NCBI RefSeq assembly: GCF_056746865.1
Contig: NZ_CM163382.1
Reading direction: 5' to 3' (one strand)
DNA length: 64,000 nt
Part shown: positions 1-64,000 of the stretch, piece by piece
Layout: each line of letters opens with the position of its first letter
How positions within the stretch are numbered: position 1 is the first letter of the stretch
Translations under genes and position numbers: made by a program
Notes under the pieces: model-generated
The model's input: only the letters and a program-made list of their open reading frames with translations
Database searches by the model: none
What the model was told of the DNA's origin: nothing

Positions 1-54
1 CGGCAAACTCACCGGCGCAATTAACTTGCAGGATTTCTATCAGGCCGGGATTAT

Positions 55-1569
55 TTAATCCTTCAATCCCAGACGTTTCGCCAGCCGATGCAGGTTGGCG
101 ACGTCAGTTTCCAGCATTCGCGCGCAGGCAGCCCAGTTGTGATGATTTTGTGCCAGTGCCTGGCGAATGGTTTCACGCTGGAACGCTTCTGTCGCTTCAC
201 GAAGATTTTGCTTAACAACGGGCACCGCCGCTGCTTCTGGCGGCGGCAACGTCACATCAGGAAAAGCAAAATGTTGCGCCTCAAGAATCACTTCATCGCC
301 GCTGCGGGTTGCTCTCGCCAGCACTACCGCCCGATGAATAGCATGTTCCAGTTCACGAACGTTCCCTGGAAAATTGTAGTGTTGCAGTAAATTTCGCGCT
401 CCGGCACTTAATACCACGCGGGAGAGCCCCAGCCGCAAACGACACTGCTCGCAGAAATACCCCGCCAGCAGAATGACATCATCGCCCCGCTCACGCAGCG
501 GCGGCACTGAAAGTGGAAACACGCTCAGGCGATGAAACAAATCGGCGCGAAATCGCCCTGCCAGTACCTCTTCCCGTAAGTCACGGTTAGTCGCCGCCAG
601 CACGCGCACATCGACCCGCAAACTGCGGTCATCGCCAACACGCTGAATATCGCCATACTGCAACACTCGCAGCAACTTGGCCTGCAATGCCAACGACAAC
701 TCGCCGATCTCATCGAGAAACAGTGTGCCGTTATCCGCCATTTCAAACTTCCCGCTGCGGTTACTGATAGCGCCAGTAAACGCCCCTTTCACATGCCCGA
801 ACAGTTCACTTTCCGCCACACTTTCCGGCAGTGCGGCACAGTTGAGATAGACCAGCGGATTCACCGCCCGTGGCGAGGCTTCATGAATCGCTTTCGCCAC
901 CAGCTCCTTACCGGTTCCCGTCTCACCGCTGATCAGGACGTTGAGATCGGACGCCGCCACAATCTCAATCTCTTTTTTCAATTGCGTCATGCCTGGCGAC
1001 AAGCCAATCATCTGCGTCTGTTTCACCGCTTCAAACGGCGCGGCATCGCCCGGCAGCATATTCTGGCTTTCCAGTTGCTCAATCAGCAACGCATTGCTTA
1101 ACGCTCCCGCCGCCAGCGCGGCAATCAGGCGTAACTCTTCGTCGCTGAAAACATCGAACTGATCGGGCTGCATCCCGTCGAGCGTCAATGCGCCGATCAG
1201 GTTTTGCCCGGCAAACAATGGCAGACCAACGCAGGCGTGAACCTTCAGACTCTCCTGCCCGGGAATCAAACCGTCATAGGGATCGGGCAATTCGCTGTCT
1301 GCGGGAAAGCGCACCACGTCCCCGGCGCGGGCAATCGCTTCCAGCCGTGGATGCCCTTCCAGCGCAAAGCGTCTACCGAGTACATCCTTTGCCAGCCCGT
1401 CGATGGCAAGCGGAATAAACTGCCGCGAGTCGTAACGCAGCAATGCAGACGCATCGCACTCCAGCACCTGACGCAGCGTGGTGATCAGGCGCTGAAAACG
1501 ATCCTGATGACCAATCCCACGCTGCAATTCGATGGCGATATTCGCCAGCACATCAACGGAAAAACTCAT
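55..1569 (-). CDS. norR: NorR, sigma54-dependent NO-responsive transcriptional activator
   Basis: 504-aa ORF; AAA+ sigma54-activator motifs GETGTGKE and GAFTGA; divergent from norVW; matches E. coli NorR by recall. Confidence 0.95.
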
Positions 1570-1581
1570 CTTTGCCTCACT

Positions 1582-1637
1582 GTCAATTTGACTATAGATA
1601 TTGTCATATCGACCATTTGATTAATAGTCATTTTGAC
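1582..1637. promoter_or_regulatory. three NorR enhancer sites (GT-N7-AC)
   Basis: gtcaatttgac 1582-1592, gtcatatcgac 1603-1613, gtcattttgac 1627-1637 in the norR-norV intergenic region. Confidence 0.7.
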
Positions 1638-1692
1638 TACTCATTAATGAGCATGAATTAATTTACACGTAAAAATCAATCAGATAAAAAAC

Positions 1693-1708
1693 TGGCACGC
1701 AATCTGCA
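1693..1708 (+). promoter_or_regulatory. sigma54 promoter (-24/-12) for norVW
   Basis: TGGCAC-gcaat-CTGCA about 48 bp upstream of the norV ATG. Confidence 0.7.
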
Positions 1709-1755
1709 ATTAGCAAGACATCTTTTTAGAACACGCTGAATAAATTGAGGTTGCT

Positions 1756-3195
1756 ATGTCTATTGTGGTGAAAAATAACATTCATTGGGTTGGTCAACGT
1801 GACTGGGAAGTGCGTGATTTTCACGGCACAGAATATAAAACGCTGCGCGGCAGCAGCTACAACAGCTACCTCATTCGCGAAGAAAAAAACGTACTGATCG
1901 ACACCGTCGACCATAAATTCAGCCGCGAATTTGTGCAGAACCTGCGTAATGAAATCGATCTGGCGGATATCGATTACATCGTGATTAACCATGCAGAAGA
2001 GGACCACGCCGGGGCGCTGACCGAACTGATGGCACAAATTCCCGATACGCCGATCTACTGTACAGCCAACGCTATCGACTCGATAAATGGTCATCACCAT
2101 CATCCGGAGTGGAATTTTAATGTGGTGAAAACTGGCGACACGCTGGGTATCGGCAACGGCAAACAGCTCATTTTTGTCGAAACACCAATGCTGCACTGGC
2201 CGGACAGCATGATGACTTACCTGACAGGCGACGCGGTGCTGTTCAGTAACGATGCTTTCGGTCAGCACTACTGCGACGAGCATCTGTTCAACGATGAAGT
2301 GGATCAGACGGAGCTTTTTGAGCAGTGCCAGCGTTACTACGCCAATATCCTTACGCCGTTCAGCCGCCTGGTAACGCCGAAAATTACCGAGATCCTGGGC
2401 TTTAACTTACCAGTCGATATGATAGCGACCTCTCACGGCGTGGTATGGCGCGATAACCCAACGCAAATTGTCGAGCTGTACCTGAAATGGGCGGCTGATT
2501 ATCAGGAAGACAGAATCACCATTTTCTACGACACCATGTCGAATAACACCCGCATGATGGCTGACGCTATCGCCCAGGGGATTGCGGAAACCGACCCACG
2601 CGTGGCGGTGAAAATTTTCAACGTCGCCCGAAGCGATAAAAACGAAATCCTGACCAATGTCTTCCGCTCAAAAGGCGTGCTGGTCGGCACTTCGACGATG
2701 AATAACGTGATGATGCCGAAAATCGCCGGGCTGGTGGAGGAGATGACCGGATTACGCTTTCGTAACAAACGCGCCAGTGCTTTCGGCTCTCACGGCTGGA
2801 GCGGCGGTGCGGTGGATCGTCTTTCCACGCGCCTGCAGGATGCGGGTTTCGAAATGTCGCTTAGCCTGAAAGCCAAATGGCGACCGGACCAGGACGCTCT
2901 GGAGCTATGTCGTGAACACGGTCGCGAAATCGCCCGTCAGTGGGCGCTCGCGCCGCTGCCGCAGAGCACGGTGAATACGGTGGTTAAAGAAGAAACCTCT
3001 GCCACCACGACGGCTGACCTCGGCCCACGGATGCAGTGCAGCGTCTGCCAGTGGATTTACGATCCGGCAAAAGGCGAGCCAATGCAGGACGTTGCGCCAG
3101 GAACGCCGTGGAGTGAAGTCCCGGATAACTTCCTGTGCCCGGAATGCTCCCTTGGCAAAGACGTCTTTGACGAACTGGCATCGGAGGCAAAATGA
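1756..3195 (+). CDS. norV: anaerobic nitric oxide reductase flavorubredoxin
   Basis: 479-aa ORF; flavodiiron-type N-terminus plus C-terminal rubredoxin CxxC...CPxC (CSVCQWIYD...CPECS). Confidence 0.95.
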
Positions 3196-4325
3196 GCAAC
3201 GGCATTGTGATCATTGGTTCGGGCTTCGCCGCCCGCCAACTGGTGAAAAATATTCGCAAACAGGACGCCTGTATTCCATTAACCCTGATTGCCGCCGACA
3301 GCATGGATGAGTACAACAAACCGGACCTCAGCCATGTTATCAGCCAGAGGCAACGTGCCGATGACCTTACCCGCCAGACGGCGGGTGAATTTGCCGAGCA
3401 GTTTAATCTGCACCTGTTTCCGCACACCTGGATAATGGATATCGATGCCGAAGCCCATGTGGTGAAAAGCCAGAATAATCAGTGGCAATACGACAAGCTG
3501 GTGCTGGCAACTGGTGCCAGTGCCTTTGTCCCGCCAGTGCCTGGGCGTGAGTTAATGCTGACGTTAAATAGTCAGCAAGAGTATCGCGCCTGTGAAACGC
3601 AACTGCGGGATGCCCGACGCGTGTTGATTGTTGGCGGTGGCTTGATTGGTAGCGAACTGGCGATGGATTTTTGTCGTGCAGGCAAAGCGGTCACGCTAAT
3701 CGACAACGCTGCCAGTATTCTGGCGTCGTTAATGCCACCGGAAGTAAGCAGCCGCTTGCAGCATCGGTTGACGGAGATGGGCGTTCATCTGCTGTTGAAA
3801 TCTCAGTTGCAGGGGCTGGAAAAAACGGATTCTGGCATTCTGGCAACGCTGGACCGCCAGCGCAGCATCGAAGTGGATGCGGTAATTGCCGCCACCGGAC
3901 TGCGCCCGGAAACCGCCCTGGCACGACGCGCCGGGCTGACGATTAATCGCGGCGTTTGCGTCGATAGTTATCTGCAAACCAGTAATGCCGATATTTATGC
4001 GCTGGGCGATTGCACGGAAATTAACGGTCAGGTATTGCCGTTCCTCCAGCCGATTCAACTTAGCGCGATGGTGCTGGCAAAAAATCTTCTCGGCAATAAC
4101 ACGCCGCTGAAACTCCCTGCGATGCTGGTGAAAATCAAAACGCCAGAATTACCGCTGCATCTGGCAGGCGAAACCCAGCGTCAGGATTTACGCTGGCAAA
4201 TTAATACCGAACGCCAGGGAATGGTGGCGCGCGGTGTTGATGATGCCGACCAGCTTCGCGCCTTTGTGGTCAGTGAGGATCGGATGAAAGAGGCGTTTGG
4301 ATTGTTGAAAACGTTGCCGGTGTAG
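3192..4325 (+). CDS. norW: NADH:flavorubredoxin oxidoreductase
   Basis: 377-aa ORF overlapping the norV stop; N-terminal FAD/NAD fold GSGFAA, second dinucleotide motif GGGLIGSE. Confidence 0.95.
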
Positions 4326-4337
4326 GCATGGTTTTCT

Positions 4338-4358
4338 CCCTCGCCCAAAGGGCGAGGG
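4338..4358. terminator. hairpin between convergent norW and hypF
   Basis: ccctcgccc-aaa-gggcgaggg perfect 9-bp stem; T-run 4372-4376 is displaced, so strength uncertain. Confidence 0.4.
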
Positions 4359-4402
4359 GACTGTCCGCGCTCTTTTTACGCTTAGTTACGCCACATCCGC
4401 CA

Positions 4403-6643
4403 CTATGCAGCATGCAGGATGCGCGCCGCAGCAATAACCCCCTGCCCCAGAGACAAGCCGCCATCACCCGCCGGTAAACTCTGCGGAAAGAGTAATGTGA
4501 AATCAGCGAGATAATGCGCCAGGCGTGTACGCAGCAATCGGTTATGAGTAACCCCACCGCTAAATACCAGCGTAGTGATACCGCGCATCGTGGCCTGCTC
4601 ACGCATCAACGCGGCAAAACCCTGCGCCAGCGCATCATGAAACGCCCACGCGCGTTGATTAACCGGTGCCTGCCAGTTCAGCCACTGCTGCCAGAAAGTG
4701 ACGAGATCCAGTTGATTGTCCACCTGCGGCATCGTCACCGGATGCGTCACTCCGTCGCATGAGGCTGCGAGCGCCTCCAGAGCACAAGCCGCTTCACCTT
4801 CATAACTTAACGTGGCTGGCGCACAGCCCAGTGCCGCCGCCACAGCATCGAACAAACGTCCACACGATGACGCCAGCGGCGCGTTAATTCCACGCTCAAT
4901 GGCCCGCGCCAGCACGCTCCAGTTTTGCTGTTGCACACTTGCCGTTTCAGGGTAATTCTGCCACTCCGGCACAAAGCGCAGGCACTGCGCCAGCAGGTTA
5001 CGCCACGGCTGCTTTGCAGCCAAATCGCCCCCCGGAAGCGCCACCGCAGGCAAGCCGCCCAGGTGCTCACATTCGCGATAGTTCACCCGCAGGCATTCGC
5101 CGCCCCATAAAGCGCCGTTCTCCCCCATACCGATACCGTCGAGCGTCAACGCAATGACATCACCGCCATCCAGTGGCCAGTGATGTTCTGCCAGACACGC
5201 CGCCGCATGAGCATGATGATGCAGCACCGTTTGTGTCGGCAGATTCATTTCGCGCGCCCACTGGCTGGAGACATAGCCCGGGTGCGCGTCATGCACAACG
5301 TATTGCGGGGTGAAATCGTAGATGTTTTGCATCAGGCGTAACGCTTCGCGCCACTGCATCTGGATGCCATCGTCACTTAAATCGCCCAGATGCTGACTCA
5401 ACACCGCTTGTTCGCCGCGCACCAGGCAGAAGGTGTTTTTCAGATCCGCACCGAGACACAGCACAGGCGGAACATTTTTAAAGCCCGGAGGCAAAGCCAG
5501 CGCATCCGGCACATACCCCCGCGAACGGCGCAGCATTTCGCCGCTTTCGCGCACCACCGAATCATCCATCCGCTGCACGATGTCGCGGTTATGTAGCAAG
5601 AATCCGTCGGCAATGCCCTGCAAATCCGCCAGCGCCTGTTCGTTGCTGATAGCCGGTGGTTTACCGCTCAGGTTGCCGGAGGTCATCACCAGCGGACATT
5701 GCAGTTCCTGTAACAGCAAATGCTGAAGCGGGTTCGCAGGCAACATTACCCCGACTTCGTTAAGGCCAGGGGCGATATCATCACAAAGCTCAGGTACGTA
5801 TTTTTTATCCACCAGCACAATCGGCGCGGCGGGCGTGGTAAGCAACTGGCGCGCAGCGTCTGGTAAACCTTCTGCCACTGGCAACATGACCGCCAGCGGT
5901 TTCGCCGGGCGATGTTTGCGCGCCCGAAGTGTCGCCACCGCGTTACTGTTACACGCATCGCAGGCGAGATGAAATCCGCCAATCCCTTTGATGGCGACAA
6001 TGTTGCCCATTTTTAACTGTGCGATAGCCGCCTGTAATGCCGCCTCTTGTTCTGCATGTTCACCATGACTTACCCATTCAAGATGTGGGCCACACTCCGG
6101 GCAGGCCACCGGCTGGGCGTGGAAGCGACGATCGAGCGGGTCGCGATATTCTTTGTCACAGGCCGGACACAGCGGAAACGCCGCCATCACGGTAAACGGG
6201 CGGTCGTAAGGCATCGCGCGAATAATGGTGAAACGTGGGCCGCAGTGGGTACAGTTGATAAACGGATAACGATAACGCCGCTCGCCCGGGGTATTCATTT
6301 CGGCAAGACAGGCAGGGCAAGTAGCGGCATCGGGAACAATTTGCGTATTCATGGTGCCGCCTGTGCTCTGGCGTATAGTGAACTCGGTGGGCAGTTGTGA
6401 CCAGATAAACGGCTCACGCTCGACGCTATCAATACGCGCCAGCGGCGGGCAGTGCTGATGCAACTGCACAAGAAACGTTTCCGGGTCTTCCAGCAGCCGG
6501 ACTTCCACTCCATCGCCGTCATTACAGACATCGCCGTGAAGATTTAATTGCTGTGCCAGCTGCCAGACAAACGGACGAAAACCGACGCCCTGCACTTTGC
6601 CACGAATACGCAGTTGGACACCGCAAGATGTGTTTTTTGCCAT
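4403..6643 (-). CDS. hypF: [NiFe]-hydrogenase maturation carbamoyltransferase HypF
   Basis: long ORF (open to 6715); start taken at [25 protein letters not shown]; acylphosphatase N-terminus and zinc-finger CxxC pairs. Confidence 0.9.
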
Positions 6644-6795
6644 TGAGTTATTCCCGCCATCATGAATTGCGTAACCCGCCCTGCCGGACACGACAGCGTC
6701 GTATCCGGCAATCACAGGTCGGCGATACCGCCCGCTCCGTATTCTACGAATATTTCCGGGAATTCCTTTGATGCCAGAACAGTTCAGTAAGATTT

Positions 6796-7323
6796 TTAGA
6801 ACATCAGCGCCGTACGGCGACGTTTTTCTGCACTCAGTTGTTCAAGTTTATTACGATCGACACAAATCAGCGCATGGGTCGGGCAAGCCGCCATACACGC
6901 CGGGCCGTCTTCACGATGGTTACAGAGGTCGCATTTATTGGCTTCGGCTTTGTCAGCCCGTACATTCAGCCCCGCGCCGCTGTTGCGAATCACCGGACGT
7001 ACCACCACTTCCATCGCGCCATACGGGCAAGCCACAACGCAGGTTTTGCAACCAATGCAACGTTCCTGCATCACATGAACAAACCCTTTATCACGGCTGA
7101 TAGCACCATTCGGGCAGACGTTAGCGCACGGTGCATCTTCACACTGACGGCAAACTGTCGCCGTGGAAATGTTCACACCTTTAATGACATGGATACGCGG
7201 TAAAAATGTTTCCGGGGTCAGCGATGCACAGTCCTGATTTTCCTGATGAGAAACCACGCACGCCACTTCACAGGTACGGCAACCAATACATTTACTCGCG
7301 TCAGCAATGATGAAACGGTTCAT
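6796..7323 (-). CDS. hydN: 4Fe-4S ferredoxin-type electron transport protein HydN
   Basis: 175 aa from [22 protein letters not shown]; multiple CxxCxxCxxxCP clusters. Confidence 0.9.
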
Positions 7324-7471
7324 CAAATTCTCCAGCAATGACAGTTAATGCGCCGATACATTCACAAATCATGCCAGTTTTTAATACACTGTTATTTAAG
7401 GAAATTAATTTCTGTAATGCAGGAAAAACGATGTCATCGACACTAGTGACGATGACATGTGATGACAATGT

Positions 7472-8482
7472 TTATCGCGAAAGAGCAATGAGGGAGCCGC
7501 GGCGGATCAGTTTTCCGCTGAAGGTTTTCGGCGGTGAGAAATCCCCGCCATCGAGCATAAAAATCAGCCGTCCAATAATTTCCTGAATCATCTCAGTCAC
7601 CGGAATTTTTACGCTGGAGAGCGCCGGAACGGTGTAGGGGGCAATTGCGATATCATCGAATCCGATAACTGACACCTGCTCTGGCACCGCTACGCCGCGC
7701 TCGTGCAACGCTTTCATCGCACCTATCGCCATATCGTCGTTACTGGCAACTAACGCGCTAAATTTAGCCCCACGTTCGAGCAACGTTTCTACCCCTTCGG
7801 CCCCGCTGGCGGGCGTCCATTTACCGATAGCGATAAGTTTTTCATTGAGCGCAATACCATGCTGCGACAGCGCGTCTTTATACCCGGCAAGACGTTCAAT
7901 GCTGGTGGGGGAATCCATCGAGCCGGTAAGGAAAGCAATCTCCTGATGTCCGGCGTTTATCAACTCTGCCACGGCGTTAAAGCTGGTCTGTTTATGATCG
8001 CACCAGACGCTATGGCTGCTATTTTTGCGCAGGCGGCGATTAAGCACCATTATCGGCTGACTGTGTGCGTCAATGATGTCATCAATCTCATCCACGCTTA
8101 AAAAACGCGGGTAAATCATAATGGCGTCGCAGCGCAAATCCAGCAGATACTGAATCGCCTGGCGCTCTTCTTCGGCGCTGTGTTTACCATCTGCCAATAG
8201 CAACTGTCGCCCTTTCTCTTCCGCCATTCGCGCGGCATGAAAGAGTAATTCACTAAAATAAATGCCGTGGTAAAGTGTGTTGGTCACTACCAGCCCCAGC
8301 GTCTGAGTACTCTTCGCCGACAGATTGCGCGCCAGCAAGTTTGGACGGTAACCGCTCTCTTCTACCGCCTGAAACACGCGATCTTTAGTCTCCTGGCTGA
8401 CGTAGCCATTACCTGAAAGCACGCGGGAAACGGTCGCTTTTGAAACCCCGGCGCGCTTCGCCACTTCCAGCATCGTCGTCAT
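7472..8482 (-). CDS. ascG: LacI-family repressor of the asc operon
   Basis: 336 aa from MTTMLEVAKRAGVSKATVSRVLSG (HTH) plus periplasmic-binding-like effector domain; divergent from ascFB. Confidence 0.85.
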   Translation of the reverse strand: MTTMLEVAKRAGVSKATVSRVLSGNGYVSQETKDRVFQAVEESGYRPNLLARNLSAKSTQTLGLVVTNTLYHGIYFSELLFHAARMAEEKGRQLLLADGKHSAEEERQAIQYLLDLRCDAIMIYPRFLSVDEIDDIIDAHSQPIMVLNRRLRKNSSHSVWCDHKQTSFNAVAELINAGHQEIAFLTGSMDSPTSIERLAGYKDALSQHGIALNEKLIAIGKWTPASGAEGVETLLERGAKFSALVASNDDMAIGAMKALHERGVAVPEQVSVIGFDDIAIAPYTVPALSSVKIPVTEMIQEIIGRLIFMLDGGDFSPPKTFSGKLIRRGSLIALSR

Positions 8483-8741
8483 CATTTTCATCCCTTTACA
8501 CGCAATTAACGCAGTGTACTGCACCGTTTGCCGATTGTCCTTGCGCAATCGGCGGGAAAAATATTCAGGTGACCGGTTTCACAAATATAAAAAATGAACA
8601 ATTAACTCTCTTGCTTATTTAGTGACAACTATTCATGATTTTGTGAAACCGGTTTCTTAATTCCGTTTCAGCATCGGCATTTTTCCGTCACGTCGACTGA
8701 TAACAACTACATCTACCCTACTGATAACAGGATAAAATCCG

Positions 8742-11632
<2,891 letters not shown>

Positions 11633-11640
11633 GTAACAGT

Positions 11641-11720
11641 GCCGGATGCGGCGTGAACGCCTTATCCGGCCTACATGTCGCACGAACCAGGTAGGCCCGA
11701 TAAGCGCAGCGCATCGGGCA
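11641..11720. repeat. BIME: two inverted REP elements
   Basis: gccggatgcggcgtgaacgccttatccggcctac (11641-11674) and gtaggcccgataagcgcagcgcatcgggca (11691-11720) downstream of ascB. Confidence 0.6.
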
Positions 11721-11789
11721 ATCTGGCGTTTGCTATCAGTTCTGATTCCCTCATCAAGAACATCCCTGTCCTGATTCCTTACTGAAAAA

Positions 11790-12260
11790 CTACTCTTCTT
11801 CCACCGCTAACTGTGCGAAGCCGCCATTCCCTTCCCAGCCTTCCAGCCGTTGATAAACGGTTTCTACGGCGTCTTTAATCGGCTGGGTCATCGGGTAGTA
11901 AAAGCCGACGATATCCGGCTGGATGCCGAGGAAAATCACTTCGCCAATATCTTCTTTTAACTGGTCGATAAGGTAGTTCAGCGGCATGTTATGGGTAGTC
12001 ATCATAAACATCTCGGCGATGTCATCCGGGTCGATGATGCGGATCTCGCCGGGGTTTAGCCCCATATCCGTGGCGTCGACAATCAGCAGTCGTGTCGGGC
12101 GCAGTTCGCGGATAGCGACAATGTCGTTTTCCGGTGCGCTACCGCCGTCAATCACCACCCAGTTACCTTTCGGCGCGGCGGCGCACTTTTCCGCCAGCAG
12201 CGGGCCTGCGCCATCATCGCCCATCATGCTATTGCCAACACAGAGTAAAACGTCAGTCAC
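11790..12260 (-). CDS. hycI: hydrogenase 3 maturation endopeptidase
   Basis: 156-aa ORF at the distal end of the hyc operon. Confidence 0.9.
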   Translation of the reverse strand: MTDVLLCVGNSMMGDDGAGPLLAEKCAAAPKGNWVVIDGGSAPENDIVAIRELRPTRLLIVDATDMGLNPGEIRIIDPDDIAEMFMMTTHNMPLNYLIDQLKEDIGEVIFLGIQPDIVGFYYPMTQPIKDAVETVYQRLEGWEGNGGFAQLAVEEE

Positions 12261-12663
12261 GCAATCTCCTCACCATCAAATAGATGGCGTTTTCCTGATG
12301 AATATCATGCAGCATACTTAACAGCATTGTACTCCATTCTTTCTGCTGCGAAGTTTGCGTTGCCCGGGCTTTATCGAATGCGTTGGCCAGCATCGGCACA
12401 TGGTTAATGTCGATGACGATCTCACCATATTTCGGCACGCCTTCCATTTTGCGGCGGGCTTCGCTGCCCGCCTCCAGAGTGGCAATCCATGCCAGATATT
12501 CATCCCACGGGCAGGTGAGCGCCGCTTCCAGGCAATCGATAACCCCAAGGTGGTGACCAATCGCCAGGCTGTAATAGACCACCTGCTGCGCCTCGGCGGG
12601 CGTGGCATCGTTCTCATCAATAAATTTACGGCTCAGTTGACTGAACACCACCTTTTCACTCAT
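12253..12663 (-). CDS. hycH: formate hydrogenlyase maturation protein
   Basis: 136-aa ORF overlapping hycI and hycG. Confidence 0.9.
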
Positions 12664-13427
12664 CGGATACGCGCCTCTTCAACAACATGATTCAGATGGC
12701 TGACAATCTCGTTCAGACGCGGATCGTTTTCCGCTTCCAGCCAGCGTGCAACCTGCTCTTCGCCCTGCCCTAACTGTGTCAGGAAGTCATCGGCAATCTG
12801 GCGACCGTAACGGTAACCCGCCAGGCGGCGTGCTTCGCGATCTACTTTCACACGCAGCGGCTGCACCATATCGCCATGCAGGATCTCCGCCGGTTGTTCA
12901 TCCTGCTCACCCGGCCCACGGGCGTGAATTTTCTGCTCCAGCAGGCCGAGCGCCATTGCAAAGCCGTATAGCGTAGCGGCAGGCGTTGGCGGGCAGCCCG
13001 GAATGTAGACATCCACCGGGACGATTTTATCCGTACCGCCCCACACGCAGTAGAGATCGTGGAAAATGCCACCGCTGTTACCGCAGGCACCGTAGGAGAT
13101 ACAGATTTTCGGGTCCGGCGCGGACTGCCACGCACGCAGCGCAGGGGATCGCATTGCACGGGTGACCGCGCCGGTAAACAGTAAAATATCCGCATGACGC
13201 GGTGAAGGAACGACTTTAATGCCGAAGCGTTCTGCATCGAACAGCGGCGACAAAGTGGCGAAAATTTCGATTTCGCAGCCGTTGCAGCCGCCGCAGTCCA
13301 CGCGGTAAACGTAGGCAGAACGTTTGATTTTTTTCAGTAACGACGCCTTCATGCTGGCGATGGATTCATCCACCGTCATCGGGACCGGAATGCCGTTGGC
13401 GTCACGGGGGCCTAATAAATTGCTCAT
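12660..13427 (-). CDS. hycG: hydrogenase 3 small subunit (NuoB-like)
   Basis: 255-aa ORF; conserved Cys ligands ([14 protein letters not shown]). Confidence 0.9.
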
Positions 13428-13969
13428 CAGATGGCCTCTTTCATATGGCGAGTCAGTTCAATACGGTCGGACGGCACCAGGCATTTCTGGCGCTTACATT
13501 CCGGGCAAGTCTCAAAGCTTTCGCGGTGGTTTTCCGCGCGACTGTCACCATTGTGCTTAAGCAGTGCAATGGCGTAGTCGATCTCTTTCTGGACGGCGAA
13601 AGGACGATTACAGATGCGGCAGTTACACAGCGCGAAACGGGACTGTTGCAGGAAGTCTTCTTTCTTCCACACCGCCAGTTCGTACTCTTGCGACAGTTTG
13701 ATCGCCGCCGTCGGGCAGACTTCTTCGCAGCGTCCACAGAAGATGCAGCGTCCAAGATTGAACTCCCAGGCAAGCTCTCCTGTGGCGAGGTCGGTTTCAA
13801 CCGTTAAGGCGTTTGACGGGCAGGCATTGACGCAGGCCGCGCAGCCGATGCACTGCTGCGGGTTCTGCTCTGGCTTACCACGGAAGTTTTTATCAACCGC
13901 AATCGGCTCCAGCGGATAAGACGAGGTCGCCGTGCCGGTTTTGATGACTTTTTTGATAAAGGTAAACAT
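13427..13969 (-). CDS. hycF: formate hydrogenlyase iron-sulfur subunit
   Basis: 180-aa ORF with two CxxCxxCxxxCP motifs. Confidence 0.9.
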
Positions 13970-13978
13970 GGCGATTCC

Positions 13979-15688
13979 TTATTTCAGCGGCGAGTTTTTA
14001 CGCTCAATGCTGTAACGCTCGAGTTCTTTGTACGGCACCACTTTGCTCTTCTTCTTACGTACATCGACCACGGTCATGCGGTCGGTACAGGAGTAGCAAG
14101 GGTCCAGGCTACCGATAATCAGCGGCGCATCGGAAACAGTGTTGCCACGCAGCATGTAGCGCAGGGTCGGCCAGTTCGCGTAGGTCGCGGCACGGCAGCG
14201 CCAGCGGTACAGCTTCTGGTTGTCGCCGGTCATGCTCCAGTGGATATCGTCGCCGCGCGGCGCTTCGGCAAAGCCCAGCGCAAAACGGTGCGGAATATAG
14301 GTAAAGCCTTCCACCATCAGCGGACCGCCCGGCAGGTTATCCAGACCGTAGTCGATCATGTTCAGCGCGGTATAGACTTCGTTGATACGAACTTTCAGAC
14401 GGGAAATAACGTCGCAGCCCTGCTCGCTGTGGACTTCCATTGGCAGCAGGCCATAACCAACAAACGGGTGATCGGCGCGGGTATCGCGAGCGTGTCCGCT
14501 GGCGCGGACCATCGGGCCAACGTTACTGAAGTCGCGGGCAATTTCCGGGTCCAGACGACCAATGCCGACGGTGCGCTGTTCCATGTTCGGTGTGCTCAGC
14601 AGCACATCCACCAGCTCCTGCACTTCACGACGCATCTGTTGTGCCAGCTGGCGGGTCTGGATCATGTCGTCTTTCAGCAGATCGCGACGAATCCCGCCGA
14701 TCAGGTTCAGGCCGTAGGTTTTACGTGCACCGGTAAGGATCTCTGCCATTTTCATGGAGGTTTCACGCACGCGGAAGAACTGCATAAAGCCGGAGTCGAA
14801 GCCGGTAAAGTGACAGGCGAGGCCGAGGTTGAGCAGATGCGAGTGCAGGCGTTCTACCTCCAGCAGAATGGCGCGGATCATCTGCGCACGTTCTGGTACC
14901 TGAATACCCATCGCGTTTTCCACCGACGTGGTGTAGGCGGTGCTGTGAGCAAAGCCGCAGATCCCGCACACACGGTCAGAGAGGAAGGTCACTTCGTTGT
15001 AACCCATGCGGGTTTCCGCCAGTTTTTCCATGCCGCGATGGACATAGAACAGGCGGTAGTCGGCGTCGATAATGTTTTCGCCATCGACGAACAGACGGAA
15101 GTGGCCCGGTTCGTCAGAAGTGACGTGCAGCGGACCAATCGGAACGACGTTGTTTTTCTTGTCGCCCAGTTCGTTGATGAACTCGTAGGTTTCAGCATCG
15201 GTAGTCGGTGCCGGACGTTGACGATAATCCATGCTGTCTTTACGCAGCGGATAAAGTTCATCCGGCCAGTCATCCGGCAGCACCAGACGACGTTCATCCG
15301 GCAGCCCTACCGGAATCAAACCGTACATATCGCGCACTTCACGCTCGCCCCATACCGCCGCCGGAACGCGCGGCGTTACGGACGGATATTCCTGTTTGTT
15401 GGCGTCAACTTCAACGCGCACGGTTATCCAGCATTTGGTGCCCTTCTCCATCGACAGCACGTAATAAACGGCGTAATGACCATTCAGTTTGCGTTCGTCG
15501 TTACCAAACAGCACCGACAGCCAGCCACCCTGCTTGTAATAGAGAAACTCCACTACTTCCGGCAGATAGTTCACCTTTACGGTGACAGTCAGCTGATCTT
15601 TGGTCTGCCAGGCGTGGTCCAGCACGACGCCCGGAAATGCCTCATTCAGCGCGGCGAGATAATGTTGACCTAATTTTTCTTCAGACAT
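13979..15688 (-). CDS. hycE: hydrogenase 3 large subunit
   Basis: 569 aa from MSEEKLGQHY; NuoCD-like; C-terminal DPCYSCTDR Ni-binding motif. Confidence 0.9.
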   Translation of the reverse strand: MSEEKLGQHYLAALNEAFPGVVLDHAWQTKDQLTVTVKVNYLPEVVEFLYYKQGGWLSVLFGNDERKLNGHYAVYYVLSMEKGTKCWITVRVEVDANKQEYPSVTPRVPAAVWGEREVRDMYGLIPVGLPDERRLVLPDDWPDELYPLRKDSMDYRQRPAPTTDAETYEFINELGDKKNNVVPIGPLHVTSDEPGHFRLFVDGENIIDADYRLFYVHRGMEKLAETRMGYNEVTFLSDRVCGICGFAHSTAYTTSVENAMGIQVPERAQMIRAILLEVERLHSHLLNLGLACHFTGFDSGFMQFFRVRETSMKMAEILTGARKTYGLNLIGGIRRDLLKDDMIQTRQLAQQMRREVQELVDVLLSTPNMEQRTVGIGRLDPEIARDFSNVGPMVRASGHARDTRADHPFVGYGLLPMEVHSEQGCDVISRLKVRINEVYTALNMIDYGLDNLPGGPLMVEGFTYIPHRFALGFAEAPRGDDIHWSMTGDNQKLYRWRCRAATYANWPTLRYMLRGNTVSDAPLIIGSLDPCYSCTDRMTVVDVRKKKSKVVPYKELERYSIERKNSPLK

Positions 15689-15705
15689 GCTCAAACTCTC
15701 TTTAA

Positions 15706-16629
15706 TCACGCCGCCAGCAAGGAGACGAACGCTAAAAATGCAAAGCCAAACCCAGCCCAGGTAATGCGCGGAGTAATATCAAGACGCAGACGGGCCATGC
15801 TGTTTTCGAACAGCGCGATAACCAGGACGCCAACCACCAGTTTGACGATGGCAATCACCAGCGCCAGCAGCAACCCACCGACGGTGAAGGTTTCCATTTG
15901 TCCCCACGGAATAAACACCCCGACGAACATCTGCAACACCACCAGCTGTTTCAGGCTGATACCCCATTTCATGACGCCAAAGCCGCTGCCGCTATACTCA
16001 GAGAGCGGACCTTCCTGCAACTCCTGCTCGGCTTCCGCCAGGTCGAACGGCAGTTTGCCCATTTCGATAAAGGTGGCGAATGCACAGGCACAAAGCGCCA
16101 GCACCAGCGGGATGCTCTGGCTCAGCGGCCAGTGATAAACGGTGTCGGTGATGTTGCTGATGTTGGTGGAACCGGCAACCTGCGCCGCAACCCACAGACC
16201 AAGCAGCAGCATCGGTTCGACCAGCACGCCAAGCATCGCTTCACGGCTCGCGCCGATAGCGGTAAACGGGCTACCGGTATCCAGACCAGAAATGGCAAAG
16301 AAGAAACGCGCGATGGCAAAGAGATACAGTAAGGTGATCAAATCGCCCAGCTGCGGCAGCGGAGAACCAACGGTCACCACCGGCAGCGCAGTAGCGATAG
16401 TCAGCATGACGCCCACCATCACATACGGCGTCAGGCGGAACACCCAGCCGGAGGCATCCGGGCCAACGCTCTGGCGGCCCAGCAGTTTGATAATGTCGCG
16501 ATACTCCTGCAACACGCCCGGCCCGCGACGGTTATGCAAGCGGGCGCGCGCCACGCGGGTTATACCGGAGAGCAGCGGCGCAACGGCAAATAACACCAGC
16601 GCCTGAATTAACGGATATAAAACACTCAT
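15706..16629 (-). CDS. hycD: formate hydrogenlyase membrane subunit (NuoH-like)
   Basis: 307-aa hydrophobic ORF. Confidence 0.9.
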   Translation of the reverse strand: MSVLYPLIQALVLFAVAPLLSGITRVARARLHNRRGPGVLQEYRDIIKLLGRQSVGPDASGWVFRLTPYVMVGVMLTIATALPVVTVGSPLPQLGDLITLLYLFAIARFFFAISGLDTGSPFTAIGASREAMLGVLVEPMLLLGLWVAAQVAGSTNISNITDTVYHWPLSQSIPLVLALCACAFATFIEMGKLPFDLAEAEQELQEGPLSEYSGSGFGVMKWGISLKQLVVLQMFVGVFIPWGQMETFTVGGLLLALVIAIVKLVVGVLVIALFENSMARLRLDITPRITWAGFGFAFLAFVSLLAA

Positions 16630-16631
16630 TC

Positions 16632-18458
16632 TCAGGCTCCTCGTGAAACAATAATCACCACCAGTACCGCCAGTTCAACCAGCGCCATCCGGCGGAACAG
16701 CAACGCACTCCCCTCGCACTGCCAGCCCGGTACCAGCGACACCGGATTCAGCCATTTGCGCAGTTTCAGCACCGGCGCAAACGCCTGTTTCACCGGCATG
16801 GCAAAACCGTGAGCAGTAATCACCATTGATTTTTCATGGTCGTAGCCGCACACCCAGGCCGCGCCGCGGGAACGCGACGGCAAACGATCGCCTTTGCAAA
16901 TCGCCATAATGATGAATGGCAGCAGCGGGCAGGCAATCAGCAGCAACGTGATCATTGGTTGAGAAACGGTGGTGTTAGCAGGCTCCAGCGGCAGAGGTAC
17001 AGCAGCAGAGAGCATCGGCAGCAGCCACGGCGCAGCAACACCGCCAATTACGCAGCAAATCGCCAGTGCCACTACGCTTACGCTCATCAGGAGCGGCGCA
17101 CAGGTGGCGTTTTCGGCTTCTTTGGTACGCGGCGCGCCGAGGAACGTGACGCCATAGACTTTCGCCATACACATCACCGCCAGCGCACCGGTAATTGCCA
17201 GACCCACTGCGAGCAGCGGCCCCAGCAGACGGGCAACAAACGCGCCACTATTGCTCAGTTTGAAGAAGGATTGATAGATAACCCATTCCCCGGCAAACCC
17301 GTTCAGCGGCGGCAGCGCCGCCATTGCCATCAGCCCGACTAACATGGCGATGGAGATAACCGGCATTTTCTTGCCAATGCCACCGAGTTTTTCGATATCG
17401 CGATGACCGGTACGGAACCAGACGCTCCCCGCCCCGAGGAACAGTACGCTTTTGAACAGGCTATGGTTAAGCAGATGGTACAGACCACCGACCAGACCAA
17501 GGGCAATCAGCGTCGGTTGTTCGAGCGCGATACCCGTTACGCCAGCGCCCAGCCCCAGCAGGATAATGCCGATATTCTCCAGGGTGTGGTAAGCCAGCAA
17601 ACGTTGGATATTATGTTCCATCAACGCATACAGACCGCCGACAAACGCGGTGATCATACCGAGCACCAGCAGCGCGATCCCCCACCACAGCGGTGCATTA
17701 CCGCCCAGCAGTGACAGGGTTAAAATGCCCAGCAGGCCAATTTTCATGACTACCGTGGAAAACAACGCGGCAGCTGGCGCAGAGGCGTTAGCATGTGCCT
17801 GCGGCACCCAGCCGTGCAGCGGAATAATCCCGGCCAGCAGGCCAAAACCAATCACACCGAGCAGCCAGATATCGGAACCGAGCGGCAGCTGTTGCATACG
17901 CATATCCAGCAGGCGCAGATCCAGCGTGCCGTAACGCTGCCACAGCAGCCAACAGGCAATCGCCAGCAGCAGAGTGCCAAGACGCCCCAGCGCAAACCAC
18001 AGTTTGCCCTCTTTGCTGTTGCTGGTAAGGAACACCGCGCACAGGGCCATGATTTCGGCCATTACCACGAACATGCCGAGGTTGCTGGCAATGACGGCGC
18101 AGACGGCGGCAGCCATCAACATATTGATCTGCAAGCCGTTGCACTTCACCTGCGCGTGGCGATGCCAGTCAATGTTATAGAGGCTGACAAACAGACCGCA
18201 CAGACCGAGCGTAATCAGCCAAATCGCGTTAAGCGGAGAGATTTGCACATCGTAGCTTACCAGCGATAGCGCACCGCTCACGCCAACCGCGCCAGTCAGT
18301 ACAGTGAAGCCCGCGGCTGCCGTATACAGACTACCCACCGCGCCGCCAATTCCGGCTATCCAGCCGCTTAGCGCCTTTTGAAAAGAAAAGAGAAATGCCA
18401 GAACAGCGGCGGCGACAAACCACGCCACGCCGCTATTGATCAGGGAAATTGCGCTCAT
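16632..18458 (-). CDS. hycC: formate hydrogenlyase membrane subunit (NuoL/antiporter-like)
   Basis: 608-aa polytopic ORF. Confidence 0.9.
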   Translation of the reverse strand: MSAISLINSGVAWFVAAAVLAFLFSFQKALSGWIAGIGGAVGSLYTAAAGFTVLTGAVGVSGALSLVSYDVQISPLNAIWLITLGLCGLFVSLYNIDWHRHAQVKCNGLQINMLMAAAVCAVIASNLGMFVVMAEIMALCAVFLTSNSKEGKLWFALGRLGTLLLAIACWLLWQRYGTLDLRLLDMRMQQLPLGSDIWLLGVIGFGLLAGIIPLHGWVPQAHANASAPAAALFSTVVMKIGLLGILTLSLLGGNAPLWWGIALLVLGMITAFVGGLYALMEHNIQRLLAYHTLENIGIILLGLGAGVTGIALEQPTLIALGLVGGLYHLLNHSLFKSVLFLGAGSVWFRTGHRDIEKLGGIGKKMPVISIAMLVGLMAMAALPPLNGFAGEWVIYQSFFKLSNSGAFVARLLGPLLAVGLAITGALAVMCMAKVYGVTFLGAPRTKEAENATCAPLLMSVSVVALAICCVIGGVAAPWLLPMLSAAVPLPLEPANTTVSQPMITLLLIACPLLPFIIMAICKGDRLPSRSRGAAWVCGYDHEKSMVITAHGFAMPVKQAFAPVLKLRKWLNPVSLVPGWQCEGSALLFRRMALVELAVLVVIIVSRGA

Positions 18459-19066
18459 TTAGCCTCTCCACTTTGAGCCTGCTGAAACAAGGTGAGATCG
18501 CCAAAGTCCGTGTTAAAGGTCAGCTCACGCTTACGTTTGCTAACGCGGGCGATATCGGTGTTATCCACCAGATGCAGGGCTTTAGTAGGGCACATCCGCA
18601 CGCAGGCCGGACCTTGTTCATCAAAACTACAAAGGTCACATTTGACGGCGATCGCGCGAATACCTGGCACCCAGTCAAGCAATGTGCTGACACGCGCCGG
18701 AGCAGGCGGTGCCGGTGGCGCTTTCGGGGTATTGGCGTTTGCCGGAATATCCAGCGGACGGCTGCCGGAAAATTCAATTGCGCCAAACGGGCAGGCGATG
18801 CCGCACAGTTTGCAGCTTACGCACAGACTTTCATTCAACTGCACGGCCCCATCAACGCGGGTGATGGCGTTAACCGGGCAGACCACCGCACAAGGCGCAT
18901 CTTCACAGTGGTGACAGAGCTGCGGCGCAGATTCTTTTTCATTGAGCATCACTCGCAGGCGCGGCATTGATTGCAGGCCGTGCTGGCGATGCGTCTCTGA
19001 ACAGGCGGCCTCACAGGTGTGGCAGCCGATACAGAGCGTGGAGTCAGCAATTACAAAACGATTCAC
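18455..19066 (-). CDS. hycB: formate hydrogenlyase 4Fe-4S subunit
   Basis: 203-aa ORF with four ferredoxin Cys clusters (CIGCHTCEAAC). Confidence 0.9.
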   Translation of the reverse strand: MNRFVIADSTLCIGCHTCEAACSETHRQHGLQSMPRLRVMLNEKESAPQLCHHCEDAPCAVVCPVNAITRVDGAVQLNESLCVSCKLCGIACPFGAIEFSGSRPLDIPANANTPKAPPAPPAPARVSTLLDWVPGIRAIAVKCDLCSFDEQGPACVRMCPTKALHLVDNTDIARVSKRKRELTFNTDFGDLTLFQQAQSGEAK

Positions 19067-19190
19067 CAGGCATTCCTCAGGTGATTGTCATTTTTGACGA
19101 AAACATGCCGATGAAATGTCATTTTCGACACTCATCGACACGCCCATCCCCAAACAGGCGTAACGCCTGCAAAACGGGCAAAGCCTCAGC

Positions 19191-19652
19191 TCATGCTGCC
19201 GGGCTTTGTCCCTTTACCAGTTGGCTTAAATTCACCGGCACATTGTTTTCAATGGCGGTGTATAAGCTGTCGTAAACGCCAGCGATTTTTTCGAGATAGT
19301 GTTCCAGAACCTGTTCGCGATCGCGGATGTTGACCTTGCCATCAATCATGCCGTCAATGCTCAGTTGCGCCTGCGCAATCCGCTGTTTGTCTTCGCCATC
19401 TTTTGTTTCGACGTAATACTCGATGGTGTGGCTGTTAAAGCCATCCGCCAGGGTGACGTAAATGCGAAAATGTTCAAAAAGGACGAAACAGAGTTCTTTG
19501 TCCGGCGCGCAGCTCATGGCGTGATGCAGGCGCGCTTTCGATAACGTGATCCCCTGAACCAGCGAATTGCAGTAGATGTGCCACTGGTCCTGTAGGCGAC
19601 GATGCCGCTGTGCGATGTAATCGGCTTTCTCGCTTATTTCCCAAATAGTCAT
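19191..19652 (-). CDS. hycA: formate hydrogenlyase regulatory protein
   Basis: 153-aa ORF, first gene of the hyc operon, divergent from hypA. Confidence 0.9.
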   Translation of the reverse strand: MTIWEISEKADYIAQRHRRLQDQWHIYCNSLVQGITLSKARLHHAMSCAPDKELCFVLFEHFRIYVTLADGFNSHTIEYYVETKDGEDKQRIAQAQLSIDGMIDGKVNIRDREQVLEHYLEKIAGVYDSLYTAIENNVPVNLSQLVKGQSPAA

Positions 19653-19689
19653 TGTCAGGTTACCCGTTTAACAGAGATGCCAGCCTTAA

Positions 19690-19704
19690 GCATTTTCTGT
19701 GCCA
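19690..19704 (-). promoter_or_regulatory. sigma54 promoter for hyc operon
   Basis: minus strand reads TGGCAC-agaaa-ATGC (plus-strand gcattttctgtgcca). Confidence 0.55.
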
Positions 19705-19751
19705 ACTTTTAATTCATTGTTATGAAACAGATTTTTAAGATAAAGATGAAT

Positions 19752-19793
19752 TTCGTCGCCGTGTCGACGTGTCATTTCGACATCATCGACATT
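19752..19793. promoter_or_regulatory. FhlA upstream activating sequence (repeated GTCGACA / TCGACAT half-sites)
   Basis: gtgtcgacgtgtcatttcgacatcatcgacatt between divergent sigma54 promoters. Confidence 0.5.
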
Positions 19794-19817
19794 ATTCACC
19801 GCAGGGATAATCAACAC

Positions 19818-19833
19818 TGGCACAATTATTGCT
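19818..19833 (+). promoter_or_regulatory. sigma54 promoter for hyp operon
   Basis: TGGCAC-aatta-TTGCT about 30 bp upstream of hypA ATG. Confidence 0.6.
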
Positions 19834-19863
19834 TATGGCTGGTAATAGTTAATGGGAGGCGAT

Positions 19864-20214
19864 ATGCACGAAATAACCCTCTGCCAACGGGCACTGGAAT
19901 TGATCGAACAGCAGGCCGCAAAACACGGCGCAAAACGCGTAACTGGGGTCTGGCTCAAAATTGGCGCATTTTCTTGTGTCGAAACCAGCTCTCTTGCCTT
20001 TTGTTTTGATCTGGTTTGCCGCGGCAGCGTGGCGGAAGGTTGTAAACTGCACCTCGAAGAACAAGAGGCCGAATGCTGGTGTGAAACATGCCAACAGTAT
20101 GTGACGCTACTGACCCAGCGCGTCCGCCGCTGTCCACAGTGTCATGGTGACATGCTACAGATTGTGGCAGACGACGGTTTACAGATTCGGCGGATAGAAA
20201 TAGACCAGGAGTGA
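19864..20214 (+). CDS. hypA: hydrogenase nickel incorporation protein HypA
   Basis: 116 aa from MHEITLC; RBS gggagg; zinc motifs CETC...CPQCH. Confidence 0.9.
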   Translation: MHEITLCQRALELIEQQAAKHGAKRVTGVWLKIGAFSCVETSSLAFCFDLVCRGSVAEGCKLHLEEQEAECWCETCQQYVTLLTQRVRRCPQCHGDMLQIVADDGLQIRRIEIDQE

Positions 20215-20217
20215 GCG

Positions 20218-21090
20218 ATGTGTACAACATGCGGTTGCGGTGAAGGCAACCTGTATATCGAGGGTGATGAACATAACCCTCATTCCGCGTTTCGTAGCGC
20301 GCCATTTGCCCCGGCGGCACGCCCGAAGATGAAAATCACCGGCATTAAAACGCCTGAATTTACCCCCAGCCAGACTGAAGAAGGCGACCTGCATTACGGT
20401 CATGGCGAAGCGGGCACTCACGCGCCGGGCATGAGCCAGCGCCGGATGCTGGAAGTTGAAATTGACGTGCTGGACAAAAACAACCGTCTGGCTGAACGCA
20501 ACCGCGCGCGCTTTGCTGCCCGCAAGCAACTGGTGCTCAACCTGGTTTCCAGCCCTGGTTCCGGTAAAACCACCCTGCTGACGGAAACCTTAATGCGCCT
20601 GAAAGACAGCGTTCCGTGCGCGGTTATTGAAGGCGACCAGCAAACCGTGAACGATGCCGCACGCATTCGCGCTACCGGCACACCAGCGATTCAGGTGAAC
20701 ACCGGTAAAGGCTGCCATCTTGACGCACAGATGATTGCCGACGCCGCGCCGCGCCTGCCACTGGACGATAACGGTATTCTGTTTATCGAAAACGTTGGCA
20801 ACCTTGTATGCCCGGCGAGCTTCGATCTCGGTGAAAAACACAAAGTGGCGGTGCTTTCCGTTACCGAAGGTGAAGACAAACCGCTGAAATATCCCCATAT
20901 GTTTGCCGCCGCCTCGCTGATGCTGCTCAACAAAGTTGACCTGCTGCCGTATCTCAACTTTGACGTTGAGAAGTGCATCGCCTGCGCCCGCGAAGTCAAT
21001 CCAGAAATTGAAATCATCCTTATTTCCGCCACCAGCGGCGAAGGGATGGACCAGTGGCTGAACTGGCTGGAGACACAGCGATGTGCATAG
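20218..21090 (+). CDS. hypB: hydrogenase nickel incorporation GTPase HypB
   Basis: 290 aa; N-terminal [10 protein letters not shown] metal site; P-loop SPGSGKTT. Confidence 0.9.
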
Positions 21091-21353
21091 GCGTTCCCGG
21101 CCAGATCCGCACCATTGACGGCAACCAGGCGAAAGTCGACGTCTGCGGCATTCAGCGCGACGTCGATTTAACGTTAGTCGGCAGCTGCGATGAAAACGGT
21201 CAGCCACGCGTGGGCCAGTGGGTACTGGTTCACGTTGGCTTTGCCATGAGCGTAATTAATGAAGCCGAAGCACGCGACACTCTCGACGCCTTACAAAACA
21301 TGTTTGACGTTGAGCCGGATGTCGGTGCGCTGTTGTATGGCGAGGAAAAATAA
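21081..21353 (+). CDS. hypC: hydrogenase maturation factor HypC
   Basis: 90 aa starting MCIGVPGQI; overlaps hypB end. Confidence 0.85.
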
Positions 21354-22474
21354 TGCGTTTTGTTGATGAATATCGCGCGCCGGAACAGGTGATGCAGTTA
21401 ATTGAGCATCTGCGCGAACGTGCTTCACATCTCTCTTACACCGCCGAACGCCCTCTGCGGATTATGGAGGTGTGTGGCGGTCATACCCACGCCATTTTTA
21501 AATTCGGCCTCGACCAGTTGCTGCCGGAAAACGTTGAGTTTATCCACGGTCCCGGTTGCCCGGTGTGCGTACTGCCGATGGGCAGAATCGACACCTGCGT
21601 GGAGATTGCCAGCCATCCGGAAGTCATCTTCTGTACCTTTGGCGACGCCATGCGCGTACCAGGGAAACAGGGTTCGCTGTTACAGGCAAAGGCACGCGGT
21701 GCCGATGTGCGCATCGTTTACTCGCCGATGGATGCGTTGAAACTGGCGCAGGAGAATCCAACCCGCAAAGTGGTGTTCTTCGGCTTAGGTTTTGAAACCA
21801 CCATGCCGACGACGGCCATCACTCTGCAACAGGCGAAAGCGCGTGATGTGCAGAATTTTTACTTCTTCTGCCAGCATATTACGCTTATCCCGACGCTGCG
21901 CAGTTTGCTGGAAGAGCCGGATAACGGTATCGACGCGTTTCTTGCGCCCGGTCACGTTAGTATGGTTATCGGCACTGATGCCTATAATTTTATCGCCAGC
22001 GATTTTCATCGTCCGCTGGTGGTCGCTGGTTTCGAACCCCTTGATCTACTGCAAGGCGTGGTGATGCTGGTGGAGCAGAAAATAGCGGCCCACAGCAAGG
22101 TAGAGAATCAGTATCGTCGGGTGGTGCCGGATGCCGGTAACCTGCTGGCGCAACAGGCGATTGCCGATGTGTTCTGTGTCAACGGCGACAGCGAATGGCG
22201 CGGCTTAGGCGTGATTGAATCTTCTGGTGTACACCTGACGCCGGATTATCAACGATTCGATGCCGAAGCGCATTTCCGCCCGGCACCGCAGCAGGTCTGC
22301 GATGACCCGCGCGCACGTTGTGGCGAAGTATTAACGGGCAAATGTAAGCCGCATCAATGCCCGCTGTTTGGTAACACCTGTAATCCTCAAACCGCGTTTG
22401 GTGCGCTGATGGTTTCCTCCGAAGGAGCGTGCGCCGCGTGGTATCAGTATCGTCAGCAGGAGAGTGAAGCGTGA
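21353..22474 (+). CDS. hypD: hydrogenase maturation factor HypD
   Basis: 373 aa; CGGHTHAI and GPGCPVC motifs; taATG overlap with hypC. Confidence 0.9.
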   Translation: MRFVDEYRAPEQVMQLIEHLRERASHLSYTAERPLRIMEVCGGHTHAIFKFGLDQLLPENVEFIHGPGCPVCVLPMGRIDTCVEIASHPEVIFCTFGDAMRVPGKQGSLLQAKARGADVRIVYSPMDALKLAQENPTRKVVFFGLGFETTMPTTAITLQQAKARDVQNFYFFCQHITLIPTLRSLLEEPDNGIDAFLAPGHVSMVIGTDAYNFIASDFHRPLVVAGFEPLDLLQGVVMLVEQKIAAHSKVENQYRRVVPDAGNLLAQQAIADVFCVNGDSEWRGLGVIESSGVHLTPDYQRFDAEAHFRPAPQQVCDDPRARCGEVLTGKCKPHQCPLFGNTCNPQTAFGALMVSSEGACAAWYQYRQQESEA

Positions 22475-23481
22475 ATAATATCCAACTCGCCCACGGTAGC
22501 GGCGGCCAGGCGATGCAGCAATTAATCAACAGCCTGTTTATGGAAGCCTTTGCCAACCCGTGGCTGGCAGAGCAGGAAGATCAGGCACGTCTTGATCTGG
22601 CGCAGCTGGTAGCGGAAGGCGACCGTCTGGCGTTCTCCACCGACAGTTACGTCATTGACCCGCTGTTCTTTCCTGGCGGTAATATCGGCAAGCTGGCGAT
22701 TTGCGGCACCGCGAATGACGTTGCGGTCAGTGGCGCTATTCCGCGCTATCTCTCCTGTGGCTTTATCCTCGAAGAAGGATTGCCGATGGAGACACTGAAA
22801 GCCGTAGTGACCAGCATGGCAGAAACCGCCCGCGCGGCAGGCATTGCCATCGTCACTGGCGATACTAAAGTGGTGCAGCGCGGCGCGGCAGATAAACTGT
22901 TTATCAACACCGCTGGCATGGGCGCAATTCCGGCGAATATTCACTGGGGCGCACAGACGCTAACCGCAGGCGATGTATTGCTGGTTAGCGGTACACTCGG
23001 CGACCATGGGGCGACTATCCTTAACCTGCGTGAGCAGCTGGGGCTGGATGGCGAACTGGTCAGCGACTGTGCGGTACTAACGCCGCTTATTCAGACGCTG
23101 CGTGACATTCCCGGCGTGAAAGCGCTGCGTGATGCCACCCGTGGTGGTGTAAACGCGGTGGTACATGAGTTCGCGGCAGCCTGCGGTTGTGGTATTGAAA
23201 TTTCAGAAGCGGCACTGCCGGTTAAACCAGCCGTGCGCGGCGTTTGCGAACTGCTGGGACTGGACGCCCTTAACTTTGCCAACGAAGGCAAACTGGTGAT
23301 CGCCGTTGAACGCAACGCGGCAGAGCAAGTGCTGGCAGCGTTACATTCCCATCCACTGGGGAAAGACGCGGCGCTGATTGGTGAAGTGGTGGAACGTAAA
23401 GGTGTTCGTCTTGCCGGTCTGTATGGCGTGAAACGAACCCTCGATTTACCACACGCCGAACCGTTACCGCGTATATGCTAA
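22471..23481 (+). CDS. hypE: hydrogenase maturation carbamoyl dehydratase HypE
   Basis: 336 aa; GTG start overlapping hypD stop; AIR-synthase-like fold. Confidence 0.9.
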   Translation: MNNIQLAHGSGGQAMQQLINSLFMEAFANPWLAEQEDQARLDLAQLVAEGDRLAFSTDSYVIDPLFFPGGNIGKLAICGTANDVAVSGAIPRYLSCGFILEEGLPMETLKAVVTSMAETARAAGIAIVTGDTKVVQRGAADKLFINTAGMGAIPANIHWGAQTLTAGDVLLVSGTLGDHGATILNLREQLGLDGELVSDCAVLTPLIQTLRDIPGVKALRDATRGGVNAVVHEFAAACGCGIEISEAALPVKPAVRGVCELLGLDALNFANEGKLVIAVERNAAEQVLAALHSHPLGKDAALIGEVVERKGVRLAGLYGVKRTLDLPHAEPLPRIC

Positions 23482-23554
23482 TAAAATTCTAAATCTCCTA
23501 TAGTTAGTCAATGACCTTTTGCACCGCTTTGCGGTGCTTTCCTGGAAGAACAAA

Positions 23555-25633
23555 ATGTCATATACACCGATGAGTGATCTCGGACAACAAGGTTTGTTCG
23601 ACATCACTCGGACACTATTGCAGCAGCCCGATCTGGCCTCGCTGTGTGAGGCTCTTTCGCTACTGGTAAAGCGTTCTGCGCTCGCCGACAACGCGGCTAT
23701 TGTGTTGTGGCAAGCGCAGACTCAACGTGCGTCTTATTACGCGTCGCGTGAAAAAGACACCCCCATTAAATATGAAGACGAAACTGTTCTGGCACACGGT
23801 CCGGTACGCAGCATTTTGTCGCGCCCTGATACGCTGCATTGCAGTTACGAAGAATTTTGTGAAACCTGGCCGCAGCTGGCCGCAGGTGGGCTATACCCAA
23901 AATTTGGTCACTATTGCCTGATGCCACTGGCGGCAGAAGGGCATATTTTTGGTGGCTGTGAATTTATTCGTTATGACGATCGCCCCTGGAGCGAAAAAGA
24001 GTTCAATCGTCTGCAAACATTTACGCAGATCGTTTCTGTCGTCACCGAACAAATCCAGAGTCGAGTCGTTAACAATGTTGACTATGAGTTGTTATGCCGG
24101 GAACGCGATAACTTCCGCATCCTGGTCGCCATCACCAACGCGGTGCTTTCCCGCCTGGATATGGACGAACTGGTCAGCGAAGTCGCCAAAGAAATCCATT
24201 ACTATTTCGACATTGACGATATCAGCATTGTCTTACGCAGCCACCGTAAAAACAAACTCAACATCTACTCCACTCACTATCTTGATAAACAACATCCCGC
24301 CCACGAACAGAGCGAAGTCGATGAAGCCGGAACCCTCACCGAACGCGTGTTCAAAAGCAAAGAGATGCTGCTGATTAATCTCCACGAGCGGGACGATTTA
24401 GCCCCCTATGAACGCATGTTGTTCGACACCTGGGGCAACCAGATTCAAACCTTGTGCCTGTTACCGCTGATGTCTGGCGATACCATGCTGGGCGTGCTGA
24501 AACTGGCGCAATGCGAAGAGAAAGTGTTTACCACTACCAATTTGAATTTACTGCGCCAGATTGCCGAACGTGTGGCAATCGCTGTCGATAACGCCCTCGC
24601 CTATCAGGAAATCCATCGTCTGAAAGAACGGCTGGTTGATGAAAACCTCGCCCTGACCGAGCAGCTCAACAATGTTGATAGTGAATTTGGCGAGATTATT
24701 GGCCGCAGCGAAGCCATGTACAGCGTACTTAAACAAGTTGAAATGGTGGCGCAAAGTGACAGTACTGTTCTGATCCTCGGTGAAACTGGTACAGGTAAAG
24801 AGCTGATTGCCCGCGCGATCCATAATCTCAGTGGGCGTAATAATCGCCGCATGGTCAAAATGAACTGCGCGGCGATGCCTGCCGGATTGCTGGAGAGCGA
24901 TCTGTTTGGTCATGAGCGTGGGGCTTTTACCGGTGCCAGCGCCCAGCGTATCGGTCGTTTTGAACTGGCGGATAAAAGCTCCCTGTTCCTCGACGAAGTG
25001 GGCGATATGCCACTGGAGTTACAGCCGAAGTTGCTGCGTGTATTACAGGAACAGGAGTTTGAACGTCTCGGCAGCAACAAAATCATTCAGACGGACGTGC
25101 GTCTAATCGCCGCAACTAACCGCGATCTGAAAAAAATGGTCGCCGACCGAGAGTTCCGTAGCGATCTCTATTACCGCCTGAACGTATTCCCGATCCACCT
25201 GCCGCCACTACGCGAGCGTCCGGAAGATATTCCGCTGCTGGCGAAAGCCTTTACCTTCAAAATTGCCCGTCGTCTGGGGCGTAATATCGACAGCATTCCT
25301 GCCGAGACGCTGCGCACCTTGAGCAACATGGAGTGGCCGGGTAACGTACGCGAACTGGAAAACGTCATTGAGCGCGCAGTATTGCTGACACGCGGCAACG
25401 TGCTGCAGCTGTCATTGCCAGATATTGTTTTACCGGAACCAGAAACGCCGCCTGCCGCAACAGTTGTCGCTCAGGAGGGCGAAGATGAATATCAGTTGAT
25501 TGTTCGCGTGCTGAAAGAAACTAACGGCGTGGTTGCCGGGCCTAAAGGCGCTGCGCAACGTCTGGGGCTGAAACGCACGACCCTGCTGTCACGGATGAAG
25601 CGGCTTGGAATTGATAAATCGGCATTGATTTAA
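23555..25633 (+). CDS. fhlA: formate hydrogenlyase transcriptional activator FhlA
   Basis: 692 aa from MSYTPMSDLG; sigma54-activator AAA+ motifs GETGTGKE and GAFTGA; C-terminal HTH. Confidence 0.9.
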   Translation: MSYTPMSDLGQQGLFDITRTLLQQPDLASLCEALSLLVKRSALADNAAIVLWQAQTQRASYYASREKDTPIKYEDETVLAHGPVRSILSRPDTLHCSYEEFCETWPQLAAGGLYPKFGHYCLMPLAAEGHIFGGCEFIRYDDRPWSEKEFNRLQTFTQIVSVVTEQIQSRVVNNVDYELLCRERDNFRILVAITNAVLSRLDMDELVSEVAKEIHYYFDIDDISIVLRSHRKNKLNIYSTHYLDKQHPAHEQSEVDEAGTLTERVFKSKEMLLINLHERDDLAPYERMLFDTWGNQIQTLCLLPLMSGDTMLGVLKLAQCEEKVFTTTNLNLLRQIAERVAIAVDNALAYQEIHRLKERLVDENLALTEQLNNVDSEFGEIIGRSEAMYSVLKQVEMVAQSDSTVLILGETGTGKELIARAIHNLSGRNNRRMVKMNCAAMPAGLLESDLFGHERGAFTGASAQRIGRFELADKSSLFLDEVGDMPLELQPKLLRVLQEQEFERLGSNKIIQTDVRLIAATNRDLKKMVADREFRSDLYYRLNVFPIHLPPLRERPEDIPLLAKAFTFKIARRLGRNIDSIPAETLRTLSNMEWPGNVRELENVIERAVLLTRGNVLQLSLPDIVLPEPETPPAATVVAQEGEDEYQLIVRVLKETNGVVAGPKGAAQRLGLKRTTLLSRMKRLGIDKSALI

Positions 25634-25677
25634 CAGATGTGGTTATACTCGATCAACATTCAATGAAAGGAGGCAGT

Positions 25678-26106
25678 ATGGCAGTTTCAGCAAGAAATCA
25701 ATTAACCGGAACGGTTAGCGCAGTAGCAATGGGCGCTGTGAATGATGAAGTAGAACTGACGCTGGCAGGTGGTGCAAAACTGGTGGCAATTGTGACTCAC
25801 AGCAGCCAGCAGGCTCTTGGTCTGGCAAAAGGGAAAGAAGCGATTGCCCTGATTAAAGCCCCGTGGGTCACGCTGGCAACGGAAGACTGTGGACTGAAAT
25901 TCTCTGCTCGCAACCAATTTGCTGGCAGCGTGTCGACAATCACCGAAGGCGCAGTGAACGCCACTGTCCATATCAAAACGGATGCGGGTTTTGAAATTGT
26001 GGCAGTGGTAACAAATGAAAGTCAGGATGAAATGAAACTCACCACTGGCTCGCGCGTTATTGCATTGATCAAAGCATCAGCCATCCTGATTGCCACCAAA
26101 GCGTAA
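25678..26106 (+). CDS. molybdate-binding protein with two tandem Mop/TOBE domains
   Basis: 142 aa from MAVSARNQLTGTV with RBS aaaggagg; two ~70-aa repeats (SARNQ...ALIKA). Confidence 0.7.
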   Translation: MAVSARNQLTGTVSAVAMGAVNDEVELTLAGGAKLVAIVTHSSQQALGLAKGKEAIALIKAPWVTLATEDCGLKFSARNQFAGSVSTITEGAVNATVHIKTDAGFEIVAVVTNESQDEMKLTTGSRVIALIKASAILIATKA

Positions 26107-26144
26107 ACGCCTTATTTGCCGGAGAGTATGGCTCTCCGGCAGAT

Positions 26145-26489
26145 TTATTTCTTTGGACGATATTTTTCTGGCAACTCCGGCACCGGACGCTTGTCATCGA
26201 TGAGATGACGCACGGTTAAGATCGGATGACGCCACAGCATTCTCGGCCCGGCCCAACGCATAATCTGTTTCATCTCTTCACGCTTTGCAGGCTGGTAACA
26301 GTGCACCGGACACTGCTTACAGGCTGGTTTCTCTTCGCCGAACACACATTTATCCAGCCGCTTTTGCGCGTAGGCAAACAGCGCGTCGTAATGCTCCGGC
26401 TCCGCTGACGCCTGCGGGCATTTCGCTTGATAAAGATCGATCATTTTTTTAATCGTCAGTTTTTCACGAGAGATACGCTTGCCGGACAT
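26145..26489 (-). CDS. ygbA: YgbA family protein (NsrR-regulon member)
   Basis: 114-aa Cys-rich ORF (CPQASAEPEH...CKQCPVHCY) at the position of E. coli ygbA. Confidence 0.8.
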   Translation of the reverse strand: MSGKRISREKLTIKKMIDLYQAKCPQASAEPEHYDALFAYAQKRLDKCVFGEEKPACKQCPVHCYQPAKREEMKQIMRWAGPRMLWRHPILTVRHLIDDKRPVPELPEKYRPKK

Positions 26490-26506
26490 GCTGCCTCCAT
26501 CTCATT

Positions 26507-26535
26507 AAGATGCATTTATATTACAACTTAATCTT
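26507..26535. promoter_or_regulatory. NsrR-box-like imperfect inverted repeat upstream of ygbA
   Basis: aagatgcatttatattacaacttaatctt about 20 bp upstream of the ygbA start. Confidence 0.4.
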
Positions 26536-26775
26536 AAAGGGCACTATGACTCTAAAGAAGAAGGGTTAGCCAACCGATACAATTTTGCGTACTTGCTTCA
26601 TAAGCATCACGCAAAAGCTGCAAAACAGCATCTTTCCCGGAATCACCATCAAGAACTCGCCGTTCGCTTCTTCCCCTGAAATGATTAACTCCGGTATCAT
26701 GTGCGCCTTATGTGATTACAACGAAAATAAAAACCATCACACCCCATTTAATATCAGGGAACCGGACATAACCCC

Positions 26776-29337
26776 ATGAGTGCAATAGAAAATTTCGATG
26801 CCCATACGCCCATGATGCAGCAGTATCTCAAGCTGAAAGCCCAGCATCCCGAGATCCTGCTGTTTTACCGGATGGGTGATTTTTATGAACTGTTTTATGA
26901 CGACGCAAAACGCGCGTCGCAACTGCTGGATATTTCACTGACCAAACGCGGTGCTTCGGCGGGAGAGCCGATCCCGATGGCGGGGATCCCCTACCATGCG
27001 GTGGAAAACTACCTCGCCAAACTGGTGAATCAGGGCGAGTCCGTTGCCATCTGCGAACAAATTGGCGATCCGGCGACCAGCAAAGGTCCGGTTGAGCGCA
27101 AAGTTGTGCGTATCGTTACGCCGGGCACCATCAGCGATGAAGCCCTGTTACAAGAGCGCCAGGACAATCTGCTGGCGGCTATCTGGCAGGACAGCAAAGG
27201 TTTCGGCTACGCGACGCTGGATATCAGTTCCGGTCGTTTTCGCCTGAGCGAACCGGCTGACCGGGAAACGATGGCGGCAGAACTGCAACGCACTAATCCG
27301 GCGGAACTGCTATATGCAGAAGATTTTGCTGAAATGTCGTTAATTGAAGGTCGTCGCGGTCTGCGCCGTCGTCCGCTGTGGGAGTTTGAAATCGACACCG
27401 CGCGCCAGCAGTTGAATCTGCAATTTGGCACCCGCGATCTGGTCGGTTTTGGCGTCGAGAACGCGCCGCGCGGACTTTGTGCTGCCGGTTGTCTGTTGCA
27501 GTATGCGAAAGATACTCAACGCACGACCCTGCCGCATATTCGTTCTATCACCATGGAACGTGAGCAGGACAGCATCATTATGGATGCCGCGACACGTCGT
27601 AACCTGGAAATTACTCAGAACCTGGCGGGCGGTGCGGAAAACACGCTGGCTTCAGTGCTCGACTGCACTGTAACGCCAATGGGTAGTCGTATGCTGAAAC
27701 GCTGGCTGCATATGCCAGTGCGCGATACCCGCGTGTTGCTTGAGCGCCAGCAAACTATTGGCGCATTGCAGGATTTCACCGCCGAGCTACAGCCGGTGCT
27801 GCGTCAGGTCGGCGACCTGGAACGTATTCTGGCACGTCTGGCTTTACGAACTGCTCGCCCACGCGATCTGGCCCGTATGCGTCACGCTTTCCAGCAACTG
27901 CCGGAGCTGCGTGCGCAGTTAGAAAATGTCGATAGCGCTCCGGTACAGGCGCTGCGTGAGAAGATGGGTGAGTTTGCCGAACTGCGCGATCTGCTGGAGC
28001 GGGCCATTATCGACACACCGCCGGTACTGGTGCGCGACGGTGGTGTTATCGCATCGGGCTATAACGAAGAGCTGGATGAGTGGCGCGCGCTGGCTGACGG
28101 CGCGACCGATTATCTGGAGCGTCTGGAAGTCCGCGAGCGTGAACGTACCGGCCTGGACACGCTGAAAGTCGGATTTAACGCGGTGCATGGTTATTACATT
28201 CAGATCAGCCGTGGACAAAGCCATCTGGCACCGATTAACTACATGCGCCGCCAGACGCTGAAAAACGCCGAACGCTACATTATTCCAGAGCTAAAAGAGT
28301 ACGAAGATAAAGTTCTCACCTCAAAAGGCAAAGCACTGGCACTGGAAAAACAGCTTTATGAAGAGCTGTTCGACCTGCTGTTGCCGCATCTGGAAGCGTT
28401 GCAACAGAGCGCAAGCGCACTGGCAGAACTTGATGTGCTGGTTAACCTGGCGGAGCGGGCCTATACCCTGAACTACACCTGCCCGACCTTCATTGATAAA
28501 CCGGGTATTCGCATCACCGAAGGCCGCCATCCGGTGGTTGAACAGGTACTGAACGAGCCATTTATCGCCAACCCGCTGAACCTGTCGCCGCAGCGTCGCA
28601 TGTTGATCATTACCGGTCCGAATATGGGCGGTAAAAGTACCTATATGCGCCAGACCGCACTGATTGCGCTGATGGCCTACATCGGCAGCTATGTACCGGC
28701 ACAAAAAGTCGAGATTGGACCTATCGATCGCATCTTTACCCGCGTAGGGGCAGCGGATGATCTGGCATCCGGGCGTTCAACCTTTATGGTGGAAATGACC
28801 GAAACCGCCAATATTTTACATAACGCCACCGAGTACAGTCTGGTGCTGATGGATGAGATTGGGCGTGGAACGTCCACTTACGATGGTCTGTCGCTGGCGT
28901 GGGCGTGCGCTGAAAATCTGGCGAATAAGATTAAGGCATTGACGTTGTTTGCTACCCATTATTTCGAGCTGACCCAGTTACCGGAGAAAATGGAAGGCGT
29001 GGCTAACGTGCATCTCGATGCACTGGAGCACGGCGACACCATTGCCTTTATGCACAGCGTGCAGGATGGCGCGGCGAGCAAAAGCTACGGCCTGGCGGTT
29101 GCAGCTCTGGCGGGCGTGCCAAAAGAGGTTATTAAGCGCGCACGGCAAAAACTGCGTGAGCTGGAAAGCATTTCGCCGAACGCCGCCGCTACGCAAGTAG
29201 ATGGTACGCAAATGTCTTTGCTGTCAGTGCCAGAAGAAACGTCGCCTGCGGTCGAAGCACTGGAAAATCTCGACCCGGATTCACTGACTCCGCGTCAGGC
29301 GCTGGAGTGGATTTATCGCTTGAAGAGTCTGGTGTAA
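26776..29337 (+). CDS. mutS: DNA mismatch repair protein MutS
   Basis: 853-aa ORF; Walker [10 protein letters not shown]. Confidence 0.95.
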
Positions 29338-29343
29338 TATTAA

Positions 29344-29370
29344 TGAGCCCCGATTAAACTTCGGGGCTCA
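29344..29370 (+). terminator. stem-loop after mutS
   Basis: tgagccccg-attaaactt-cggggctca perfect 9-bp stem; no clean T-tract. Confidence 0.45.
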
Positions 29371-29441
29371 TATATCTCTTATCCGATAGATAAAAAAGGA
29401 GTAAAATAAACACTATTAAGAACAAAACATTCAAGAAAAAA

Positions 29442-30305
29442 ATGAGAATAACGATTGCATCAATAATTTTAATAATTAGCGCCACTGCAATAGGCGCCGA
29501 AGATACCCCTTCACATTTTGATATTCCCGAGCAAGTATTAAATAATATTACGAAGGAATCACGAAATAAACTGCAGGATATCATTGCCAAGGCTCAACAT
29601 GGCGATAAAGCCTCACAAACGGTGATGGGACTCATATACCTGAATGGTCTATCTGAAAGTCCTTCAGTGAAGGATATAAACAAAGCATTTTATTGGCTCA
29701 ACCTTGCAGCAAAGCAAAATTATGATGAAGCTGAATTTTACTTAGGACAGATTTATCATTACGGATATGATAATACGGGGCCTAACTATCGTATTGCGAT
29801 ATACTGGTATGAGAAAGCGGCAGAAAAAGGGAATGAACAAGCTCAAATAAACTGTGCGAATATTTATCAATTTGGCCCACAGGAATTCCAAAACATTAAC
29901 AAAGCCAAGTATTGGCTTCAGAAAGCAGTACAGAAGGACAATCCTATTGCACATGCAAACTTAGGGATTATCGGAATTCAAGAGAATAAGTATGCTGAAG
30001 CTATCCCTCACTTAAAAATAGCGGCAGAAAAGGGTCAGCGACTCGGCCAATATAATTACGGGACACTTTTTTTTAATGGTCAGGGCGTTCCCAAAGATAT
30101 ACGACAGGCTAAATACTGGTTTGAGAAAGCTGCTACTCAAAACTTACCTATTGCACAAATTACTTTAGGACAAATTTATGCCTGGGGGCTTGATGGAAAT
30201 GGCATAAATAAAGAAGAAGCGTTGCTCTGGTTAAATAAAGCCAAAGCCCAAGGTCAATTTACTGATAAACAGATCAACGCCATTATTTCAAAAAAAATAG
30301 ACTAA
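29442..30305 (+). CDS. secreted Sel1-repeat (TPR-like) protein
   Basis: 287 aa; signal-peptide-like N-terminus MRITIASIILIISATAIGA; at least four repeats of KA.YW..KAA..G...AQ..LG.IY; AT-rich. Confidence 0.75.
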   Translation: MRITIASIILIISATAIGAEDTPSHFDIPEQVLNNITKESRNKLQDIIAKAQHGDKASQTVMGLIYLNGLSESPSVKDINKAFYWLNLAAKQNYDEAEFYLGQIYHYGYDNTGPNYRIAIYWYEKAAEKGNEQAQINCANIYQFGPQEFQNINKAKYWLQKAVQKDNPIAHANLGIIGIQENKYAEAIPHLKIAAEKGQRLGQYNYGTLFFNGQGVPKDIRQAKYWFEKAATQNLPIAQITLGQIYAWGLDGNGINKEEALLWLNKAKAQGQFTDKQINAIISKKID

Positions 30306-30329
30306 CTCCAAACCAAAATGCTCAAATCA

Positions 30330-30986
30330 ATGCCATCTATTCGCTATCACAAAATAGAATCATTTAATTATCGCCATATATGGGCCGTTGGTGATATTCA
30401 TGGCGATTATCAATTATTACAATCCCGCTTACACCAACTCTCTTTTTGCCCCGAAACTGACTTACTTATTTCCGTAGGCGATAATATTGATCGTGGGCCG
30501 GATAGTCTTAACGTGCTACGCCTGTTAAACCAGCCCTGGTTTACATCGGTTAAAGGCAACCACGAGGCAATGGCGCTTGATGCCTTCGCGACTGGCGATG
30601 GCAATATGTGGCTTGCCAGTGGCGGTGACTGGTTCTTTGAGTTAAATGATTCAGAACAAAAAGAAGCAATAGACCTGTTGCTTCGCTTTCATCATCTTCC
30701 GCATATTATAGAAATCACCAACGATATTATAAAATATGTTATCGCACATGCAGATTATCCGGGTGATGAATATCAGTTTGGCAAGGAAGTAGCGGAAAGA
30801 GAGGTACTCTGGCCTGTTGATCGCGTGCAGAAATCACTCAAAGGCGAGTTAAAAGAAATAAACGGTGCCGACTGTTTTATCTTCGGGCATATGATGTTTA
30901 CAAATATCCAGACATTTGCCAATCAGGTTTATATTGATACCGGCTCGCCGGAAAGCGGGCGGTTATCGTTTTATAAAATAAAATGA
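30330..30986 (+). CDS. pphB: serine/threonine protein phosphatase 2
   Basis: 218 aa from MPSIRYHKI; metallophosphatase motifs GDIHG, GDNIDRG, GNHE. Confidence 0.85.
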   Translation: MPSIRYHKIESFNYRHIWAVGDIHGDYQLLQSRLHQLSFCPETDLLISVGDNIDRGPDSLNVLRLLNQPWFTSVKGNHEAMALDAFATGDGNMWLASGGDWFFELNDSEQKEAIDLLLRFHHLPHIIEITNDIIKYVIAHADYPGDEYQFGKEVAEREVLWPVDRVQKSLKGELKEINGADCFIFGHMMFTNIQTFANQVYIDTGSPESGRLSFYKIK

Positions 30987-31027
30987 CAAGACCGGGTAAG
31001 GCAAAGCCTCTACCCGGCACTTTTTTA

Positions 31028-31264
31028 TTAACGCTTATCTGCCACCAGCAGTGGCGGAATGCTCGGCACCATTGGCGCGTCATCAATATCTTTCTGCGTC
31101 ATGCGGAACGCTTCGGGATAATGTTCGCGGCTGGTGCGGCGCAGCGGTTCGGTATCGCGCCAGGTATAGAGGCAATGCTGGCACTGGTAGACCGTCCAGA
31201 CATCTTTTACCGGCGATTTCGCCATCACTTCAATCTGTTCATCGGCACAACGTGGACAAATCAT
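31028..31264 (-). CDS. small zinc-ribbon subunit of UbiD/UbiX-type decarboxylase system
   Basis: 78 aa with CPRC...CQHC; immediately downstream of the UbiD-like gene in the same operon. Confidence 0.55.
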   Translation of the reverse strand: MICPRCADEQIEVMAKSPVKDVWTVYQCQHCLYTWRDTEPLRRTSREHYPEAFRMTQKDIDDAPMVPSIPPLLVADKR

Positions 31265-31274
31265 CTTGTTCTCC

Positions 31275-32702
31275 TTATTTACGTGCGGCCAGCATAGCGG
31301 TCAGTTTTTCAGCCCAGGCTTTGGTTTCCGGTAAATCCACCACCGGCTGGCTGTAGTGACCACGGTTGTCCGGGGCGACAGGCGTGGTGGCGTCGATAAT
31401 CAGCTTGTCGGTGATACCGGCCGGGCTTGAGCCGGGGTCGAGTTCCAGCACGGACATATTCGGCAACTGCACCAAATCCCCTGCCGGGTTCACTTTCGAG
31501 GAGAGCGCCCACATCACCTGCGGCAGGTTGAACGGATCAACGTCTTCATCGACCATAATCACCATCTTCACGTAGCCCAGACCGTGTGGCGTGGTCATCG
31601 CACGCAGGCCCACCGCGCGGGCAAAGCCACCGTAGCGTTTTTTGGTGGAGATAATCGCCAGCAGGCCGTGGGTGTACATGGCGTTCACCGCCTGCACTTC
31701 CGGGAACTCGGCTTTCAGTTGCTGATACAGCGGCACGCAGGTGGCTGGCCCCATCAGGTAGTCGATTTCCGTCCACGGCATCCCGAGATAGAGCGATTCA
31801 AAAATGGGTTTGCTGCGATAAGAGACTTTATCAATGCGCACGACGGTCATATTGCGCCCGCCTGAGTAGTGGCCGGTAAACTCACCGAATGGCCCTTCAA
31901 TCTCGCGTTTGCGGCTTTCGATGACTCCTTCGAGGATCACTTCCGAGCCCCAGGGTACATCAAAACCGGTCAGTGGGGCGGTGGCAATCGGGTACGGACT
32001 TTCGCGCAGCGCGCCCGCCATTTCGTACTCGGACTGATCATATTTCAGCGGCGTGGCCCCCATCAGCGTGATGATCGGATCGTTACCGAGCGTGATCGCA
32101 ATCGGCAGATCTTCACCGCGCTCTTCCGCTTTATGCAGATGCAGGGCAATATCGTGCATCGGCACCGGTTGCAGGCCGAGCTTACGTTTGCCTTTCACTT
32201 CCATACGATAGATACCGACGTTCTGCTTGCCGAAGTTATCCGGGTCGAGCGGATCGCGGGAAACTACGCACGCTTTGTCGAGATAGAAACCGCCATCACC
32301 GTCGTTTAAACGAAACAGTGGCAGAATATCGAACAGGTTAATCTCGTCGCCATCGACGGTGTTCTGCGCCCAGGCTGGATTGGCGCGGCGCTCCGGGGCA
32401 ATGGGGAAGTTATCCCAGCGGCGGATAAACTCATCAATCTGTTTTTTAACCGGGGTGTTTGGCGGCAGGCCGAGGGAAATCGCGTGGTTCTGCCAGGAAC
32501 CGATGGTGTTCATTGCCACGCGGGCATCGATAAAGCCGCGAATATTATCAAACCAAAGCGCGGGCGCGCCGTCGCCGATACGCCCGGTGGCGTTGGCTGC
32601 GGCTGCCAGATCCGGTTCCGCGTTCACCTCTTCGCTGATTTTCAGTAACTGGCCGTGGTCATCAAGCGCCTGTAAAAAGCTGCGTAAATCATCAAATGCC
32701 AT
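31275..32702 (-). CDS. UbiD-family (prFMN-dependent) aromatic acid decarboxylase
   Basis: 475-aa ORF with UbiD-family length and architecture; operon with UbiX-like gene. Confidence 0.8.
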   Translation of the reverse strand: MAFDDLRSFLQALDDHGQLLKISEEVNAEPDLAAAANATGRIGDGAPALWFDNIRGFIDARVAMNTIGSWQNHAISLGLPPNTPVKKQIDEFIRRWDNFPIAPERRANPAWAQNTVDGDEINLFDILPLFRLNDGDGGFYLDKACVVSRDPLDPDNFGKQNVGIYRMEVKGKRKLGLQPVPMHDIALHLHKAEERGEDLPIAITLGNDPIITLMGATPLKYDQSEYEMAGALRESPYPIATAPLTGFDVPWGSEVILEGVIESRKREIEGPFGEFTGHYSGGRNMTVVRIDKVSYRSKPIFESLYLGMPWTEIDYLMGPATCVPLYQQLKAEFPEVQAVNAMYTHGLLAIISTKKRYGGFARAVGLRAMTTPHGLGYVKMVIMVDEDVDPFNLPQVMWALSSKVNPAGDLVQLPNMSVLELDPGSSPAGITDKLIIDATTPVAPDNRGHYSQPVVDLPETKAWAEKLTAMLAARK

Positions 32703-33295
32703 TATTCATTCTCCTGAGAAAAATTCCGGGCCTGCGGCAATCCTTGCCAGCGCCTGGCGTGAGGATGTTCGAGGCCAAATTGATCCAGCACGCGGGCTAC
32801 CACATGGTGGACAATGTCATCTACCGTTTCGGGATGGTTATAAAAGGCAGGCATCGGCGGCACCATCGCCACACCCATGCGCGAAAGTGCGAGCATATTT
32901 TCGAGATGGATTGTGCTAAGCGGCATTTCACGCGGCACCAGCACCAGTTTGCGGCCTTCTTTGAGCACGACGTCCGCCGCGCGCCCTACGAGACCATCGG
33001 CGTAACCAGCGCGGATACCGGCGAGCGTTTTCATACTGCATGGAATAACGATCATGCCGTCGGTACGAAAGGAGCCGGAAGAGATAGTCGCAGCCTGATC
33101 CGCCGGGTTATGGCTGAAGTCTGCGAGGGCGGCAACATCGCGAGCGCTGTAAGGCGTTTCCAGTTCAATGGTGGTTTTCGCCCACTTCGACATCACCAGA
33201 TGAGTCTCGACATTCGGCATCTCCCGCAGCGCTTGCAGTAATGCCACCCCAAGAGGCGCACCGGTAGCCCCTGTCATCCCGACGATCAGTCTCAT
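32702..33295 (-). CDS. UbiX/Pad1-family flavin prenyltransferase
   Basis: 197 aa; N-terminal MRLIVGMTGATGA flavoprotein fold; overlaps UbiD-like start. Confidence 0.8.
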   Translation of the reverse strand: MRLIVGMTGATGAPLGVALLQALREMPNVETHLVMSKWAKTTIELETPYSARDVAALADFSHNPADQAATISSGSFRTDGMIVIPCSMKTLAGIRAGYADGLVGRAADVVLKEGRKLVLVPREMPLSTIHLENMLALSRMGVAMVPPMPAFYNHPETVDDIVHHVVARVLDQFGLEHPHARRWQGLPQARNFSQENE

Positions 33296-33408
33296 TGTTT
33301 ATTCTCTTAATTGTTCGTATACGAACGTTATTATTAAAATACGCCTCTGTTTTCATCGCGGCAAGCACTGAAAAGTAACAACATCTTCTTCGTCACTGAA
33401 AAACCGCT

Positions 33409-33849
33409 ATGATAGCGGCAGATAGTTTGCCCGGAGTTTACATGGCGTTACGAAATAAAGCGTTCCATCAGTTACGACAGCTTTTTCAGCAGCACACGGC
33501 TCGCTGGCAGCACGAGTTACCTGACCTCACCAAACCACAGTACGCGGTGATGCGCGCCATTGCTGATAAGCCTGGTATTGAACAGGTGGCACTGATAGAA
33601 GCAGCAGTCAGCACCAAAGCAACGCTGGCAGAAATGTTGGCAAGAATGGAAAATCGTGGCTTAGTCAGACGTGAACATGACGCCGCTGACAAGCGGCGAC
33701 GCTTTGTCTGGCTGACTGCCGAAGGAGAAAAGGTACTTGCTGCGGCGATACCGATTGGTGACAGTGTGGATGCGGAATTTTTGGGGCGTTTGAGTGGAGA
33801 AGAGCAGGAGCTGTTTATGCAGCTGGTGCGCAAGATGATGAGCAAATAG
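33409..33849 (+). CDS. MarR/SlyA-family transcriptional regulator
   Basis: 146 aa with winged-HTH pattern; divergent from decarboxylase operon. Confidence 0.75.
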   Translation: MIAADSLPGVYMALRNKAFHQLRQLFQQHTARWQHELPDLTKPQYAVMRAIADKPGIEQVALIEAAVSTKATLAEMLARMENRGLVRREHDAADKRRRFVWLTAEGEKVLAAAIPIGDSVDAEFLGRLSGEEQELFMQLVRKMMSK

Positions 33850-33925
33850 GATGCTGATTGCCGGGTAGGACGCTGACGAGTCTTATCCAGGCGACAAAAC
33901 ACACCGACTTCCCAAACAAAAGAAA

Positions 33926-33953
33926 AAGGCCAGCCTCGCTTGAGACTGGCCTT
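33926..33953 (-). terminator. rho-independent terminator of rpoS
   Basis: aaggccag...ctggcctt stem; on the minus strand followed by ttttcttttgtttggg (plus 33910-33925). Confidence 0.55.
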
Positions 33954-33969
33954 TCTGACAGATGCTTAC

Positions 33970-34962
33970 TTACTCGCGGAACAGCGCTTCGATATTCAGC
34001 CCCTGCGTTTGCAGGATTTCGCGCAAACGGCGCAGGCCTTCAACCTGAATCTGGCGAACACGTTCACGGGTGAGGCCAATTTCACGACCTACATCTTCCA
34101 GTGTTGCCGCTTCGTACCCCAGCAAACCGAATCGACGTGCCAGCACTTCACGCTGTTTGGCGTTCAGCTCGAACAGCCATTTGACGATGCTCTGCTTCAT
34201 ATCGTCATCTTGCGTGGTATCTTCCGGACCGTTCTCTTTTTCATCGGCCAGGATGTCCAGCAACGCTTTTTCGGAATCACCACCCAGCGGGGTGTCTACC
34301 GAGGTAATGCGCTCGTTAAGACGAAGCATACGGCTGACGTCATCAACTGGCTTATCCAGTTGCTCTGCGATCTCTTCCGCACTTGGTTCGTGGTCCAGTT
34401 TATGGGACAACTCGCGTGCGGTTCGCAGGTAAACGTTCAGCTCCTTTACGATGTGAATCGGCAAACGAATAGTACGGGTTTGGTTCATAATCGCCCGTTC
34501 GATCGTCTGGCGGATCCACCAGGTTGCGTATGTTGAGAAGCGGAAACCACGTTCCGGGTCAAACTTCTCTACCGCGCGGATCAGCCCCAGGTTGCCCTCT
34601 TCGATCAGGTCCAACAGCGCCAGACCACGATTGCCATAACGGCGGGCAATCTTCACGACCAGACGCAGGTTACTTTCAATCATCCGGCGACGTGAAGCGA
34701 CATCTCCACGCAGTGCGCGACGCGCGAAATAAACTTCTTCTTCGGCCGTTAACAGTGGCGAATAACCAATCTCACCAAGGTAAAGCTGAGTCGCGTCCAA
34801 CACACGCTGTGTGGCCCCTTGCGATAACAGCTCCTCTTCAGCCAAATCGTTATCACTGGGTTCCTCTTCAACTAAGGCTTTCTCGTCAAAAACCTCAACT
34901 CCGTTCTCATCAAATTCCGCGTCTTCATTTAAATCATGAACTTTCAGCGTATTCTGACTCAT
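33970..34962 (-). CDS. rpoS: RNA polymerase sigma factor sigma-S
   Basis: 330-aa full-length ORF with sigma70-family regions 2-4; codon 33 is GAG (Glu). Confidence 0.95.
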
Positions 34963-35024
34963 AAGGTGGCTCCTACCCGTGATCCCTTGACGGAACTAGC
35001 AAGCAAAAGCCTGGTTCCGCCGAA

Positions 35025-36164
35025 TTATCGCTGCGGTAAATAACGCAGCGGGTTTACGGATTTCCCCTTGTAACGAATTTCAAAATGCAAGCGTGTTGAA
35101 CTGGTTCCGGTGCTACCCATGGTTGCTATTTTTTGCCCCGCCTTCACTTCTTGTTGTTCCCGGACCAGCATTGTGTCGTTATGGGCGTAGGCACTCAGGT
35201 AATCATCATTATGTTTGATGATAATCAGATTACCGTAGCCGCGCAGCGCGTTACCGGCATAAACAACGCGGCCATCTGCGGTCGCGATAATTGCCTGTCC
35301 TTTGCTGCCTGCGATATCAATCCCCTTGTTGCCCCCCTCAGAAGCGCCAAAGGTTTCGATCACTTTGCCCTCAGTCGGCCAGCGCCAGGTGGAGATAGGC
35401 GTACTGGTTGATGTACTGCTGACAGTCGGCTCGGTTGTGCTTGCTGTTGGTACCGTTACAGGCGCTGTGACCGTGGTCGCAGTTGGCTTGTTGTTCGGCA
35501 ACATTTTGTTAGCACTCTGTTCACCCGAAGACTCAGAATACGTAATTGTCGGTTGCGACGCAACAGCAACGGTGGAATTTTGTGCAGGCTTGATCACAAC
35601 TCCTTGCTCTGCTGCGTCGGCCTGGGTAATGGCATTTCCGCCAGTGATTGGCGTACCGGAAGCATTACCCACCTGTAAGGTCTGACCGACGTTCAGCGCG
35701 TATGGTGCCTGAATATTGTTGCGCTGAGCAAGGTCACGGAAATCGTTGCCAGTAATCCAGGCGATATAGAAAAGTGTGTCGCCTTTTTTCACGGTATAGG
35801 TACTGCCGCTATAACTGCCTTTCGGAATGTTCCCATACTGACGGTTATAGACGATGCGTCCGTTTTCCATCTGTACCGGCTGCTGAGCTACTGGCTGTAC
35901 TGGCTGGATTTGCGGTTGTTGAGTAGCCTGAATTTGTGGCTGCTGTACCGGCTGAATTTGCGGTTGCTGCGCTGTAGACGTCGTTCCCATTTTCGGCGGT
36001 GGCGTAATCAACATACCAGAATTGGTATTTGCAGGCGCATTGCCATTAACGGAGCTTACCGGTGCCGGTGGATTTGAAGTGTCAGAACAGCCTGCCAGCC
36101 ATAGCGAAACCAGTGACAAAGCCGCAATGCGGCGAACGGTGAATTTTGGGCTTCCCGCGCTCAT
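35025..36164 (-). CDS. nlpD: murein hydrolase activator lipoprotein NlpD
   Basis: 379 aa; lipoprotein signal (LAGCS), LysM, Q/P-rich repeat, C-terminal M23 peptidase-like domain. Confidence 0.9.
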
Positions 36165-36303
36165 TTATCCCCCAGGAAAAATTGGTTAATAACCAGTGAC
36201 ATAATTACCGTGCAAGGCACCATACTGAACACTGGAAAAGATGTTCACGATACGCTGACCTGCGGCAAAATAACCAGGAAAAATCCAGGTATTTCCTCAC
36301 GTT

Positions 36304-37665
<1,362 letters not shown>

Positions 37666-37685
<20 letters not shown>

Positions 37686-38715
37686 AATCACCTGTTGTGT
37701 TGATAAGTTCCCTGACAACGCTGGTTGCAAAACTACCCGCCGGAAGCCAGAAACGGATTTCTACGGTGACGTCATCCCACCAGTTCCAGCTTAATTGTTG
37801 CGGATACAGCAGCATCGCTCTGCGCGCGGCTTCAACTTTTTCGCGCACCAGTAAGGCTTGTAATTCAGTTTCTGCGGCGACAGCTGCTTGTTCGAATGCC
37901 AACGCTTCACGCTGAGTTCCCCATTCGCCACTGCCCGGCAATGCGGCGGTTATCATCAGCTCTTTATCGTTGACGCGACGCTGTAATTCCGCCAGTTCTT
38001 CGGTGGTTGCGACAAACCAGCTACCACGTCCGGCTAATTGTAGCGCATCGCCGTCAACAACTTGATTAACGTCTGCTTTTTTGAGGCGCTCAGCAACAAT
38101 CTGATTAAACAACGCACTGCGGGCTGCCGACAACCAAAAACTCCGTTTATTGCGATCGCGCACCGGAGTATTGGTTTGCGCCCAGCGCAGCGCGCCCTGC
38201 AAGTTGCTACCGCCAATCCCGAAACGTTGGGCACCGAAGTAGTTCGGTACACCTTTTACGCAAATATCGATCAGACGTTGTTCAACGTCATCGCGATTGC
38301 TCACTTCGCGCAGAACCAGGGTAAAGGCGTTACCTTTCAGCGCCCCTAAACGCAGCTTGCGCTTGTGCCGCACATACTCCAGCACCTGGCAGCCTTCCAG
38401 TTGAAAGGCGCTCAGATCGGGCATTTCCTTGCCCGGCACGCGAGCACATAACCACTGTTCCGTTACAGCATGTTTGTCTTTTTGCCCAGCGAAGCTGACT
38501 TCACGGGCATGAATTTTCAGGAATTTCGCCAGTGCATCCGCCACAAAACGGGTATTGCAGCCGTTTTTGAGGATTCTAACCAGAATATGCTCACCTTCAC
38601 CATCAGGCTCAAAGCCCAAATCTTCCACCACCACAAAGTCTTCCGGATTGGCTTTCAGCAACCCGGTGCCTTGCGGTTTACCGTGGAGGTAAGTGAGATT
38701 ATCAAACTCAATCAT
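37666..38715 (-). CDS. truD: tRNA pseudouridine(13) synthase
   Basis: 349-aa ORF between ispF and surE. Confidence 0.9.
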
Positions 38716-39191
38716 TTTGTTGCCTTAATGAGTAGCGCCACCGCTTCACAGGCAATCCCTTCCCCACGTCCGGTAAATCCAAGTTTTTCCGTAGTAGTGG
38801 CTTTCACGTTAACATCATCCATATGGCAGCCGAGATCTTCGGCAATAAACACGCGCATTTGTGGTATGTGCGGCAACATCTTCGGTGCCTGAGCGATGAT
38901 AGTGACATCGACGTTGCCCAGCGTATAACCCTTCGCCTGAATACGACGCCAGGCTTCGCGTAGCAGCTCGCGGCTGTCGGCACCTTTAAATGCCGGATCG
39001 GTATCCGGGAACAGCTTGCCGATATCCCCCAGCGCCGCCGCGCCAAGCAATGCATCGGTCAACGCATGGAGCGCCACGTCGCCATCAGAATGCGCCAGCA
39101 ATCCTTTTTCGTAAGGAATGCGTACGCCACCAATGATAATTGGGCCTTCACCGCCAAAGGCGTGTACGTCAAAACCGTGTCCAATTCGCAT
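38712..39191 (-). CDS. ispF: 2-C-methyl-D-erythritol 2,4-cyclodiphosphate synthase
   Basis: 159 aa; [13 protein letters not shown] start typical of IspF. Confidence 0.9.
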
Positions 39192-39901
39192 TATGTATTC
39201 TCCTGATGGATGGTTCGGGTGAGGTAAAACTCGGCCAGTGCCAAATCTTCCGGGCGCGTGACTTTAATGTTATCCGCGCGGCCTTCGACCAACTGCGGAT
39301 GAAATCCGCAATATTCCAGCGCCGAGGCTTCGTCGGTAATGGTAGCGCCTTCATTTAGAGCGCGCGTCAGGCAGTCATGTAACAGCTCACGAGGGAAAAA
39401 TTGCGGCGTCAGCGCGTGCCATAAGCCGTTGCGATCAACGGTATGAGCAATAGCATTTTTGCCCGGTTCGGCACGTTTCATCGTATCGCGCACTGGTGCG
39501 GCGAGGATCCCCCCCGTGCGGCTGGTTTCGCTCAACGTCAACAATCGCGCGAGGTCATCCTGATGCAGACAAGGACGAGCGGCGTCATGCACCAATACCC
39601 ACTGCGCGTCGCCAGCGGCTTTCAGACCTGCCAGCACCGAATCGGCACGCTCATCACCGCCATCTACAACGGTGATTTGCGGATGATTCGCCAGAGGAAG
39701 TTGTGCAAAACGGCTATCGCCAGGACTTATGGCAATGACGACACGTTTCACCCGGGGATGCGCCAGCAGCGCATGCACCGAGTGTTCAAGAATGGTTTGA
39801 TTACCGATTGAGAGATATTGCTTAGGACATTCCGTTTGCATTCGACGGCCAAATCCGGCCGCCGGAACCACGGCGCAAACATCCAAATGAGTGGTTGCCA
39901 T
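39191..39901 (-). CDS. ispD: 2-C-methyl-D-erythritol 4-phosphate cytidylyltransferase
   Basis: 236 aa; N-terminal [11 protein letters not shown] nucleotidyltransferase motif. Confidence 0.9.
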
Positions 39902-39919
39902 GTTAATTCCCGGGCTGAT

Positions 39920-40231
39920 TTATCGATTGTTTTGCCCCGCAGACTGTGCGCGCTTCGACGCGTCAGGCACCAGACGATAAAAAGTTTCGCCCGGCCTGGT
40001 CATGCTGAGTTCATTACGCGCACGCTCTTCGAGCGCCTCCTGGCCGCCATTGAGATCGTCAATTTCGGCAAAAAGTTGATCGTTTCGCGCTTTAAGTTTC
40101 GCGTTTGTAGCTTGCTGTGCCGCCACATCATCATTGACGCGGGTATAGTCATGTATACCGTTCTTACCGAACCACAGCGAATACTGTAGCCAGACCAGAA
40201 TAGCCAGCAACAGCAGCGTTAGTTTACCCAT
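39920..40231 (-). CDS. ftsB: cell division protein FtsB
   Basis: 103 aa; N-terminal TM helix plus coiled coil. Confidence 0.9.
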
Positions 40232-40424
40232 CCTGCCCCCTGAAAAACGGCATCATCATCCCATGCATCCGAAGACGACTCTACATCCTCTGTTGGGGAT
40301 ACCGCGACAACGCGGGCAAATGTACCACATTTGTCCATTGTTACGTATACCCAGGGCGTGCAGAACATAATCTCATTATTAGTTACGGTTTGAATTATGA
40401 ACAGAGGAGACAAGAAAGTACAAA

Positions 40425-40748
40425 TTAGCCCAGTAGCCACATAAACAGTGCGCCAAACATAATGCCTACTGTCATCAGGGTGAAAACAATACTGTAGCGT
40501 AGCTTTCCGTCCATCAATGAATGCAGCGCAATCCCCACCACTACTGCGACAGGCATCAGTGCCAGAAAGAAAGGCCAGGTGTAGATAAAGAAGAACAGCG
40601 TGTTAGAGCCATAAATCAACATCGGCATCGCCAGCGCAAATAACCAGGAGATAAAACCGACCACGGCACCAGGCAGTGACCATGTGGTTTCTTCATCCTC
40701 AGTAAGGCTGTCGTTATTTGTTAGTGTAATGTTATGGCTATTACGCAT
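40425..40748 (-). CDS. ygbE: small inner-membrane protein YgbE
   Basis: 107-aa hydrophobic ORF between cysC and ftsB. Confidence 0.8.
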   Translation of the reverse strand: MRNSHNITLTNNDSLTEDEETTWSLPGAVVGFISWLFALAMPMLIYGSNTLFFFIYTWPFFLALMPVAVVVGIALHSLMDGKLRYSIVFTLMTVGIMFGALFMWLLG

Positions 40749-40797
40749 ATTTGATCCTGTTACTTTGACGAACCGGGCATGGAAACCCGGTGGTGTC

Positions 40798-41403
40798 TCA
40801 GGATCTGATAATATCGTTCTGTCTCAACAGATCTAATAATTGCTGTACCAAATTTGTTACTAATTGTTCACCATTGAGATGAATTTCTGCCGATTCAGGC
40901 GCTTCGTAAACGGAATCTATTCCCGTAAAGTTGCGCAGTTCACCGGCACGCGCTTTCTTATATAAGCCTTTTGGATCGCGGGCTTCGCAAATCGCCAGCG
41001 GCGTATCGACAAATACTTCGATAAAGCGCCCTTCTCCTACGCGTTCACGAACCATCTGGCGTTCGGCGCGGTGTGGCGAGATGAATGCGGTCAGCACCAC
41101 CAGTCCGGCTTCAACCATCAAATTCGCCACTTCACCGACGCGACGGATATTCTCTTTACGATCGGCATCGCTAAAACCGAGATCGCTGCATAATCCGTGG
41201 CGAACATTGTCGCCATCCAGCAGATACGTACTGACGCCGAGTTTATGTAACGCCTCCTCCAGCGCCCCGGCGACCGTTGATTTACCGGACCCGGAGAGGC
41301 CGGTAAACCACAGCACTACACCACGATGACCGTGGTGTAGCTCGCGTTGTTGTACAGTGACTGGATGGCTATGCCAGACGACGTTTTCGTCATGCAGCGC
41401 CAT
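40798..41403 (-). CDS. cysC: adenylylsulfate kinase
   Basis: 201 aa; P-loop GLSGSGKST. Confidence 0.9.
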
Positions 41404-42830
41404 TATTTATCCCCCAGCAAATCGCGTGCGCCCCAGTGCGGAAAGTGGCGACGAACCAGGGCATTCAATTCCAGTTCAAATGCACTGAATTCAGATGGCG
41501 CAGCAGTTGCCTGGCTAACTGGCTCGTGCACCATACCGGCACCCACGGTCACATTGCTCAGGCGATCGATAAAAATCAGCCCACCGGTAACCGGATTTTG
41601 CTGATAACGATCTAACACCAGTGGCTCGTCAAAAGTGAGATCCACCAGGCCGATGCCGTTCAGCGGCAGGTTTTCAACTTCGCGTTGGGTAAGGTTATTA
41701 ATATCAACCTGATAACGAATACCATCAACACGAGCACGCGTCTTCTTACCGGCAATTTTGATGTCATAACTCTGGCCCGCGGAAAGCGGCTGTTCCGCCA
41801 TCCATACCACATCCACCGACGCGCTCTGCACAGCCGGTAACGCTTCGTCTGCCGCCAGCAGCAGATCGCCACGGCTGATGTCGATCTCATCCGTCAGCAC
41901 TAGGGTGATCGCTTCTCCGGCAAAGGCTTCTTCGCGATCGCCATCAAAAGTCACGATCCGCGCGACGTTTGATTCCACACCAGAGGGCAGCACTTTGACA
42001 CGTTGCCCGACTTCCACTCGACCGGATGCCAGCGTTCCGGCGTAGCCACGAAAATCGAGATTCGGGCGATTAACGTACTGCACCGGGAAGCGCATTGGCT
42101 GGGCATCCACCACTCGCTGGATCTCCACGGTTTCCAGCACTTCGAGCAGTGTCGGACCGCTGTACCACGGCATACTTTCACTTTGCGAAGCCACGTTGTC
42201 GCCTTCCAGTGCAGAGAGCGGCACAAAGCGGATATCCAGATTACCCGGCAGCTGCCCGGCAAACGTCAGATAATCTTCGCGAATACGGGTGAACGTCTCT
42301 TCACTGTAACCCACCAGATCCATTTTGTTGATCGCCACGACCAGATGTTTGATCCCCAACAGTGTGGAGATAAAACTGTGACGACGGGTTTGATCGAGCA
42401 CGCCTTTACGGGCATCGATCAGTAAGATCGCCAGTTCACATGTCGATGCGCCAGTCGCCATATTGCGAGTGTACTGCTCGTGCCCTGGGGTATCGGCGAT
42501 AATAAATTTACGCTTCTCGGTAGAGAAATAACGGTAAGCCACGTCAATGGTGATGCCCTGTTCGCGCTCAGCTTGCAGGCCGTCCACCAGCAGAGCCAGA
42601 TCCAGCTTTTCGCCCTGGGTGCCGTGACGCTTACTGTCGTTATGCAGCGATGAGAGCTGATCTTCGTAGATTTGGCGGGTATCGTGCAGCAGACGACCAA
42701 TCAGGGTACTTTTTCCGTCATCGACGCTACCACAAGTCAGAAAACGCAGCAGGCTTTTATGTTGTTGCGCAATCATCCAGGCTTCGACGCCGCCTTCATT
42801 GGCGATTTGTTGTGCAAGTGCGGTGTTCAT
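41403..42830 (-). CDS. cysN: sulfate adenylyltransferase subunit 1 (GTPase)
   Basis: 475 aa; GTPase motifs GSVDDGKST and DTPGH. Confidence 0.9.
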
Positions 42831-42831
42831 C

Positions 42832-43740
42832 TTAAAAATACCCCTGACGTTTTTTCAACTCCATGGATCCCGCCTGGTCGCGGTCAATCACGCGACCCTG
42901 ACGTTCACTGGTGGTGGAAACCAGCATCTCTTCGATGATTTCCGGCAGTGTTTGTGCATTTGACTCCACCGCACCGGTCAGCGGCCAGCAGCCCAGCGTA
43001 CGGAAACGCACCATCCGTTTTTTAATCACTTCTCCCGGTTGCAGGTCGATACGGTTGTCATCAATCATCATCAACATACCGTCGCGTTCCAGAACCGGTC
43101 GTTCCGCAGCGAGATACAGTGGAACAATGTCAATATTTTCCAGCCAGATGTATTGCCAGATATCCTGCTCGGTCCAGTTAGAGAGCGGGAAGACGCGGAT
43201 GCTTTCGCCTTTGTTAATTTGCCCGTTGTAGTTGTGCCACAGCTCCGGGCGCTGATTTTTCGGATCCCAGCGATGGAAGCGGTCACGGAAAGAGTAGATT
43301 CGCTCTTTAGCGCGGGATTTCTCTTCGTCGCGGCGCGCACCACCGAAGGCGGCATCAAAACCGTATTTGTTCAGCGCCTGTTTCAGGCCTTCAGTTTTCA
43401 TAATATCGGTATGTTTCGCGCTGCCATGAACGAATGGATTAATCCCCATCGCTACGCCTTCCGGGTTTTTATGCACCAGCAGCTCGCAGCCGTAGGCTTT
43501 AGCCGTACGATCGCGGAACTCATACATCTCGCGGAATTTCCAGCCGGTATCGACATGCAGCAACGGGAAAGGCAGCGTACCTGGATAAAACGCCTTGCGC
43601 GCCAGATGCAGCATGACGCTGGAATCTTTACCGATAGAGTAGAGCATCACCGGATTTGAGAATTCTGCCGCCACCTCGCGAATAATGTGGATGCTTTCCG
43701 CCTCCAGTTGCCGCAGGTGAGTAAGTCGTTTTTGATCCAT
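42832..43740 (-). CDS. cysD: sulfate adenylyltransferase subunit 2
   Basis: 302 aa; PAPS-reductase-like fold; first gene of cysDNC. Confidence 0.9.
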
Positions 43741-43991
43741 AACCGTTCCTTTGCAATACCGCTATTTTCTTGCCATCAGATGTTTCGACTATAGGGAGCG
43801 CAGGAGAACGAATGAAATTACCAATTAGAATGAGTAGTTCCTTAACGGAATAACGATTTGGCAAAGCTAATATCAAAAAGTGCTTAAGGCACCGGATTTC
43901 GGGCGTTTAGGAAGATTTGAAATTGTTTTAGCGCATCGGCAGTTTCATACTATGGCGGTAAAAAAATTTGCATGGTATTTAAGGACTCACT

Positions 43992-45029
43992 ATGTTTTCC
44001 GCATTGCGCCACCGTACCGCTGCCCTGGCGCTCGGCGTATGCTTTATTCTCCCCGTACACGCCTCGTCATCTAAACCTGGCGATTTTGCTAATACTCAGG
44101 CACGACATATTGCTACTTTCTTTCCGGGACGCATGACCGGAACTCCAGCAGAAATGTTATCTGCCGATTATATTCGCCAACAGTTTCAGCAAATGGGTTA
44201 TCGCAGTGATATTCGGACATTTAATAGTCGGTATATTTATACCGCCCGCGATAATCGCAAGAGCTGGCATAACGTGACGGGAAGTACGGTGATTGCCGCT
44301 CATGAAGGCAAAGCGCCGCAGCAGATCATCATTATGGCGCATCTGGATACTTACGCCCCGCTGAGCGATGCTGACGCCGATGCCAATCTCGGCGGGCTGA
44401 CGTTACAAGGAATGGATGATAACGCCGCAGGTTTAGGTGTCATGCTGGAATTGGCAGAACGCCTGAAAAATACGCCTACCGAGTATGGTATTCGATTTGT
44501 GGCGACCAGTGGTGAAGAGGAAGGGAAATTAGGTGCTGAGAATTTACTCAAGCGGATGAGTGACACCGAAAAGAAAAATACGCTGCTGGTGATTAATCTC
44601 GATAACTTAATTGTTGGCGATAAATTGTATTTCAACAGCGGCGTAAAAACCCCTGAAGCAGTAAGGAAATTAACGCGCGACAGGGCGCTGGCAATTGCGC
44701 GTAGTCATGGAATTGCCGCAACGACCAATCCGGGTTTGAATAAAAATTATCCGAAGGGTACTGGCTGTTGTAATGACGCCGAAGTTTTCGACAAAGCCGG
44801 TATTGCCGTACTTTCGGTAGAAGCAACAAATTGGAATCTTGGGAATAAGGATGGTTATCAGCAACGCGCAAAAACAGCTGCATTCCCTGCGGGAAATAGC
44901 TGGCATGACGTAAGACTGGATAATCAACAACATATTGATAAGGCACTTCCAGGAAGAATAGAACGTCGCTGCCGTGATGTTATGCGGATAATGCTACCGC
45001 TGGTGAAGGAGCTGGCGAAGGCGTCTTGA
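43992..45029 (+). CDS. iap: alkaline phosphatase isozyme conversion aminopeptidase
   Basis: 345 aa with signal peptide and M28-type peptidase features; classic neighbour of the E. coli CRISPR array. Confidence 0.9.
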   Translation: MFSALRHRTAALALGVCFILPVHASSSKPGDFANTQARHIATFFPGRMTGTPAEMLSADYIRQQFQQMGYRSDIRTFNSRYIYTARDNRKSWHNVTGSTVIAAHEGKAPQQIIIMAHLDTYAPLSDADADANLGGLTLQGMDDNAAGLGVMLELAERLKNTPTEYGIRFVATSGEEEGKLGAENLLKRMSDTEKKNTLLVINLDNLIVGDKLYFNSGVKTPEAVRKLTRDRALAIARSHGIAATTNPGLNKNYPKGTGCCNDAEVFDKAGIAVLSVEATNWNLGNKDGYQQRAKTAAFPAGNSWHDVRLDNQQHIDKALPGRIERRCRDVMRIMLPLVKELAKAS

Positions 45030-45049
45030 TGGGTTTGAAAATAGGAGCT

Positions 45050-46176
45050 GGGAGTTCTACCGCAGGGGCGGGGAACTCCAAGTGATGTCCATCATCGCAT
45101 CCAGTGCGTCCGGTTTATCCCCGCTGACGCGGGGAACACACATGAATGTCGGTTCAGACCGTGTTTTTACCCGGTTTATCCCCGCTGGCGCGGGGAACAC
45201 TGCCTCGGCGGCGGCTCTGCGCAACCGCGAAACGGTTTATCCCCGCTGGCGCGGGGAACACGTTAAACCGTGATGATCAGCAAAAGCTATTTCCGGTTTA
45301 TCTCCGCTGACGCGGGGAACACGTCAATAGGCGGCGTCCCGTAGCCGTCCCCTTCGGTTTATCCCCGCTGGCGCGGGGAACACTTGAAATGGTCCAGCAC
45401 TGCGACCGTCGGCCCCGGTTTATCCCCGCTGGCGCGGGGAACACGCTGGTGGCGCGGGCAAACGGAACAATCCCGCCGGTTTATCCCCGCTGGCGCGGGG
45501 AACACGCTAACCTATAACACGGAAAATCACACGCTAACGGTTTATCCCCGCTGGCGCGGGGAACACGGCCATTCCCCCAAGCAGACGCAGGAAGTTAACG
45601 GTTTATCCCCGCTGGCGCGGGGAACACCTGGATTTCACCTCAGCAAATGCTGGATGTGGCGGTTTATCCCCGCTGGCGCGGGGAACACCACCCCTGATAT
45701 TTTTGCCACCGTGGTTACTCCGGTTTATCCCCGCTGGCGCGGGGAACACAGAAATCAAACTCAGCGTGCAAATGGGGTAGCCGGTTTATCCCCGCTGGCG
45801 CGGGGAACACTTGCGTTATTTCTATCTGGTGAGTCGCGGCACCGGTTTATCCCCGCTGGCGCGGGGAACACGTATTTTTTATCGTCGCATGAGTCGCGGT
45901 AACCGGTTTATCCCCGCTGGCGCGGGGAACACTTCTGCCGCGCCAGCAAACGTATCGGCGGTCACGGTTTATCCCCGCTGGCGCGGGGAACACCCCAGGC
46001 CAAGCATTATATCCTGTGCGTCGTTCGGTTTATCCCCGCTGGCGCGGGGAACACACCAAGAAGCTGACGAATCAGCCCGACACGCACGGTTTATCCCCGC
46101 TGGCGCGGGGAACACCCAGTTTCATATGAGCCGCCGCGCTGGATCATCGGTTTATCCCCGCTGGCGCGGGGAACAC
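45050..46176 (-). CRISPR. type I-E CRISPR array: 18 full 29-bp repeats plus one degenerate terminal repeat, 18 spacers of 32 bp
   Basis: repeat cggtttatccccgctggcgcggggaacac at exact 61-bp period starting 45111 through 46148; variants at 45111 and 45294; degenerate copy 45050-45078; leader on the cas2 side. Confidence 0.97.
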
Positions 46177-46272
46177 ACTAAGCATACATAACTGTTTTTA
46201 AACAAATTTATTCCGCATCAACAATCTACCAACTAAATTAAAACATTTCCTTATTTTTAAAGAACAGATAAC
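46177..46272 (-). promoter_or_regulatory. CRISPR leader
   Basis: AT-rich ~95 bp between last repeat and cas2 stop. Confidence 0.6.
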
Positions 46273-47482
<1,210 letters not shown>

Positions 47483-47486
<4 letters not shown>

Positions 47487-48133
47487 GCCTCTGCTCCGGG
47501 TTTGATCAGCATCAGACCACAGCCGAACGCGCGGCTTTTGCCATACCCCTGGCTCAGACGTTGCAGAAATAACCCGGGATCGGTGACCGTAAGCATCCCC
47601 GTATAATCCACGCTACTGAACTGGATCAGTTGCCGGGAGTTTTCCCGCCACAGTTGCTGTTGTCGGTAGGCATCAACCGAGGTATCCAGCAGTGTAAAAC
47701 CGCTTCTCTCCCCCTGCGCTGCCAGCCAGTCCAGCGCCGCCTGTTGTTGATGCAACCAGACATCACTTCCTTCCGCCTGCCCCCTCACCTGCCGTTTCGC
47801 CTCCATCAGCAGATCGTGGCGCTTGCCCGCTTTACAGATTGTTGGATTCGCCCGCAGGTTGAAACAAAGTTGTTGTCCGGTACGCAGCTCGGGCACAAAT
47901 GACCGGCATTCGATGGTGAACGTTTCACTTTCTGCCGGGCGTTCCTGCGACAGTACAAAAAAGCGAAACGCGCCCTGGAGTTCTTCCCGACGATAAAGAA
48001 ATTGCCTTTCTTTGCCGCCAGGGAAGAGATCCCACAGCCACTGATGCATCACATATTCCCCGCGATCCACCAGATGCAGCAACTGCGCAGGCGAAAGCTG
48101 GCCGGTATGTAAGGTTATTCTTGAGAGGTACAT
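47483..48133 (-). CDS. cas6e: Cas6e (CasE) crRNA endoribonuclease, divergent I-E variant
   Basis: 216 aa from MYLSRITLHTG with RBS GGAGGA; conserved MYLS N-terminus, FNLRANP and C-terminal GKSRAFGCGL. Confidence 0.8.
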
Positions 48134-48837
48134 GGTTCCTCCTTGCTGAGCCACGGCCCCTGATTGACGGTGCGTTCCCCAAACAACCATTGCTGACGAT
48201 TTAAAGGAACATCCCGGCGGCGCAATATTTTGCTCGCGACCAGGCCGTCGTGCTCCCCTTCCCACCAGCATTCATCCTGAAGTTTCGGGAGTGCGATTTT
48301 CAGGTCGTGGAAATGCTCCTGATACTGGTGATATGCGTTACGTAAAACATCAGACGCGTTGCCTTCAAGCAGTAACGGCGCAAGTGGTAATGCCAGCGGA
48401 TGACTTTTTCGCCCCAGATAAAGCGGAAAAACTGGATGGCGTAAACCGCCCTGCAACTGTTCGAGGCTGTAAGGCGCATCGGCTGTTGTTGCCACCGCCA
48501 CCATCCACCAGGCGTCGGTGTAGTAGTCGCGCCGGGAGATAATCGCGCTCAGAAGATCAGGGTCGCTCAACTCTTCGCGACGGCTGAAATAACGCGCTTT
48601 ACGCACCTCTTTTGGCATCTGGATTGTGTGATAATCCCGTGCCCAGCGCGGGTTACGGCTGGCGCAAACCACCAGTGAATAGTGGCGGTTAAACACGTTT
48701 AATCGTTCGGTATCATCACGCCGAATCCCTACCCCGGCAGCCAGCAGCCCCAGCAATGCTGAGCGCGAAGGCAGTTCATGGGTATGACGCACTTCGCCCG
48801 CTCCAAACAAACATTTCTCAACGTCTACTGAAGTCCA
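48115..48837 (-). pseudogene. cas5e: cas5e (casD) lacking its 5-prime end
   Basis: frame reads ...HELPSRSALLGLLAAGVGIRRDD (Cas5 glycine-rich motif) but hits a stop at 48838-48840 with no ATG; upstream is AT-rich island DNA. Confidence 0.65.
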
Positions 48838-48969
48838 TCAAATCCACGAATATCAAGCCTTTCAGCCATTTTCATAGCTTATTAACGTCTACTCACAACT
48901 ACCAGAATCTACACACAGAAGTGTATAGTAATGCGTATAGGACAAAATTTATTTTTTGGAGCTATACAC

Positions 48970-50184
48970 ATGCTGCTTTCAGACCTTGCTATCAGGCGCG
49001 CGAAGCCGAAAGAAAAGGCTTATACACTCAATGACGGTAACGGGCTTTCGTTACTCATTGAGCCGAACGGCTCGAAAGGGTGGCGACTACGTTACAGATT
49101 TGCAGGAAAGCCCAAAATGTTGTCGTTGGGCGTGTACCCTGATGTGTCTCTGTCTGATGCCAGAGCGGCAAGGGATGAGGCTAAAAGGCTTCTTGCTGGT
49201 GGTATAAATCCAAGTGAGGCCAGAAAAGCTCAAAAGCGAGAACAGGCGAGCAAATTTGGCAATACTTTTGAGGGTATCGCTCGCGAATGGTATGAAAAGC
49301 GGATCGACAGGTGGTCATCGTCATACGCCGAGGAAATGATCGAGACGTTTGAAAAAGACGTTTTTCCGTACATTGGCGGCAGGCCGATCGCAGAAATTAA
49401 GCCAATGGAGTTGCTTGCGGTTCTCTCCCGTCTTAATGACCGTGGGGCGACCGAAAAATTGCGTAAGGTTCGCCAGCGATGCGGCGAGGTGTTCCGGTAC
49501 GCAATCATCACCGGACGCGCTGAATATAACCCCGCACCAGATCTGGCAAGCGCATTTGCTCCACACAAAAAAGAGCATTATGCCTATTTGAAGGCCGACG
49601 AACTGCCGGAATTTTTCCGCGTTCTTAATACGTACACCGGAAGCCAGATCGTCAAGCTGGGTATGCGATTATTGATTCTGACAGGGCTCCGGCCAGGGGA
49701 ATTACGACAGGCAGAATGGCAGGAGATCGATTTTGATAATCGTTTGTGGGAAGTGCCTAAAGAACGAATGAAGATGCGCCGTCCTCATTGTGTGCCGCTT
49801 TCAGAACAGGCGATCGCTATTCTGGAACAGTTAAAACACATGACGGGGCAGTATCAGTTTATTTTCCCTGGTCGAATCCAGCACAGTAAGCCGATGAGTG
49901 AAATGGCGATGAACGTGCTTATTCGTCGTATTGGCTATTCTGGGCGCGTTACTGGTCATGGGTTCCGGCACACGATGAGCACGATTTTACATGAGCAGGG
50001 CTATAACACCGCGTGGATAGAAACGCAGCTTGCACACGTTGATAAGAACTCAATTCGTGGCACGTACAATCATGCGCAATATCTGGACGGGCGGCGCGAG
50101 ATGCTCCAGTGGTACGCCGACTATATGGACTCACTGGAACAGGGCGGCAACGTGGTGCATGGCAAGTTCGGAAAATGTGGATGA
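48970..50184 (+). CDS. int: tyrosine recombinase, P4/CP4-57-type integrase
   Basis: 404 aa from MLLSDLAIRRAK; N-terminal arm-binding-like domain; C-terminal catalytic GHGFRHT and RGTYNHAQY. Confidence 0.9.
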   Translation: MLLSDLAIRRAKPKEKAYTLNDGNGLSLLIEPNGSKGWRLRYRFAGKPKMLSLGVYPDVSLSDARAARDEAKRLLAGGINPSEARKAQKREQASKFGNTFEGIAREWYEKRIDRWSSSYAEEMIETFEKDVFPYIGGRPIAEIKPMELLAVLSRLNDRGATEKLRKVRQRCGEVFRYAIITGRAEYNPAPDLASAFAPHKKEHYAYLKADELPEFFRVLNTYTGSQIVKLGMRLLILTGLRPGELRQAEWQEIDFDNRLWEVPKERMKMRRPHCVPLSEQAIAILEQLKHMTGQYQFIFPGRIQHSKPMSEMAMNVLIRRIGYSGRVTGHGFRHTMSTILHEQGYNTAWIETQLAHVDKNSIRGTYNHAQYLDGRREMLQWYADYMDSLEQGGNVVHGKFGKCG

Positions 50185-50312
50185 CTGGTTGAGTATACAG
50201 TAGTAGACTTTGAGCGACGAAAGAAAAAGCTGTGTCTAGGGTCGCTCCCGAAAAACCGTATACCTCGACGGGCTGGCACAGCCACTACAGTAGAGGACGC
50301 TGAGGTGTGCGT

Positions 50313-51110
50313 ATGATTGATATTCATGCCGAATTAAACGAATACAAAAAAGATTTTATTTCTTTACGTGAATTTCTTGAGGTCGTGCTTAAGGTCGCTG
50401 GTGATGATTATGATGTTTCAGATCTCATAACTTGGATACTCAGGAGAATAAGCGGAGAACATATCCGCCTGTACACAGTAAATGAATTTAAGCTGTTGGA
50501 ATCTTTTTGTAACCCGTATCGGGATGAATTTGATTATGATGTTCTTTATAGAAATCTGGATGCGGTTCGGAAACATGGTTGTTTACCTGGTGAGAGGGAT
50601 GAAAATGGTTTTCTGGTGTCCGGTTATTGGGAAGATCCCGAATTTGAGAACATTGGATTTATAAGGGGTGAAATTTTCGCAATTTTTCCCGATGTCCTTG
50701 ACGCGTTAACGAAGCTGGAAGGCGCTAACTCTTCTGAAAATGACGAGGTACAAGGACGCGATATTGAAAAGAAAGAGTTGCGTACAGAGGATGATTTATT
50801 ATCCCAAATCGCAATGCTGGAAAGAGAAAACGCAGAGTTAAGGGCAAGGATAGAGCAGTTAGAGCAAGAGCGCCCGATACACTTATATAAATACTGGGAT
50901 AAAGACCCATTAGCTAAGGCTATTGAGATTAGAAACAGAGAGTGGGCCAATTACGATCCAGAAAATGATTTTGCCACCAGGGGAAATCAAGAAGCGATAA
51001 CTAGGGAGCTTAAGCAGTGGGGGGCAAGTAATGCTCTTGCAACGCTCATAGAGAGGACTGCCTGCCCTATTAACCGAGACAACAGCCAAAAGAACGCAAA
51101 GCCGGATTAA
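50313..51110 (+). CDS. hypothetical protein (island cargo, unknown function)
   Basis: 265 aa from MIDIHAELNEYKK with RBS gagg; acidic, central coiled-coil-like segment (AMLERENAELRARIEQLEQE); no recognisable motifs. Confidence 0.6.
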   Translation: MIDIHAELNEYKKDFISLREFLEVVLKVAGDDYDVSDLITWILRRISGEHIRLYTVNEFKLLESFCNPYRDEFDYDVLYRNLDAVRKHGCLPGERDENGFLVSGYWEDPEFENIGFIRGEIFAIFPDVLDALTKLEGANSSENDEVQGRDIEKKELRTEDDLLSQIAMLERENAELRARIEQLEQERPIHLYKYWDKDPLAKAIEIRNREWANYDPENDFATRGNQEAITRELKQWGASNALATLIERTACPINRDNSQKNAKPD

Positions 51111-51125
51111 CGCACCATACCGCAT

Positions 51126-51270
51126 ACCCTGAGGGTGATTTACTGTTACCCTGAGGGTATTTTTTTATCTTCCCCGTCAATTTTACCATCACCCTTAGGG
51201 TAGATTTCCTCCCGATTACCATCACCCTTAGGGTTAATTTCCTTCCGGTAACCATTAGGCCTGAGGGTAT
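51126..51270. repeat. five copies of palindrome CCCT(G/T)AGGG within ~33-bp tandem repeats
   Basis: ccctgaggg 51127-51135 and 51149-51157; cccttaggg 51192-51200 and 51225-51233; cctgaggg 51260-51267; 33-bp units at 51184 and 51217. Confidence 0.6.
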
Positions 51271-51337
51271 GAAAATATTCGTTATTTCTGTGCCATGATT
51301 ACCTCGTCAAATTGAGTAGACGTTATGAGGTAAATAG

Positions 51338-51535
51338 ATGTCAAATACGCTTATTCGTTTAACAGAAGTTCAGCGTAGAACTGGATATAGCAAGGCATGG
51401 ATTTATCGCCTTATGGGGCAAGGTAAATTTCCTGCATCAGTTAAAATTGGCTCGCGAGCGATTGCTTTCGTTGAAAGTGAAATTGACGAATGGATCAATC
51501 AGCGTATTGCCGAATCACGCGGAACGGCTGCCTGA
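51338..51535 (+). CDS. alpA: AlpA/Vis-family HTH regulator (excisionase-like)
   Basis: 65 aa MSNTLIRLTEVQRRTGYSKAWIYRLMGQGKFPASVKIGSRAIAFVESEIDEWI; classic AlpA pattern. Confidence 0.8.
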   Translation: MSNTLIRLTEVQRRTGYSKAWIYRLMGQGKFPASVKIGSRAIAFVESEIDEWINQRIAESRGTAA

Positions 51536-51610
51536 TTAAATAGCTACGGGTTATTGCCCAAGCTATCCACTAGCAAATAAAAAGTAACTTAATTCGATAG
51601 CGGAGTTTTT

Positions 51611-52435
51611 ATGAAACTGCGAAAAACGCCCGTACAGGGGCAGGGCTTTGTTCGGCCTGAAAACCAGAATCTGCAAAATTTCGGCGAAATTATCCCGGTT
51701 ATTTCCGGCGTTATTGGCGGGCGTGAAGCCGCTGTTGTTAGCGCAAAAGCGTTACACAAAGCGTTGGGCGTGGGAAAAGACTTCTCTACATGGATCACTG
51801 ATCGTATCTCTGAATATGACTTCACCATTGGGTACGATTACTCAGTCCATAAAACAATTTCCCCAAATTTGGGGAAAAGCCCGAATGGCGAGGCTTACAG
51901 CAAGATTAAGCACTCTGGCAGACCCGGTAAAGACTATCTGTTAAGTGTCGGAATGGCGAAAGAACTGGCAATGATCGAACGCACCGAACAGGGCCGCGCC
52001 GTTCGTCAGTACTTCATCAAATGCGAGGAGGAGCTACACAAGGTAGCGCCTGTACGTTCCGCAGCGTTACGCCGGGAACTGAAAGCCCGTATCACCGTAG
52101 CCAGCTACTTTAAGCCAATGTGTGCCGCGCTGGAGGCGTACCGGGCTGAACTGGGTAAAAACACGCTCCAGCACCACTACACCACGGAAGCCAATATGCT
52201 GGCGCGTATCGTGCTGGGTGGCATGAATGCAAAACAGTGGGCGCAGGCGAACGGCATCACAGGCGAACCACGCGACCACATGAGCACGCTGCAGCTTGAG
52301 CACCTTTCTTACCTTGAGCAGAGCAATATCACGCTGATTGAGTTAGGCCAGGACTACCACCAGCGGAAAGCTGAATTAATTCGTCTTTCGCAACGCTGGT
52401 TAGCCCGCCGCATGGAGGTGAGCAGCCATGCGTAA
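51611..52435 (+). CDS. phage antirepressor-like protein (AntA/Rha-type)
   Basis: 274 aa; motif DFSTWITDRISEYDF...DYLLSVGMAKELAMI...RQYFI resembles antirepressor N-terminal domains. Confidence 0.55.
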   Translation: MKLRKTPVQGQGFVRPENQNLQNFGEIIPVISGVIGGREAAVVSAKALHKALGVGKDFSTWITDRISEYDFTIGYDYSVHKTISPNLGKSPNGEAYSKIKHSGRPGKDYLLSVGMAKELAMIERTEQGRAVRQYFIKCEEELHKVAPVRSAALRRELKARITVASYFKPMCAALEAYRAELGKNTLQHHYTTEANMLARIVLGGMNAKQWAQANGITGEPRDHMSTLQLEHLSYLEQSNITLIELGQDYHQRKAELIRLSQRWLARRMEVSSHA

Positions 52436-52985
52436 ACCTGTCTTTTATGCCGGTCGCACTGAAATCTCTGTCATTAAATTCGATGACATTCAGGTGCGCA
52501 TAGTGAGTATCAACGGCGAGCCGTGGTTTGTTGGCGCTGATGTGTGTGCCGCGCTGGAAATCAGCAATGTTACTGATGCCGTTTCAGTTCTGGATAACGA
52601 TGAGGTAATGACCCTAGCTTTAACCGAGGGTCATTCCGGTAAGCGTGGTGGTGCCAGAAGCTGGAATGTTGTCTCTGAATCAGGTTTCTACAAACTGATC
52701 GCCCGCAGCCGTAAAGCTTCCACACCAGGCACATTTGCGCACCGTTTCAGTAACTGGGTATTCCGCGAGGTGATTCCTTCAATCCGCAAAACGGGGGGTT
52801 ATGGTGTTCCGTTTGCCATGCTGAATGATTTCAGTAAACGTCAGGCTGCATATCAACAGGAAGCCAGCAAACGCGGTTACAGGTTACAGCAATGCAAAGA
52901 GGCAAAAGATGCACTGGAACGAGAAGAGCGGGCGCTATGGCGTAAATATCAGCCTGATTTTCTGGAGGGTGAAAGCAATGTGTAA
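52428..52985 (+). CDS. Bro-N domain protein (antirepressor family)
   Basis: 185 aa; VIKFDDIQVRIVSINGEPWFVGADVCAALEISNVTDAVSVLDNDE matches Bro-N signature; overlaps upstream gene. Confidence 0.7.
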   Translation: MRKPVFYAGRTEISVIKFDDIQVRIVSINGEPWFVGADVCAALEISNVTDAVSVLDNDEVMTLALTEGHSGKRGGARSWNVVSESGFYKLIARSRKASTPGTFAHRFSNWVFREVIPSIRKTGGYGVPFAMLNDFSKRQAAYQQEASKRGYRLQQCKEAKDALEREERALWRKYQPDFLEGESNV

Positions 52986-53153
52986 CGATCCGAACGTTAC
53001 AGAAAGAAAAAGCGCCCCGTTGCTGGATAACAGGCAAAACAAAGGCGACCGGGATAGGTCGCCAGTGGGAACAAAGGAAATCAAACGCATCGCCAACAAT
53101 GCCAGATTTGCGGCTGGTGGGCAATGTGATCAGTGTGCTGGCTTGCTGGTGGG

Positions 53154-53351
53154 CTATTCCTGCTCTTTAGCATCGCCATACTGCGATGTTTTCCAGGTAT
53201 GCGATTCCATTTTTGTGCGCCTGTACTCTTTTAAGAACTTCTCAAGGACAAACGCACATGGCGCAAATCTTTCCTGTTCTTGTTCGCTTACCGCATTTTT
53301 GCGTTGTTTTTTCCTGGATGAGGATAATTTCTTTAATGATTTGTCAGTCAT
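53154..53351 (-). CDS. small basic protein, paralog of the adjacent 65-aa ORF
   Basis: 65 aa; shares C-terminal ...AFVLEKF...AKEQE pattern with neighbour; weak RBS. Confidence 0.4.
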   Translation of the reverse strand: MTDKSLKKLSSSRKKQRKNAVSEQEQERFAPCAFVLEKFLKEYRRTKMESHTWKTSQYGDAKEQE

Positions 53352-53408
53352 CGTAGATACCTGTAACCCTGTGCGCCACAGTTCACCGCACCACGGCGCT
53401 GGTGATGG

Positions 53409-53606
53409 TTACTCCTGCTCTTTGGCCTTCCGGCGCTGTTCATATTTTAATTTGCGTCCACAGGCATCTAAGACCCATGCGGAAAAATTAGCACTAGGAT
53501 TAGTTAATTTTTCTTGTTCAACACTGGCATCAATCCCATCTATAAGCTCGTGCGGGAATCGAATATTTTTCTTTGCTGATTTGTTGTTTGTGTTTCCGCT
53601 AGACAT
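53409..53606 (-). CDS. small ribbon-helix-helix-like DNA-binding protein
   Basis: 65 aa; RBS gaggtg; KKNIRFPHELIDGIDASV resembles Arc/CopG beta-strand plus helix. Confidence 0.5.
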   Translation of the reverse strand: MSSGNTNNKSAKKNIRFPHELIDGIDASVEQEKLTNPSANFSAWVLDACGRKLKYEQRRKAKEQE

Positions 53607-53635
53607 TGGTACACCTCACTTAAATGGATTTGATG

Positions 53636-53711
53636 GGCGCACACAATACAGCAAAAAAAGTGAGAAGTTAAGTATTGACATGTGCGCACACATGATTTTA
53701 ATCTGTGCGCA
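53636..53711. promoter_or_regulatory. divergent promoter/operator region with three GTGCGCA(C) palindromes
   Basis: ggcgcac 53636-53642, gtgcgcac 53682-53689, gtgcgca 53705-53711; TTGACA 53675-53680 with TTTAAT 53697-53702. Confidence 0.45.
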
Positions 53712-53810
53712 AGTTTGGGTTGCATTGCTCAAATTAAGCAACGCCCCGCAGTGCTCGCAACACATGCAGGGCGTCTAACCACCAACGATAGAAAGCGTAT
53801 CGAGGTAGCT

Positions 53811-54014
53811 ATGTTAAATCATACCACACACCCGCAAGGGCGGGACTCGCACAACCTGAATAAATACATCTGGCGTTTTATCGCCCTGAGCACCGCACAA
53901 CCACGCGTAATACACATCGAGGCCGCCAGCGAACAGGAAGCCCGTCAGCAATCCCCGGCTGGCTGCGTGATGGTATTTACTGCCCGCATCCGTCAGGGGG
54001 AATACTATGCGTGA
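53811..54014 (+). CDS. small hypothetical protein (possibly Icd-like)
   Basis: 67 aa from MLNHTTHPQG with RBS gagg; YIWRFIALSTAQPRVIHIEAASEQEARQQ; assignment by weak recall. Confidence 0.4.
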   Translation: MLNHTTHPQGRDSHNLNKYIWRFIALSTAQPRVIHIEAASEQEARQQSPAGCVMVFTARIRQGEYYA

Positions 54015-54264
54015 TGAACGATTTATTCTTCTGGAGCAAAAATTCAGTGAAGCGCCAAAAAATGAAATTGATGCTCTTTTGCATATCGCGAATATGCTAA
54101 AAGTAGCAACGTTCCTTATAGTTTCGAATCTGGAGCATGAAACGGCGTTAGATATACTGAACAGTGCTGTCGATTATTCTGAATATATTGCCGAGGATAA
54201 ATACAGGCAATTACCAGATTTGTTAGCCCATAAATATAAAGAAGAACCTCACACCGGGAAATAA
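54007..54264 (+). CDS. hypothetical protein
   Basis: 85-aa ORF overlapping neighbours on both sides (translational coupling). Confidence 0.5.
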   Translation: MRDERFILLEQKFSEAPKNEIDALLHIANMLKVATFLIVSNLEHETALDILNSAVDYSEYIAEDKYRQLPDLLAHKYKEEPHTGK

Positions 54265-54266
54265 AC

Positions 54267-54569
54267 ATGAAGAAGATTAAATTTACTGGCTTAAATGCCA
54301 GCGGACAGACTCACCCGAAAATCAGGATCGGGGATATTTTCCGGGATAAATATGGTGACAGCGTGGTTATTAATTCCGTGTATGAACGGCACATTACATA
54401 CCGCCGCGCAGGGTACGACTATGACTGTGTGATGCCCGTTCATCAGTTCCGGCGTGATTTTTCACTGGTATGTGCAGCACCACGCAGTAAGCCCACCAGT
54501 AAAGAGAAAGCACGGGCAAATATTCAGGTAATAAAGAACATGATTAACGCATTCAGGGGCAAGAAATGA
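54267..54569 (+). CDS. hypothetical protein
   Basis: 100-aa ORF; stop overlaps start of the 708-aa gene. Confidence 0.5.
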   Translation: MKKIKFTGLNASGQTHPKIRIGDIFRDKYGDSVVINSVYERHITYRRAGYDYDCVMPVHQFRRDFSLVCAAPRSKPTSKEKARANIQVIKNMINAFRGKK

Positions 54570-56692
54570 AACGCGCACCGAATTTAAAGCACCAGCCGAA
54601 AGACAAAATGACGGAGGTGATTATCTTTGCGGGTAGTGATGCCTGGGCACATGCGAAAGAGTGGAGCGAATGGGCCGGAAAGCATATTGCGGCAGATGAT
54701 ACACATCCAGTTATTCTTGGACCGGAACAACTGGCGAGTCTGGCAGACACGCAAATCATCGACAAAGGGCGCTATTACGTGCGCGTTTATCGTGCTGGTG
54801 AAATATCAGAGCAGCACCTTACACAGATAGCGACACTGCTTGCAGTGGCGGGTGTGAAGGAGGCGCGTTGCTACCGCAGCTTTGTTGATCAGCAGCCGGA
54901 GGACTGGACACCGCGCATGGCTGGACTGAAGGATGATGCGGAACGCGGTAACAGTCTGGTGATCAACCTTCCGGCGAAGACAAATTTCACCGGAAATTAT
55001 GATGACGAATTAAAGCCTCGTGTTGAAAGTCGCGTCGATGGTGTTTTCTGGGTAACGCCCAAAGTGGACAAGCAGTCAGGCGAAATTATCCGGCCTGAGA
55101 CGTGGTTATGTTCTCCGCTTGAACTACTGGGAACAGGAACAATCGGCAAAGAGCATTACCGCGTGATGCGCTGGAAAAAACCAGCAAACCATGAGGTCAT
55201 TACAATGGCGGTCCCGTGCGGAGGCATTGGTGACCGTGACGGCTGGCGGTTGCTGAAAGACCACGGCCTTAACGTGACGACCAACGGCAAATACAGGGCT
55301 ATCTTGGCTGACTGGATGCAGTTAAGCGGAAACCATGAGGAATGGCAGTTAAGCACAACAACGGGGTGGCATTTTGGTGCGTACATCATGCCGGATGGTT
55401 CGATCATCGGTGAATCAGAGAAACCCATCCTGTTTACCGGAAAAACTGCCGCTGTTAATGGCTATTCCGTGGCGGGAACAGCGGAGGGCTGGCGCGATAC
55501 CGTGGCACGGCTGGCTGGTGGTAATCCGTCCATGATGCTGGGTGTGGCGGTATCGCTATCTGCACCATTAATCGGGCTGGTGGGTGCTGACGGCTTCGGG
55601 GTTCATCTTTTTGAGCAATCATCAGCAGGTAAAACCACCACACAGAACATTGCATCAAGTTTATGGGGAGAGCCGGACGCGCAACGGCTGACCTGGTACG
55701 GAACGGCGTTAGGTATCGCCAACGAGGCCGAAGCACATAATGACGGGCTGTTACCCCTGGATGAAATAGGCCAGGCCGGAAACGCACGGGAGGTGTCCAC
55801 GTCAGCCTATACGCTGTTTAACGGTTCCGGGAAATTACAGGGGGCGAAGGACGGCGGCAACAGGGAGATAAAACACTGGCGTACGGTGGCAATCAGCACC
55901 GGAGAAATGGACGTTGAAACATTCCTCAAAACGGAAGGGATAAAAATTAAAGCGGGACAGCTTGTCCGTCTGCTTAACGTACCGATGGAAAAGGCCTCGC
56001 AGTTTCACGAATACAGCACCGGAAAGGCGCACGCAGACGCGTTAAAAGATGCCTGGACAGAAAATCACGGGGCGGCAGGTCGTGAGTGGGTTAAATGGCT
56101 GGCAGGCCACCAGCAGGAGGCAAAGGACGCGGTAAGGGCATGTCGCGAGCGGTGGCGCAACCTGATACCGGAGAGCTACGGCGAGCAGGTTCACCGTGTG
56201 GGGGAAAGATTCGCCGTACTGGAGGCCGCGCTTGTGCTTTCCGGTCATGTTACAGGCTGGGATGTTCAGGCGTGCCGTGATGCAGTTCAGCATAACTTTA
56301 ATGCCTGGGTGAAGGAATTCGGCACGGGCAACAGGGAATTTAAACAGATGGTTGAACAGGCTGAGGCGTTTTTGTCGTCGTTCGGGTTCAGTCGATACCT
56401 TCCCTATCCAAACAGCGACGAGCGTGATTTACCGATTAAAGACCTTGCCGGATACAGAAAGGGGAGTATCAGAAACGAAGATGACGAGTTCCGTTTTTAC
56501 ACGTTCCCGCATGTGTTTGAGGGTGAGATAGCACAGGGATTTAATCCGTCTCACTTTGCCCGCGCGTTGAGTGCAGCCGGAATGCTGGAAGCGGGAGGCG
56601 ACCGCCGTTACAAGAAAAAGGCGCTCGGCAGGATTGGCGGGAAGCAACATATTTTTTACGTGCTGATGTTCCAGCCTGAAGCAGAAGATTAA
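54566..56692 (+). CDS. putative replication initiator (primase/helicase-like P-loop protein)
   Basis: 708 aa; Walker-A-like FEQSSAGKTT; directly upstream of iteron cluster and SSB gene. Confidence 0.65.
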   Translation: MKRAPNLKHQPKDKMTEVIIFAGSDAWAHAKEWSEWAGKHIAADDTHPVILGPEQLASLADTQIIDKGRYYVRVYRAGEISEQHLTQIATLLAVAGVKEARCYRSFVDQQPEDWTPRMAGLKDDAERGNSLVINLPAKTNFTGNYDDELKPRVESRVDGVFWVTPKVDKQSGEIIRPETWLCSPLELLGTGTIGKEHYRVMRWKKPANHEVITMAVPCGGIGDRDGWRLLKDHGLNVTTNGKYRAILADWMQLSGNHEEWQLSTTTGWHFGAYIMPDGSIIGESEKPILFTGKTAAVNGYSVAGTAEGWRDTVARLAGGNPSMMLGVAVSLSAPLIGLVGADGFGVHLFEQSSAGKTTTQNIASSLWGEPDAQRLTWYGTALGIANEAEAHNDGLLPLDEIGQAGNAREVSTSAYTLFNGSGKLQGAKDGGNREIKHWRTVAISTGEMDVETFLKTEGIKIKAGQLVRLLNVPMEKASQFHEYSTGKAHADALKDAWTENHGAAGREWVKWLAGHQQEAKDAVRACRERWRNLIPESYGEQVHRVGERFAVLEAALVLSGHVTGWDVQACRDAVQHNFNAWVKEFGTGNREFKQMVEQAEAFLSSFGFSRYLPYPNSDERDLPIKDLAGYRKGSIRNEDDEFRFYTFPHVFEGEIAQGFNPSHFARALSAAGMLEAGGDRRYKKKALGRIGGKQHIFYVLMFQPEAED

Positions 56693-56715
56693 CTTCCCTG
56701 TGTGAGGTAAAAAGT

Positions 56716-56840
56716 TGCGGGTTATGCGGGTTATCCTGTGCATAAGTTAATTAACTGAATGATTAAAAAGGAAATTAATAACCCGCACGTAACCCGCAAA
56801 ACGGCAGTTATAACCCGCAAATGTGCGATTGTAACCCGCA
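56716..56840. repeat. iteron cluster TAACCCGCA (putative island origin of replication)
   Basis: direct copies at 56779, 56790, 56811, 56832 (spacing 11/21/21 bp) plus inverted tandem gcgggttat at 56717-56734. Confidence 0.65.
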
Positions 56841-56902
56841 AAATTTCACTGTAAGAGTGTAAACAAGCGTAACTATCACGTTAAAACCGGAGAACAAACA
56901 GC

Positions 56903-57328
56903 ATGACGGCGCAAATATCAGCTTACGGGCGGCTGGTGGCTGACCCGCAGTTAAAGACCACCAGCAAGGGCACACAAATGGCGATGGCGAGTATGGCGGT
57001 CCCCCTTCCATGCAATCAGACAGATGACGGAACGGCGACGATGTGGTTATCCGTCCTGGCGTTTGGCAGACAGGCTGACGCACTGGCAAAACACCACAAA
57101 GGCGAACTGGTGAGCGTGGCCGGTAACATGCAGGTGAGCTGGTGGACGGGCCAGAACGGCGAAACGAGGCAGGGATGGCAGGTTATCGCAGACAGCGTAA
57201 TCAGTGCGCGAACGGCGCGACCGGGCGGCAAAAAAGGCCAGCAGGGGCAGGCTACTGATGCACTGAACAGGGCAAAGCAACAGACAGGCCAGCACGATGA
57301 TCCGTACGGGGACGGGATACCGTTTTAA
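56903..57328 (+). CDS. ssb: single-stranded DNA-binding protein (SSB-like)
   Basis: 141 aa; OB-fold-like N-terminus, Gly/Gln-rich linker, C-terminal acidic tail DDPYGDGIPF. Confidence 0.7.
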   Translation: MTAQISAYGRLVADPQLKTTSKGTQMAMASMAVPLPCNQTDDGTATMWLSVLAFGRQADALAKHHKGELVSVAGNMQVSWWTGQNGETRQGWQVIADSVISARTARPGGKKGQQGQATDALNRAKQQTGQHDDPYGDGIPF

Positions 57329-57411
57329 TTCACAACAGCGAACAGAGTAATTACCCAGTGCGCCGTAAAGCCCCGTCCTTCAGGTCGGGGATATAAGGCG
57401 CGGTTTTCCAC

Positions 57412-57828
57412 CTAACTAGGTGTTTGCTGTTGTTCAATGTATTGGCGGATGATGGATATTGGCGCACCTCCGCAGCTACTGGCAAAATAGCTGGGACTCC
57501 ATAAAACGCCTTTGTAGTAATACCTGACTGCAATATCTGGTCGATCTCGTCGCAATAATCTACTCGATACGCCCTTGAGACTGTTCACCAGGGTGGATAT
57601 CGCCAATTTGGGAGGATAGTTAATTAGCAGGTGAACGTGATCTCGTTCTCCATCCATTTCAACCAGTTCAGCTTCAAAATCAGCACATACACTTGAAAAG
57701 TAAGTGCGTAGTTTTTCTATTGCGTCATGGTCAAAAATCTGGCGTCGGTACTTGGTAACAAAGACCAGGTGAACGTGCATCAGGAAGACACAGTGCCTTC
57801 CACGTCGGATATCGGTTTCTTTTTTCAT
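57412..57828 (-). CDS. tnpA: IS200/IS605 Y1 (HUH) transposase TnpA
   Basis: 138 aa from MKKETDIRRG; HUH motif HVHLL and catalytic Tyr region VLWSPSYFASSCGG. Confidence 0.85.
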   Translation of the reverse strand: MKKETDIRRGRHCVFLMHVHLVFVTKYRRQIFDHDAIEKLRTYFSSVCADFEAELVEMDGERDHVHLLINYPPKLAISTLVNSLKGVSSRLLRRDRPDIAVRYYYKGVLWSPSYFASSCGGAPISIIRQYIEQQQTPS

Positions 57829-57850
57829 AGGCCAAAGTATAATTTGGCAT

Positions 57851-59059
57851 ATGAAACGACTACAAGCTTTCAAATTCCAGTTAAGACCAAATGGAAAACA
57901 GGAGCGTGAAATGAGGCGCTTCGCGGGCGCATGTCGTTTCGTTTTCAATCGTGCTCTGGCGCTTCAGAATGAGAATCATGAGGCCGGGAACAAATATATT
58001 TCTTATGCAAAGATGACTTCCTGGCTGGTTGAATGGAAAAATGCTACTGAAACGCAATGGCTTAAAGATTCTCCCTCACAGCCATTGCAGCAGTCACTGA
58101 AAGACCTTGAGCGAGCCTACAAAAATTTCTTTCAGAAGCGTGCCGCTTTTCCCCGATTCAAAAAGCGGGGACAGCATGATGCATTCCGCTATCCGCAGGG
58201 TGTTAAGCTCGATCAGGAAAACAGCCGTATTTTTCTGCCGAAACTGGGCTGGATGCGCTACCGGAACAGCCGTCAGGTCACGGGTGTTGTGAAAAATGTC
58301 ACTGTCAGCCAGTCCTGCGGTAAGTGGTACATCAGTATTCAGACAGAAAGTGAAGTATCAACTCCGGTTCACCCTTCAGCATTAATGGTCGGGCTGGATG
58401 CTGGCGTGGCTAAACTCGCCACGCTGTCAGATGGCACGGTCTTTGAGCCTGTAAACAGTTTTCATAAAAACCAGAAGAAGCTGGCGAGACTTCAGCGCCA
58501 GTTAAGCCGCAAGGTTAAATTCAGCAACAACTGGCAGAAGCAGAAACGCAAAATACAGCGACTGCATTCCCGTATCGCAAATATCCGCAGGGACTACCTT
58601 CACAAAGTCACAACGACCATCAGCAAAAACCACGCAATGATAGTCATTGAGGATTTGAAGGTCAGCAACATGTCAAAGTCAGCCTCGGGTACGGTCAGCC
58701 AGCCGGGGCGCAATGTCCGGGCAAAATCAGGTTTAAACCGTTCGATACTGGATCAGGGCTGGTATGAAATGCGCCGTCAGCTTGAGTACAAGCAGCTCTG
58801 GTGTGGCGGTCAGGTGCTTGCTGTTCCGCCAGCGTACACAAGCCAGCGTTGCGCGTGCTGTGGTCATACAGCGAAAGAAAATCGCCTGTCACAAAGTCAA
58901 TTCAGATGCCAGGTATGTGGATATACAGCGAACGCCGATGTAAACGGCGCTCGTAACATTTTAGCGGCGGGGCACGCCGTTCTTGCCTGTGGAGGGATGG
59001 TGCAGTCAGGCCGCCCGTTGAAGCAGGAACCCACCGAAATGATTCAGGCGACAGCCTGA
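57851..59059 (+). CDS. tnpB: TnpB (OrfB) RuvC-like RNA-guided nuclease
   Basis: 402 aa; N-terminus [17 protein letters not shown]; RuvC region [15 protein letters not shown]; zinc finger [12 protein letters not shown]...CQVCG; [10 protein letters not shown]. Confidence 0.85.
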
Positions 59060-59118
59060 ACGTAGCAGGAATCCACGTCCTTCAGGGCGTGGAGGATGTC
59101 AAATATCAATGCGACGAC
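58900..59118 (+). ncRNA. predicted TnpB omega-RNA (tnpB 3-prime end, right-end hairpin, flanking guide)
   Basis: inferred from IS200/IS605 architecture only; right-end hairpin 59073-59092; guide would be about 16 nt from 59103. Confidence 0.3.
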
Positions 59119-59258
59119 TGGAATGTTCCAGGAAGGCACAGAGGCCACCGAAGCAACCGGATAATTTAGAAGACCTGAAACGGTCGCTTAAACGCACTGA
59201 AAAAGAAATGGGGATAGATGGGATCGGGAAATCAGTATGGCGTAACTACCAGAAGTAA
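59109..59258 (+). CDS. possible small basic protein (49 aa)
   Basis: ATG at 59109 just right of the inferred IS end; MRRLECSRKAQRPPKQPDNLEDLKR...; followed by strong terminator; no clear RBS. Confidence 0.25.
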   Translation: MRRLECSRKAQRPPKQPDNLEDLKRSLKRTEKEMGIDGIGKSVWRNYQK

Positions 59259-59264
59259 GCACAG

Positions 59265-59289
59265 AGCCGGAGCAATCCGGCTTTTTTTT
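59265..59289 (+). terminator. rho-independent terminator
   Basis: agccgga-gcaa-tccggct stem followed by T8. Confidence 0.7.
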
Positions 59290-59389
59290 GGCTGAAATCA
59301 ATCAATCTGTTTTTGTGATAGAAATATATTTATCTACCACTTTTTTCGATCAATAATGTGCATAATTTAGTCATTAAGAGGAAATTGCT

Positions 59390-59596
59390 GTGAATTGTAT
59401 TAACGACCTGAACACAGGCGATGTCAGAGGTGGTTCCGTTCATCTGGATGCACAGACCGTGATGCGCCTTAAGCAGTACAGAATCGACCATGTGAACAAT
59501 CACCCTGATCAGCCATTACCAGGCGTGGCGCAGATTGTCAGACATGCCGTAAACGCCTGGCTTAATCAGAATGGTTTTGCATCGGGGGGTGAGTAA
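59390..59596 (+). CDS. small hypothetical protein, first gene of cargo operon
   Basis: 68 aa; GTG start with RBS aagagg 8 nt upstream; AT-rich promoter-like region upstream. Confidence 0.45.
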   Translation: MNCINDLNTGDVRGGSVHLDAQTVMRLKQYRIDHVNNHPDQPLPGVAQIVRHAVNAWLNQNGFASGGE

Positions 59597-59692
59597 TGAA
59601 TCGCTGGTACAGCATCAAAGCAGAGGGACGCCAATGTTATCTAACTCAGGTTTTATGAATTCTGACTCCCGATTCAAAATAGGAGGTTACTA

Positions 59693-62224
59693 ATGCCAGT
59701 CGTACCAACAGTATCCGGACGTCAGGTTGAGAGCCGTGGAGTTCAGTCAGCAGGCTTGCAGACGTTTTCTCAGCCAGGTATTGGTGATGCTTTTGTTCGG
59801 GCAGGGGCAGAGGCAATTGATGTTTTTGGTCAGGCAAAACAGCGTGCCAATATTGCCTTGATTCAGGAGGCATCCCTTAAACTCAGTCAGATAGGCAGTG
59901 ATCTGCTGAATAATCCTGAAACAGGATTGCTTAACCTGAAAGGGAAAAATGCTATTGGAAAAGGCCATGAGTATACACAGCAGTTTGATGCTCAGATCGA
60001 ACAACTGGCTATGTCGCTGCCGGATGAACAGGCTCGTAATGCTTTCATGCAGCAGGCGCAGCAGCAGCGTATTCAGTTCGCTACGCAGGCCGGGAGGTAC
60101 GAGATAGGGCAAATAAATGCCTACGAAGAAGGCCAGTTTCAGGCGACACTGCTGAATAATGGTAAAAATGCCTCAGCATTATATGGCGACAACGCAGCAT
60201 ACATATTGGCTAATACGCAAACTTTCCAGCAAATTGAGGATTACGGTATTGCGCATGGCTGGAGCGACGAGCAAATCCAGGCCAAGAAAATCGAGTTTAA
60301 AGAAGCAACAGCAAAAGCAACTGCTCAAAATGCTATTGGAGCAAACTATCTTCAGGTAAGACAGCAAAATGGCGAGTTAAGCGATACTGCTGCTGGATCT
60401 CGCCGTGCTGTAGCAGATAGTGGCTCTTCCGATCGTACCCGCGGTATACGCAACAATAACCCCGGCAATCTTGAATACAGCAAAACTAATCCGTGGATTG
60501 GGCAGACTGGTGATGATGGTCGCTTTGCCAAATTCGAAACCCCTGAACACGGTATTCGCGCGCTTGGTCGCAATTTGCTGTCGTATCAGCGTCAGGGTTA
60601 TGACACCATCAGCGAAATAATTAATCGCTGGGCACCGGCCAGTGATGATAATAAAACTGATGCTTATATACGGGCAGTATGTGCTCAGCTCGGTGTAACT
60701 CCTGACCAGCCGCTTGACGCATCAAATCCTGACACACTGAAATCTCTGTGCAAAGCAATTATTCATCATGAGCAAGGCAGTCAGCCGTACAGTGATCAGC
60801 AATTGGCCGCTGGCGTTAGTGCCGCACTGGGGCTTTCTCAGCTACCGACAAAAAATAAACGTTATACCGGTGTAGCCTGGTTCGATGCTTTAAGTGAATC
60901 AGATCAGGCCAGCGTGTTGCGACAGACGGATGCATTAGCCAGACAGCAGCAGGCTGAATATAGAACGATGCTCGAAAGCCGGGTTCGCGATGCAACGGCT
61001 GCGTATATGCGTGGCGTTGAATTTCCTAACCCGCCTGGTGAGGGTGAGTTCATTGCTGCTTATGGTGTCAGAGAAGGAAACCTGCGATATACCGAGTTCA
61101 GAAATTTGCAGATCGCCGGACAGTATATAGGCTCTTTCCGCAACATGCCGACAAGCAGCATTACCGCATATGTTGAGCAATTACGCCCGGATACTGGTGA
61201 GACAGGGGAGGGGTATGCGTCTCGTGCGGAGTTATTCGACCGGGTATCGGCGGCAGCCACGAAGGTAATAACCCAGAGGCAGAATAATCCGTTTAGTGCA
61301 GCGGTGGAAATCGGAGCCTATAAGCCGATCACCAGCAACAACCCTGACGACATCACTGCCGAGGTGGCTAACCGTTTCTCGTCGCAGGAAAGCTTACGCG
61401 CGTTGGGAATTAATGCCCCACTCCTCAACAGTGAAGAGGCGGCTGCGCTGGCACAGCAGGTGCGCGGCACTCAGAACGTTGACCAGACAATTAAACTGTT
61501 GCAGAGCATGGGGGAGAAGCTGCCTGCGCCAGCAATACGGCAGGTGGCATCTGTAATTGCTCCGAACAGTGCGGCAACAGCCTATTCTGCGCTGCTGCTG
61601 GGCACGCCGGATAACCAGTACGACAACACCAGGCCGACGATCCCATATAGTCAGTTCATCGGGTATAAGCCGACGATGAACAAGTACGACGTTGCAAAGG
61701 TTATTCTTTCCGGCGACCAACTACTGAATCCGACGAAGGCCATGAAGAATGCGGGCATAACTCCGGTACAGTTGCCGAGCGAAGATAAGATGAAAGACGC
61801 TTTCGACGAACAGGTAGGTAATGCATTTGCCCGTAACCCGCAGTTACGCCAGATCAGTTATAGCCTTTTCAAAGCCGCTTACGCAGGAATAGCTTATCAA
61901 TCTGGTGATGCCTCTACGGTAAGAACCAGTATGCCTGATACAGACATTGTAGCTGATGCCGTGAAGTATGCTACTGGCGGTATATACAATGGTTTTAATG
62001 GCGGCGACGTTGTAATGCCTTTTGGCATGGATAAATCTACTTTCAAAGATCGCTATACCACATCTGCGAAACAAGCACTGAAAGATGCCGGACTTAACGT
62101 AAATGCAGTGTCAAATTTCACGCCAGTTAATATCGGCAATAACCGGTATCGGCTTGTAAATGGTAGCGGACGCTGGGCAACAGATCCCAGAACCAATAAA
62201 GCTATTGTCGTGAGGGTTGAATAA
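59693..62224 (+). CDS. large hypothetical protein (843 aa), Q/A-rich
   Basis: strong RBS aggagg; conserved-looking central block IRNNNPGNLEYSKTNPWIGQ...FAKFETPEHGIRALGRNLLSYQRQGYDTISEIINRWAP; no P-loop; function unknown. Confidence 0.7.
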   Translation: MPVVPTVSGRQVESRGVQSAGLQTFSQPGIGDAFVRAGAEAIDVFGQAKQRANIALIQEASLKLSQIGSDLLNNPETGLLNLKGKNAIGKGHEYTQQFDAQIEQLAMSLPDEQARNAFMQQAQQQRIQFATQAGRYEIGQINAYEEGQFQATLLNNGKNASALYGDNAAYILANTQTFQQIEDYGIAHGWSDEQIQAKKIEFKEATAKATAQNAIGANYLQVRQQNGELSDTAAGSRRAVADSGSSDRTRGIRNNNPGNLEYSKTNPWIGQTGDDGRFAKFETPEHGIRALGRNLLSYQRQGYDTISEIINRWAPASDDNKTDAYIRAVCAQLGVTPDQPLDASNPDTLKSLCKAIIHHEQGSQPYSDQQLAAGVSAALGLSQLPTKNKRYTGVAWFDALSESDQASVLRQTDALARQQQAEYRTMLESRVRDATAAYMRGVEFPNPPGEGEFIAAYGVREGNLRYTEFRNLQIAGQYIGSFRNMPTSSITAYVEQLRPDTGETGEGYASRAELFDRVSAAATKVITQRQNNPFSAAVEIGAYKPITSNNPDDITAEVANRFSSQESLRALGINAPLLNSEEAAALAQQVRGTQNVDQTIKLLQSMGEKLPAPAIRQVASVIAPNSAATAYSALLLGTPDNQYDNTRPTIPYSQFIGYKPTMNKYDVAKVILSGDQLLNPTKAMKNAGITPVQLPSEDKMKDAFDEQVGNAFARNPQLRQISYSLFKAAYAGIAYQSGDASTVRTSMPDTDIVADAVKYATGGIYNGFNGGDVVMPFGMDKSTFKDRYTTSAKQALKDAGLNVNAVSNFTPVNIGNNRYRLVNGSGRWATDPRTNKAIVVRVE

Positions 62225-64000
62225 TGTCTGATGTTTTTTCTTTGGCTCCAGAAGGTCAGGCATGGATTGACGACAAAACAGTTGCCAACCCAGCAAGGCC
62301 AGAAGACTACGATCCGACTCCCTTCCAGGGTTCAGGTACTGCACTTTTGAGCGGCGTGGCGGAGGGGGCTCTCGGTCTCGCGCAGTCTGCCGTCGGATTC
62401 AGCAAGCGTCTGATTAGCGATCCGGCATTTACCGCAGACGTGGCACCGACAGTTAATATTTTTCGGGAGATGTTCCCTGATGCTGACAAAACACTGAATG
62501 ATACATACGACACGATCGGAAAACAGTTACAGGATGCCCGCAGCTATGTGAAGCCTGATGCAGGCAGCCAGGGAATGGCGGCTGAGGTATTAAATGAGCT
62601 TGGTAAATTTGTTCCTGCAATCGGAACAACTATGTTTGGTGGTCCGCTCATCGGCGCTGCTACAGCCTTCAGTTCTACGTATGAGCAGTCCTATCAGGAT
62701 TTTAAAGGGAAGGGAGTAGACGAGGCTACAGCGCGTAACCTGGCAACGCAGCAGAGCCTTTTCAATGCTGTGGGTATGGCCTTACCCGCTGCCGTCGGCA
62801 CCACACTGGCAACGCGCATTGCCTCAGGTGTGGCAATCAACACCGGATTCGGTGGACTGAACCGTTACTCAGTAGGCGCAACACTGGAGGAAAAAGGCTA
62901 CACGGAGATGGCAAAACAGTATCGGGTATTTGACGGTCAGGCGATGTTAGTCGATGCCGTTTTAGGCGGGGTCTTTGGTGGCGTTCATCACCTGACTACC
63001 CATAATAACCATGATGGTACAGAGTCGAACATTTCTGCAGAAGAAATAAAATCAACTTTTGGTGAACATTATCAGCAATCTCCTGATGGTAACATTGAGT
63101 CAATGGTTCGTGATTTATCTGATTCAGGAGTAATAGAACTTATTAATGAACCAGCAATAAAAAATAGTGATGGAGAAATACTTCTGAATAAAGGTCATGT
63201 GACAGTAGCTTCCGGAAAAGAACCAATAATAAGAATAAATATTAATGGATTAAAAGACCATGAAGAACTGTTAGAAACCCTTCATCACGAGGCGCTTCAT
63301 CTTGAGCAGCGCCATTACCCTGACTGGAAGGCCAGAAAGCTAGCTAATGCTGTACTTAAATCTGCAAACAAGCATTCTGACTATCCTGAATTTGCATATG
63401 GGATGTCACAATATTATGAATATAAGAAAAGGGGTGAGTACCCTGAAACATATCCTGAGTGGTTGTACGCTGAAGAAGTTGCCGCACATGCAGTAAATCC
63501 ATCTCTAAAGACAAGCGTTTCATCATGGGAAAAAATTATTTCAGGTTTTAAAGCCTATATATTCAGATACAGTGGTATTCAGGTTGGAACCGTTACACCT
63601 GAGCAGTTACGGTTACTCGTAAGTATGCGTCTTCGCAATATGAAACTGGAAGCCGCAGTAGAAAAAGTTTTTGGTATCCGGGCGAGGGAAAGAATAAAAC
63701 CAAGCGATATTGATGCAGCCCACATTTTGAATGAGGGGCTTCATTACGATATTGAATCGTCACCAGTGCTTCATACCAGCAATGAGAGCATCAACAGCCA
63801 TGTTGACGCCATGGATGAAGCATACAGGCAACTTAATGATGGTCAGCCTGTAAATGTTGGGGGGATGGCGCGAGGGCTTGATGGTCCATTGCGATCAGAT
63901 ATATCTGATACTTACCAAGAGCAATACCATGAAATACAAAAGGTTTTTGAAGAAAATGGTGTCAGATACGAAACATCATCAGAGCCAATTAGTGAATCGC
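62224..64000 (+). CDS. large hypothetical protein (partial, at least 592 aa), HExxH motif
   Basis: taATG overlap with previous gene; frame open to window end by manual translation; Gly-zipper hydrophobic segments; LHHEALHLE. Confidence 0.65.
   Translation, partial: MSDVFSLAPEGQAWIDDKTVANPARPEDYDPTPFQGSGTALLSGVAEGALGLAQSAVGFSKRLISDPAFTADVAPTVNIFREMFPDADKTLNDTYDTIGKQLQDARSYVKPDAGSQGMAAEVLNELGKFVPAIGTTMFGGPLIGAATAFSSTYEQSYQDFKGKGVDEATARNLATQQSLFNAVGMALPAAVGTTLATRIASGVAINTGFGGLNRYSVGATLEEKGYTEMAKQYRVFDGQAMLVDAVLGGVFGGVHHLTTHNNHDGTESNISAEEIKSTFGEHYQQSPDGNIESMVRDLSDSGVIELINEPAIKNSDGEILLNKGHVTVASGKEPIIRININGLKDHEELLETLHHEALHLEQRHYPDWKARKLANAVLKSANKHSDYPEFAYGMSQYYEYKKRGEYPETYPEWLYAEEVAAHAVNPSLKTSVSSWEKIISGFKAYIFRYSGIQVGTVTPEQLRLLVSMRLRNMKLEAAVEKVFGIRARERIKPSDIDAAHILNEGLHYDIESSPVLHTSNESINSHVDAMDEAYRQLNDGQPVNVGGMARGLDGPLRSDISDTYQEQYHEIQKVFEENGVRYETSSEPISES

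Follow-up and report, generated by a model that had tools for sequence, protein, structure and literature searches.

The 64,000-nucleotide stretch of E. coli DNA analysed here (the window; contig NZ_CM163382.1) carries an island with the order int, an int–alpA RNA, alpA, antA/B, BRO-N, ORF B and ylcI (these two on the other strand), an icd-like gene, DUF4222, a DUF927 primase gene and SSB. The int–alpA RNA was matched in an Rfam search, and the reference annotation was that made by PGAP for an E. coli record 99.8% identical to the window. The island is of the PICI type: behind int come alpA, a Bro/Ant zone and a replication module built around a primase, and phage lysis and tail genes are lacking. 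Its layout agrees with that of EcCIMP1 (PMC11773190) and with the zones described in PMC10111431. The same switch is present in E. coli islands with capsid, decoration and small-terminase genes. The genes and 3′ elements around it are the following:

53044–53063, minus strand: intrinsic-terminator-like hairpin GGCGACC...GGTCGCC followed by TTTGTTTT, found by a terminator scan at the end of the ylcI–ORF B unit
53145–53171, minus strand: copy 2 of a 3′-end repeat, GCTAAAGAGCAGGAATAGCCCACCAGC, with the last codons of ORF B, its stop codon and downstream bases (repeat comparison)
53154–53351, minus strand: ORF B, 65 residues, a small basic helical protein, probably co-transcribed with ylcI (phrog_21027, function unknown; annotated by PGAP)
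53398–53426, minus strand: copy 1 of the 3′-end repeat, GCCAAAGAGCAGGAGTAACCATCACCAGC, with the last codons of ylcI, its stop codon and downstream bases (repeat comparison)
53409–53606, minus strand: the ylcI-like gene (ORF A), 65 residues, YlcI/YnfO (DUF3950), a predicted ribbon–helix–helix repressor (PGAP, NCBIfam, Pfam)
53811–54014, plus strand: the icd-like gene, which opens the rightward operon (NF033153, 68.6 bits; annotation of the near-identical island)
54566–56692, plus strand: the DUF927 primase/helicase gene, in the rightward operon after the icd-like gene, an 85-residue ORF and DUF4222

ORF A and ORF B are the two minus-strand genes of the original prediction, which was made from the sequence alone. 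Both indeed encode 65 residues ending in AKEQE, and both are annotated by PGAP in the reference record. ORF A scores 59 bits against the NCBIfam YlcI/YnfO model NF041551 (curated cutoff 30) and matches Pfam DUF3950 (PF13132) with an i-Evalue of 1.6e-6, and an identical protein is named YlcI/YnfO by PGAP. Its structure model is ribbon–helix–helix-like, and the YlcI strand aligns with the strand of Arc at an hhalign probability of only 5%. A literature search found no function and no binding, expression or phenotype data for any YlcI/YnfO (DUF3950) protein, and a search for ribbon–helix–helix repressors in PICIs gave nothing relevant. The AF2 model of ORF B is all-helical and of low confidence (pLDDT 66.7). 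The named sources of the 38 ORF B clusters are all Escherichia, with in-frame indels among the members, and an exhaustive profile search of 1.84 billion proteins gave 14 representatives of the family, none of them informative.

The intergenic region between ylcI and the icd-like gene contains predicted promoters in both directions and three putative operators:

53633–53644: putative operator O1, GTGTGCGCCCAT (minus strand), identical to O2 at 11 of 12 positions and the best O2 match in its own region (alignment)
53643–53648, minus strand: −10 of the ylcI promoter, TATTGT (TATAGT or TATGGT in relatives), in a conserved TGTATAGT block abutting O1
53675–53680, plus strand: −35 of P_R, the promoter of the icd-like/primase operon, TTGACA (TTGA in 29–30 of 30 distinct loci, the next C in 27 of 30)
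53680–53691: putative operator O2, ATGTGCGCACAC, which holds the 10-bp palindrome TGTGCGCACA (window sequence and locus alignment)
53699–53704, plus strand: −10 of P_R, TAATCT, after an 18-nt spacer, conserved as TAWnnT (T in 24, A in 29 and the final T in 26 of 30 loci)
53703–53714: putative operator O3, CTGTGCGCAAGT, an O2 match at a conserved 23-nt offset in most loci

The promoter originally proposed for the replication operon, TTGACA-N16-TTTAAT, keeps its −35, and TTTAAT is present at 53697–53702 after a 16-nt spacer; the conserved −10, however, is probably TAATCT, 2 nt to the right. A consensus sigma-70 scan of 52900–54100 called no site, and TTGACA-N16-TTTAAT was missed because TTTAAT is without an A at position 2. 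Since the −10 of P_R is weak, P_R may also need an activator. The −35 of the ylcI promoter, as read from the sequence, is weak.

Three copies of GTGCGCA(C) had been placed over the rightward promoter. Three sites are present, but exact GTGCGCA occurs in the intergenic region at two places only, at 53682–53689, which is the palindrome GTGCGCAC within TGTGCGCACA at 53681–53690, and at 53705–53711. The third site is GGGCGCAC; at 53636–53643 it reads GGCGCACA, and as a 10-mer TGGGCGCACA, with one mismatch. The overlap with P_R holds for O2, which fills the spacer between −35 and −10, and for O3, which covers the start-site region along with the final base of the −10, but O1 overlaps the −10 and +1 of the leftward ylcI promoter. 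The GTGCGCA 7-mer shows no enrichment across the window, with 15 occurrences versus 20 expected. Three non-overlapping matches to TGTGCGCACA, with three mismatches in total and within 81 nt, arose in none of 1000 Markov-simulated 64-kb sequences; a lenient criterion of at most two mismatches per site was reached by 45 of the 1000, which is marginal. The decisive support for the cluster is comparative, namely three putative sites in the same register in 32 related loci.

The loci of this comparison set range from E. coli to Gilliamella, and promoter conservation was counted over the 30 that are distinct. The order of pri, the first gene of its operon, the intergenic region, divergent ylcI, alpA and int is kept across genera, with syntenic loci in Serratia, Rahnella, Pectobacterium, Klebsiella, Pantoea, Xenorhabdus, Brenneria, Proteus, Arsenophonus, Gilliamella and Orbus. 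Among 5426 complete E. coli genomes, 1428 contain a match to part of the region, mostly the Icd-like/leader segment, and divergent ylcI was present in both of the Icd-only matches that were sampled. The three 12-bp sites stand in a fixed register across the 32 loci: in 28 of them the best match to O2 is offset by 23 nt in one direction, in most a further one by about 47 nt in the other, and O1 is at a position conserved in most loci, +33 to +35 from the anchor. O3 is a perfect palindrome, CTGTGCGCACAG, in Rahnella and is imperfect in the window, where it agrees with O2 at 9 of 12 positions. The sequence of the sites varies by lineage, yet within a locus all three have it in common.

The operator sequence co-varies with the YlcI residues before the invariant RFP. 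Operator identity correlates with that of the 15 N-terminal YlcI residues, which cover the predicted arm and strand (Mantel r = 0.74, p = 2e-4), and the partial correlation remains 0.69 when the adjacent leader is controlled for. The reverse partial correlation, of operator with leader controlling for the YlcI N-terminus, is 0.007 and not significant. The operator sequence follows neither the leader, the primase nor the Icd-like gene. The window and the Rahnella loci L004 and L005 share GNTNNKSAKKNIRFP and GTGTGCGCACAT, with primases at most 28% identical and first genes not detectably related; locus L009 has a primase 64% identical and a different operator. The correlation between operators and YlcI could partly reflect linkage, since the operators and the N-terminal codons lie within about 100 bp, but the leader control argues against this. 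An identity profile against four other E. coli islands delimits a segment that appears to be exchanged as a unit:

53440–53740: candidate swappable specificity ('immunity') cassette, with YlcI codons ~1–55, O1–O3 and both promoters

Identity to the four islands is 26–73% within the cassette and 70–100% in its flanks at 53380–53440 and 53740–53800 (86–100% for L035 and L037). Among the E. coli islands compared, only 53440–53740 is replaced, and its sole coding part is the YlcI N-terminus. The repeats behave as operators of YlcI in both cross-species and within-species comparisons, and the repressor/operator layout originally proposed, with a switch that diverges from the replication operon, is upheld.

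Two further candidate elements lie on the minus strand at the start of the rightward operon:

53731–53812, minus strand: candidate cis-antisense RNA of ~82 nt, complementary to the icd-like 5′ UTR, SD and start codon (covariation, fold, covariance model)
53818–53826, minus strand: extended −10 TGgTATGAT, the proposed promoter of the antisense RNA, in codons 3–5 of the icd-like gene (read from the sequence)

The antisense RNA candidate comprises a hairpin at 53786–53802, the conserved GUGGUUAGA, a terminator hairpin at 53741–53774 and a U-rich tail; the terminator U-tract is poor in E. coli (UUGCUUAAUUU). Its fold has a z-score of −4.96. Compensatory changes occur in 13 of 20 pairs, and 98.3% of cells are paired, versus 82% in shuffles. 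A covariance model, R1, has a single match in the 64-kb window (53728–53815, minus strand, 78 bits) and also matches islands outside the set from which it was built. No Rfam family reached threshold over the leader/antisense element; the candidate is previously undescribed and absent from Rfam. A ProQ/FinO gene occurs in both SCU-105 and the O104:H4 island, and in the window an IS element has deleted it. ProQ/FinO was rejected as an obligatory partner of the antisense RNA because the gene is absent from capsid-bearing PICIs with the same RNA.

Based on these comparisons, the region probably acts as the switch that regulates a Gram-negative phage satellite of the PICI type in E. coli; we infer from the sequence the DNA binding by YlcI, repression as its direction and the transcription of the antisense RNA. 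The ylcI product most likely binds the three sites and so silences the replication genes. The N-terminal arm and β-strand (...SAKKNIRFP...) of this 65-residue, predicted ribbon–helix–helix DNA-binding protein would recognise GTG-N6-CA(C/T) at O1–O3. With O2 in the −35/−10 spacer and O3 on the −10 and +1 of TTGACA-18-TAATCT, the bound protein would, given these positions, exclude RNA polymerase from P_R and keep the icd-like/primase operon off. Binding to O1, on the −10 and +1 of the ylcI promoter, would provide negative autoregulation. As a second layer, the ~82-nt antisense RNA, running from 53812 to 53731 and complementary to the leader, SD and start codon, may damp leaky expression. ORF B is presumably an unrelated accessory gene on the same leftward transcript, known only from Escherichia. 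A broader reading, possible but tentative, is that YlcI/YnfO (DUF3950) proteins are the master repressors, or immunity determinants, of Gram-negative PICI-type satellites. In each island the ribbon–helix–helix arm/strand and the three operators would form a swappable cassette that silences the replication operon, reinforced by the widely conserved cis-antisense RNA, and the types of cassette would be 'immunity groups' comparable to lambdoid imm regions. The switch would be defeated by helper phages or by AlpA-driven convergent transcription across ylcI. A terminator scan found no plus-strand terminator between 52985 and 53675.

It is rather unlikely that the hairpins at 53741–53802 act instead in the sense leader of the icd-like mRNA, for example in translational control or processing, with no separate antisense RNA. 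The Watson–Crick covariation would fit either strand, the SD lies in or beside the small hairpin, and the sole Rfam hint is a sub-threshold plus-strand match to RF00043 (R1162; 18.3 bits, E = 0.66, gathering score 55), which takes in the CUAACCACCAAC stretch. However, the minus strand has 61 G–U cells versus 0 A–C cells, which indicates that the fold has been selected on this strand, and 531 of 540 cells are paired there, versus 470 of 540 on the plus strand. A T-run follows the large hairpin on the minus strand only, most clearly in Xenorhabdus and Gilliamella. A TAnnnT hexamer, part of the extended −10, is kept on the minus strand at the right distance and equivalent position in essentially all loci, despite the differing and unrelated N-termini of the first genes.

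That the three repeats are bound by another island protein, as primase/helicase iterons or as AlpA or Icd-like sites, with ylcI merely a neighbour, is unlikely. P4-type satellites do have short repeated origin motifs bound by primase, and in the P4 record 8-bp repeats are annotated as 'ori type 1'; AlpA is a documented activator of Gram-negative PICI genes (PMC6092414), and Icd-like families are labelled 'transcriptional repressor' in PHROGs. Against this, the sites do not track the primase in the Rahnella loci or in L009, no icd match was found in L004 or L005 despite their having the same sites, the segment swapped in E. coli codes for the YlcI N-terminus alone, and the placement of the sites relative to −35 and −10 is typical of promoter operators. 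The PHROG label probably goes back to the P4 CDS historically called 'cI gene product', and the P4 Rfam elements mapped to that region are RNAs. It is quite improbable that ylcI and ORF B are a self-contained module of a ribbon–helix–helix antitoxin and a toxin or partner, with the palindromes autoregulating that module alone and acting on the replication operon, if at all, incidentally. Such a module would fit the gene order, with the ribbon–helix–helix gene first and the small gene second, a 58-nt gap and a shared terminator, as well as a weak Pfam match of ORF A to a HicB-like antitoxin (E = 0.25) and the name 'RelE' on one JGI record of an ORF B relative. None of the non-E. coli loci examined has ORF B after ylcI, however; ylcI and the three sites persist in them, and in many the gene that follows ylcI is alpA or int in convergent orientation. 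This absence, and the lack of any ORF B match to a toxin family or in PADLOC or Pfam, led us to reject a type II toxin–antitoxin module; the predicted all-helical protein has no match in the PDB either, and two of the three sites are on the rightward promoter instead of that of ylcI. The version of the original prediction, in which tandem paralogous regulators act jointly on a triple GTGCGCA(C) operator, is barely credible. The proteins are of equal length, encoded on the same strand and have the same AKEQE end, and a ~28-nt DNA repeat is present at both 3′ ends. This repeat is all that the two ORFs share: the supposed C-terminal block comes down to the five residues that it encodes, and its extension past both stop codons into non-coding DNA marks it as a DNA-level feature. 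Paralogy was rejected because BLASTP aligned nothing at E ≤ 100 and the two family alignments, compared by hhalign, gave a probability of 0.4%. The predicted architectures differ, relatives of ORF A span Enterobacterales and Orbales versus Escherichia only for ORF B, and KAKEQE is one among many K/E-rich tails in the YlcI family, with other C-terminal tails in relatives of ORF B.

The type of mechanism proposed for YlcI, with a ribbon–helix–helix repressor, promoter-overlapping operators and an antisense RNA, is conventional. It provides a candidate repressor for Gram-negative PICIs, a class with no repressor identified so far. The literature calls a global repressor of these islands unclear and describes AlpA as an activator (PMC6092414), and later surveys describe RNA immunity (C4/isrK) only, in some islands (PMC10111431). 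In addition to the candidate repressor, the analysis supplies three predicted sites with base-level coordinates, natural specificity variants and a candidate antisense RNA. If confirmed, these would give a function to DUF3950, explain the silence of the satellites and define incompatibility or immunity groups.

The immI region of phage P22 contains the ribbon–helix–helix repressors Mnt and Arc, the divergent promoters Pant and Pmnt, and the sar antisense RNA. The region described here resembles it in the small predicted ribbon–helix–helix repressor transcribed divergently from the operon that it would control, in the operators over back-to-back promoters with proposed autoregulation, and in the short candidate cis-antisense RNA over a ribosome-binding site in the controlled operon. 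Unlike immI, it has one ribbon–helix–helix gene instead of two, three separate 12-bp sites, 23 and 47 bp apart, instead of single Arc/Mnt operators, and a controlled operon that is the replication module of a satellite, whereas that of P22 is the antirepressor gene. Beyond the strand motif, there is no detectable sequence homology (hhalign 5%). The master repressors Stl/Rpr of SaPIs and Gram-positive PICIs occupy the same place on the map of a phage-inducible island, divergent from its xis/replication operon. They presumably maintain quiescence as long as no helper phage acts (PMC6092414), and the same role is presumed here. Stl/Rpr are larger than the 65-residue predicted ribbon–helix–helix protein of the window. 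We know of no helper-encoded antirepressor for YlcI.

The immunity region of satellite phage P4, with its PLE promoter, CI RNA and seqA/isrK leader, is similar in location, as it follows the early promoter and precedes the Icd/'cI'-like ORF that comes first in the primase operon, and in the control of the leader at the RNA level, which is proposed here. The CI RNA of P4 is processed from the sense transcript and acts through premature termination. In P4, C4 (74.9 bits) and isrK (60.8 bits) are present and ylcI is not, whereas the window has ylcI, the three sites and the antisense RNA candidate. Searches for C4 and isrK in the window gave no Rfam match at E ≤ 1 over 48000–58000 or at E ≤ 10 over 53600–53900, and P4 was matched as a positive control; the antisense model R1 had no match in P4. 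P4-type RNA immunity (C4/CI RNA with an isrK/seqA leader) was rejected because these Rfam matches are missing in the window. In the IncQ plasmids R1162/RSF1010, the small repressor F and a 75-nt countertranscript RNA (Rfam RF00043) control replication, and the arrangement proposed here is similar in that a small repressor and an antisense RNA of ~75–80 nt would act jointly on a helicase/primase operon. Membership of the candidate in the R1162-like family was rejected, as the match is below the gathering score and on the plus strand, which the G–U analysis disfavours. In comparison with lambdoid immunity regions, the window has a predicted ribbon–helix–helix protein instead of the helix–turn–helix CI/Cro, a single regulator gene, and a satellite instead of a phage as its carrier. 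Like the imm434 and imm21 mosaics of lambdoid phages, the E. coli islands appear to exchange a repressor recognition segment together with its operators as a cassette through conserved flanks, in elements that are otherwise nearly the same.

The island in the window has the layout of a Gram-negative PICI-type satellite, a phage-inducible island such as EcCIMP1 (PMC11773190), and it matches the published zones of these satellites (PMC10111431). E. coli SCU-105 carries an island that matches positions 48792-57354 at 99.5% identity, and the PGAP annotation of that island lists an integrase, an AlpA-type regulator, AntA/AntB and BRO-N, then a 'hypothetical protein' (ORF B), a 'YlcI/YnfO family protein' (ORF A), Icd-like, DUF4222, DUF927, SSB, ProQ/FinO and PerC. 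The main features are:

50229-50296, plus strand: int-alpA RNA motif (Rfam RF02996; 46.9 bits, gathering score 35.8), separating int from the next ORF, alpA
53063-53044, minus strand: good intrinsic terminator downstream of ORF B, from a terminator scan
53398-53426 and 53145-53171, minus strand: copies 1 and 2 of a ~28-nt direct repeat, at the 3' ends of both small genes
53154-53351, minus strand: ORF B, 65 codons
53409-53606, minus strand: ORF A (ylcI), 65 codons
53633-53644: proposed operator O1, entered by the -10 element of the ylcI promoter, TATTGT (53648-53643, minus strand)
53680-53691: proposed operator O2, filling the spacer of P_R, the rightward promoter of the replication operon
53703-53714: proposed operator O3, over the last -10 base and the start-site region of P_R
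53812 to 53731, minus strand: candidate cis-antisense RNA of ~82 nt, over the Shine-Dalgarno sequence and start codon of the icd-like gene
53818-53826, minus strand: promoter-like TGgTATGAT
53811-54014, plus strand: Icd-like gene, the first to the right of the intergenic region

ORF A and ORF B are separated by 58 nt, and the intergenic region to the right of ORF A is 204 bp long. The Icd-like gene is followed on the plus strand by an 85-aa ORF, a DUF4222 gene, and a gene for a 708-aa DUF927 primase/helicase. From the last of the alpA-antA/B-BRO-N genes to the P_R region (52985-53675), the terminator scan gave no hit on the plus strand. Therefore, transcription from the alpA side could cross ORF B and ylcI in antisense and enter the replication operon, a possible route of AlpA-dependent induction.

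The left junction of the island (48792-48798) is inside cas5e of a type I-E CRISPR-Cas operon, with cas2e, cas1e, cas6e, and 5'-truncated cas5e in the flank (46800-48798); the right junction is beyond the window. In SCU-105, the 99.5%-identical island is found at tRNA-Gly, so in the present strain the Cascade operon appears to be interrupted by the satellite. Strain ETEC1747 carries an island remnant at the same place in cas5e. An IS200/IS605-type element (57355-59102; tnpA 57412-57948 minus, tnpB 57851-59059 plus) stands in for ~980 bp of SCU-105 sequence, comprising a gene of the ProQ/FinO family, a hypothetical gene, and a portion of a PerC-family pseudogene. An 843-aa ORF (59693-62224) and then a second large ORF come after the replication module; both are 'hypothetical' in SCU-105 and may represent cargo such as defence genes.

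ORF A is a YlcI/YnfO protein of predicted ribbon-helix-helix-like build. It scores 59 bits against the NCBIfam YlcI/YnfO model (cutoff 30) and also matches DUF3950. In the AF2 model (pLDDT 77), two helices, 19-35 and 41-64, come after an extended N-terminus, and hhalign aligned AKKNIRFPHELIDGIDA of ORF A to the strand and helix A of Arc, PQFNLRWPREVLDLVRK. The family alignment shows no variation at R16, F17, and P18, positions 11, 12, and 14, presumably the counterparts of the base-contacting positions of Arc, are variable, and the K/E-rich tails differ freely.

The original prediction placed three copies of GTGCGCA over a TTGACA-N16-TTTAAT promoter. Exact GTGCGCA is present at two intergenic places, 53682-53689, inside the 10-bp palindrome TGTGCGCACA, and 53705-53711, but the third site is the imperfect TGGGCGCACA (53634-53643). 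Across the window, the 7-mer shows no enrichment. None of 1000 simulated 64-kb sequences contained three sites of this quality, and 4.5% of them satisfied a lenient criterion. The comparison set consisted of 33 loci from a genome scan, 31 of them ylcI loci, from Enterobacterales and Orbales, with six more E. coli islands added. The order of primase, first small gene, intergenic region, divergent ylcI, alpA, and int is kept, and the intergenic alignment contains three similar 12-bp sites in register in every locus. One adjoins an invariant GTCAA (that is, TTGAC), the second is 23 nt beyond it in 28 of 32 loci, and the third, in most loci, is ~47 nt off on the other side, next to a conserved TGTATAGT. 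The site sequence varies by lineage, yet is common to the sites within one locus: the window and Rahnella have GTGTGCGCACAT, Serratia, Brenneria, and Pectobacterium have GTGCAYAWACAC, Xenorhabdus has GTGTTTAAACAC, and Gilliamella and Orbus have TGTCCGCACA. Both promoter hexamers are present in the window (TTGACA 53675-53680, TTTAAT 53697-53702), and the plus-strand TTGAC of the -35 is nearly invariant across loci. The loci also have in common a TAWnnT hexamer 18 nt downstream of the -35 (TAATCT, 53699-53704), which puts the conserved -10 register 2 nt to the right of TTTAAT. Judged from position, occupation of O2 and O3 would keep RNA polymerase off the replication-operon promoter, and that of O1 would make ylcI autoregulated.

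We infer that the three repeats are operators read by the YlcI N-terminus. Operator identity correlates with that of the 15-residue stretch up to and including RFP (Mantel r=0.74, p=2e-4), and the partial correlation is 0.69 when controlling for the adjacent leader and 0.64 when controlling for the rest of YlcI. Linkage could contribute, but the leader, which is equally close to the operators, has no such correlation (0.007 with the N-terminus controlled). The window and Rahnella have both strand motif and sites in common, whereas primase identity between them does not exceed 28% and the first genes are not detectably related; at another locus (L009), the primase is 64% identical to that of the window, but the sites differ. 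Identity to four other E. coli islands drops to 26-73% only across 53440-53740, a cassette of YlcI codons ~1-55 and the sites, in which the putative DNA-recognition part of YlcI is the sole coding sequence. The flanks (53380-53440 and 53740-53800) have 70-100% identity in the four islands and 86-100% in loci L035 and L037. A swap of this kind, as read from the alignments, is the pattern of an immunity region.

The two small genes had been taken for paralogues with a common C-terminal block. Both 65-codon minus-strand ORFs exist and end in AKEQE, but paralogy is rejected, as BLASTP gave no alignment at E<=100 and hhalign of the family alignments gave 0.4% probability. The common ending is due to the ~28-nt repeat, which takes in the final four codons, the stop, and ~10 non-coding bases; relatives of ORF B with other tails occur. 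A toxin-antitoxin pair is unlikely because ORF B is dispensable across the ylcI loci examined. The ORF B family is very small (38 clusters, every named source Escherichia; 14 representatives among 1.84 billion proteins), with a core kept as ERFAPCAFxLEKFLKEYRRTK and in-frame indels among relatives. ORF B has no relative in Pfam, PADLOC, or PDB, and its model is a low-confidence helical hairpin. The left flank of the cassette, which is well conserved among E. coli islands, includes repeat copy 1, and recombination between the copies would delete ORF B precisely.

The 100 nt from P_R to the Icd-like start codon contain two hairpins with strong covariation, with compensatory changes in 13 of 20 pairs. 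Paired cells make up 98.3%, against 82% in shuffles and 33-51% with partners slid. The fold is specific to the minus strand, where 531 of 540 cells pair (61 G-U, 0 A-C), whereas the plus strand has 470 of 540. A T-rich tail comes after the large hairpin (53774-53741) on the minus strand. TAnnnT or TGnTATGAT is conserved just upstream of the start-codon complement, whereas the N-termini of the first genes are unrelated. The predicted fold of 53812 to 53731 has -38 kcal/mol (z = -4.96). A covariance model has one match in the 64-kb window (53728-53815 minus, 78 bits) and also matches E. coli PICIs left out of its building; the candidate RNA was found in all related loci examined. It may form a second control layer beside the operators. 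Rfam holds no family for it. A sub-threshold Rfam match to an R1162-like plasmid antisense RNA (53739-53812 plus, 18.3 bits, E=0.66), with CUAACCACCAAC in common, may be fortuitous or reflect a remote link to IncQ-type replication control; membership of the R1162 family is rejected (18.3 versus 55 bits).

The ylcI/operator/Icd/antisense module is also present in E. coli PICIs that carry genes for capsid, decoration, and small-terminase proteins. Islands of E. coli A1_136, 2014C-3061, and O104:H4 C227-11 (L040-L044) all contain the ylcI/operator/icd module, and their late regions have these genes in some cases and lack them in others. The replication protein next to the module is of three kinds (DUF927, 'DNA primase family', and RepA helicase), which shows that modules are shuffled around a switch that is itself conserved. 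Of 5426 complete E. coli genomes, 1428 had a match to some part of the 1.1-kb region. The repressor of Gram-negative PICIs has been called 'unclear' (PMC6092414), and YlcI is a concrete candidate for it; the openly searchable literature on these islands contains no mention of this candidate. The mechanism is conventional, and it offers a testable function for a DUF family. YlcI binding and repression, RNA expression, and island induction are predictions from sequence comparison.

In its position and presumed function, YlcI resembles the Stl/Rpr repressors of Gram-positive PICIs. P4-type RNA immunity is rejected for the window, since P4 has C4 and isrK in place of the candidate antisense RNA, and the covariance model has no match in P4. 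The closest working analogy for the switch is the immI region of P22, in which the ribbon-helix-helix repressors Mnt and Arc are combined with divergent promoters and the sar antisense RNA.

Follow-up and report, generated by a model that had tools for sequence, protein, structure and literature searches.

Positions 53811-57328 of the DNA stretch analysed here (64,000 nucleotides, hereafter the window) most probably form the replication zone of a Gram-negative PICI in E. coli, in which an operon for an Icd-like protein, an 85-aa protein, a DUF4222 protein and Rep, an initiator-helicase of the DUF927/MCM-like AAA+ type, is followed by an iteron origin and an SSB gene. We put the probability of this reading, including the replication mechanism proposed below, at roughly 85%. 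It is carried by homology, fold, conserved ATPase motifs, origin geometry, covariation between the iterons and the Rep C-terminal domain, and cassette exchange. The module is an ordinary member of a PICI kind that has already been described and experimentally validated.

Table 1. Features of the replication module and its immediate upstream region, in window coordinates.
Feature	Position	Strand	Details
YlcI/YnfO-family gene	53409-53606	-	Divergent, opposite the candidate operon promoter
Candidate operon promoter	53675-53711	+	TTGACA 53675-53680, 16 nt, TTTAAT 53697-53702; read from sequence, putative role
Icd-like protein, 67 aa	53811-54014	+	Operon gene 1; NCBIfam NF033153 phage_ICD_like
Hypothetical protein, 85 aa	54007-54264	+	PHROG matches to function-unknown families only
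DUF4222 protein, 100 aa	54267-54569	+	RefSeq annotation of identical island
Rep, 708 aa	54566-56692	+	Initiator-helicase of DUF927 / Cch / SaPIbov1-Rep type
Rep N-terminal domain, residues 1-135	54566-54970	+	Small α/β domain; no demonstrable primase
Rep Walker A, SSAGKTT, residues 352-358	55619-55639	+	Aligned to P-loop of 8tch and 5dgk
Rep Walker B, LDEIGQ	55760-55765 (D399-E400)	+	Homologue alignment
Rep C-terminal domain, residues 609-708	56390-56689	+	Predicted iteron-recognition, winged-helix-like domain
Left iteron set, two tandem TAACCCGCA	56716-56733	-	Starts 56716, 56725; 9-bp register; begins 24 nt past rep stop codon
AT-rich spacer, 45 bp, 24% GC	56734-56778		Predicted origin-melting site
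Right iteron set, four direct TAACCCGCA	56779-56840	+	Starts 56779, 56790, 56811, 56832; spacing 11/21/21
SSB, 141 aa	56903-57328	+	TIGR00621; tip DDPYGDGIPF encoded at 57296-57325

The four packed genes that end in the 708-aa P-loop protein lie exactly where the initial annotation had placed them (Table 1). Its description of overlapping stop and start codons holds for two of the three junctions: the stop of the 67-aa gene and the start of the 85-aa gene overlap by 8 nt (ATGCGTGA, 54007-54014) and the DUF4222 and rep genes share an ATGA (54566-54569), whereas a 2-nt gap separates the 85-aa from the 100-aa gene (TAA ending at 54264, ATG starting at 54267). Through this ATGA the DUF4222 gene is translationally coupled to rep, and it is found directly 5' of rep in the related loci L003, L004, L007 and L011 and in CFT073 and ETEC1747, irrespective of helicase type; a comparison with PDB sequences returned no solved homologue for its product. 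The 67-aa protein exceeds the cut-off of its NCBIfam family (E = 3.5e-19), and its gene has an equally placed counterpart in EcCICFT073, with DNA 90% identical to CFT073. PADLOC gave no defence-system match for Rep and the small ORFs. Upstream, two copies of TGTGCGCA (53681-53688 and 53704-53711), read as a possible operator, overlap the candidate promoter, and EcCICFT073 has a promoter-like site at the equivalent place, but with GTGGGCCACAC as the repeated motif. The candidate promoter is missing from the sigma-70 scan list because its -10 hexamer is TTTAAT and the scan applies a rule to the second hexamer.

DUF927 is the sole Pfam domain found in Rep (residues 169-436, E = 1.6e-46), which also matches NCBIfam Cch1 (E = 1e-9). 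Sequence searches against the PDB recovered SaPIbov1 Rep (8tch, E = 2e-14) and SCCmec Cch (5dgk, E = 9e-4), and Foldseek searches with the AF2 model (pLDDT 91.6) ranked the same two proteins best (5dgk, E = 9e-23, TM 0.76-0.78; 8tch, E = 6e-22, TM 0.69), followed by MCM, SaPI5 PriRep and poxvirus E5 helicases. Among 62 homologues, G355 and K356 of the Walker A motif are invariant and D399 and E400 of Walker B are at least 90% conserved. Rep is an initiator-helicase of the DUF927, MCM-like AAA+ type, in one family with SaPIbov1 Rep and SCCmec Cch, and it combines the domain, the MCM-like AAA+ fold and the intact Walker A and B motifs that mark DUF927 self-loading helicases. The protein had been singled out for a Walker-A-like motif and proposed for an HMM search; the motif is there (SSAGKTT), and the search, by finding DUF927, bears out helicase/initiator homology. 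ATP-dependent 3'-5' helicase activity and origin melting have been demonstrated biochemically for SaPI Reps and Cch (PMC9371898).

The gene downstream of the origin encodes an SSB of the bacterial type, with an OB-fold domain and an acidic tip ending in IPF. It scores above the TIGR00621 cut-off (59 bits against 53.95), matches SSBs in the PDB (E = 4.5e-9) and is 66% identical to the SSB found at the same position in EcCICFT073, which agrees with its first description as an SSB-like gene with a DDPYGDGIPF tail. SSB is missing from the related islands L007, L008 and L009 and is therefore an accessory rather than an essential part.

Between rep and ssb, six exact copies of TAACCCGCA are confined to 125 bp; the whole window has 8 copies against 0.65 expected, a number that 0 of 100 shuffles reached. 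Their arrangement, four direct copies at 11/21/21 spacing plus an inverted tandem pair, is precisely the one first reported, and the spacer between the two sets has a GC content of 24%, compared to 49% for the island. PICI origins have an AT-rich centre between opposed iteron sets (PMC6092414; PMC9371898), and the minimum for a SaPI origin is at least two iterons on either side of an AT-rich region, in opposite orientations (PMC9371898). The window has the PICI arrangement, a rep gene and then two iteron sets around an AT-rich region, and contains the SaPI minimum. A full-text literature search for the iteron sequence returned nothing relevant.

Whereas the module may be correctly identified, this copy could nevertheless be a non-functional remnant that is unable to replicate or spread, an explanation we consider unlikely. 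It is integrated inside cas5e, a secondary site that has only 7 bp in common with the normal att core and whose junction occurs in 1 of 5426 complete genomes; ARAGORN finds no tRNA in the window because the copy lies away from its usual tRNA-Gly site. Just 3' of the SSB gene, an IS200/IS605 insertion with a 983-bp deletion replaces a ProQ/FinO-like gene, a hypothetical gene and the 5' part of PerC. Given the secondary site and this rearrangement, the element as a whole may be crippled, although rep, ori and ssb are intact. The origin itself could be weakened, as it has the first iteron module alone, with 6 iterons compared to 11-13 in the loci with a second module (L003, L004, L011 and L012). 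Against a remnant, the intact rep, ori and ssb show 99.5% identity with island copies at the usual tRNA-Gly site, the short 6-iteron origin is shared by about 45 complete genomes, the exact Rep protein is on a database record with 290 member sequences, and the opposed iterons of the SaPI-origin minimum are in place.

Rep had also been labelled a primase, for which we find no support. Were its N-terminal domain an active but divergent Toprim primase, Rep would be a bifunctional primase-helicase that primes its own synthesis like P4 alpha or T7 gp4, which is very unlikely. Neither hallmark of a DnaG-type primase-helicase (a zinc ribbon; a Toprim Glu with DxD) is present: the Pfam search for a zinc ribbon in Rep returned DUF927 alone, and whereas primase-fused relatives have invariant Toprim E-G and DxD residues, the Rep N-terminal domain has no conserved acidic column. 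This region spans about 135 residues compared to about 340 in those relatives, its profile-profile comparison with Toprim relatives was negative, and Foldseek gave no significant match for it. The same domain (42% identical) is carried in EcCICFT073 by an unrelated D5-type helicase. Among the primase-fused proteins, P0121 (Zn_Ribbon_Prim + Toprim_3 + DUF927) has a helicase part 58% identical to that of the window Rep, and its locus shares the origin geometry (a tandem triplet, an AT-rich stretch and direct repeats at 21 bp) and has an SSB-like ORF further 3', but the window Rep lacks the zinc-ribbon/Toprim region of roughly 340 residues found in proteins of this type. The module had been called self-contained: rep, origin and SSB are all there, but since Rep has no primase domain the module is not fully so, having to borrow priming and polymerase from the host or a helper, and priming by host DnaG is therefore probable.

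The geometry of the origin (9-bp tandem copies, AT-rich stretch and 21-bp repeats) is kept in eight related loci, where the iteron is TAACCCGCA, TAACCCAC, GGGACAAC, TGAACCACG, TTGTCCAA or GTTGTCTCA. A left tandem pair or triplet of allele-specific sequence sits at the same place in L003, L004, L007, L008, L010 and L011, the left set of L012 consists of one exact and one degenerate copy, and the 11/21/21 spacing recurs in L011 (iteron GGGAC[A/G]AC) and L012 (TGAACCACG). In these comparisons divergence affects the spacers between iterons but not the 9-mers, which are invariant, and in Citrobacter and Plesiomonas all six iterons are altered in concert. A natural chimera, P0025, matches the window Rep at 95-100% identity across residues 145-590, whereas its C-terminal domain is only 35% identical and its iterons are unrelated. 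Together with the identity table by domain, this chimera shows, on comparative grounds, that the iteron sequence follows Rep residues 609-708 and not the helicase core; in SaPI Rep and Cch, it is the C-terminal winged-helix domains that bind the iterons (PMC9371898). The unit that is swapped comprises helicase core, C-terminal domain and ori: these are exchanged as a single cassette between otherwise near-identical islands, whose flanks on both sides of the replaced block are 96-97% identical. That the repeats between rep and ssb are instead regulator, partition or packaging sites (operator, centromere-like or pac) is highly improbable: operators and centromere-like sites, too, typically have iterated 9-mers spaced by helical turns (11/21 bp), but the repeats here co-vary with the Rep C-terminal domain and swap together with the helicase against a constant background of flanking regulators, and their position, AT-rich centre and opposed orientation are those of the origins mapped and tested in SaPIs and EcCICFT073.

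The surrounding island places this origin and its initiator in a PICI. At tRNA-Gly in strain YZLc1-3 (L001) the island measures 19.15 kb between 16-bp att repeats, whereas the right end of the copy analysed here falls outside the window, past base 64000. Its gene order (int, int-alpA RNA motif, AlpA-like HTH, AntA/Bro-N, Icd-like, DUF4222, Rep, SSB and captured phage virion genes) agrees with the four-zone PICI plan (PMC10111431). The integrase matches NF007246 (E = 2.5e-98), the 65-aa HTH protein matches a PHROG described as 'excisionase and transcriptional regulator' (E = 1.6e-11), the int-alpA motif RF02996 reaches 46.9 bits (gathering score 35.8), and homologous loci contain Phage_AlpA/HTH_17. 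The island thus has the tyrosine integrase and AlpA-family regulator at the left end and the one-direction transcription of a PICI, as well as a size within about 10-20 kb, specific att sites and no full structural/lysis gene set; terminase, tail and lysis genes are not among its annotations, which include only three captured virion proteins. The late zone holds virion genes 79% identical to those of epsilon15, and these suggest that the helper is a podovirus of the epsilon15/phiV10 type. A full-text literature search for PICIs with epsilon15-type genes returned nothing relevant. Separately, a region of the EDL933 genome that we had guessed to be the cf-PICI EcCIEDL933 is an ordinary prophage.

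The island does not have the features of a P4-like satellite. Whereas P4 alpha has an SF3 D5-type helicase and an ori/crr arrangement, the helicase here is of the DUF927 type, the identical island has no sid, psu or delta annotated, and an Rfam scan of the island (E up to 0.1) gave no immunity RNA of the C4/isrK type 5' of the Icd-like gene; its sole matches were the int-alpA motif and, inside the IS element and below threshold, HgcC. The least probable of the alternatives is that the island is mobilised by a conjugative plasmid or ICE rather than being a phage satellite, its DUF927 protein acting as in MGIVchHai6/MGIVflInd1-type islands: islands that IncC plasmids and SXT/R391 ICEs mobilise have conserved, HTH-preceded DUF927 genes, which are dispensable for that mobilisation (PMC7449626), but the island has no transfer-related gene annotated, the epsilon15-like genes lie downstream of the module, relatives contain capsid, portal and protease genes, Ant/Bro, PerC and AlpA are present, and the order of genes agrees one by one with EcCICFT073. 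The likeness to a phage-satellite or PICI rep and ori arrangement, initially proposed from layout, is now backed by homology, synteny with EcCICFT073, PICI context and iteron covariation.

EcCICFT073 is the prototype E. coli PICI: its rep-ori, once cloned, can maintain a plasmid (Fillol-Salom et al. 2018, PMC6092414), and its transfer drops about 100-fold on deletion of pri-rep (PMC6092414). It shares with the window the order of divergent YlcI/YnfO, Icd-like, small ORFs, DUF4222, rep, an iteron origin directly 3', SSB and PerC, as well as two iteron sets around an AT-rich region. However, its helicase (D5_N + DUF5906 + Pox_D5) is unrelated to the DUF927 type, its iterons are CTGTCTACC and not TAACCCGCA, its late zone encodes a lambda-type capsid and decoration protein rather than epsilon15-type internal virion proteins, and the integration sites differ. 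SaPIs share a homologous initiator-helicase (SaPIbov1 Rep, 8TCH) and an origin that follows rep at once, its iterons opposed across an AT-rich centre, but their iterons are penta- or hexanucleotides instead of 9-mers, and they have a separate or fused Pri protein whereas the module has no recognisable primase. The 135-residue N-terminal domain, DUF4222 and SSB are features of the module that SaPIs do not have, and, in contrast to SaPIs, the island has a Gram-negative host and one-way transcription. SCCmec Cch (5DGK), the best structural match and a member of the DUF927 family, is also encoded beside an ssDNA-binding protein (PMC7581432); yet it is only about 16% identical in sequence to the window Rep, it is paired with a dedicated polymerase-like primase, CCPol-MP, which is absent from the window module, and SCCmec, unlike the window island, is not a phage satellite.

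For the PICI replication zone that we favour, these parallels point to the following mechanism. After induction and excision, the C-terminal domain of Rep would bind the TAACCCGCA iterons just 3' of rep, with one Rep assembly forming on the inverted pair and another on the direct set of four. Between the two assemblies, the AT-rich spacer of 45 bp would melt, and Rep would load itself, with no separate loader, as a hexameric helicase of presumed 3'-5' polarity. The island SSB would cover the unwound strands, its E. coli-like acidic ...IPF tip probably recruiting host replisome proteins, and these strands would then most likely be primed by host DnaG and copied by Pol III. By analogy with its homologues, the island would replicate autonomously after induction, and the inducer would be a helper phage.

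More speculatively, PICI Reps may be three-part mosaics in which the constant N-terminal α/β domain, always preceded by DUF4222, is a non-catalytic adaptor that links one fixed partner (for example host DnaG, the SSB of the island or a signal from the helper phage) to any helicase-CTD-ori cassette, be it of the DUF927, D5 or RepA type. We advance this idea tentatively; if true, it would explain how a primase-less satellite replicon is primed and how origin specificity can be swapped while regulation is not rewired.

The module leaves the current picture of PICI biology unchanged. It identifies the surrounding segment of about 19 kb as a phage satellite rather than a prophage in decay, and shows where the origin and initiator of this satellite lie. 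The comparisons between loci, for their part, amount to a specificity map, with six iteron alleles in a fixed geometry, each apparently tied to a Rep C-terminal domain, and a natural domain-swap chimera. Such a map could be used for testing how MCM-like self-loading initiators read their origins and for designing compatible or incompatible satellite replicons.

The chromosome sampled by the window is that of E. coli (hyc/hyp, mutS, rpoS, cysDNC, iap, a CRISPR array and type I-E cas genes), and the island that carries the replication module has a copy, 99.5% identical, in strain YZLc1-3 (locus L001). That copy lies beside actS at the tRNA-Gly 3' end and spans 19.15 kb bounded by 16-bp att repeats. 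By RefSeq annotation, NCBIfam and PHROGs, the island runs from an integrase, an int-alpA RNA motif, a hypothetical gene, an AlpA-like HTH gene, AntA/B and Bro-N, through two small genes on the minus strand (one a YlcI/YnfO family member), an Icd-like gene, an 85-aa ORF, DUF4222, the DUF927 protein (hereafter Rep) and SSB, to a ProQ/FinO-like gene, a hypothetical gene and PerC (these three in L001) and three large virion proteins. This order is the four-zone plan of Gram-negative phage-inducible chromosomal islands (PICIs), namely integration, Bro/Ant, replication and captured late genes, in which DUF927 proteins and SSB are explicitly assigned to the replication zone (PMC10111431). The int-alpA motif lies just 3' of the integrase gene, and the tandem repeat that precedes the AlpA-like gene may be bound by a regulator.

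In the window, the island interrupts cas5e, a gene in the type I-E cas operon, at 63 nt from the gene start, the usual site being tRNA-Gly; the cas5e target has only CTTCGCC in common with the 16-bp att core. Among 5426 complete E. coli genomes this junction occurs in a single one, with a different PICI-like island there, and cas1e at the window locus already has an internal stop, as judged by identity with strain 118UI. This different island, at the same cas5e site in ETEC1747 (L013 20171-30332), is ~10 kb long; its integrase is truncated, and where the window has the DUF927 Rep it has a RepA-family helicase. Either the site has been used more than once or the replication cassette has been replaced in place. 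An IS200/IS605-family element begins 26 bp after the ssb stop and replaces 983 bp of the tRNA-Gly copy. The replaced stretch holds the ProQ/FinO-like gene, the hypothetical gene and the 5' part of PerC. Across the tnpB 3' end and the right end of the element lies an Rfam HgcC match below threshold. The late zone extends beyond position 64000 (L001 21330-28677) and encodes virion proteins of 843, 686 and 918 aa (phrog_992, phrog_1145 and phrog_684), which look like captured internal virion proteins of an epsilon15/phiV10-like podovirus. The 843-aa ORF shares 79% identity with a protein of Salmonella phage epsilon15 that is annotated 'lytic transglycosylase/head protein', which suggests a phage of this type as the helper; our literature search found no paper describing PICIs with epsilon15-type virion genes.

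Features of the island and its replication module (window positions)
Feature	Position	Strand	Remark
Left island junction, in cas5e	48115-48810, 48792-48830
Island start	~48799
int-alpA RNA motif	50229-50296		Rfam RF02996, 46.9 bits (gathering score 35.8)
33-bp tandem repeat	51183-51255		2.2 copies, 87% matches
YlcI/YnfO-family gene together with the candidate operon promoter that it faces	53409-53711		small, divergent
ORF, 67 aa	53811-54014	+	Icd-like
ORF, 85 aa	54007-54264	+
ORF, 100 aa	54267-54569	+	DUF4222
ORF, 708 aa	54566-56692	+	DUF927 protein (Rep)
Iteron tandem pair	56716, 56725	-	TAACCCGCA
Iterons, four copies	56779, 56790, 56811, 56832	+	TAACCCGCA, spacing 11/21/21
ORF, 141 aa	56903-57328	+	SSB
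DDPYGDGIPF tip of SSB	57296-57325
IS200/IS605-family element	57355-59102
tnpA	57412-57948	-
tnpB	57851-59059	+
HgcC match	58992-59115		27 bits
843-aa ORF of the late zone	59693-62224

The initial annotation had placed all five genes of the replication module exactly. Its description of four genes with overlapping stop and start codons was slightly overstated, as this holds for two junctions (ATGCGTGA at 54007-54014 and ATGA at 54566-54569) and the third has a 2-nt gap, and the SSB-like gene that it had described with a DDPYGDGIPF tail indeed encodes a protein with that C-terminus that scores above the curated SSB cut-off. Two copies of TGTGCGCA overlap the candidate promoter of the operon, opposite the YlcI/YnfO-family gene. 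EcCICFT073, the prototype E. coli PICI, has the same divergent-gene and promoter layout but another repeated motif, which suggests, from sequence comparison, an allele-specific repressor-operator pair governing the operon.

Rep is, as first read, a P-loop protein (Walker A SSAGKTT, residues 352-358). The HMM search proposed for it returned DUF927 (residues 169-436) as its sole Pfam domain, and a PDB sequence search added the helicase-type homologues SaPIbov1 Rep (8tch, E 2e-14) and SCCmec Cch (5dgk, E 9e-4). An AlphaFold model based on 62 homologues (pLDDT 91.6) matches Cch (E 9e-23, TM 0.76-0.78) and SaPIbov1 Rep (E 6e-22, TM 0.69) best, followed in order by BrxL, SaPI5 PriRep, MCM, ComM and poxvirus E5. 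Across the 62 homologues, both G355 and K356 of Walker A are invariant, and D399 and E400 of Walker B nearly so. Only 23 of 50,697 phage records match the Rep family, with full-length coverage in just 1, a scarcity that fits a gene of satellites or islands.

The initial annotation had also likened the layout to a primase/rep plus ori arrangement, and PHROG and RefSeq families label the protein 'DNA primase', but this is family naming only and we found no primase domain. The nearest larger relatives (~900 aa) carry Zn_Ribbon_Prim and Toprim_3 within an N-terminal region of ~340 residues, where Rep has a domain of 135; a primase-fused example, P0121, is 58% identical to Rep in the helicase part. 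Foldseek returned no significant match for the Rep N-terminal domain, and in a profile-profile comparison the probability that this domain matches the Toprim regions of primase-fused relatives was 0.07%. The Toprim Glu and DxD residues, invariant across those relatives, have no counterpart in this domain, whose only invariant columns are G23, A26, P48, L56 and G78. Consequently, we do not assign it as a primase; replication of the island would probably be primed by host DnaG.

SaPI Reps and Cch load themselves as initiator-helicases of 3'-5' polarity, and their C-terminal winged-helix domain binds iterons directly downstream of rep; a SaPI-type origin has at least two iterons on either side of an AT-rich centre, in opposed directions (PMC9371898). 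The arrangement in the window fits this description point for point. The reported iteron array was recovered in full, with eight TAACCCGCA copies in the window against 0.65 expected (eight was reached in none of 100 shuffles), and the 45 bp separating the two iteron sets have 24% GC compared to 49% for the island. The window origin consists of the first iteron module only, a short form common to this island and about 45 complete genomes and thus not a private lesion of the window copy. In related islands the origin has two modules (L003 6840-7215, L011 7136-7582, L012 7157-7500): the iteron/AT-rich unit recurs in mirrored form, and a (TA)n run comes after it. With this second module, L003, L004, L011 and L012 total 11-13 iterons. 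An 83-85-aa ORF ahead of ssb also occurs in L003, L004 and CFT073.

We retrieved loci of Rep homologues at falling identity and tabulated the repeats downstream of rep. The geometry is kept at all of them (tandem copies in a 9-bp register right after the rep stop, ~45-60 bp of AT-rich sequence, then opposite-orientation copies at 21-bp spacing), whereas the iteron sequence varies: TAACCCGCA in the window, L003 and L004, TAACCCAC in Citrobacter L007 and Plesiomonas L008, GGGAC[A/G]AC in L011, TGAACCACG in L012, TTGTCCAA in L009 and GTTGTCTCA in L010, a primase-fused relative. In a four-origin alignment the 9-mers stay conserved, with divergence in the intervening spacers, and a G-to-A change is present in all six iteron copies together. 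The decisive case, at the level of sequence, is the homologue P0025, which shares 95-100% identity with Rep in residues 145-590 against only 35% in residues 609-708, and whose origin has unrelated iterons in an identical 9/AT-rich/11-21-21 layout. Iteron sequence thus goes with the C-terminal domain rather than with the helicase core.

EcCICFT073 matches the window in gene order (divergent YlcI/YnfO, Icd-like, small ORFs, DUF4222, Pri-Rep, origin, small ORF, SSB and PerC), with SSBs 66% identical, but its Pri-Rep has another helicase type (D5_N, DUF5906 and Pox_D5) and has only the N-terminal domain in common with Rep (42% identity), and the EcCICFT073 iterons are CTGTCTACC. Between L003 and EcCICFT073, DNA identity is 96.6% across DUF4222 and into rep as far as nt ~420. 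Similarity is absent over the origin and the rep segments for the helicase core and C-terminal domain, and identity is back at 97.4% from the small ORF ahead of ssb onward, so that the dissimilar parts have been exchanged as one cassette. ETEC1747 has a third cassette type, with its helicase between DUF4222 and ProQ/PerC, and some related islands lack SSB.

The cloned rep-ori of EcCICFT073 sustains a temperature-sensitive plasmid, and deletion of its pri-rep lowers transfer about 100-fold (PMC6092414). The window module belongs to a kind already known and experimentally characterized. Of the layout first proposed, the primase label and full self-sufficiency are not upheld; the PICI-type rep-ori-SSB interpretation is supported and, by analogy with its homologues, the island would replicate after induction.

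Follow-up and report, generated by a model that had tools for sequence, protein, structure and literature searches.

An intact, probably active IS609-like element standing in place of 983 bp of a prophage

IS608 of Helicobacter pylori, IS609 of Escherichia coli and ISDra2 of Deinococcus radiodurans are the described systems with which the locus analyzed here can be compared. In IS608, the left guide tetranucleotide AAAG recognizes TTAC (PMC5027513; PMC3201880), and the catalytic tyrosine of the transposase TnpA is Y127 (PMC3201880). IS609 carries tnpA and a second gene, insQ/tnpB; its TnpB protein was purified in earlier published work (PMC12781874). For ISDra2, with its TnpB and omega-RNA, solved structures are available (8EXA, 8H1J, 8BF8).

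The window, a stretch of 64,000 nt (NCBI RefSeq assembly GCF_056746865.1, contig NZ_CM163382.1), carries a 1,748-bp element at 57355-59102 on its plus strand, the limits being set by where homology ends in unrelated contexts. We conclude with high confidence that this is an intact, probably active IS609-like copy, a member of the IS200/IS605 family. The element is of a known, routine kind that automatic annotation labels in thousands of genomes.

Genes, ends and distribution of the element

The leftmost gene, tnpA (57412-57828, minus strand), encodes a 138-aa protein that scored 147 bits against NF033573 transpos_IS200 (cutoff 55) and aligned to IS608 TnpA (2a6m/2vhg) with a phmmer E-value of 5e-21 (78 bits). 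The HUH motif, H64-V-H66, and the C-terminal stretch containing the catalytic tyrosine, Y130, are conserved relative to IS608 TnpA, placing the protein among the Y1/HUH transposases. The divergently oriented tnpB gene (57851-59059, plus strand) encodes a 402-aa predicted RNA-guided endonuclease that matched NF040570 guided_TnpB at 391 bits and the ISDra2 TnpB structures at E = 2e-55, with an alignment to ISDra2 TnpB that runs without gaps across residues 3-95. The RuvC residues (D183, E267, D363) and the zinc-finger cysteines (C334, C337, C353, C356) expected of such a nuclease are in place, and the critical-residue set of PMC12781874 is present in its entirety, at an offset of +2. A first-pass annotation of this DNA had recognized an IS200/IS605 element with a Y1/HUH TnpA and a TnpB of the RNA-guided-nuclease type, an assignment on which the protein families and the exact ends agree. 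Its description of divergent tnpA and tnpB genes lying between imperfect hairpins likewise held, base for base, when each sequence statement was re-read on the window.

In place of terminal inverted repeats, the element has subterminal imperfect hairpins at both ends. The left hairpin (57371-57390, read directly on the plus strand) consists of CCCCGTCC (57371-57378), TTCA and GGTCGGGG (57383-57390); it contains a T-T mismatch, is conserved in relatives, and folds as single-stranded DNA at -6.1 kcal/mol (z = -2.2 vs shuffles). It begins 16 nt past TTAC (57351-57354, plus strand), the target tetranucleotide and TnpA left cleavage site, which belongs to the left flank and lies outside the element. 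Directly 5' of the hairpin foot, in the same position as in IS608, is the left guide tetranucleotide AAAG (57367-57370, plus strand), which covaries with the flank. The right hairpin (59073-59092, plus strand), identified from its fold and from compensatory changes in relatives, consists of CCACGTCC (59073-59080), TTCA and GGGCGTGG (59085-59092); it contains a T-G wobble and folds as single-stranded DNA at -7.7 kcal/mol (z = -3.2 vs shuffles). If an 8-bp stem is assumed, the right guide tetranucleotide 5' of this hairpin reads directly as GAAT (59069-59072, plus strand), matching the right guide of IS608, which we take to be GAAT. TCAA (59099-59102, plus strand), the right cleavage site, sits 6 nt beyond the right hairpin; it forms the last four bases of the element and is invariant in all relatives. 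The hairpin cores, and the distances of TTAC and TCAA from them, are thus as the first reading of the sequence had them.

The same reading had proposed target and end rules of the IS608 type, and these extend beyond the window: related copies pair AAAG with TTAC, or AAAA with TTAT, and share the TCAA end. At 23 independent sites, the left flank is TTAC, or TTAT in a sister subgroup. The right flanks are mutually unrelated and contain no repeat of the left one; there is no target-site duplication, in keeping with the family. TTAC flanks the left end of 10 independent copies with the guide AAAG, and relatives with the guide AAAA are flanked by TTAT; overall, guide and target covary in their last bases (G/A and C/T, respectively) at 23 of the 24 sites with an intact guide. 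This comparison excludes the left ends of relatives L012, L025 and L028, and the left end of L016 is disrupted. In L013, the left end is divergent, yet AAAG and the upstream TTAC are kept.

A genome-wide search for other copies, suggested in the first-pass annotation as a check on the ends, found thousands with matching ends and left the limits of the element as first read. By megablast, 5,042 of 5,426 complete E. coli genomes (93%) have related copies; among the E. coli matches listed, which lie in unrelated contexts, alignments start at 57351 (one at 57348) and stop at 59102 to 59110. Conservation among 30 related elements from other genera is lost exactly after GAGGATGTCAA, and it ends precisely at TCAA in Citrobacter, Serratia, Yersinia, Morganella, Xenorhabdus, Photorhabdus and Klebsiella. 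Within the window itself, there was no second copy, no partial copy and no TTAC-flanked self-target.

Relatives of the element are often decayed: the tnpA adjoining ydcO is a pseudogene, there are prophage copies without tnpA, and the left guide is mutated in relatives L005 and L083. The window copy might then also be a dead relic, unable to move or to make a working nuclease. On the other hand, both of its reading frames are complete and keep all catalytic residues, and its hairpins, guides and cleavage sites (two of each) are all intact. Moreover, IncI2 plasmids carry copies that are 100% identical to it at several different sites, and one plasmid, NZ_AP027794.1, has a directly oriented pair of identical copies at a distance of 4.7 kb, which argues for recent mobility. 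A relic therefore seems quite improbable, and we favor an intact copy that is probably active.

TnpB target choice, expression and predicted omega-RNA

Alignment with ISDra2 TnpB places the TAM-contact positions of the window TnpB at Y52, T56 and Q80. Residue 56 aligns with ISDra2 S56, a contact of the TAM -1 base; every TTAC element has Thr at this position, and every TTAT element has Ala. Target (TTAC/TTAT), left guide (AAAG/AAAA) and TnpB residue 56 (Thr/Ala) thus switch together, and do so in at least three separate clades. This co-switch amounts to a natural re-targeting experiment and points to a simple means of moving the TnpB TAM preference at -1 between C and T. For the window TnpB, the TAM is predicted to be TTAC, based on the TnpA target beside the left end.

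Two overlapping, divergent -10-like boxes (57836-57843, both strands) lie between the start codons of tnpA (57828, minus strand) and tnpB (57851). On the plus strand, TATAAT (57838-57843), whose position between the start codons had been recorded in the first reading and is confirmed, is 7 nt upstream of the tnpB ATG; on the minus strand, TATACT (57841-57836) is 7 nt upstream of the tnpA ATG. Of 19 relatives from other genera, 16 keep TATAAT, or a variant matching it at five of six positions, with an equal spacing of 7 nt, while the spacer sequence itself varies, and the support for the tnpB box is this conservation across relatives. A simple promoter scan did not call TATAAT because its -35 region is weak, no good -35 sequence being present, and promoter-like sites occur in the element just as often as expected from shuffles. 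A conserved -10 box this close to the tnpB ATG (7 nt) suggests a leaderless mRNA. The literature searched contained no report of a leaderless bacterial tnpB.

The predicted omega-RNA scaffold (58956-59102, plus strand) covers the 3'-terminal part of tnpB together with the right end of the element. RNAalifold analysis of 25 sequences gave 48 pairs, 10 of them with compensatory changes; 97.8% of cells were paired, compared with 38-48% in slid controls, and none of 500 shuffles reached the observed values. Covariation in the right hairpin is expected from TnpA binding alone and so is by itself no argument for an RNA; helices within the tnpB coding part of the scaffold covary too. Rfam gave no family at the gathering threshold, the sub-threshold matches being to HgcC, sot0042 and RAGATH-18. 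A conserved RNA structure that takes in the tnpB 3' end and reaches to the right end, with conservation lost after TCAA, is the arrangement found in OMEGA systems and is as expected of an omega-RNA scaffold, which we predict to be expressed and processed. The predicted guide of this RNA, ATATCAATGCGACGACTGGA (59103-59122, plus strand), is flanking prophage DNA. In element-free prophages, ATATCAATGCGACGACTGGA lies directly 3' of TTAC (4145-4148 in prophage L001), and so constitutes a perfect TAM plus target.

Family knowledge suggests how these parts might work together. TnpA would bind both subterminal hairpins of the top strand as single-stranded DNA, finding TTAC via AAAG at the left hairpin and TCAA via the tetranucleotide at the right hairpin. 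It would then excise the top strand as a circle and re-insert it 3' of another TTAC, without target duplication. TnpB would be expressed from the promoter with the -10 box 7 nt before its ATG, probably from a leaderless mRNA, and the last ~150 nt of the tnpB transcript, to the right end, would fold as the omega-RNA scaffold, with the next 16-20 nt of flanking DNA serving as guide. TnpB with its omega-RNA would cut TTAC-flanked ATATCAATGCGACGAC..., i.e., the element-free allele, and repair from the occupied copy would then restore the element.

The prophage site, its deletion and the CRISPR neighborhood

The element is carried by a prophage, in which ssb and perC flank it. In the first-pass annotation it had been described as inserted in an island; this is no simple insertion, because comparison with six near-identical element-free prophages showed that the element has replaced 983 bp of prophage, whose limits are set exactly by two TTACs. 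In these six prophages the flanks are 987 bp apart, and both breakpoints follow TTAC. The deletion took out a ProQ/FinO-like and an Ant-like gene as well as the beginning of perC, leaving a perC-family gene remnant with its 5' end deleted (59109-59258, plus strand; identified from the annotation of intact relatives and the ORF list). As the deletion runs from TTAC to the next used TTAC, both breakpoints are defined by TnpA-specific sites. Such TTAC-to-TTAC loss indicates that elements of this type remove prophage genes besides interrupting them.

The left flank of the insertion is present in 140 genomes. The window's own junctions were found in none of the 5,426 complete E. coli genomes, where the best coverage, 90%, corresponds to the element alone. 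Nor did chimeric junction queries detect, in these 5,426 genomes, an undeleted prophage with the element at either of the two TTACs. The excision product, in which the first TTAC would be joined directly to ATATCAATG, was likewise absent from all 5,426. These genomes thus give no sign that the element moved recently at this site.

Two routes could have led to the deletion, and their product is the same. The element may have inserted twice in the same orientation, at the first and at the second TTAC, after which RecA-type recombination removed one copy plus the 983 bp. Both TTACs are on the same strand, so that two such insertions would form direct repeats; direct copies near each other are indeed seen on NZ_AP027794.1, where they are identical and 4.7 kb apart; and the predicted product is exactly the observed arrangement. 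This history requires two independent insertions within 1 kb, however, and neither a single nor a double insertion is present among the 5,426 complete E. coli genomes; we give it about an even chance of being correct. The second route, which we consider possible though rather unlikely, is a single insertion at the first TTAC followed by an aberrant TnpA-mediated adjacent deletion on single-stranded DNA. The right end would be cleaved normally, and the active site bound to the left end would engage the downstream TTAC as target, so that the still-attached right end would be joined 3' of the second TTAC and 983 nt released as a circle. That both breakpoints are exactly 3' of TTAC fits this route, as the chance of this for a random right breakpoint is ~6 in 983, and the chemistry matches that of the normal integration step (PMC3201880; PMC5027513). 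Against it, five other TTACs within the interval would have been bypassed, ~2.7 kb of continuous single-stranded DNA would be needed, and no report of IS200/IS605 adjacent deletions by Y1 transposases was found in the literature searched. If TnpA does make adjacent deletions, IS200/IS605 elements would shape the gene content of prophages and plasmids directly and in a site-specific manner.

A CRISPR array (45060-46178) and the genes cas2e, cas1e, cas6e and a truncated cas5e lie to the left, ending at 48798, ~8.5 kb from the element. The proximity of TnpB to a decaying CRISPR-Cas locus had been singled out in the first reading; the distance is much as stated there, but it has no visible meaning, since the locus is type I-E, the element is prophage-borne and its family occurs at many sites. 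Were the TnpB element functionally tied to the decaying locus, for instance as its replacement or partner, proximity to the truncated cas5e would be the sole point in favor. Several observations run against such a tie: the type I-E cas genes are unrelated to TnpB/Cas12; the element is within a prophage, which encodes an integrase of its own and itself abuts the truncated cas5e; a related island is integrated beside yicC in another strain; the element family occupies numerous other sites and is present in 93% of E. coli genomes; and there is no CRISPR repeat close to the element. Nor does the element lie in or next to a cas operon or array, as a CRISPR-Cas component would. Given the type I-E locus, the island boundary inside cas5e and the related island elsewhere in another strain, we rejected a functional link as extremely unlikely; the nearness of the element to the CRISPR locus looks coincidental.

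Comparison with described elements

TnpB of the window element is homologous to ISDra2 TnpB over its full length and shares with it the RuvC D-E-D residues, the zinc finger, Y52 and Q80; in both elements the omega-RNA, predicted in the case of the window element, overlaps with the tnpB 3' end as well as with the right end. The TAMs differ, being TTGAT for ISDra2 and, by prediction, TTAC for the window element. ISDra2 K76, which reads G at -3, is S76 in the window TnpB, and ISDra2 S56 is T56.

The likeness to IS608 is in the ends and the transposase. Both elements have a TTAC target, a TCAA right site and an AAAG guide 5' of the hairpin foot, together with imperfect hairpins containing an unpaired or mismatched T, and both encode a HUH transposase with a C-terminal Tyr, although the window TnpA is a distant homologue of IS608 TnpA. 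The two genes of IS608 are co-directional, unlike the divergent genes of the window element. The distances between cleavage sites and hairpins also differ, being 16 and 6 nt in the window element and 19 and 10 nt in IS608 (PMC3201880).

Copies 100% identical to the window element lie on IncI2 plasmids, ~2 kb from the hok/mok locus. On IncI2 mcr-1 plasmids, the plasmid literature names an 'IS683' or 'IS200'; IS683, which it places near hok/mok, is a lead, and only that, to a name for the window element.

A close relative is IS609, represented in this comparison by the copy next to ydcO and by copies that RefSeq labels 'IS609 family'. The window element differs from these in its target and left guide (TTAC/AAAG vs TTAT/AAAA), in TnpB residue 56 (T56 vs A56), in the tnpB start codon (ATG vs GTG) and in the -10 box (TATAAT vs TATCAT). 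At the DNA level the copies are 94.7-95.3% identical to it, and 15-18 of the 402 TnpB residues differ (~96% identity). By ISfinder naming practice, elements share an IS name when their DNA identity to the reference copy is at least ~95%. With IS609 the window element has in common its 1,748-bp length, the divergent order of its genes, the hairpins, the TCAA end and the omega-RNA region.

An IS609-like element and its copies

The element at 57355-59102 (1,748 bp) is of an established type and in practice a known element: it belongs to the IS200/IS605 family, is IS609-like and carries TnpB. Its genes, ends and copies bear out what the first-pass annotation had read from the sequence, and direct reading of the window found its coordinates and spacings correct throughout. 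The open reading frame listing and direct reading place tnpA at 57412-57828 (minus strand, 138 aa) and tnpB at 57851-59059 (plus strand, 402 aa), arranged divergently with a 22-nt spacer in the window sequence. TnpA scored 147 bits with NCBIfam model NF033573 (IS200/IS605 transposase; cutoff 55) and TnpB 391 bits with NF040570 (RNA-guided endonuclease TnpB; cutoff 100). Alignment with the solved IS608 TnpA (E = 5e-21) keeps the HUH motif (H64, H66) and pairs the C-terminal RQYIEQQ with KQYIENQQ of IS608, making Y130 the counterpart of the IS608 catalytic tyrosine, Y127 (PMC3201880). TnpB aligned over its full length with ISDra2 TnpB structures (E = 2e-55) and retains D183, E267 and D363 as well as all four zinc-finger cysteines (C334, C337, C353, C356); with a numbering offset of +2, these are the critical residues given by a 2026 screen in which an IS609 TnpB was also purified (PMC12781874).

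On the plus strand, the left flank ends in TTAC (57351-57354), the left hairpin (CCCCGTCC, TTCA, GGTCGGGG; 57371-57390) is directly preceded by AAAG (57367-57370), the right hairpin (CCACGTCC, TTCA, GGGCGTGG; 59073-59092) is preceded by GAAT (59069-59072), and TCAA (59099-59102) closes the element. Folded as single-stranded DNA, both hairpins beat dinucleotide shuffles (z = -2.2 left, -3.2 right). When the element with its 100-nt flanks was searched by megablast, 5,042 of 5,426 complete E. coli genomes had matches, at 11,369 places (median two per genome). Among 30 listed alignments, all but one, which starts at query base 94, begin at query base 97, i.e., window 57351, the first T of TTAC; the right limit is 59102 or a few chance bases further. 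Eight fetched copies in unrelated contexts have the same boundaries. Scanning one genome per species gave 66 related loci, in genera including Citrobacter, Xenorhabdus, Morganella, Serratia, Klebsiella, Yersinia, Photorhabdus and Pantoea; across these relatives, conservation of the 3' region is high through GAGGATGTCAA and gone directly after. A lack of other copies with matching ends, which the first-pass annotation had named as counting against its reading, is thus clearly contradicted.

The window element is 94.7-95.3% identical to RefSeq copies labelled IS609 family and to a ydcO-adjacent copy, with 15-18 differences among 402 TnpB residues. Identical copies (100% over the full 1,748 bp) are carried by conjugative IncI2 plasmids 60-69 kb in size, among them the copy at locus L077 (NZ_MN232197.1). 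For IncI2/mcr-1 plasmids, the name 'IS683' has been given to an element close to hok/mok (PMC5996929), and the window-identical IncI2 element is a candidate for it, offered as a lead. Plasmid locus L004 (NZ_AP027794.1) has two copies in direct orientation (4704-6451 and 9418-11165), close to ISApl1. Many prophage-borne relatives (L078-L096, L109, L110, L122, L010) do not have tnpA; their left hairpin lies just 53 nt before the tnpB start, which marks them as tnpB-only derivatives. In several of these the left guide is decayed and tnpB intact.

The window also carries iap, a CRISPR array (45060-46178; 18-19 repeats), cas2e, cas1e, cas6e and a cas5e cut off at 48798, where the prophage integrase region starts (48798/48799; integrase gene 48931-50184). 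No cas7e, casB, casA or cas3 was seen from that junction to the window end. In a strain 100% identical over 43900-48798, the cas1e annotation includes an internal stop. Given this stop and the truncated cas5e, calling the locus 'decaying' was fair, and the distance of about 9 kb was right (~8.5 kb). A functional link between the TnpB element and CRISPR-Cas was considered and rejected: the cas locus is type I-E, the element sits in a mobile prophage, a related island is integrated beside yicC in another strain, and the family is near-universal in E. coli. We thus see no functional link between the two.

Expression signals and the predicted guide RNA

On the plus strand, a 7-nt spacer separates a TATAAT hexamer (57838-57843) from the tnpB ATG; on the minus strand, TATACT lies 7 nt ahead of the tnpA ATG. 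Both signals fall within 57836-57850. A simple promoter scan did not call TATAAT because a good -35 is missing, and by chance alone perfect hexamers are not uncommon in 1.7 kb. Conservation across genera at a fixed distance nevertheless argues that TATAAT is a real signal: among 19 relatives from other genera, 13 have the exact hexamer 7 nt before the tnpB ATG and three more a five-of-six variant at the same distance. The intervening 7 nt vary freely and contain no Shine-Dalgarno motif. In locus L025, where tnpA is gone and the upstream DNA is unrelated, the hexamer is still kept. The likeliest reading is of two overlapping divergent -10 boxes, from which the mRNAs would be leaderless or nearly so. 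We found no report of a leaderless bacterial tnpB mRNA in the literature searched, and the conserved -10 box, which would imply such an mRNA, is a worthwhile by-product of this analysis. Separately, at 57409-57422 the plus strand has a small hairpin, CACCTAACTAGGTG, and after it a T-rich run; this feature overlaps the stop codon of tnpA and could block transcription reading in from outside the element. Such a stop against outside read-through has been described for IS200.

For the guide (omega) RNA of TnpB, window 58930-59102 was aligned with 24 non-identical relatives. The RNAalifold consensus has 48 pairs, 10 of which have changes on both sides; standard pairs fill 97.8% of cells, versus 38-48% when partners are slid by 1-3 columns, and none of 500 shuffles reached the observed pairing, compensatory-pair count or covariation score. 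Binding of the hairpins by TnpA cannot explain the compensatory pairs in helices within the tnpB coding region or across its stop codon (alignment columns 40:46, 68:88, 69:87, 73:84, 112:147). Just ahead of TCAA, the scaffold is closed by long-range pairing of 58956-58961 with 59094-59099; the changes in this helix are one-sided only. The predicted scaffold spans ~58956-59102, and the predicted guide, ATATCAATGCGACGACTGGA, follows directly. Rfam matches in 58932-59115 (HgcC, sot0042, RAGATH-18) were all below threshold. RAGATH-18 is the core of the IS607 TnpB guide RNA (PMC11061315), and the inner stem CCUGUGGAG...GAAGCAGGAA (58986-59029) matches its consensus at 28 bits, below threshold; this hints at a core common to IS605-type and IS607-type guide RNAs.

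A TTAC-to-TTAC deletion in the prophage

The flanking DNA is that of a prophage coding for an integrase, a DUF927-type primase, SSB and a large head or injection protein. In six near-identical prophages, which match both flanks at 99.4-99.9%, the positions next to the element in the window are separated by 987 bp. In the element-free prophage L001, TTAC at 3162-3165 ends the left flank, and the right flank (ATATCAATGCG...) begins directly after a second TTAC (4145-4148). The element is therefore not a simple insertion but replaces a prophage segment: the window is without 983 bp (L001 3166-4148; junctions 57354/57355 and 59102/59103), which held one gene of the ProQ/FinO family, another with an Ant-like domain, and the 5'-terminal ~70 nt of a perC-family gene. 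This exact deletion of prophage genes from one TTAC to another on the same strand is a second worthwhile by-product.

The lost segment contains six TTACs on that strand, the last being the second TTAC itself. A random right breakpoint would fall after one of the six with a chance of ~0.6%, which ties the deletion to the transposase's site. Recombination between two direct copies inserted at both TTACs would give this product, as would a one-ended strand transfer in which TnpA joins the right end at the downstream TTAC. Among the 5,426 complete E. coli genomes there were neither intermediates nor an excision product. We slightly favor recombination because, at plasmid locus L004, a pair of identical copies in direct orientation lies 4.7 kb apart.

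The predicted guide plus TTAC perfectly matches the intact allele of the related prophages, so that phage genomes of this kind would be cut at perC by the TnpB of the window copy. Such cutting would amount to the homing and retention role of TnpB set out in PMC10055086.

Covariation of target, left guide and TnpB residue 56

In IS608, the guide AAAG directly 5' of the left hairpin foot recognizes the left cleavage site TTAC, and the right cleavage site is TCAA (PMC5027513; PMC3201880). The window element has all three, with AAAG in the same place, and guide and flank covary among relatives, so that the proposal of IS608-type target and end rules holds. Relatives with an AAAG guide have a TTAC flank at 10 independent sites and those with AAAA a TTAT flank at 13, the sole mismatch being L011, a locus with a TTAC flank and an AAAA guide. 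Such base-for-base dependence is expected if the element's own DNA selects its target. Classical IS609 belongs to the AAAA/TTAT group, unlike the window element.

A screen of TnpB residues 1-250 found one position, residue 56 (codon 58016-58018, plus strand), that separates the groups perfectly: Thr in all TTAC/AAAG elements, Ala in all TTAT/AAAA elements. Additional prophage copies fit this split, and in copies with damaged guides (L005, L083, L026, L046, L086 group) the flank still matches residue 56. Across loci L004-L110, flank, left guide and residue 56 covary at 23 independent sites, L011 again the only mismatch; it has A56 with its AAAA guide, so that only its flank is odd. In a neighbor-joining tree of tnpB, TTAC/T56 elements are nested within TTAT/A56 clades at least three times: the window group, adjoining L006-L008; L020, amid L027, L056 and L015; and L017 with L051, amid L022, L018 and L021. 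The three-way switch is thus recurrent rather than one inherited event, and is a further worthwhile by-product. We take this as indirect evidence for selection on TnpB of this family to recognize the tetranucleotide that TnpA reads, and TTAC is the predicted TAM of the window copy.

In the ISDra2 structure, the TAM -1 base is contacted by Y52 and S56, and the -2 base, an A, is read by Q80 (PMC10097598). ISDra2 and window TnpB align without gaps over residues 3-95, which sets residue 56 against S56; Y52, Q80 and, in the predicted TAM, the A at -2 are shared with ISDra2.

Follow-up and report, generated by a model that had tools for sequence, protein, structure and literature searches.

A probable omega-RNA module in an IS609-like insertion sequence and a TTAC-to-TTAC deletion at its insertion site

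The right end of an insertion sequence (IS) in contig NZ_CM163382.1 (NCBI RefSeq assembly GCF_056746865.1) raises the question of whether it specifies a guide RNA for the TnpB nuclease encoded beside it, where such an RNA would begin and end, and how this copy came to occupy its site. The window analyzed here is a stretch of 64,000 nucleotides, and all positions refer to it unless another sequence is named. A sequence-only reading of 58900-59290 had proposed an omega-RNA formed from the 3' part of tnpB together with the right-end hairpin, a guide consisting of the first ~16 nt of flank, a terminator that closes the RNA, and a 49-codon open reading frame (ORF) that might be the tail of a gene disrupted by the insertion. 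The experimentally defined precedent is ISDra2, whose reRNA is ~150 nt long and takes its last ~16 nt from the flank; its TAM coincides with the sequence targeted by TnpA, and cleavage is proposed to fall on the donor joint (PMC8612924).

An intact IS609-like element and its ends

Flank alignments delimited an intact IS609-like IS200/IS605 element of 1748 bp, with tnpA on the minus strand and tnpB on the plus strand. Its features are as follows.

57355..59102, plus strand: IS609-like IS200/IS605 element, with boundaries from flank alignments
57412..57828, minus strand: tnpA, Y1 (HUH) transposase (Pfam and NCBIfam)
57851..59059, plus strand: tnpB (insQ), RNA-guided endonuclease of 402 aa (NCBIfam, Pfam and structure matches)
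57351..57354, plus strand: TTAC, the left-flank target/cleavage site (C_L) and predicted TAM for TnpB, read from the sequence
57367..57370, plus strand: left-end guide AAAG, followed at 57371-57390 by the imperfect palindrome CCCCGTCC-TTCA-GGTCGGGG (sequence and DNA fold)
59069..59072, 59072..59093 and 59099..59102, plus strand: right-end TnpA signals, namely G_R GAAT, a hairpin and the cleavage site TCAA

The element encodes a Y1 HUH single-strand transposase, as the tnpA product matched both Pfam Y1_Tnp (E = 3.6e-42) and NCBIfam transpos_IS200 (E = 2.8e-43) past their cut-offs, and in an identical copy (L010) a tnpA of equal size is annotated at an equal offset. TnpB scored 390.8 bits against NCBIfam guided_TnpB (E = 7.9e-117; cut-off, 100), contained the OrfB_IS605, Cas12f1-like TNB and HTH domains of Pfam, and matched the ISDra2 TnpB structures 8bf8, 8exa and 8h1j (E = 1.8e-55). 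The RuvC motif residues D183, E267 and D363 are all present as an intact D-E-D triad, and the zinc finger retains its two CxxC cysteine pairs (CACCG and CQVCG). The 3' end of tnpB falls within 58900-59290, and the nuclease gene that adjoins the proposed RNA is intact.

When the element was compared with 5426 complete Escherichia coli genomes by megablast, 5015 of them contained matches; those listed began at 57348-57351 (57351 in all but one) and ended at 59102-59110. Copies 100% identical to it were found on plasmid records NZ_AP027794.1 and NZ_JBRKKH010000003.1, and from such copies at other sites the element has evidently transposed recently. By its homology to thousands of copies, the IS end is excluded as a product of chance.

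The right boundary was fixed by the loss of similarity exactly after ...GGATGTCAA (59102) in 16 independent insertions, 8 of the IS609 group (window, L010-L017) and 8 of divergent relatives (L002-L009), and the terminus at 59102 reads ...GGAGGATGTCAA. On the left, TTAC also adjoins nearly identical copies elsewhere (L010, L012 and both L018 copies), and the TTAC of the window corresponds to positions 3554-3557 of an IS-free relative, L001. The ends have subterminal imperfect palindromes with guide and cleavage tetranucleotides and no terminal inverted repeats; in the right-end hairpin, 59072-59080 pairs with 59085-59093 around a TTCA loop, and it folds both as RNA (-15.7 kcal/mol, z = -3.0) and as DNA (z = -3.1). 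Insertion was 3' of TTAC, and flank comparison at the right end showed no target duplication. One usual feature of the family, a simple insertion whose flanks are contiguous in empty sites, was not found here (see below). This bears on the history of this copy and not on its membership in the IS200/IS605 family.

The four tetranucleotides are identical to the specificity set of IS608 from Helicobacter pylori, the mechanistic model for TnpA (C_L TTAC, G_L AAAG, G_R GAAT and C_R TCAA; PMC5934647). Subterminal imperfect palindromes and insertion 3' of TTAC with no target duplication are common to both elements, whereas their hairpin sequences differ. On single-stranded DNA, the right-end hairpin, GAAT and TCAA would also be what TnpA recognizes and cleaves. 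The closest relative is IS609 of E. coli, which has the same divergent tnpA/tnpB order, a tnpB of 402 aa, a 96% identical TnpB, about 95% identical DNA over the whole element and the same 3' terminus, GGAGGATGTCAA. The window variant, like the plasmid copies 100% identical to it, has a TTAC flank, the left-end guide AAAG and GAAT at the right end; in the sampled chromosomal IS609 copies (L013-L017), TTAT, AAAA and GGAT take these places. The left hairpin also differs, with a T-T mismatch (GGTCGGGG versus GGGCGGGG).

A covarying scaffold at the tnpB 3' end

The candidate RNA comprises the following parts.

58896..59102, plus strand: omega-RNA scaffold, extended form of 207 nt, by homology to the published IS609 scaffold
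58986..59102, plus strand: omega-RNA core of 117 nt with conserved helices 58986-58990/59023-59027, 58994-59001/59010-59016, 59039-59049/59054-59063 and 59072-59080/59085-59093 (RNAalifold and covariation)
59103..59118, plus strand: predicted 16-nt guide ATATCAATGCGACGAC, the first flank sequence past the IS end; a 20-nt form would extend to 59122

As had been proposed, the scaffold runs from the 3' part of tnpB through the hairpin of the right end. The extended form takes in the final 164 nt of tnpB as well as the right end, has the same orientation as tnpB and stops where the transposon does (MFE z = -2.5). It aligned without gaps to the 207-nt entry named "IS609 omegaRNA scaffold" in Table S3 of NAR 2026 gkaf1433; the two share their final 12 bases, and the scaffold end, ...GGAGGAUGUCAA, falls at 59102. 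Its 3' module of GAAUC, a UUYA-loop hairpin and GAG...UCAA recurs in the ISDra2, ISDge10 and ISYmu1 scaffolds given in that table. The likeness to ISDra2 extends to a homologous TnpB, an RNA drawn from the tnpB 3' end and right end, this same 3' module (GAAUC, hairpin, GAG..UCAA), a guide that is the flank right after ...TCAA, and a TAM that equals the TnpA target; the two differ in the TAM itself (TTGAT, versus TTAC as predicted here), and their upstream scaffolds could not be aligned by eye.

In an RNAalifold consensus of 13 homologues, some of them close to each other, 26 pairs were formed, 8 of which had compensatory changes on both sides. Pairing in the core was seen in 92.6% of cells, compared with about 40 to 52% when partners were slid, and its covariation score (0.237) was reached by 0 of 500 shuffles. 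The single sequence folded into the same helices at minimum free energy (z = -2.9), and none of 200 shuffles was as stable. Chance is excluded for the core RNA fold. The helix that straddles the stop codon (59039-59049/59054-59063) has the most compensatory changes, including a GC-to-AU replacement at one pair in five sequences. Some covariation is to be expected on other grounds, since TnpA needs the right-end hairpin on DNA, and helices 1 and 2 lie in coding sequence.

A scan of the whole window at Rfam gathering thresholds gave a single match, int-alpA at 50229-50296, and none at the IS end. Ranked by E value, three families had subthreshold plus-strand matches in 58932-59115: HgcC (RF00062; 58992-59115, E = 0.0017, 27.3 bits versus a gathering score of 50), sot0042 (RF02656; 18.7 bits versus 88) and RAGATH-18 (RF03064; 28.1 bits versus 44.9). 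All three coincide with the same strand and the same ~180 nt and were taken as corroboration, yet membership in any of them was rejected because the scores fall below the gathering thresholds. In archaea, HgcC and the sot RNAs of haloarchaea lie across the 3' ends of TnpB genes. On the minus strand of the omega-RNA region there are just short ORFs without support, and a minus-strand feature at the IS right end was rejected on that ground.

Guide, predicted TAM and target

Because similarity among the 16 insertions ends exactly at 59102, the guide starts at 59103, and the boundary bears out the proposal that the guide is the first ~16 nt of flank. The string originally quoted for it, aatatcaatgcgacga, is shifted by one base and includes the last IS base, A (59102); the sequence from 59103, and so the predicted guide, is ATATCAATGCGACGAC. 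Its length was set by analogy with the ISDra2 reRNA (PMC8612924), and the junction of right end and flank can be written RE/AGGGGAAGGC.

The uninterrupted target sought in related islands was found: in IS-free E. coli islands, TTAC directly precedes ATATCAATGCGACGAC, and this arrangement is intact in L001. At least 40 IS-free E. coli genomes matched the empty site at >=99%, and the matches listed start at the T of TTAC. TTAC plus ATATCAATGCGACGAC in these islands is the predicted TAM plus target, so that the predicted guide matches the empty site next to a putative TAM that is also the TnpA target. In this copy, the guide matches the adjoining remnant of a perC-like gene. From the flanks, we infer that TTAC is the TAM of the TTAC-flanked variant. 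A search of the window that allowed up to 3 mismatches gave no second target; its one match was the flank, where TCAA and not TTAC stands in front.

The downstream terminator and short ORF belong to the host

The flank past the guide contains two further features.

59263..59292, plus strand: intrinsic terminator of a perC-like gene (terminator scan and fold)
59109..59258, plus strand: 49-codon ORF, C-terminal remnant of a PerC-family gene, host sequence (Pfam)

The terminator is real and begins 160 nt past the IS end, with a stem at 59263-59284 of 9 pairs (5 of them G-C), a loop of 4 and then eight T residues; its folding energy of -16.5 kcal/mol (z = -3.0) was equalled by 1 of 200 shuffles. 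What did not stand is its assignment to the omega-RNA. An identical terminator occurs at the matching place in IS-free L001 (about 4703-4733), and because it is present identically in IS-free islands it lies outside the omega-RNA, belongs to the perC-like gene and was rejected as an IS-borne element. Moreover, characterized omega-RNAs stop about 16 nt into the flank (PMC8612924). The terminator probably also stops read-through transcription that leaves the IS, and at most it would end the primary read-through transcript.

The 49-codon ORF matched Pfam PerC (E = 4.1e-14) at model positions 41 to 88 of 90, which identifies it as the tail of a truncated gene, as had been suspected. In L001, the IS-free relative examined, the gene is already annotated as a frameshifted "PerC family transcriptional regulator" pseudogene. 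Both the terminator and the ORF are host features rather than parts of the IS, judging from their identity in IS-free islands.

Function of the right-end module

Taken together, the scaffold homology, the covarying structure, the intact TnpB motifs and the predicted TAM and target in empty sites make it very probable that 58896-59118 is the omega-RNA (reRNA) module of this intact element. A different reading, that the conserved hairpins reflect only DNA-level (TnpA) and tnpB codon constraints and that no discrete functional guide RNA comes from this copy, gains from the exact match of the 59072-59093 hairpin, GAAT and TCAA to TnpA signals of the IS608 type and from the ability of the hairpin to fold as DNA. 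Helices 1 and 2, moreover, lie inside tnpB, no Rfam family passed threshold, and a simple consensus scan of 56500-60500 found no plus-strand sigma-70-like promoter. We nevertheless consider it very improbable, since the stop-codon helix, which has the most compensatory changes, is not among the IS608 TnpA signals (hairpin, G_R and C_R), and the 3' module is shared with the experimentally defined ISDra2 reRNA. In addition, the whole segment is homologous to scaffolds that were used as omega-RNAs in vitro, and TnpB is intact in an element that has transposed recently. Also very improbable, in our view, is that a long tnpB mRNA 3' untranslated region reaching to 59263-59292 defines the omega-RNA end and leaves ~190 nt of flank in the mature RNA. 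A strong same-strand intrinsic terminator does lie 160 nt downstream, no other plus-strand terminator-like site was found by the scan of 59103-59262, and read-through transcripts plausibly stop there; yet it is host sequence behind the perC-like gene, other copies of the IS sit in unrelated flanks, and the mature ISDra2 reRNA has only about 16 nt of flank (PMC8612924).

For the omega-RNA module, we infer transcription, processing, RNP formation, cleavage and TAM specificity at this locus along the following lines. Transcription that runs through the 3' part of tnpB and leaves the element at its right end would yield an RNA whose ~117- to 207-nt scaffold (from 58896 or 58986 to 59102) could bind TnpB, with the next ~16 nt (59103-59118, AUAUCAAUGCGACGAC) serving as the guide. 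The guide RNA would probably be the tnpB mRNA itself, trimmed 5' by TnpB and 3' by cellular nucleases. TnpB may then cut DNA in which TTAC is followed by the guide sequence, either the vacated donor joint after TnpA excision or an IS-free island allele, and repair by homology to an IS-bearing copy would bring the element back (transposon retention or homing). In the one published screen found to include an IS609 TnpB, this protein was among nine purified candidates and was assayed with TAM TTAT, and the top trans-cleavage came from a different orthologue; the accessible text describes no individual result for it and does not document nuclease activity for the IS609 TnpB lineage.

A 983-bp TTAC-to-TTAC deletion at the insertion site

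Comparison with IS-free L001 indicated that this was not a simple insertion. One TTAC closes the left flank, and a second, 983 bp farther downstream, directly precedes the start of the right flank; both endpoints lie exactly 3' of TTAC (L001 3557 and 4540) and the empty site at the downstream position reads TTAC followed by ATATCAATG in L001. The missing interval contains a ProQ/FinO-like gene, a hypothetical gene and the 5' part of perC, and the 983 bp were present in 15 of the 15 IS-free relatives with both flank positions listed. Seven plus-strand TTACs occur in about 1.2 kb, five of them between the two sites used. In the 5426 complete E. coli genomes, neither the IS-less deletion joint (left flank fused to right flank) nor an intermediate with the IS at the upstream TTAC only or the downstream TTAC only was found. 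The exact right-end junction, GGATGTCAAATATCAATGCGACGAC, had 0 matches in the genome contig collection and 0 in the metagenome contig collection; the insertion history cannot be traced in public data. A search of the searchable literature found no report of adjacent deletions by IS200/IS605-family TnpA.

There is about an even chance that direct IS copies once occupied both TTAC sites, either within a single chromosome or, following a local hop, on sister chromatids, and that the interval and one copy were lost by homologous recombination, an exchange that a TnpB cut at the vacated donor joint could have stimulated. Endpoints exactly 3' of TTAC, when just 7 plus-strand TTACs are available, speak for this origin, as does retention of the 983 bp in all 15 of those IS-free relatives. 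In one plasmid (L018), two 100% identical IS copies lie ~3 kb apart in direct orientation, each after TTAC, which indicates that nearby direct copies do arise. Two events are needed, however, no one-site intermediate is seen among the 5426 genomes, and the right-end junction is missing from the genome and metagenome collections. A single intramolecular TnpA event is a possible but doubtful alternative. With the IS at the upstream TTAC, the right end would be cleaved in situ, TnpA would pass over the left TTAC of the element and cut the next suitable TTAC downstream, which pairs with the left-end guide AAAG, and strand exchange would join the right end to ATATCAATG... and free the 983-nt interval as a single-stranded circle. 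The observed structure, in which the first TTAC is followed by the IS and then by the sequence after the second TTAC, is exactly the predicted product; the chemistry would be that of normal IS608 excision and integration, with the target TTAC read by G_L (PMC5934647), and no two-copy intermediate was found. The missing intermediates weigh little, though, because the junction is unique in all collections searched; five further plus-strand TTACs lie between the sites used, and this one-step origin is argued from structure and chemistry, the searchable literature having yielded no precedent among IS200/IS605 transposases. A deletion that predated the IS in a known island variant has no support, as the IS-less joint occurs in no complete E. 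coli genome.

Implications

The right-end module is an ordinary, already known TnpB/omega-RNA module, carried by an insertion sequence that is among the most frequent in E. coli. In RefSeq, identical copies already bear the name "RNA-guided endonuclease InsQ/TnpB," and an IS609 omega-RNA scaffold has been published. What is gained for annotation is the exact IS boundary, the guide and the predicted TAM, the assignment of the terminator and short ORF to a perC-like host remnant, and the recognition that this copy has a TTAC-to-TTAC deletion affecting three host genes. Since IS609-type elements include two forms, about 95% identical, one of which targets TTAC and the other TTAT, users of "IS609" TnpB should check the TAM.

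The deletion is also a natural test case for adjacent deletions by IS200/IS605 enzymes. We suggest, tentatively and as the less probable outcome, that the TTAC-to-TTAC loss records an undescribed IS200/IS605 activity, whether a one-step adjacent deletion by TnpA or an unequal repair stimulated by a TnpB cut after a local hop. If this were true by either route, IS200/IS605 elements would be direct agents of site-specific deletions in host islands.

Ends and genes of the IS609-like element

The feature noted at 58900-59290 is a guide-RNA module of the standard kind, belonging to an insertion sequence (IS) that is already known and abundant. Matches to 57330-59110 were found by megablast in 5015 of 5426 complete E. 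coli genomes, where they are annotated IS609/insQ; identity was mostly 90-95%, with 100% identity to the window's IS in two plasmid-sized records. Every listed match but one begins at window position 57351, the full range of starts being 57348-57351, and the matches end at 59102-59110. The ends were aligned with those of L010-L017, eight copies of the IS609 group at different sites, and of L002-L009, eight copies that are more divergent and come from plasmids of Klebsiella, Salmonella, E. fergusonii, E. coli, and Arsenophonus. Similarity starts directly after a flank tetranucleotide and stops exactly after ...GGAGGATGTCAA, which fixes the element at 57355-59102, with the TTAC at 57351-57354 as its left-flank target. 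All four specificity tetranucleotides at its ends are the same as those of IS608 (PMC5934647).

Features of the element, its flanks, and the host island
48931-50184, 417-aa ORF, putative integrase (from the adjoining int-alpA RNA motif)
50229-50296, int-alpA RNA motif, RF02996 (46.9 bits, above threshold)
57351-57354, left cleavage site TTAC, in the left flank
57367-57370, AAAG, 5' of the left hairpin
57412-57828, tnpA, Y1 transposase gene, divergent from tnpB
57851-59059, + strand, tnpB, 402 aa; last ~160 nt inside 58900-59290
59060-59102, + strand, non-coding right end of the transposon, 43 nt
59069-59072, GAAT, 5' of the right hairpin
59099-59102, right cleavage site TCAA
From 59103, flank after the IS, 160 nt up to the terminator, holding the 49-codon ORF
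59103-59118, + strand, predicted guide, 16 nt, ATATCAATGCGACGAC
59109-59258, + strand, 49-codon ORF, Pfam PerC positions 41-88/90 (E = 4.1e-14)
59263-59284, + strand, stem of an intrinsic terminator, then eight T

The tnpB product scored 390.8 bits against NCBIfam guided_TnpB (cutoff, 100), carries the Pfam domains HTH, OrfB_IS605, and TNB, retains D183, E267, and D363 of the RuvC motif as well as two CxxC pairs, and matches the ISDra2 TnpB structures 8bf8/8exa/8h1j (E = 1.8e-55). Only 22 nt (57829-57850) separate the start codons of the divergent tnpA and tnpB, so each promoter must sit within the coding sequence of the other gene; a consensus scan of 56500-60500 found no promoter-like site on the plus strand.

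By their flank and end tetranucleotides, the IS609-type elements compared (the window, L010, L012-L018, and L002) fall into two forms. The TTAC form (flank TTAC, left-end AAAG, right-end GAAT) comprises the window, L010, L012, and both copies on L018, an E. coli plasmid. The TTAT form (flank TTAT, left-end AAAA) comprises the chromosomal IS609 copies L013-L017, for which right-end GGAT was confirmed, and L002, a Klebsiella mini-element. Between the two forms, C/T in the target and G/A in the guide change together (regions 57351-57370 and 59066-59072), as the IS608 pairing rule predicts. TTAT was also the target-adjacent motif (TAM) used for an IS609 variant in a published screen (NAR 2026 gkaf1433; PMC12781874). 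TnpB of the TTAC type (57851-59059) is 96% identical to that of the TTAT type (L015 561-1769), and several of the 16 substitutions are grouped at the N terminus (N14G, K16Q, S51P, A53G, T56A, Q95R, and H109N).

L011 (plasmid NZ_CP095127.1) has an odd left end, ...TTTTTAC/CCCGGTGCGCCTTATAT-CCCCG; its flank is still TTAC, but the tetranucleotide ahead of the hairpin is neither AAAG nor AAAA, which breaks the simple pairing rule. L002 (K. pneumoniae plasmid NZ_CP125139.1 191362-191868) is internally deleted, with ~80 nt of the left end joined to the final ~270 nt of tnpB and the right end, and retains the entire omega-RNA region without tnpA or tnpB. The L018 copies (NZ_AP027794.1 4700-6455 and 9414-11168), each preceded by TTAC, have right flanks with a common motif, GCGATTTTGCCT, at differing offsets beside small hypothetical genes (204 and 192 nt).

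The omega-RNA and its predicted guide

Positions 58896-59102 align without gaps to the 207-nt "IS609 omegaRNA scaffold" in Table S3 of NAR 2026 gkaf1433 (PMC12781874) and have the same terminal GGAGGAUGUCAA. The ISDra2, ISDge10, and ISYmu1 scaffolds in that table share with the window a 3' module of GAAUC, a 7- to 9-bp hairpin with a UUYA loop, and GAG...UCAA. A set of 13 homologues, made up of eight plasmid copies, three ISAba30 scaffolds, the published IS609 scaffold, and the window itself, gave an RNAalifold consensus of 26 pairs in five helices, with compensatory changes at 8 pairs. Standard pairs filled 92.6% of alignment cells, versus 40-52% when partners were slid by 1-3 columns, and the covariation score of 0.237 (shuffled mean, 0.128) was reached by 0 of 500 shuffles. 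The 117-nt core (58986-59102) alone gave the same helices at -46.7 kcal/mol, with no equally stable structure among 200 shuffles. Most compensatory changes fell in the helix 59039-59049/59054-59063, which spans the tnpB stop codon and is absent from known TnpA signals; this argues for constraint at the RNA level. No Rfam family scored above threshold at the omega-RNA region, and the subthreshold matches (HgcC, sot0042, and RAGATH-18) all lie on the plus strand within 58932-59115. We infer that the module is expressed and active.

Since the flank begins at 59103, the predicted 16-nt guide is ATATCAATGCGACGAC. The observation behind the sequence-only reading was confirmed, and that reading, which had placed an omega-RNA at the tnpB 3' end and right end, was essentially right, being supported by the scaffold homology and covarying fold; its guide coordinate also stands, but the string it quoted, aatatcaatgcgacga, begins one base too early. 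The reRNA of ISDra2 is ~150 nt long with its last ~16 nt derived from the flank, its TAM equals the sequence targeted by TnpA, and cleavage is proposed to occur at the donor joint once vacated, with repair from the sister copy (PMC8612924). Related work is available (10.1101/2023.03.14.532601). By analogy, the mature guide RNA here should end ~16-20 nt into the flank. The uninterrupted target is present in related islands: in E. coli SCU-105 (L001, an IS-free relative), ATATCAATGCGACGAC lies directly 3' of the TTAC at 4537-4540, and a flank-joint query matched at least 40 genomes at ≥99%, the listed matches beginning at the T of TTAC. This is the arrangement demanded by the ISDra2 TnpB model. 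A search of the window for similar sites gave just the flank itself; this is preceded by TCAA instead of TTAC and is therefore not self-targeted.

The host flank

The 49-codon ORF had been read as the possible tail of a disrupted gene. In L001 this sequence indeed forms the 3' portion of a gene whose annotation is "PerC family transcriptional regulator, frameshifted," and its Pfam match is to the PerC C terminus. The terminator, which had been thought to close the omega-RNA, proved to be that of the target gene, since an identical terminator follows the perC-like gene in IS-free L001; flanks of other copies of the same IS are unrelated. ORF and terminator are thus host features, and the terminator may well stop read-through transcripts leaving the IS. 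In L001 the perC-like gene (4471-4696) is annotated as a frameshifted pseudogene and begins directly after the stop codon of the upstream gene. Because it is frameshifted there, the gene cut by the insertion was probably already nonfunctional. The IS sits in a P4-like integrated island, which probably begins at the 417-aa ORF and int-alpA; past int-alpA the island carries a DUF927 protein, SSB, and the perC remnant. No tRNA gene was found in the 64-kb window.

A TTAC-to-TTAC deletion at the insertion site

This was no simple insertion. The 15 IS-free relatives with both flank positions listed all have 983 bp between the end of the left flank and the point where the right flank begins. For L001, the left flank stops at the TTAC at 3554-3557 and the right flank resumes at 4541, directly after a second TTAC; the interval 3558-4540 is missing from the window, with the IS at the deletion point (57354/57355 and 59102/59103). 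In L001 the lost segment holds one ProQ/FinO-family gene, one hypothetical gene, and the 5' portion of the perC remnant. The plus strand has only seven TTACs in about 1.2 kb, and both endpoints lie exactly 3' of one, a sequence pattern that implicates TnpA-type site specificity rather than random deletion.

Two routes could have led to the deletion. After a local hop, IS copies at both TTACs may have recombined, possibly aided by a TnpB cut of the vacated joint; that such configurations arise is illustrated by the L018 plasmid, on which the window's IS occurs twice at 100% identity, in direct orientation and separated by ~3 kb. Alternatively, TnpA may have acted in one step, cutting the right end in situ and joining it to the sequence past the downstream TTAC. 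Complete E. coli genomes, species-representative genomes, and a metagenome collection yielded no intermediates, IS-less joint, or second example of the junction, so these data do not distinguish between the routes. The guide-RNA module itself is already known, and the TTAC-to-TTAC deletion is the only loose end of some interest.

Follow-up and report, generated by a model that had tools for sequence, protein, structure and literature searches.

Our analysis of positions 59,390 to 64,000 of the window (the whole stretch of 64,000 nucleotides analysed here, from contig NZ_CM163382.1 of RefSeq assembly GCF_056746865.1) identifies, as the best reading of the sequence comparisons, the late operon of an E. 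coli PICI-type satellite in which the usual capsid and packaging genes appear to have been swapped for a Uetakevirus gp15-gp16-gp17 cassette. Family matches along their full length show the three large proteins of this operon to be orthologues of the virion proteins from which epsilon15 builds its tail tube or ejection apparatus. Such proteins would allow a satellite to supply part of the DNA-delivery machinery of its own particles, and below we weigh this possibility against interference with the helper, genetic decay and other readings of the same locus.

Gene content of the late operon

All features lie on the plus strand unless otherwise indicated. An intrinsic terminator (59263..59284), with a T-run 3′ of its hairpin, closes the upstream unit. 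The conserved leader of the late operon (59276..59389) shows about 89% identity to that of a sister PICI, and no sigma-70 consensus promoter was found in it upstream of the operon. The first gene (59390..59596) encodes 68 amino acids from a GTG start located 3′ of AAGAGGAAA, and is followed by an 843-aa gene (59693..62224) whose ribosome-binding site, AGGAGG (59681-59686), ends 6 nt before the ATG at 59693. The ATG of the next gene overlaps the TAA of the 843-aa gene (TAATG) at 62224, and its first 592 of 686 codons (62224..64000) are open to the window end. Read from near-identical genomes, the complete operon continues after the 843-aa gene with genes of 686, 918 and 104 aa, the 918-aa gene lying beyond the window end.

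Searches with PHROG profiles returned matches along the full length of the three large proteins, which can thus be named gp15 (843 aa; phrog_992, 962 bits), gp16 (686 aa; phrog_1145, 457 bits) and gp17 (918 aa; phrog_684, 981 bits); open reading frames of these lengths with full-length family matches at 960-980 bits are far beyond chance. Identity to the proteins of Salmonella phage epsilon15 amounts to 79% for gp15 over its full length, to 83% and 74% for two parts of gp16, and to 89% for gp17, and the island and epsilon15 have in common the gp15-gp16-gp17 order, the overlapping stop and start codons and a terminator 3′ of the operon. The epsilon15 genetics published by Guichard in 2013 and cited in PMC12391199 reportedly assigns gp15 and gp17 to the tail tube and not to an internal core, so the term ejectosome, where we use it, is partly an analogy.

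A previous reading of this DNA from its letters alone (hereafter the sequence-only reading) had described a terminator, a 68-aa gene, an 843-aa gene preceded by AGGAGG and a translationally coupled open gene, each of which is found at the coordinates above. It counted two large genes, and the near-identical genomes reveal three and a small fourth. Its guess that these were internal or ejection-type virion proteins was correct, and the family that it could not assign is assignable as phrog_992, phrog_1145 and phrog_684.

The 68-aa ORF is a real gene: it matches phrog_4934 (E=2e-31, PHROG profile search) and, as a conserved gene, opens the late operon throughout this PICI family; its copy in the sister island is intact and differs mostly by silent changes. 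Its sequence pattern suggests that the product is possibly a ribbon-helix-helix DNA binder. It is neither epsilon15 gp3 nor related to the 75-aa ORF of an Enterobacter island. Its protein had zero tblastn matches in phage genomes, Pfam yielded zero matches for the 68-aa protein, gp15 and gp16, and an NCBIfam profile search likewise yielded none.

The satellite island

The sequence-only reading placed the operon as cargo of an island; its place as cargo or late operon in an integrative island is borne out by a PICI-type backbone and by comparison with the sister island. Comparison with a reference island (L001), to which similarity begins at 48792, locates the left border at the last ~13 nt of a tRNA-Gly gene (48794..48806), with att core TTCGCCCGCTCCA. 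Downstream lie a tyrosine integrase (48931..50184), a DUF927 primase/replicase (54566..56692; phrog_1139) and a single-stranded DNA-binding protein, SSB (56903..57328), within a backbone that comprises the integrase, an AlpA-like regulator, antirepressors, Icd, DUF4222, the DUF927 primase, SSB and PerC. The integrase, AlpA regulator and primase-replicase follow the conserved order of Gram-negative PICIs. The island measures 19.2-19.9 kb between att repeats of 11-12 bp and occupies two chromosomal sites, tRNA-Gly near ETT2 and yicC-dinD, with different integrases. Neither annotation nor the PHROG scan detected capsid, portal, terminase, connector, tail or lysis genes on the island, and the same two approaches detected no P4-type Sid, Psu or Delta genes in the backbone.

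Replacement of the capsid gene by phage genes

The origin of the cassette can be read from scars at its upstream junction. The 68-aa gene and its upstream region recur at 87-89% identity in ~174 genomes, where they lie 5′ of a protease/capsid fusion gene. In the window, the 68-aa gene is followed by the first ~30 nt of such a prohead-protease/major-capsid gene (59596..59627; MNRWY...), at the same position as in the sister PICI, and then by the 3′-terminal ~69 nt of gp14 from a Uetakevirus together with the gp15 ribosome-binding site (59625..59692), at 97-98% identity to phiV10-like prophage gp14|gp15 junctions. The scars of both the capsid gene and gp14 indicate that the ejection genes took the place of the capsid gene. 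The neighbours of gp15 on its upstream side are PICI genes, gp11-gp14 being missing save for the last 69 nt of gp14, and phage homology stops past the operon terminator. A blastn comparison (word size 9) of the island with three loci, including the Uetakevirus terS region, made to look for a common pac site, revealed no similarity outside the cassette.

The island copies of gp15 show at most 81% and at most 74.5% identity to any sampled phage copy, and both gp15 and gp16 of the island are clearly diverged from, and outliers to, all sampled phage copies. Because of this outlying position, and because a second epsilon15-type gp17 occurs in 0 of the 36 genomes that carry the island, we rejected the possibility that the trio was recently copied from a resident prophage.

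Distribution and conservation

These 36 carriers were found among 5426 complete E. coli genomes. In all 36, the three large ORFs (7.3 kb) have CDS annotations, and none of the feature names bears a pseudogene label; the gp17 match of one carrier, TUM9803, is interrupted by an IS4-like insertion. Across sub-lineages, all 15 changes in gp16 are synonymous (0 non-synonymous), and gp15 displays mosaic patches and a dN/dS of 0.19. The exact gp16 sequence is present on 901 contigs. Two other ejection cassettes were found on the same backbone, making three cassettes in one slot, and an Enterobacter island with a primase 61% identical shares the layout of primase, SSB, small ORF, gp15, gp16 and gp17.

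These data bear on whether the cassette is still in use. A PICI and a prophage could have recombined illegitimately by chance and left an inert remnant, in which the three phage genes no longer serve the island. The junction scars do show an origin by illegitimate recombination, PerC is frameshifted in every island copy inspected, and the island yielded no terS, pac or cos determinant. The window copy also carries an IS200/IS605-type insertion (57355..59102; tnpA at 57412-57948 on the minus strand, tnpB at 57851-59059 on the plus strand) that stands in place of ~1 kb containing ProQ/FinO, a 138-aa gene and part of PerC in other copies. Decay is nonetheless very unlikely to explain 7.3 kb of ORFs kept as CDS by every carrier, a gp16 free of non-synonymous change and identical on 901 contigs, residence of the element at two integration sites, three different cassettes in the same slot, and a layout retained in a diverged Enterobacter lineage.

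Domains of gp15 and gp16

Residues ~245-390 of gp15 (60425..60862) were matched to Gp29 (PDB 9vvp, E=2e-40) and to an endolysin (7q47, 3e-18), with an RNNNPGN motif at 60449; these similarities show that gp15 carries a cell-wall hydrolase domain of the peptidoglycan-hydrolase kind. The sequence-only reading had rightly described this protein as Q/A-rich (A 12.6%, Q 8.1%), and its view that the protein resembles an enzyme less than a virion or secreted protein gives way to this domain.

gp16 combines phage-like ends with a centre of its own. Identity to epsilon15 gp16 is 83% over residues 1-263 and 74% from residue ~489 on, and the intervening module (residues ~258-489, 62994..63692; ~230 aa, GC 0.40) is specific to the island. 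Within the module, HEALH (residues 355-359, 63286..63300) conforms to HExxH, confirming the LHHEALHLE string of the sequence-only reading, and a glutamate pair in a downstream helix (E417-E418, 63472..63477) provides a candidate third zinc ligand. The motif and the module are absent from every sampled phage gp16. The centre of gp16 tolerates differences in length (73-aa, ~185-aa and 238-aa versions). Five phage genera have homologues of the module in their polyvalent proteins, and so do 30 IMG/VR contigs, at 22-28% identity over ~190 aa, with HExxH, EE and TPxQ invariant, and the gp16 module belongs, by this homology, with the modules of giant injected polyvalent phage proteins. In module numbering, H67, E68, H71, E129 and E130 are invariant in 35 sequences, a result that is partly circular because the scan was seeded on the HExxH/EE motifs. 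The zinc-metallopeptidase site suggested by the sequence-only reading is hence plausible. That reading had also held that it would be refuted by firm homology to ordinary phage structural proteins whose members do not keep the motif: such homology exists and phage gp16 proteins do lack the motif, but the inserted domain's own family keeps it.

An AF2 model of the module reached pLDDT 83 (an earlier model, from a 6-sequence alignment, reached 47) and predicts a helix, strands, the HExxH helix and the Glu helix; its N-terminal part, a helix at residues 3-12 and short strands, has pLDDT of only 49-63. In its HExxH helix and later Glu helix, the predicted topology agrees with the zincin-like MPTase domains described in polyvalent proteins by Iyer et al. 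2017 (PMC5512222), in which an N-terminal helix and a three-stranded sheet come before the HExxH helix. Together, model and conserved residues indicate that the central module is probably a zincin-like metallopeptidase. Searches of the pLDDT 83 model with Foldseek gave zero matches, and Pfam, including its polyvalent-protein MPTase models, gave none for the gp16 module or any member of alignment A1. A word-indexed protein search with the gp16 module, and also with a Ralstonia homologue, produced nothing useful, and an exhaustive search of representative sequences with the module retrieved nothing but a 74-aa piece of gp16 itself.

The module might instead be a folded spacer or protein-binding domain whose motif is kept for structural reasons. 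The length tolerance of the gp16 centre would suit such a role, no curated profile or solved structure confirms a peptidase, and PMC5512222 gives such domains predicted roles only. We consider a non-catalytic module unlikely, given that H, E, H and EE are preserved across such divergent sequences, partly through the seeding noted above, and that the predicted topology agrees with zincins.

Residues 40-260 of gp16 contain moderately hydrophobic, Gly/Ala-rich, membrane-type segments, where the sequence-only reading had reported Gly-zipper hydrophobic segments. Such segments, and the proximity of the island to ETT2 in some genomes, could evoke host-directed secreted or membrane-active toxins, such as effectors tied to the ETT2 type III secretion locus. 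This is barely credible for an operon that also resides at yicC-dinD, far from ETT2, and all of whose features are accounted for by full-length orthology to phage virion proteins.

Proposed mechanism and possible interference with the helper

A locus with a second, phage-type gp14|gp15 junction was detected in 24 of the 36 carriers versus 432 of 5390 other genomes (8%), as raw genome counts that ignore strain relatedness, and this co-occurrence indirectly supports dependence on a Uetakevirus helper. In the one genome where the second locus was inspected, it proved to be a complete Uetakevirus prophage, whose ejection cassette differs from that of the island. Strain 2022E04-002 carries both island and Uetakevirus prophage, and APEC E18055 is a candidate for the same combination. 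Since the co-resident cassette differs and carriers contain no second epsilon15-type gp17, the fit of the island proteins to the portal and tail of a helper is only assumed.

We consider it an evenly balanced proposition that the satellite brings its own injection machinery, loaded together with island DNA into capsids made by the helper. Against it weighs that neither a packaging determinant nor a sigma-70 promoter for the operon came to light. Upon induction of, or infection by, a Uetakevirus helper, the island would excise, replicate with its own primase and express its late operon, and the island-made ejection proteins would be built into helper capsids carrying island DNA. As the island is about half of the helper genome, a dimer would fill a head. 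In the next cell, the ejection proteins would open the wall and form a channel for entry of the island DNA; the zincin-like module of ~230 aa, which takes the place of a disordered gp16 linker, would travel with the DNA and would cut either gp16 itself or some recipient or helper protein. The stronger claim of an unrecognised satellite class, an "ejectosome-encoding PICI" that uses the capsid, motor and tailspikes of a Uetakevirus together with its own exchangeable cassette, in this lineage bearing an injected metallopeptidase, is put forward tentatively, as a possible but doubtful extension. If true, satellite particles could gain entry to, and establish in, cells closed to helper injection, such as helper lysogens, or cells in which the arriving DNA would otherwise be destroyed.

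Another reading is interference or defence, which we regard as somewhat unlikely and which is compatible with self-supplied injection and not exclusive of it. Look-alike proteins would co-assemble into phage virions, leading to poor injection or protease damage, so that the population is protected and helper yield lowered with or without transfer of the island. Interference with helpers is common among satellites, and assembly-interference systems are known from PICIs. Island gp15 and gp16 differ clearly from every phage copy, the co-resident prophage has another cassette, the backbone stays fixed while its cassettes are exchanged, as an arms race predicts, and the HExxH module is restricted, among sampled gp16, to that of the island. 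On the other hand, the PADLOC-DB 2.0 defence models matched neither the operon proteins nor ten other island proteins, and strict purifying selection along all of gp16 and a complete, ordered trio with its terminator suit working parts better than poisons.

Relation to known phages and satellites

The likeness to epsilon15 set out above extends to gene content and order within the cassette, whereas the island lacks gp11-gp14 and the portal, capsid, terminase, tailspike and lysis genes of that phage, and the centre of its gp16 is replaced by the HExxH module. With the ejectosome of T7 (gp14, gp15 and gp16), the island shares a set of virion proteins encoded 3′ of a gp14-family gene, one of them with a wall-hydrolase domain, that would make up a channel across the envelope; it differs in having three large proteins instead of two, in the reported tail-tube position of epsilon15 gp15 and gp17, and in showing no detectable similarity to T7 gp15 or gp16.

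Integrase, AlpA, primase-replicase, a PerC-type regulator and putatively dedicated att sites ally the island with EcCICFT073-type PICIs, and the 68-aa gene at the head of its late operon is shared with the sister E. coli PICI. Gram-negative PICIs are defined as devoid of phage structural genes and measure about 12-15 kb (PMC6092414); by contrast, the island reaches 19-20 kb and holds three virion-protein genes, and its presumed helper is a podophage and not a lambdoid siphophage. Capsid-forming PICIs (cf-PICIs) resemble the proposed strategy of the island in that the satellite makes part of the virion and the helper the rest; their own genes specify capsid, portal, terminase and connectors, and the tails are stolen. 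The island would do roughly the opposite, taking capsid, packaging and tailspike and supplying the DNA-delivery proteins. The MPTases of polyvalent proteins (PMC5512222) share with the module the HExxH helix, the downstream Glu helix, a location in packaged, injected proteins and possibly a small sheet, and the giant virion proteins called "DarB-like" and "PLxRFG" contain modules homologous to the gp16 centre; the island module differs in residing in an ejection protein of 686 aa and not in a protein of several thousand residues.

Known satellites reshape capsids, or build them in the case of cf-PICIs, and redirect packaging. Within the searchable literature, we found no satellite reported to encode virion DNA-delivery proteins, and no description of an ejection-gene island with a zinc-protease-like module. 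Self-supplied ejection proteins in stolen capsids would, if true, add a strategy to satellite biology and identify satellites of temperate podophages in E. coli and Enterobacter. The ejection cassette would then be exchangeable as a unit, at least three versions of it being present on the one backbone, and the gp16 centre a natural "cargo slot" for an enzyme injected with the DNA, useful for the study of anti-defence effectors and for the engineering of delivery particles. Some 900 database contigs on which this protein is labelled only "hypothetical protein" can now be named.

Composition of the late operon

The operon lies outside any prophage and forms the final transcription unit of an integrative element. 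Downstream of a terminator (stem-loop and T-run, 59263-59284), it comprises a 68-aa ORF (59390-59596), an 843-aa ORF (59693-62224) preceded by AGGAGG at 59681-59686, and a third ORF whose ATG, at 62224, overlaps the TAA of the second and which remains open for 592 codons up to the window end, encoding HEALH at residues 355-359 (63286-63300). All these elements had been listed by an earlier, sequence-only reading and are present. Near-identical E. coli chromosomes complete the third gene, which that reading had proposed to extend, at 686 aa, followed by a 918-aa and a 104-aa gene with overlapping junctions and then a terminator; the two-gene cargo operon originally described thus holds two large genes in the window and a third, the 918-aa gene, beyond it.

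The three large proteins, which had been left without a family, show full-length matches to phrog_992 (962 bits), phrog_1145 (457 bits) and phrog_684 (981 bits), and a tblastn search of phage genomes pointed to Salmonella phage epsilon15 and its relatives. Pairwise comparison with the annotated epsilon15 genome yielded 79% identity over 843 residues for gp15, 89% over 917 residues for gp17 and, for gp16, 83% (residues 1-281) and 74% (residues 480-686), with no similarity in between. Gene order, coupled junctions and the post-operon terminator are common to phage and island. On this homology we assign the large proteins to the epsilon15 gp15, gp16 and gp17 families, bearing out the initial guess of virion internal or ejection-type proteins. 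A summary in PMC12391199 places epsilon15 gp15, gp16 and gp17 in the injection apparatus (hub and core, or tail tube), and the injection apparatus of podophages in general is discussed in PMC8954989. A role as host-directed toxins is disfavoured.

The first large protein had been considered unlike an enzyme, a view that does not hold: the middle of gp15 (residues ~245-390, RNNNPGN) is a wall-hydrolase domain, matching Gp29 (PDB 9vvp, E=2e-40) and an endolysin (7q47, 3e-18), and shares ~60% identity with the N-terminal hydrolase of internal virion protein D from Kayfunavirus. Neither this domain nor the gp15, gp16 and gp17 phage families are detected by Pfam, NCBIfam or PADLOC, and the operon genes are labelled "hypothetical" for that reason. 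In gp16, residues 40-260 contain moderately hydrophobic Gly/Ala-rich stretches. The 104-aa protein downstream of gp17 (27741-28055 in L001, the reference island copy) is small, with two hydrophobic segments; homologues (65-84% identical) lie 3′ of gp17 in some Uetakevirus contigs, and the small gene after gp17 differs in other island copies.

A phage segment on a satellite backbone

The island backbone encodes a tyrosine integrase, an AlpA-like regulator, Ant/Bro antirepressors, an Icd-like protein, DUF4222, a DUF927 primase, SSB, ProQ/FinO and a frameshifted PerC, agreeing with E. coli PICIs in their integrase, AlpA and primase-replicase layout and in their LEE-activator cargo (PMC6092414). 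The element spans 19.2-19.9 kb, has 11-12-bp repeats at its ends and occupies two sites: a tRNA-Gly adjoining ETT2, as in L001 and in the window, and the yicC-dinD interval, where it carries a different integrase. It possesses the PICI core but departs from PICIs in carrying structural genes and in exceeding 12-15 kb, and it is of neither the cf-PICI nor the P4-like type. A full-text literature search returned no description of a satellite or PICI with ejection, internal virion or injection proteins, an ejectosome or a Uetakevirus connection.

Another ~174 E. coli genomes share the 68-aa gene and its ~110-bp upstream region at 87-89% identity. In a smaller sister island (L003 7572-17260) this gene leads into a ClpP-protease/major-capsid fusion gene and then a DUF1441 gene; the L003 annotation calls a minus-strand ORF in place of the conserved plus-strand 68-aa gene. 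The window retains the first ~30 nt of the sister-island capsid gene (MNRWY..., 59596-59627). Next come the 3′-terminal ~69 nt of a phage gp14 gene and the ribosome-binding site of gp15, which match phiV10-like prophages at 97-98% identity; phage homology ends just past the operon terminator. These junction scars and the end of homology therefore identify the gp15-to-terminator segment as having taken the place of the PICI capsid and packaging genes.

Maintenance, variation and recurrence

The HExxH-bearing gp16 gene occurs in 36 of 5426 complete E. coli genomes, in one copy each at ≥99.4% identity, and in all 36 carriers the match lies under three CDS-annotated features, none with a pseudogene name; in carrier TUM9803 the gp17 match is split by an IS4-like element. 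The 686-aa gp16 recurs unchanged on 901 contigs, with a close variant named in E. albertii. A comparison of the two integration-site lineages shows 15 synonymous and no non-synonymous changes in gp16, an almost identical gp17, and 200 differences in gp15, arranged as a mosaic (dN/dS 0.19) with patches of 78-82% identity (L001 21291-21590 and 22491-22790; window ~60590-60889 and ~61790-62089) against 93-100% elsewhere, which suggests recombination with other gp15 alleles.

Two further cassettes of the same architecture, each with three large virion proteins, share the backbone, 68-aa gene and junction (L136 13068-20500, L137 13068-20352), encoding an 873-aa SLT protein and proteins of 565, 849 and 186 aa in isolate F719, and proteins of 837, 600, 824 and 98 aa in ETEC1749. 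Their arrangement marks the slot after the 68-aa gene as a site of cassette exchange. A second island lineage, in Enterobacter, is laid out as AlpA, Bro-N, Phage_ASH, a 916-aa primase (61% identical to that of the E. coli island), SSB, a 75-aa ORF, gp15, gp16 and gp17; no complete E. coli genome carries it. Against ~50 sampled phage copies, identity of island gp15 peaks at 81% for the E. coli island and 74.5% for the Enterobacter island, and the two island proteins are no closer to each other than to those phage copies. An inert remnant fits poorly and is disfavoured, because carriers retain the genes as CDS, gp16 change is synonymous only, other cassettes recur on the backbone and a second lineage exists. 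Downstream of its cassette the Enterobacter island also has accessory toxin-antitoxin and abortive-infection cargo lacking in the E. coli island, namely a HicA/HicB-like pair and an Abi_2 protein.

The HExxH module of gp16

Among 65 gp16 sequences from IMG/VR, phage and prophage loci, the 238-aa HExxH centre appears only in the E. coli island; the centre is otherwise a 73-aa Pro-rich linker, alone or with a ~110-aa coiled-coil region. Its GC content (0.40, versus 0.47-0.56 in the flanks) likewise marks the module as foreign to gp16. Weak tblastn matches led to giant virion proteins ("DarB-like antirestriction", "PLxRFG protein") of Ralstonia, Klebsiella, Ochrobactrum and Serratia phages, with 23-28% identity over ~190 residues in full alignment and 22-28% when 30 IMG/VR modules are added. 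H-E-x-x-H, an EE pair 58-66 residues later and G..Q.G..TP.Q are invariant, the first two partly by construction, since the IMG/VR scan was seeded on both motifs. An AF2 model from the module alignment (pLDDT 83, pTM 0.77) gives modest structural support, predicting a helix, short strands, a long HExxH helix and a later helix with the EE pair. This predicted topology resembles that of the zincin-like metallopeptidase described by Iyer et al. (PMC5512222) as the commonest domain of injected polyvalent proteins, where it is predicted to process the carrier protein or attack host proteins, and on that agreement we consider the module a probable zincin-like metallopeptidase with putative catalysis.

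The suspected zinc-metallopeptidase site is thus made plausible by its invariance and predicted fold in related modules, but not as a property of phage gp16, which lacks the motif. Homology to phage structural proteins with an unconserved HExxH, named at the outset as an argument against such a site, does apply to gp16, given its epsilon15 homologue and the other motif-free gp16 proteins, but not to the related modules. A 127-aa partial protein labelled E. coli (P0002) matches part of the polyvalent protein of Ralstonia phage GP4 at 97% identity and is probably a contaminant or mislabelled contig.

Relationship to presumed helper phages

Uetakevirus-type tail genes (gp12-gp14) are present in 534 of 5426 E. 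coli genomes. With window 59626-59900 as query, covering only the junction of phage origin and the start of gp15, a second junction-type locus was found in 24 of 36 carriers, versus 432 of the 5390 remaining genomes (odds ratio 23; Fisher p=4e-18; uncorrected for common descent). The second locus inspected in one strain is a complete prophage with terminase, portal, capsid, gp11-gp14 and lysis genes, a cassette encoding 915-aa, 1129-aa DUF919 and 283-aa proteins, and a K1 endosialidase tailspike. None of the 36 carriers has a second epsilon15-type gp17, and bona fide epsilon15-type prophages occur in 17 non-carrier E. coli genomes. Given the missing second gp17 and the different cassette of the inspected prophage, the island would lend particles an injection set unlike that of the co-resident phage. 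In the first cassette protein, the N-terminal ~190-235 residues are conserved across cassette types, at 65-69% identity within the island set and 37-45% with the phiV10-type protein; this stretch may form a docking part for common virion components.

The identity of the proteins, the satellite backbone, the swap of modules, purifying selection on the genes, the recurrence of the arrangement and its association with helper-type prophages are established. On the best-supported reading, whose whole chain we put at even odds, the island, a PICI-type satellite, would exploit Uetakevirus podophages as helpers and contribute its own injection proteins to helper-made capsids. The helper would trigger expression of the operon, gp15-gp17 would be built into helper-made particles and act in DNA delivery, and in the E. 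coli lineage gp16 would carry the presumptive peptidase along. At about half of the 39-40 kb helper genome, the island fits headful packaging of dimers; comparison with Uetakevirus-type loci found no packaging determinant on it. The main rival, that the proteins serve chiefly to spoil helper virions, fits the same data and may coexist with satellite delivery. The island merits experimental follow-up.

Borders and additional features

An IS200/IS605-type insertion (57355-59102; tnpA minus strand, tnpB plus strand) separates SSB from the late operon in the window copy and displaces ~1 kb of L001, including ProQ/FinO, a 138-aa gene and part of PerC, leaving the cargo operon untouched and 99.9% identical to L001. 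ARAGORN detected no tRNA genes in the whole window, and the left border (48700-48810) retains only the last ~13 nt of tRNA-Gly, next to DNA unrelated to the actS-tRNA-Gly flank of L001; given this partial tRNA and dissimilar flank, the copy may belong to a tandem array or occupy a rearranged site.

The PerC-family gene (L001 19734-19959; also L008, L009, L136 and L137) is annotated as frameshifted in every inspected copy. The 138-aa protein (L001 19309-19725) combines an Ant-like N-terminal match with a weak match to a "terminase" PHROG (phrog_1711, E=2e-10), making it a possible DNA-binding or packaging-related factor. Past the window end, at L001 28757-28912, a GTTTGCGGGTTAT-type unit occurs as three direct repeats, with inverted copies (ATAACCCG...) after them; these repeats resemble replication-origin iterons and lie downstream of the ejection cassette, not adjoining the primase gene.
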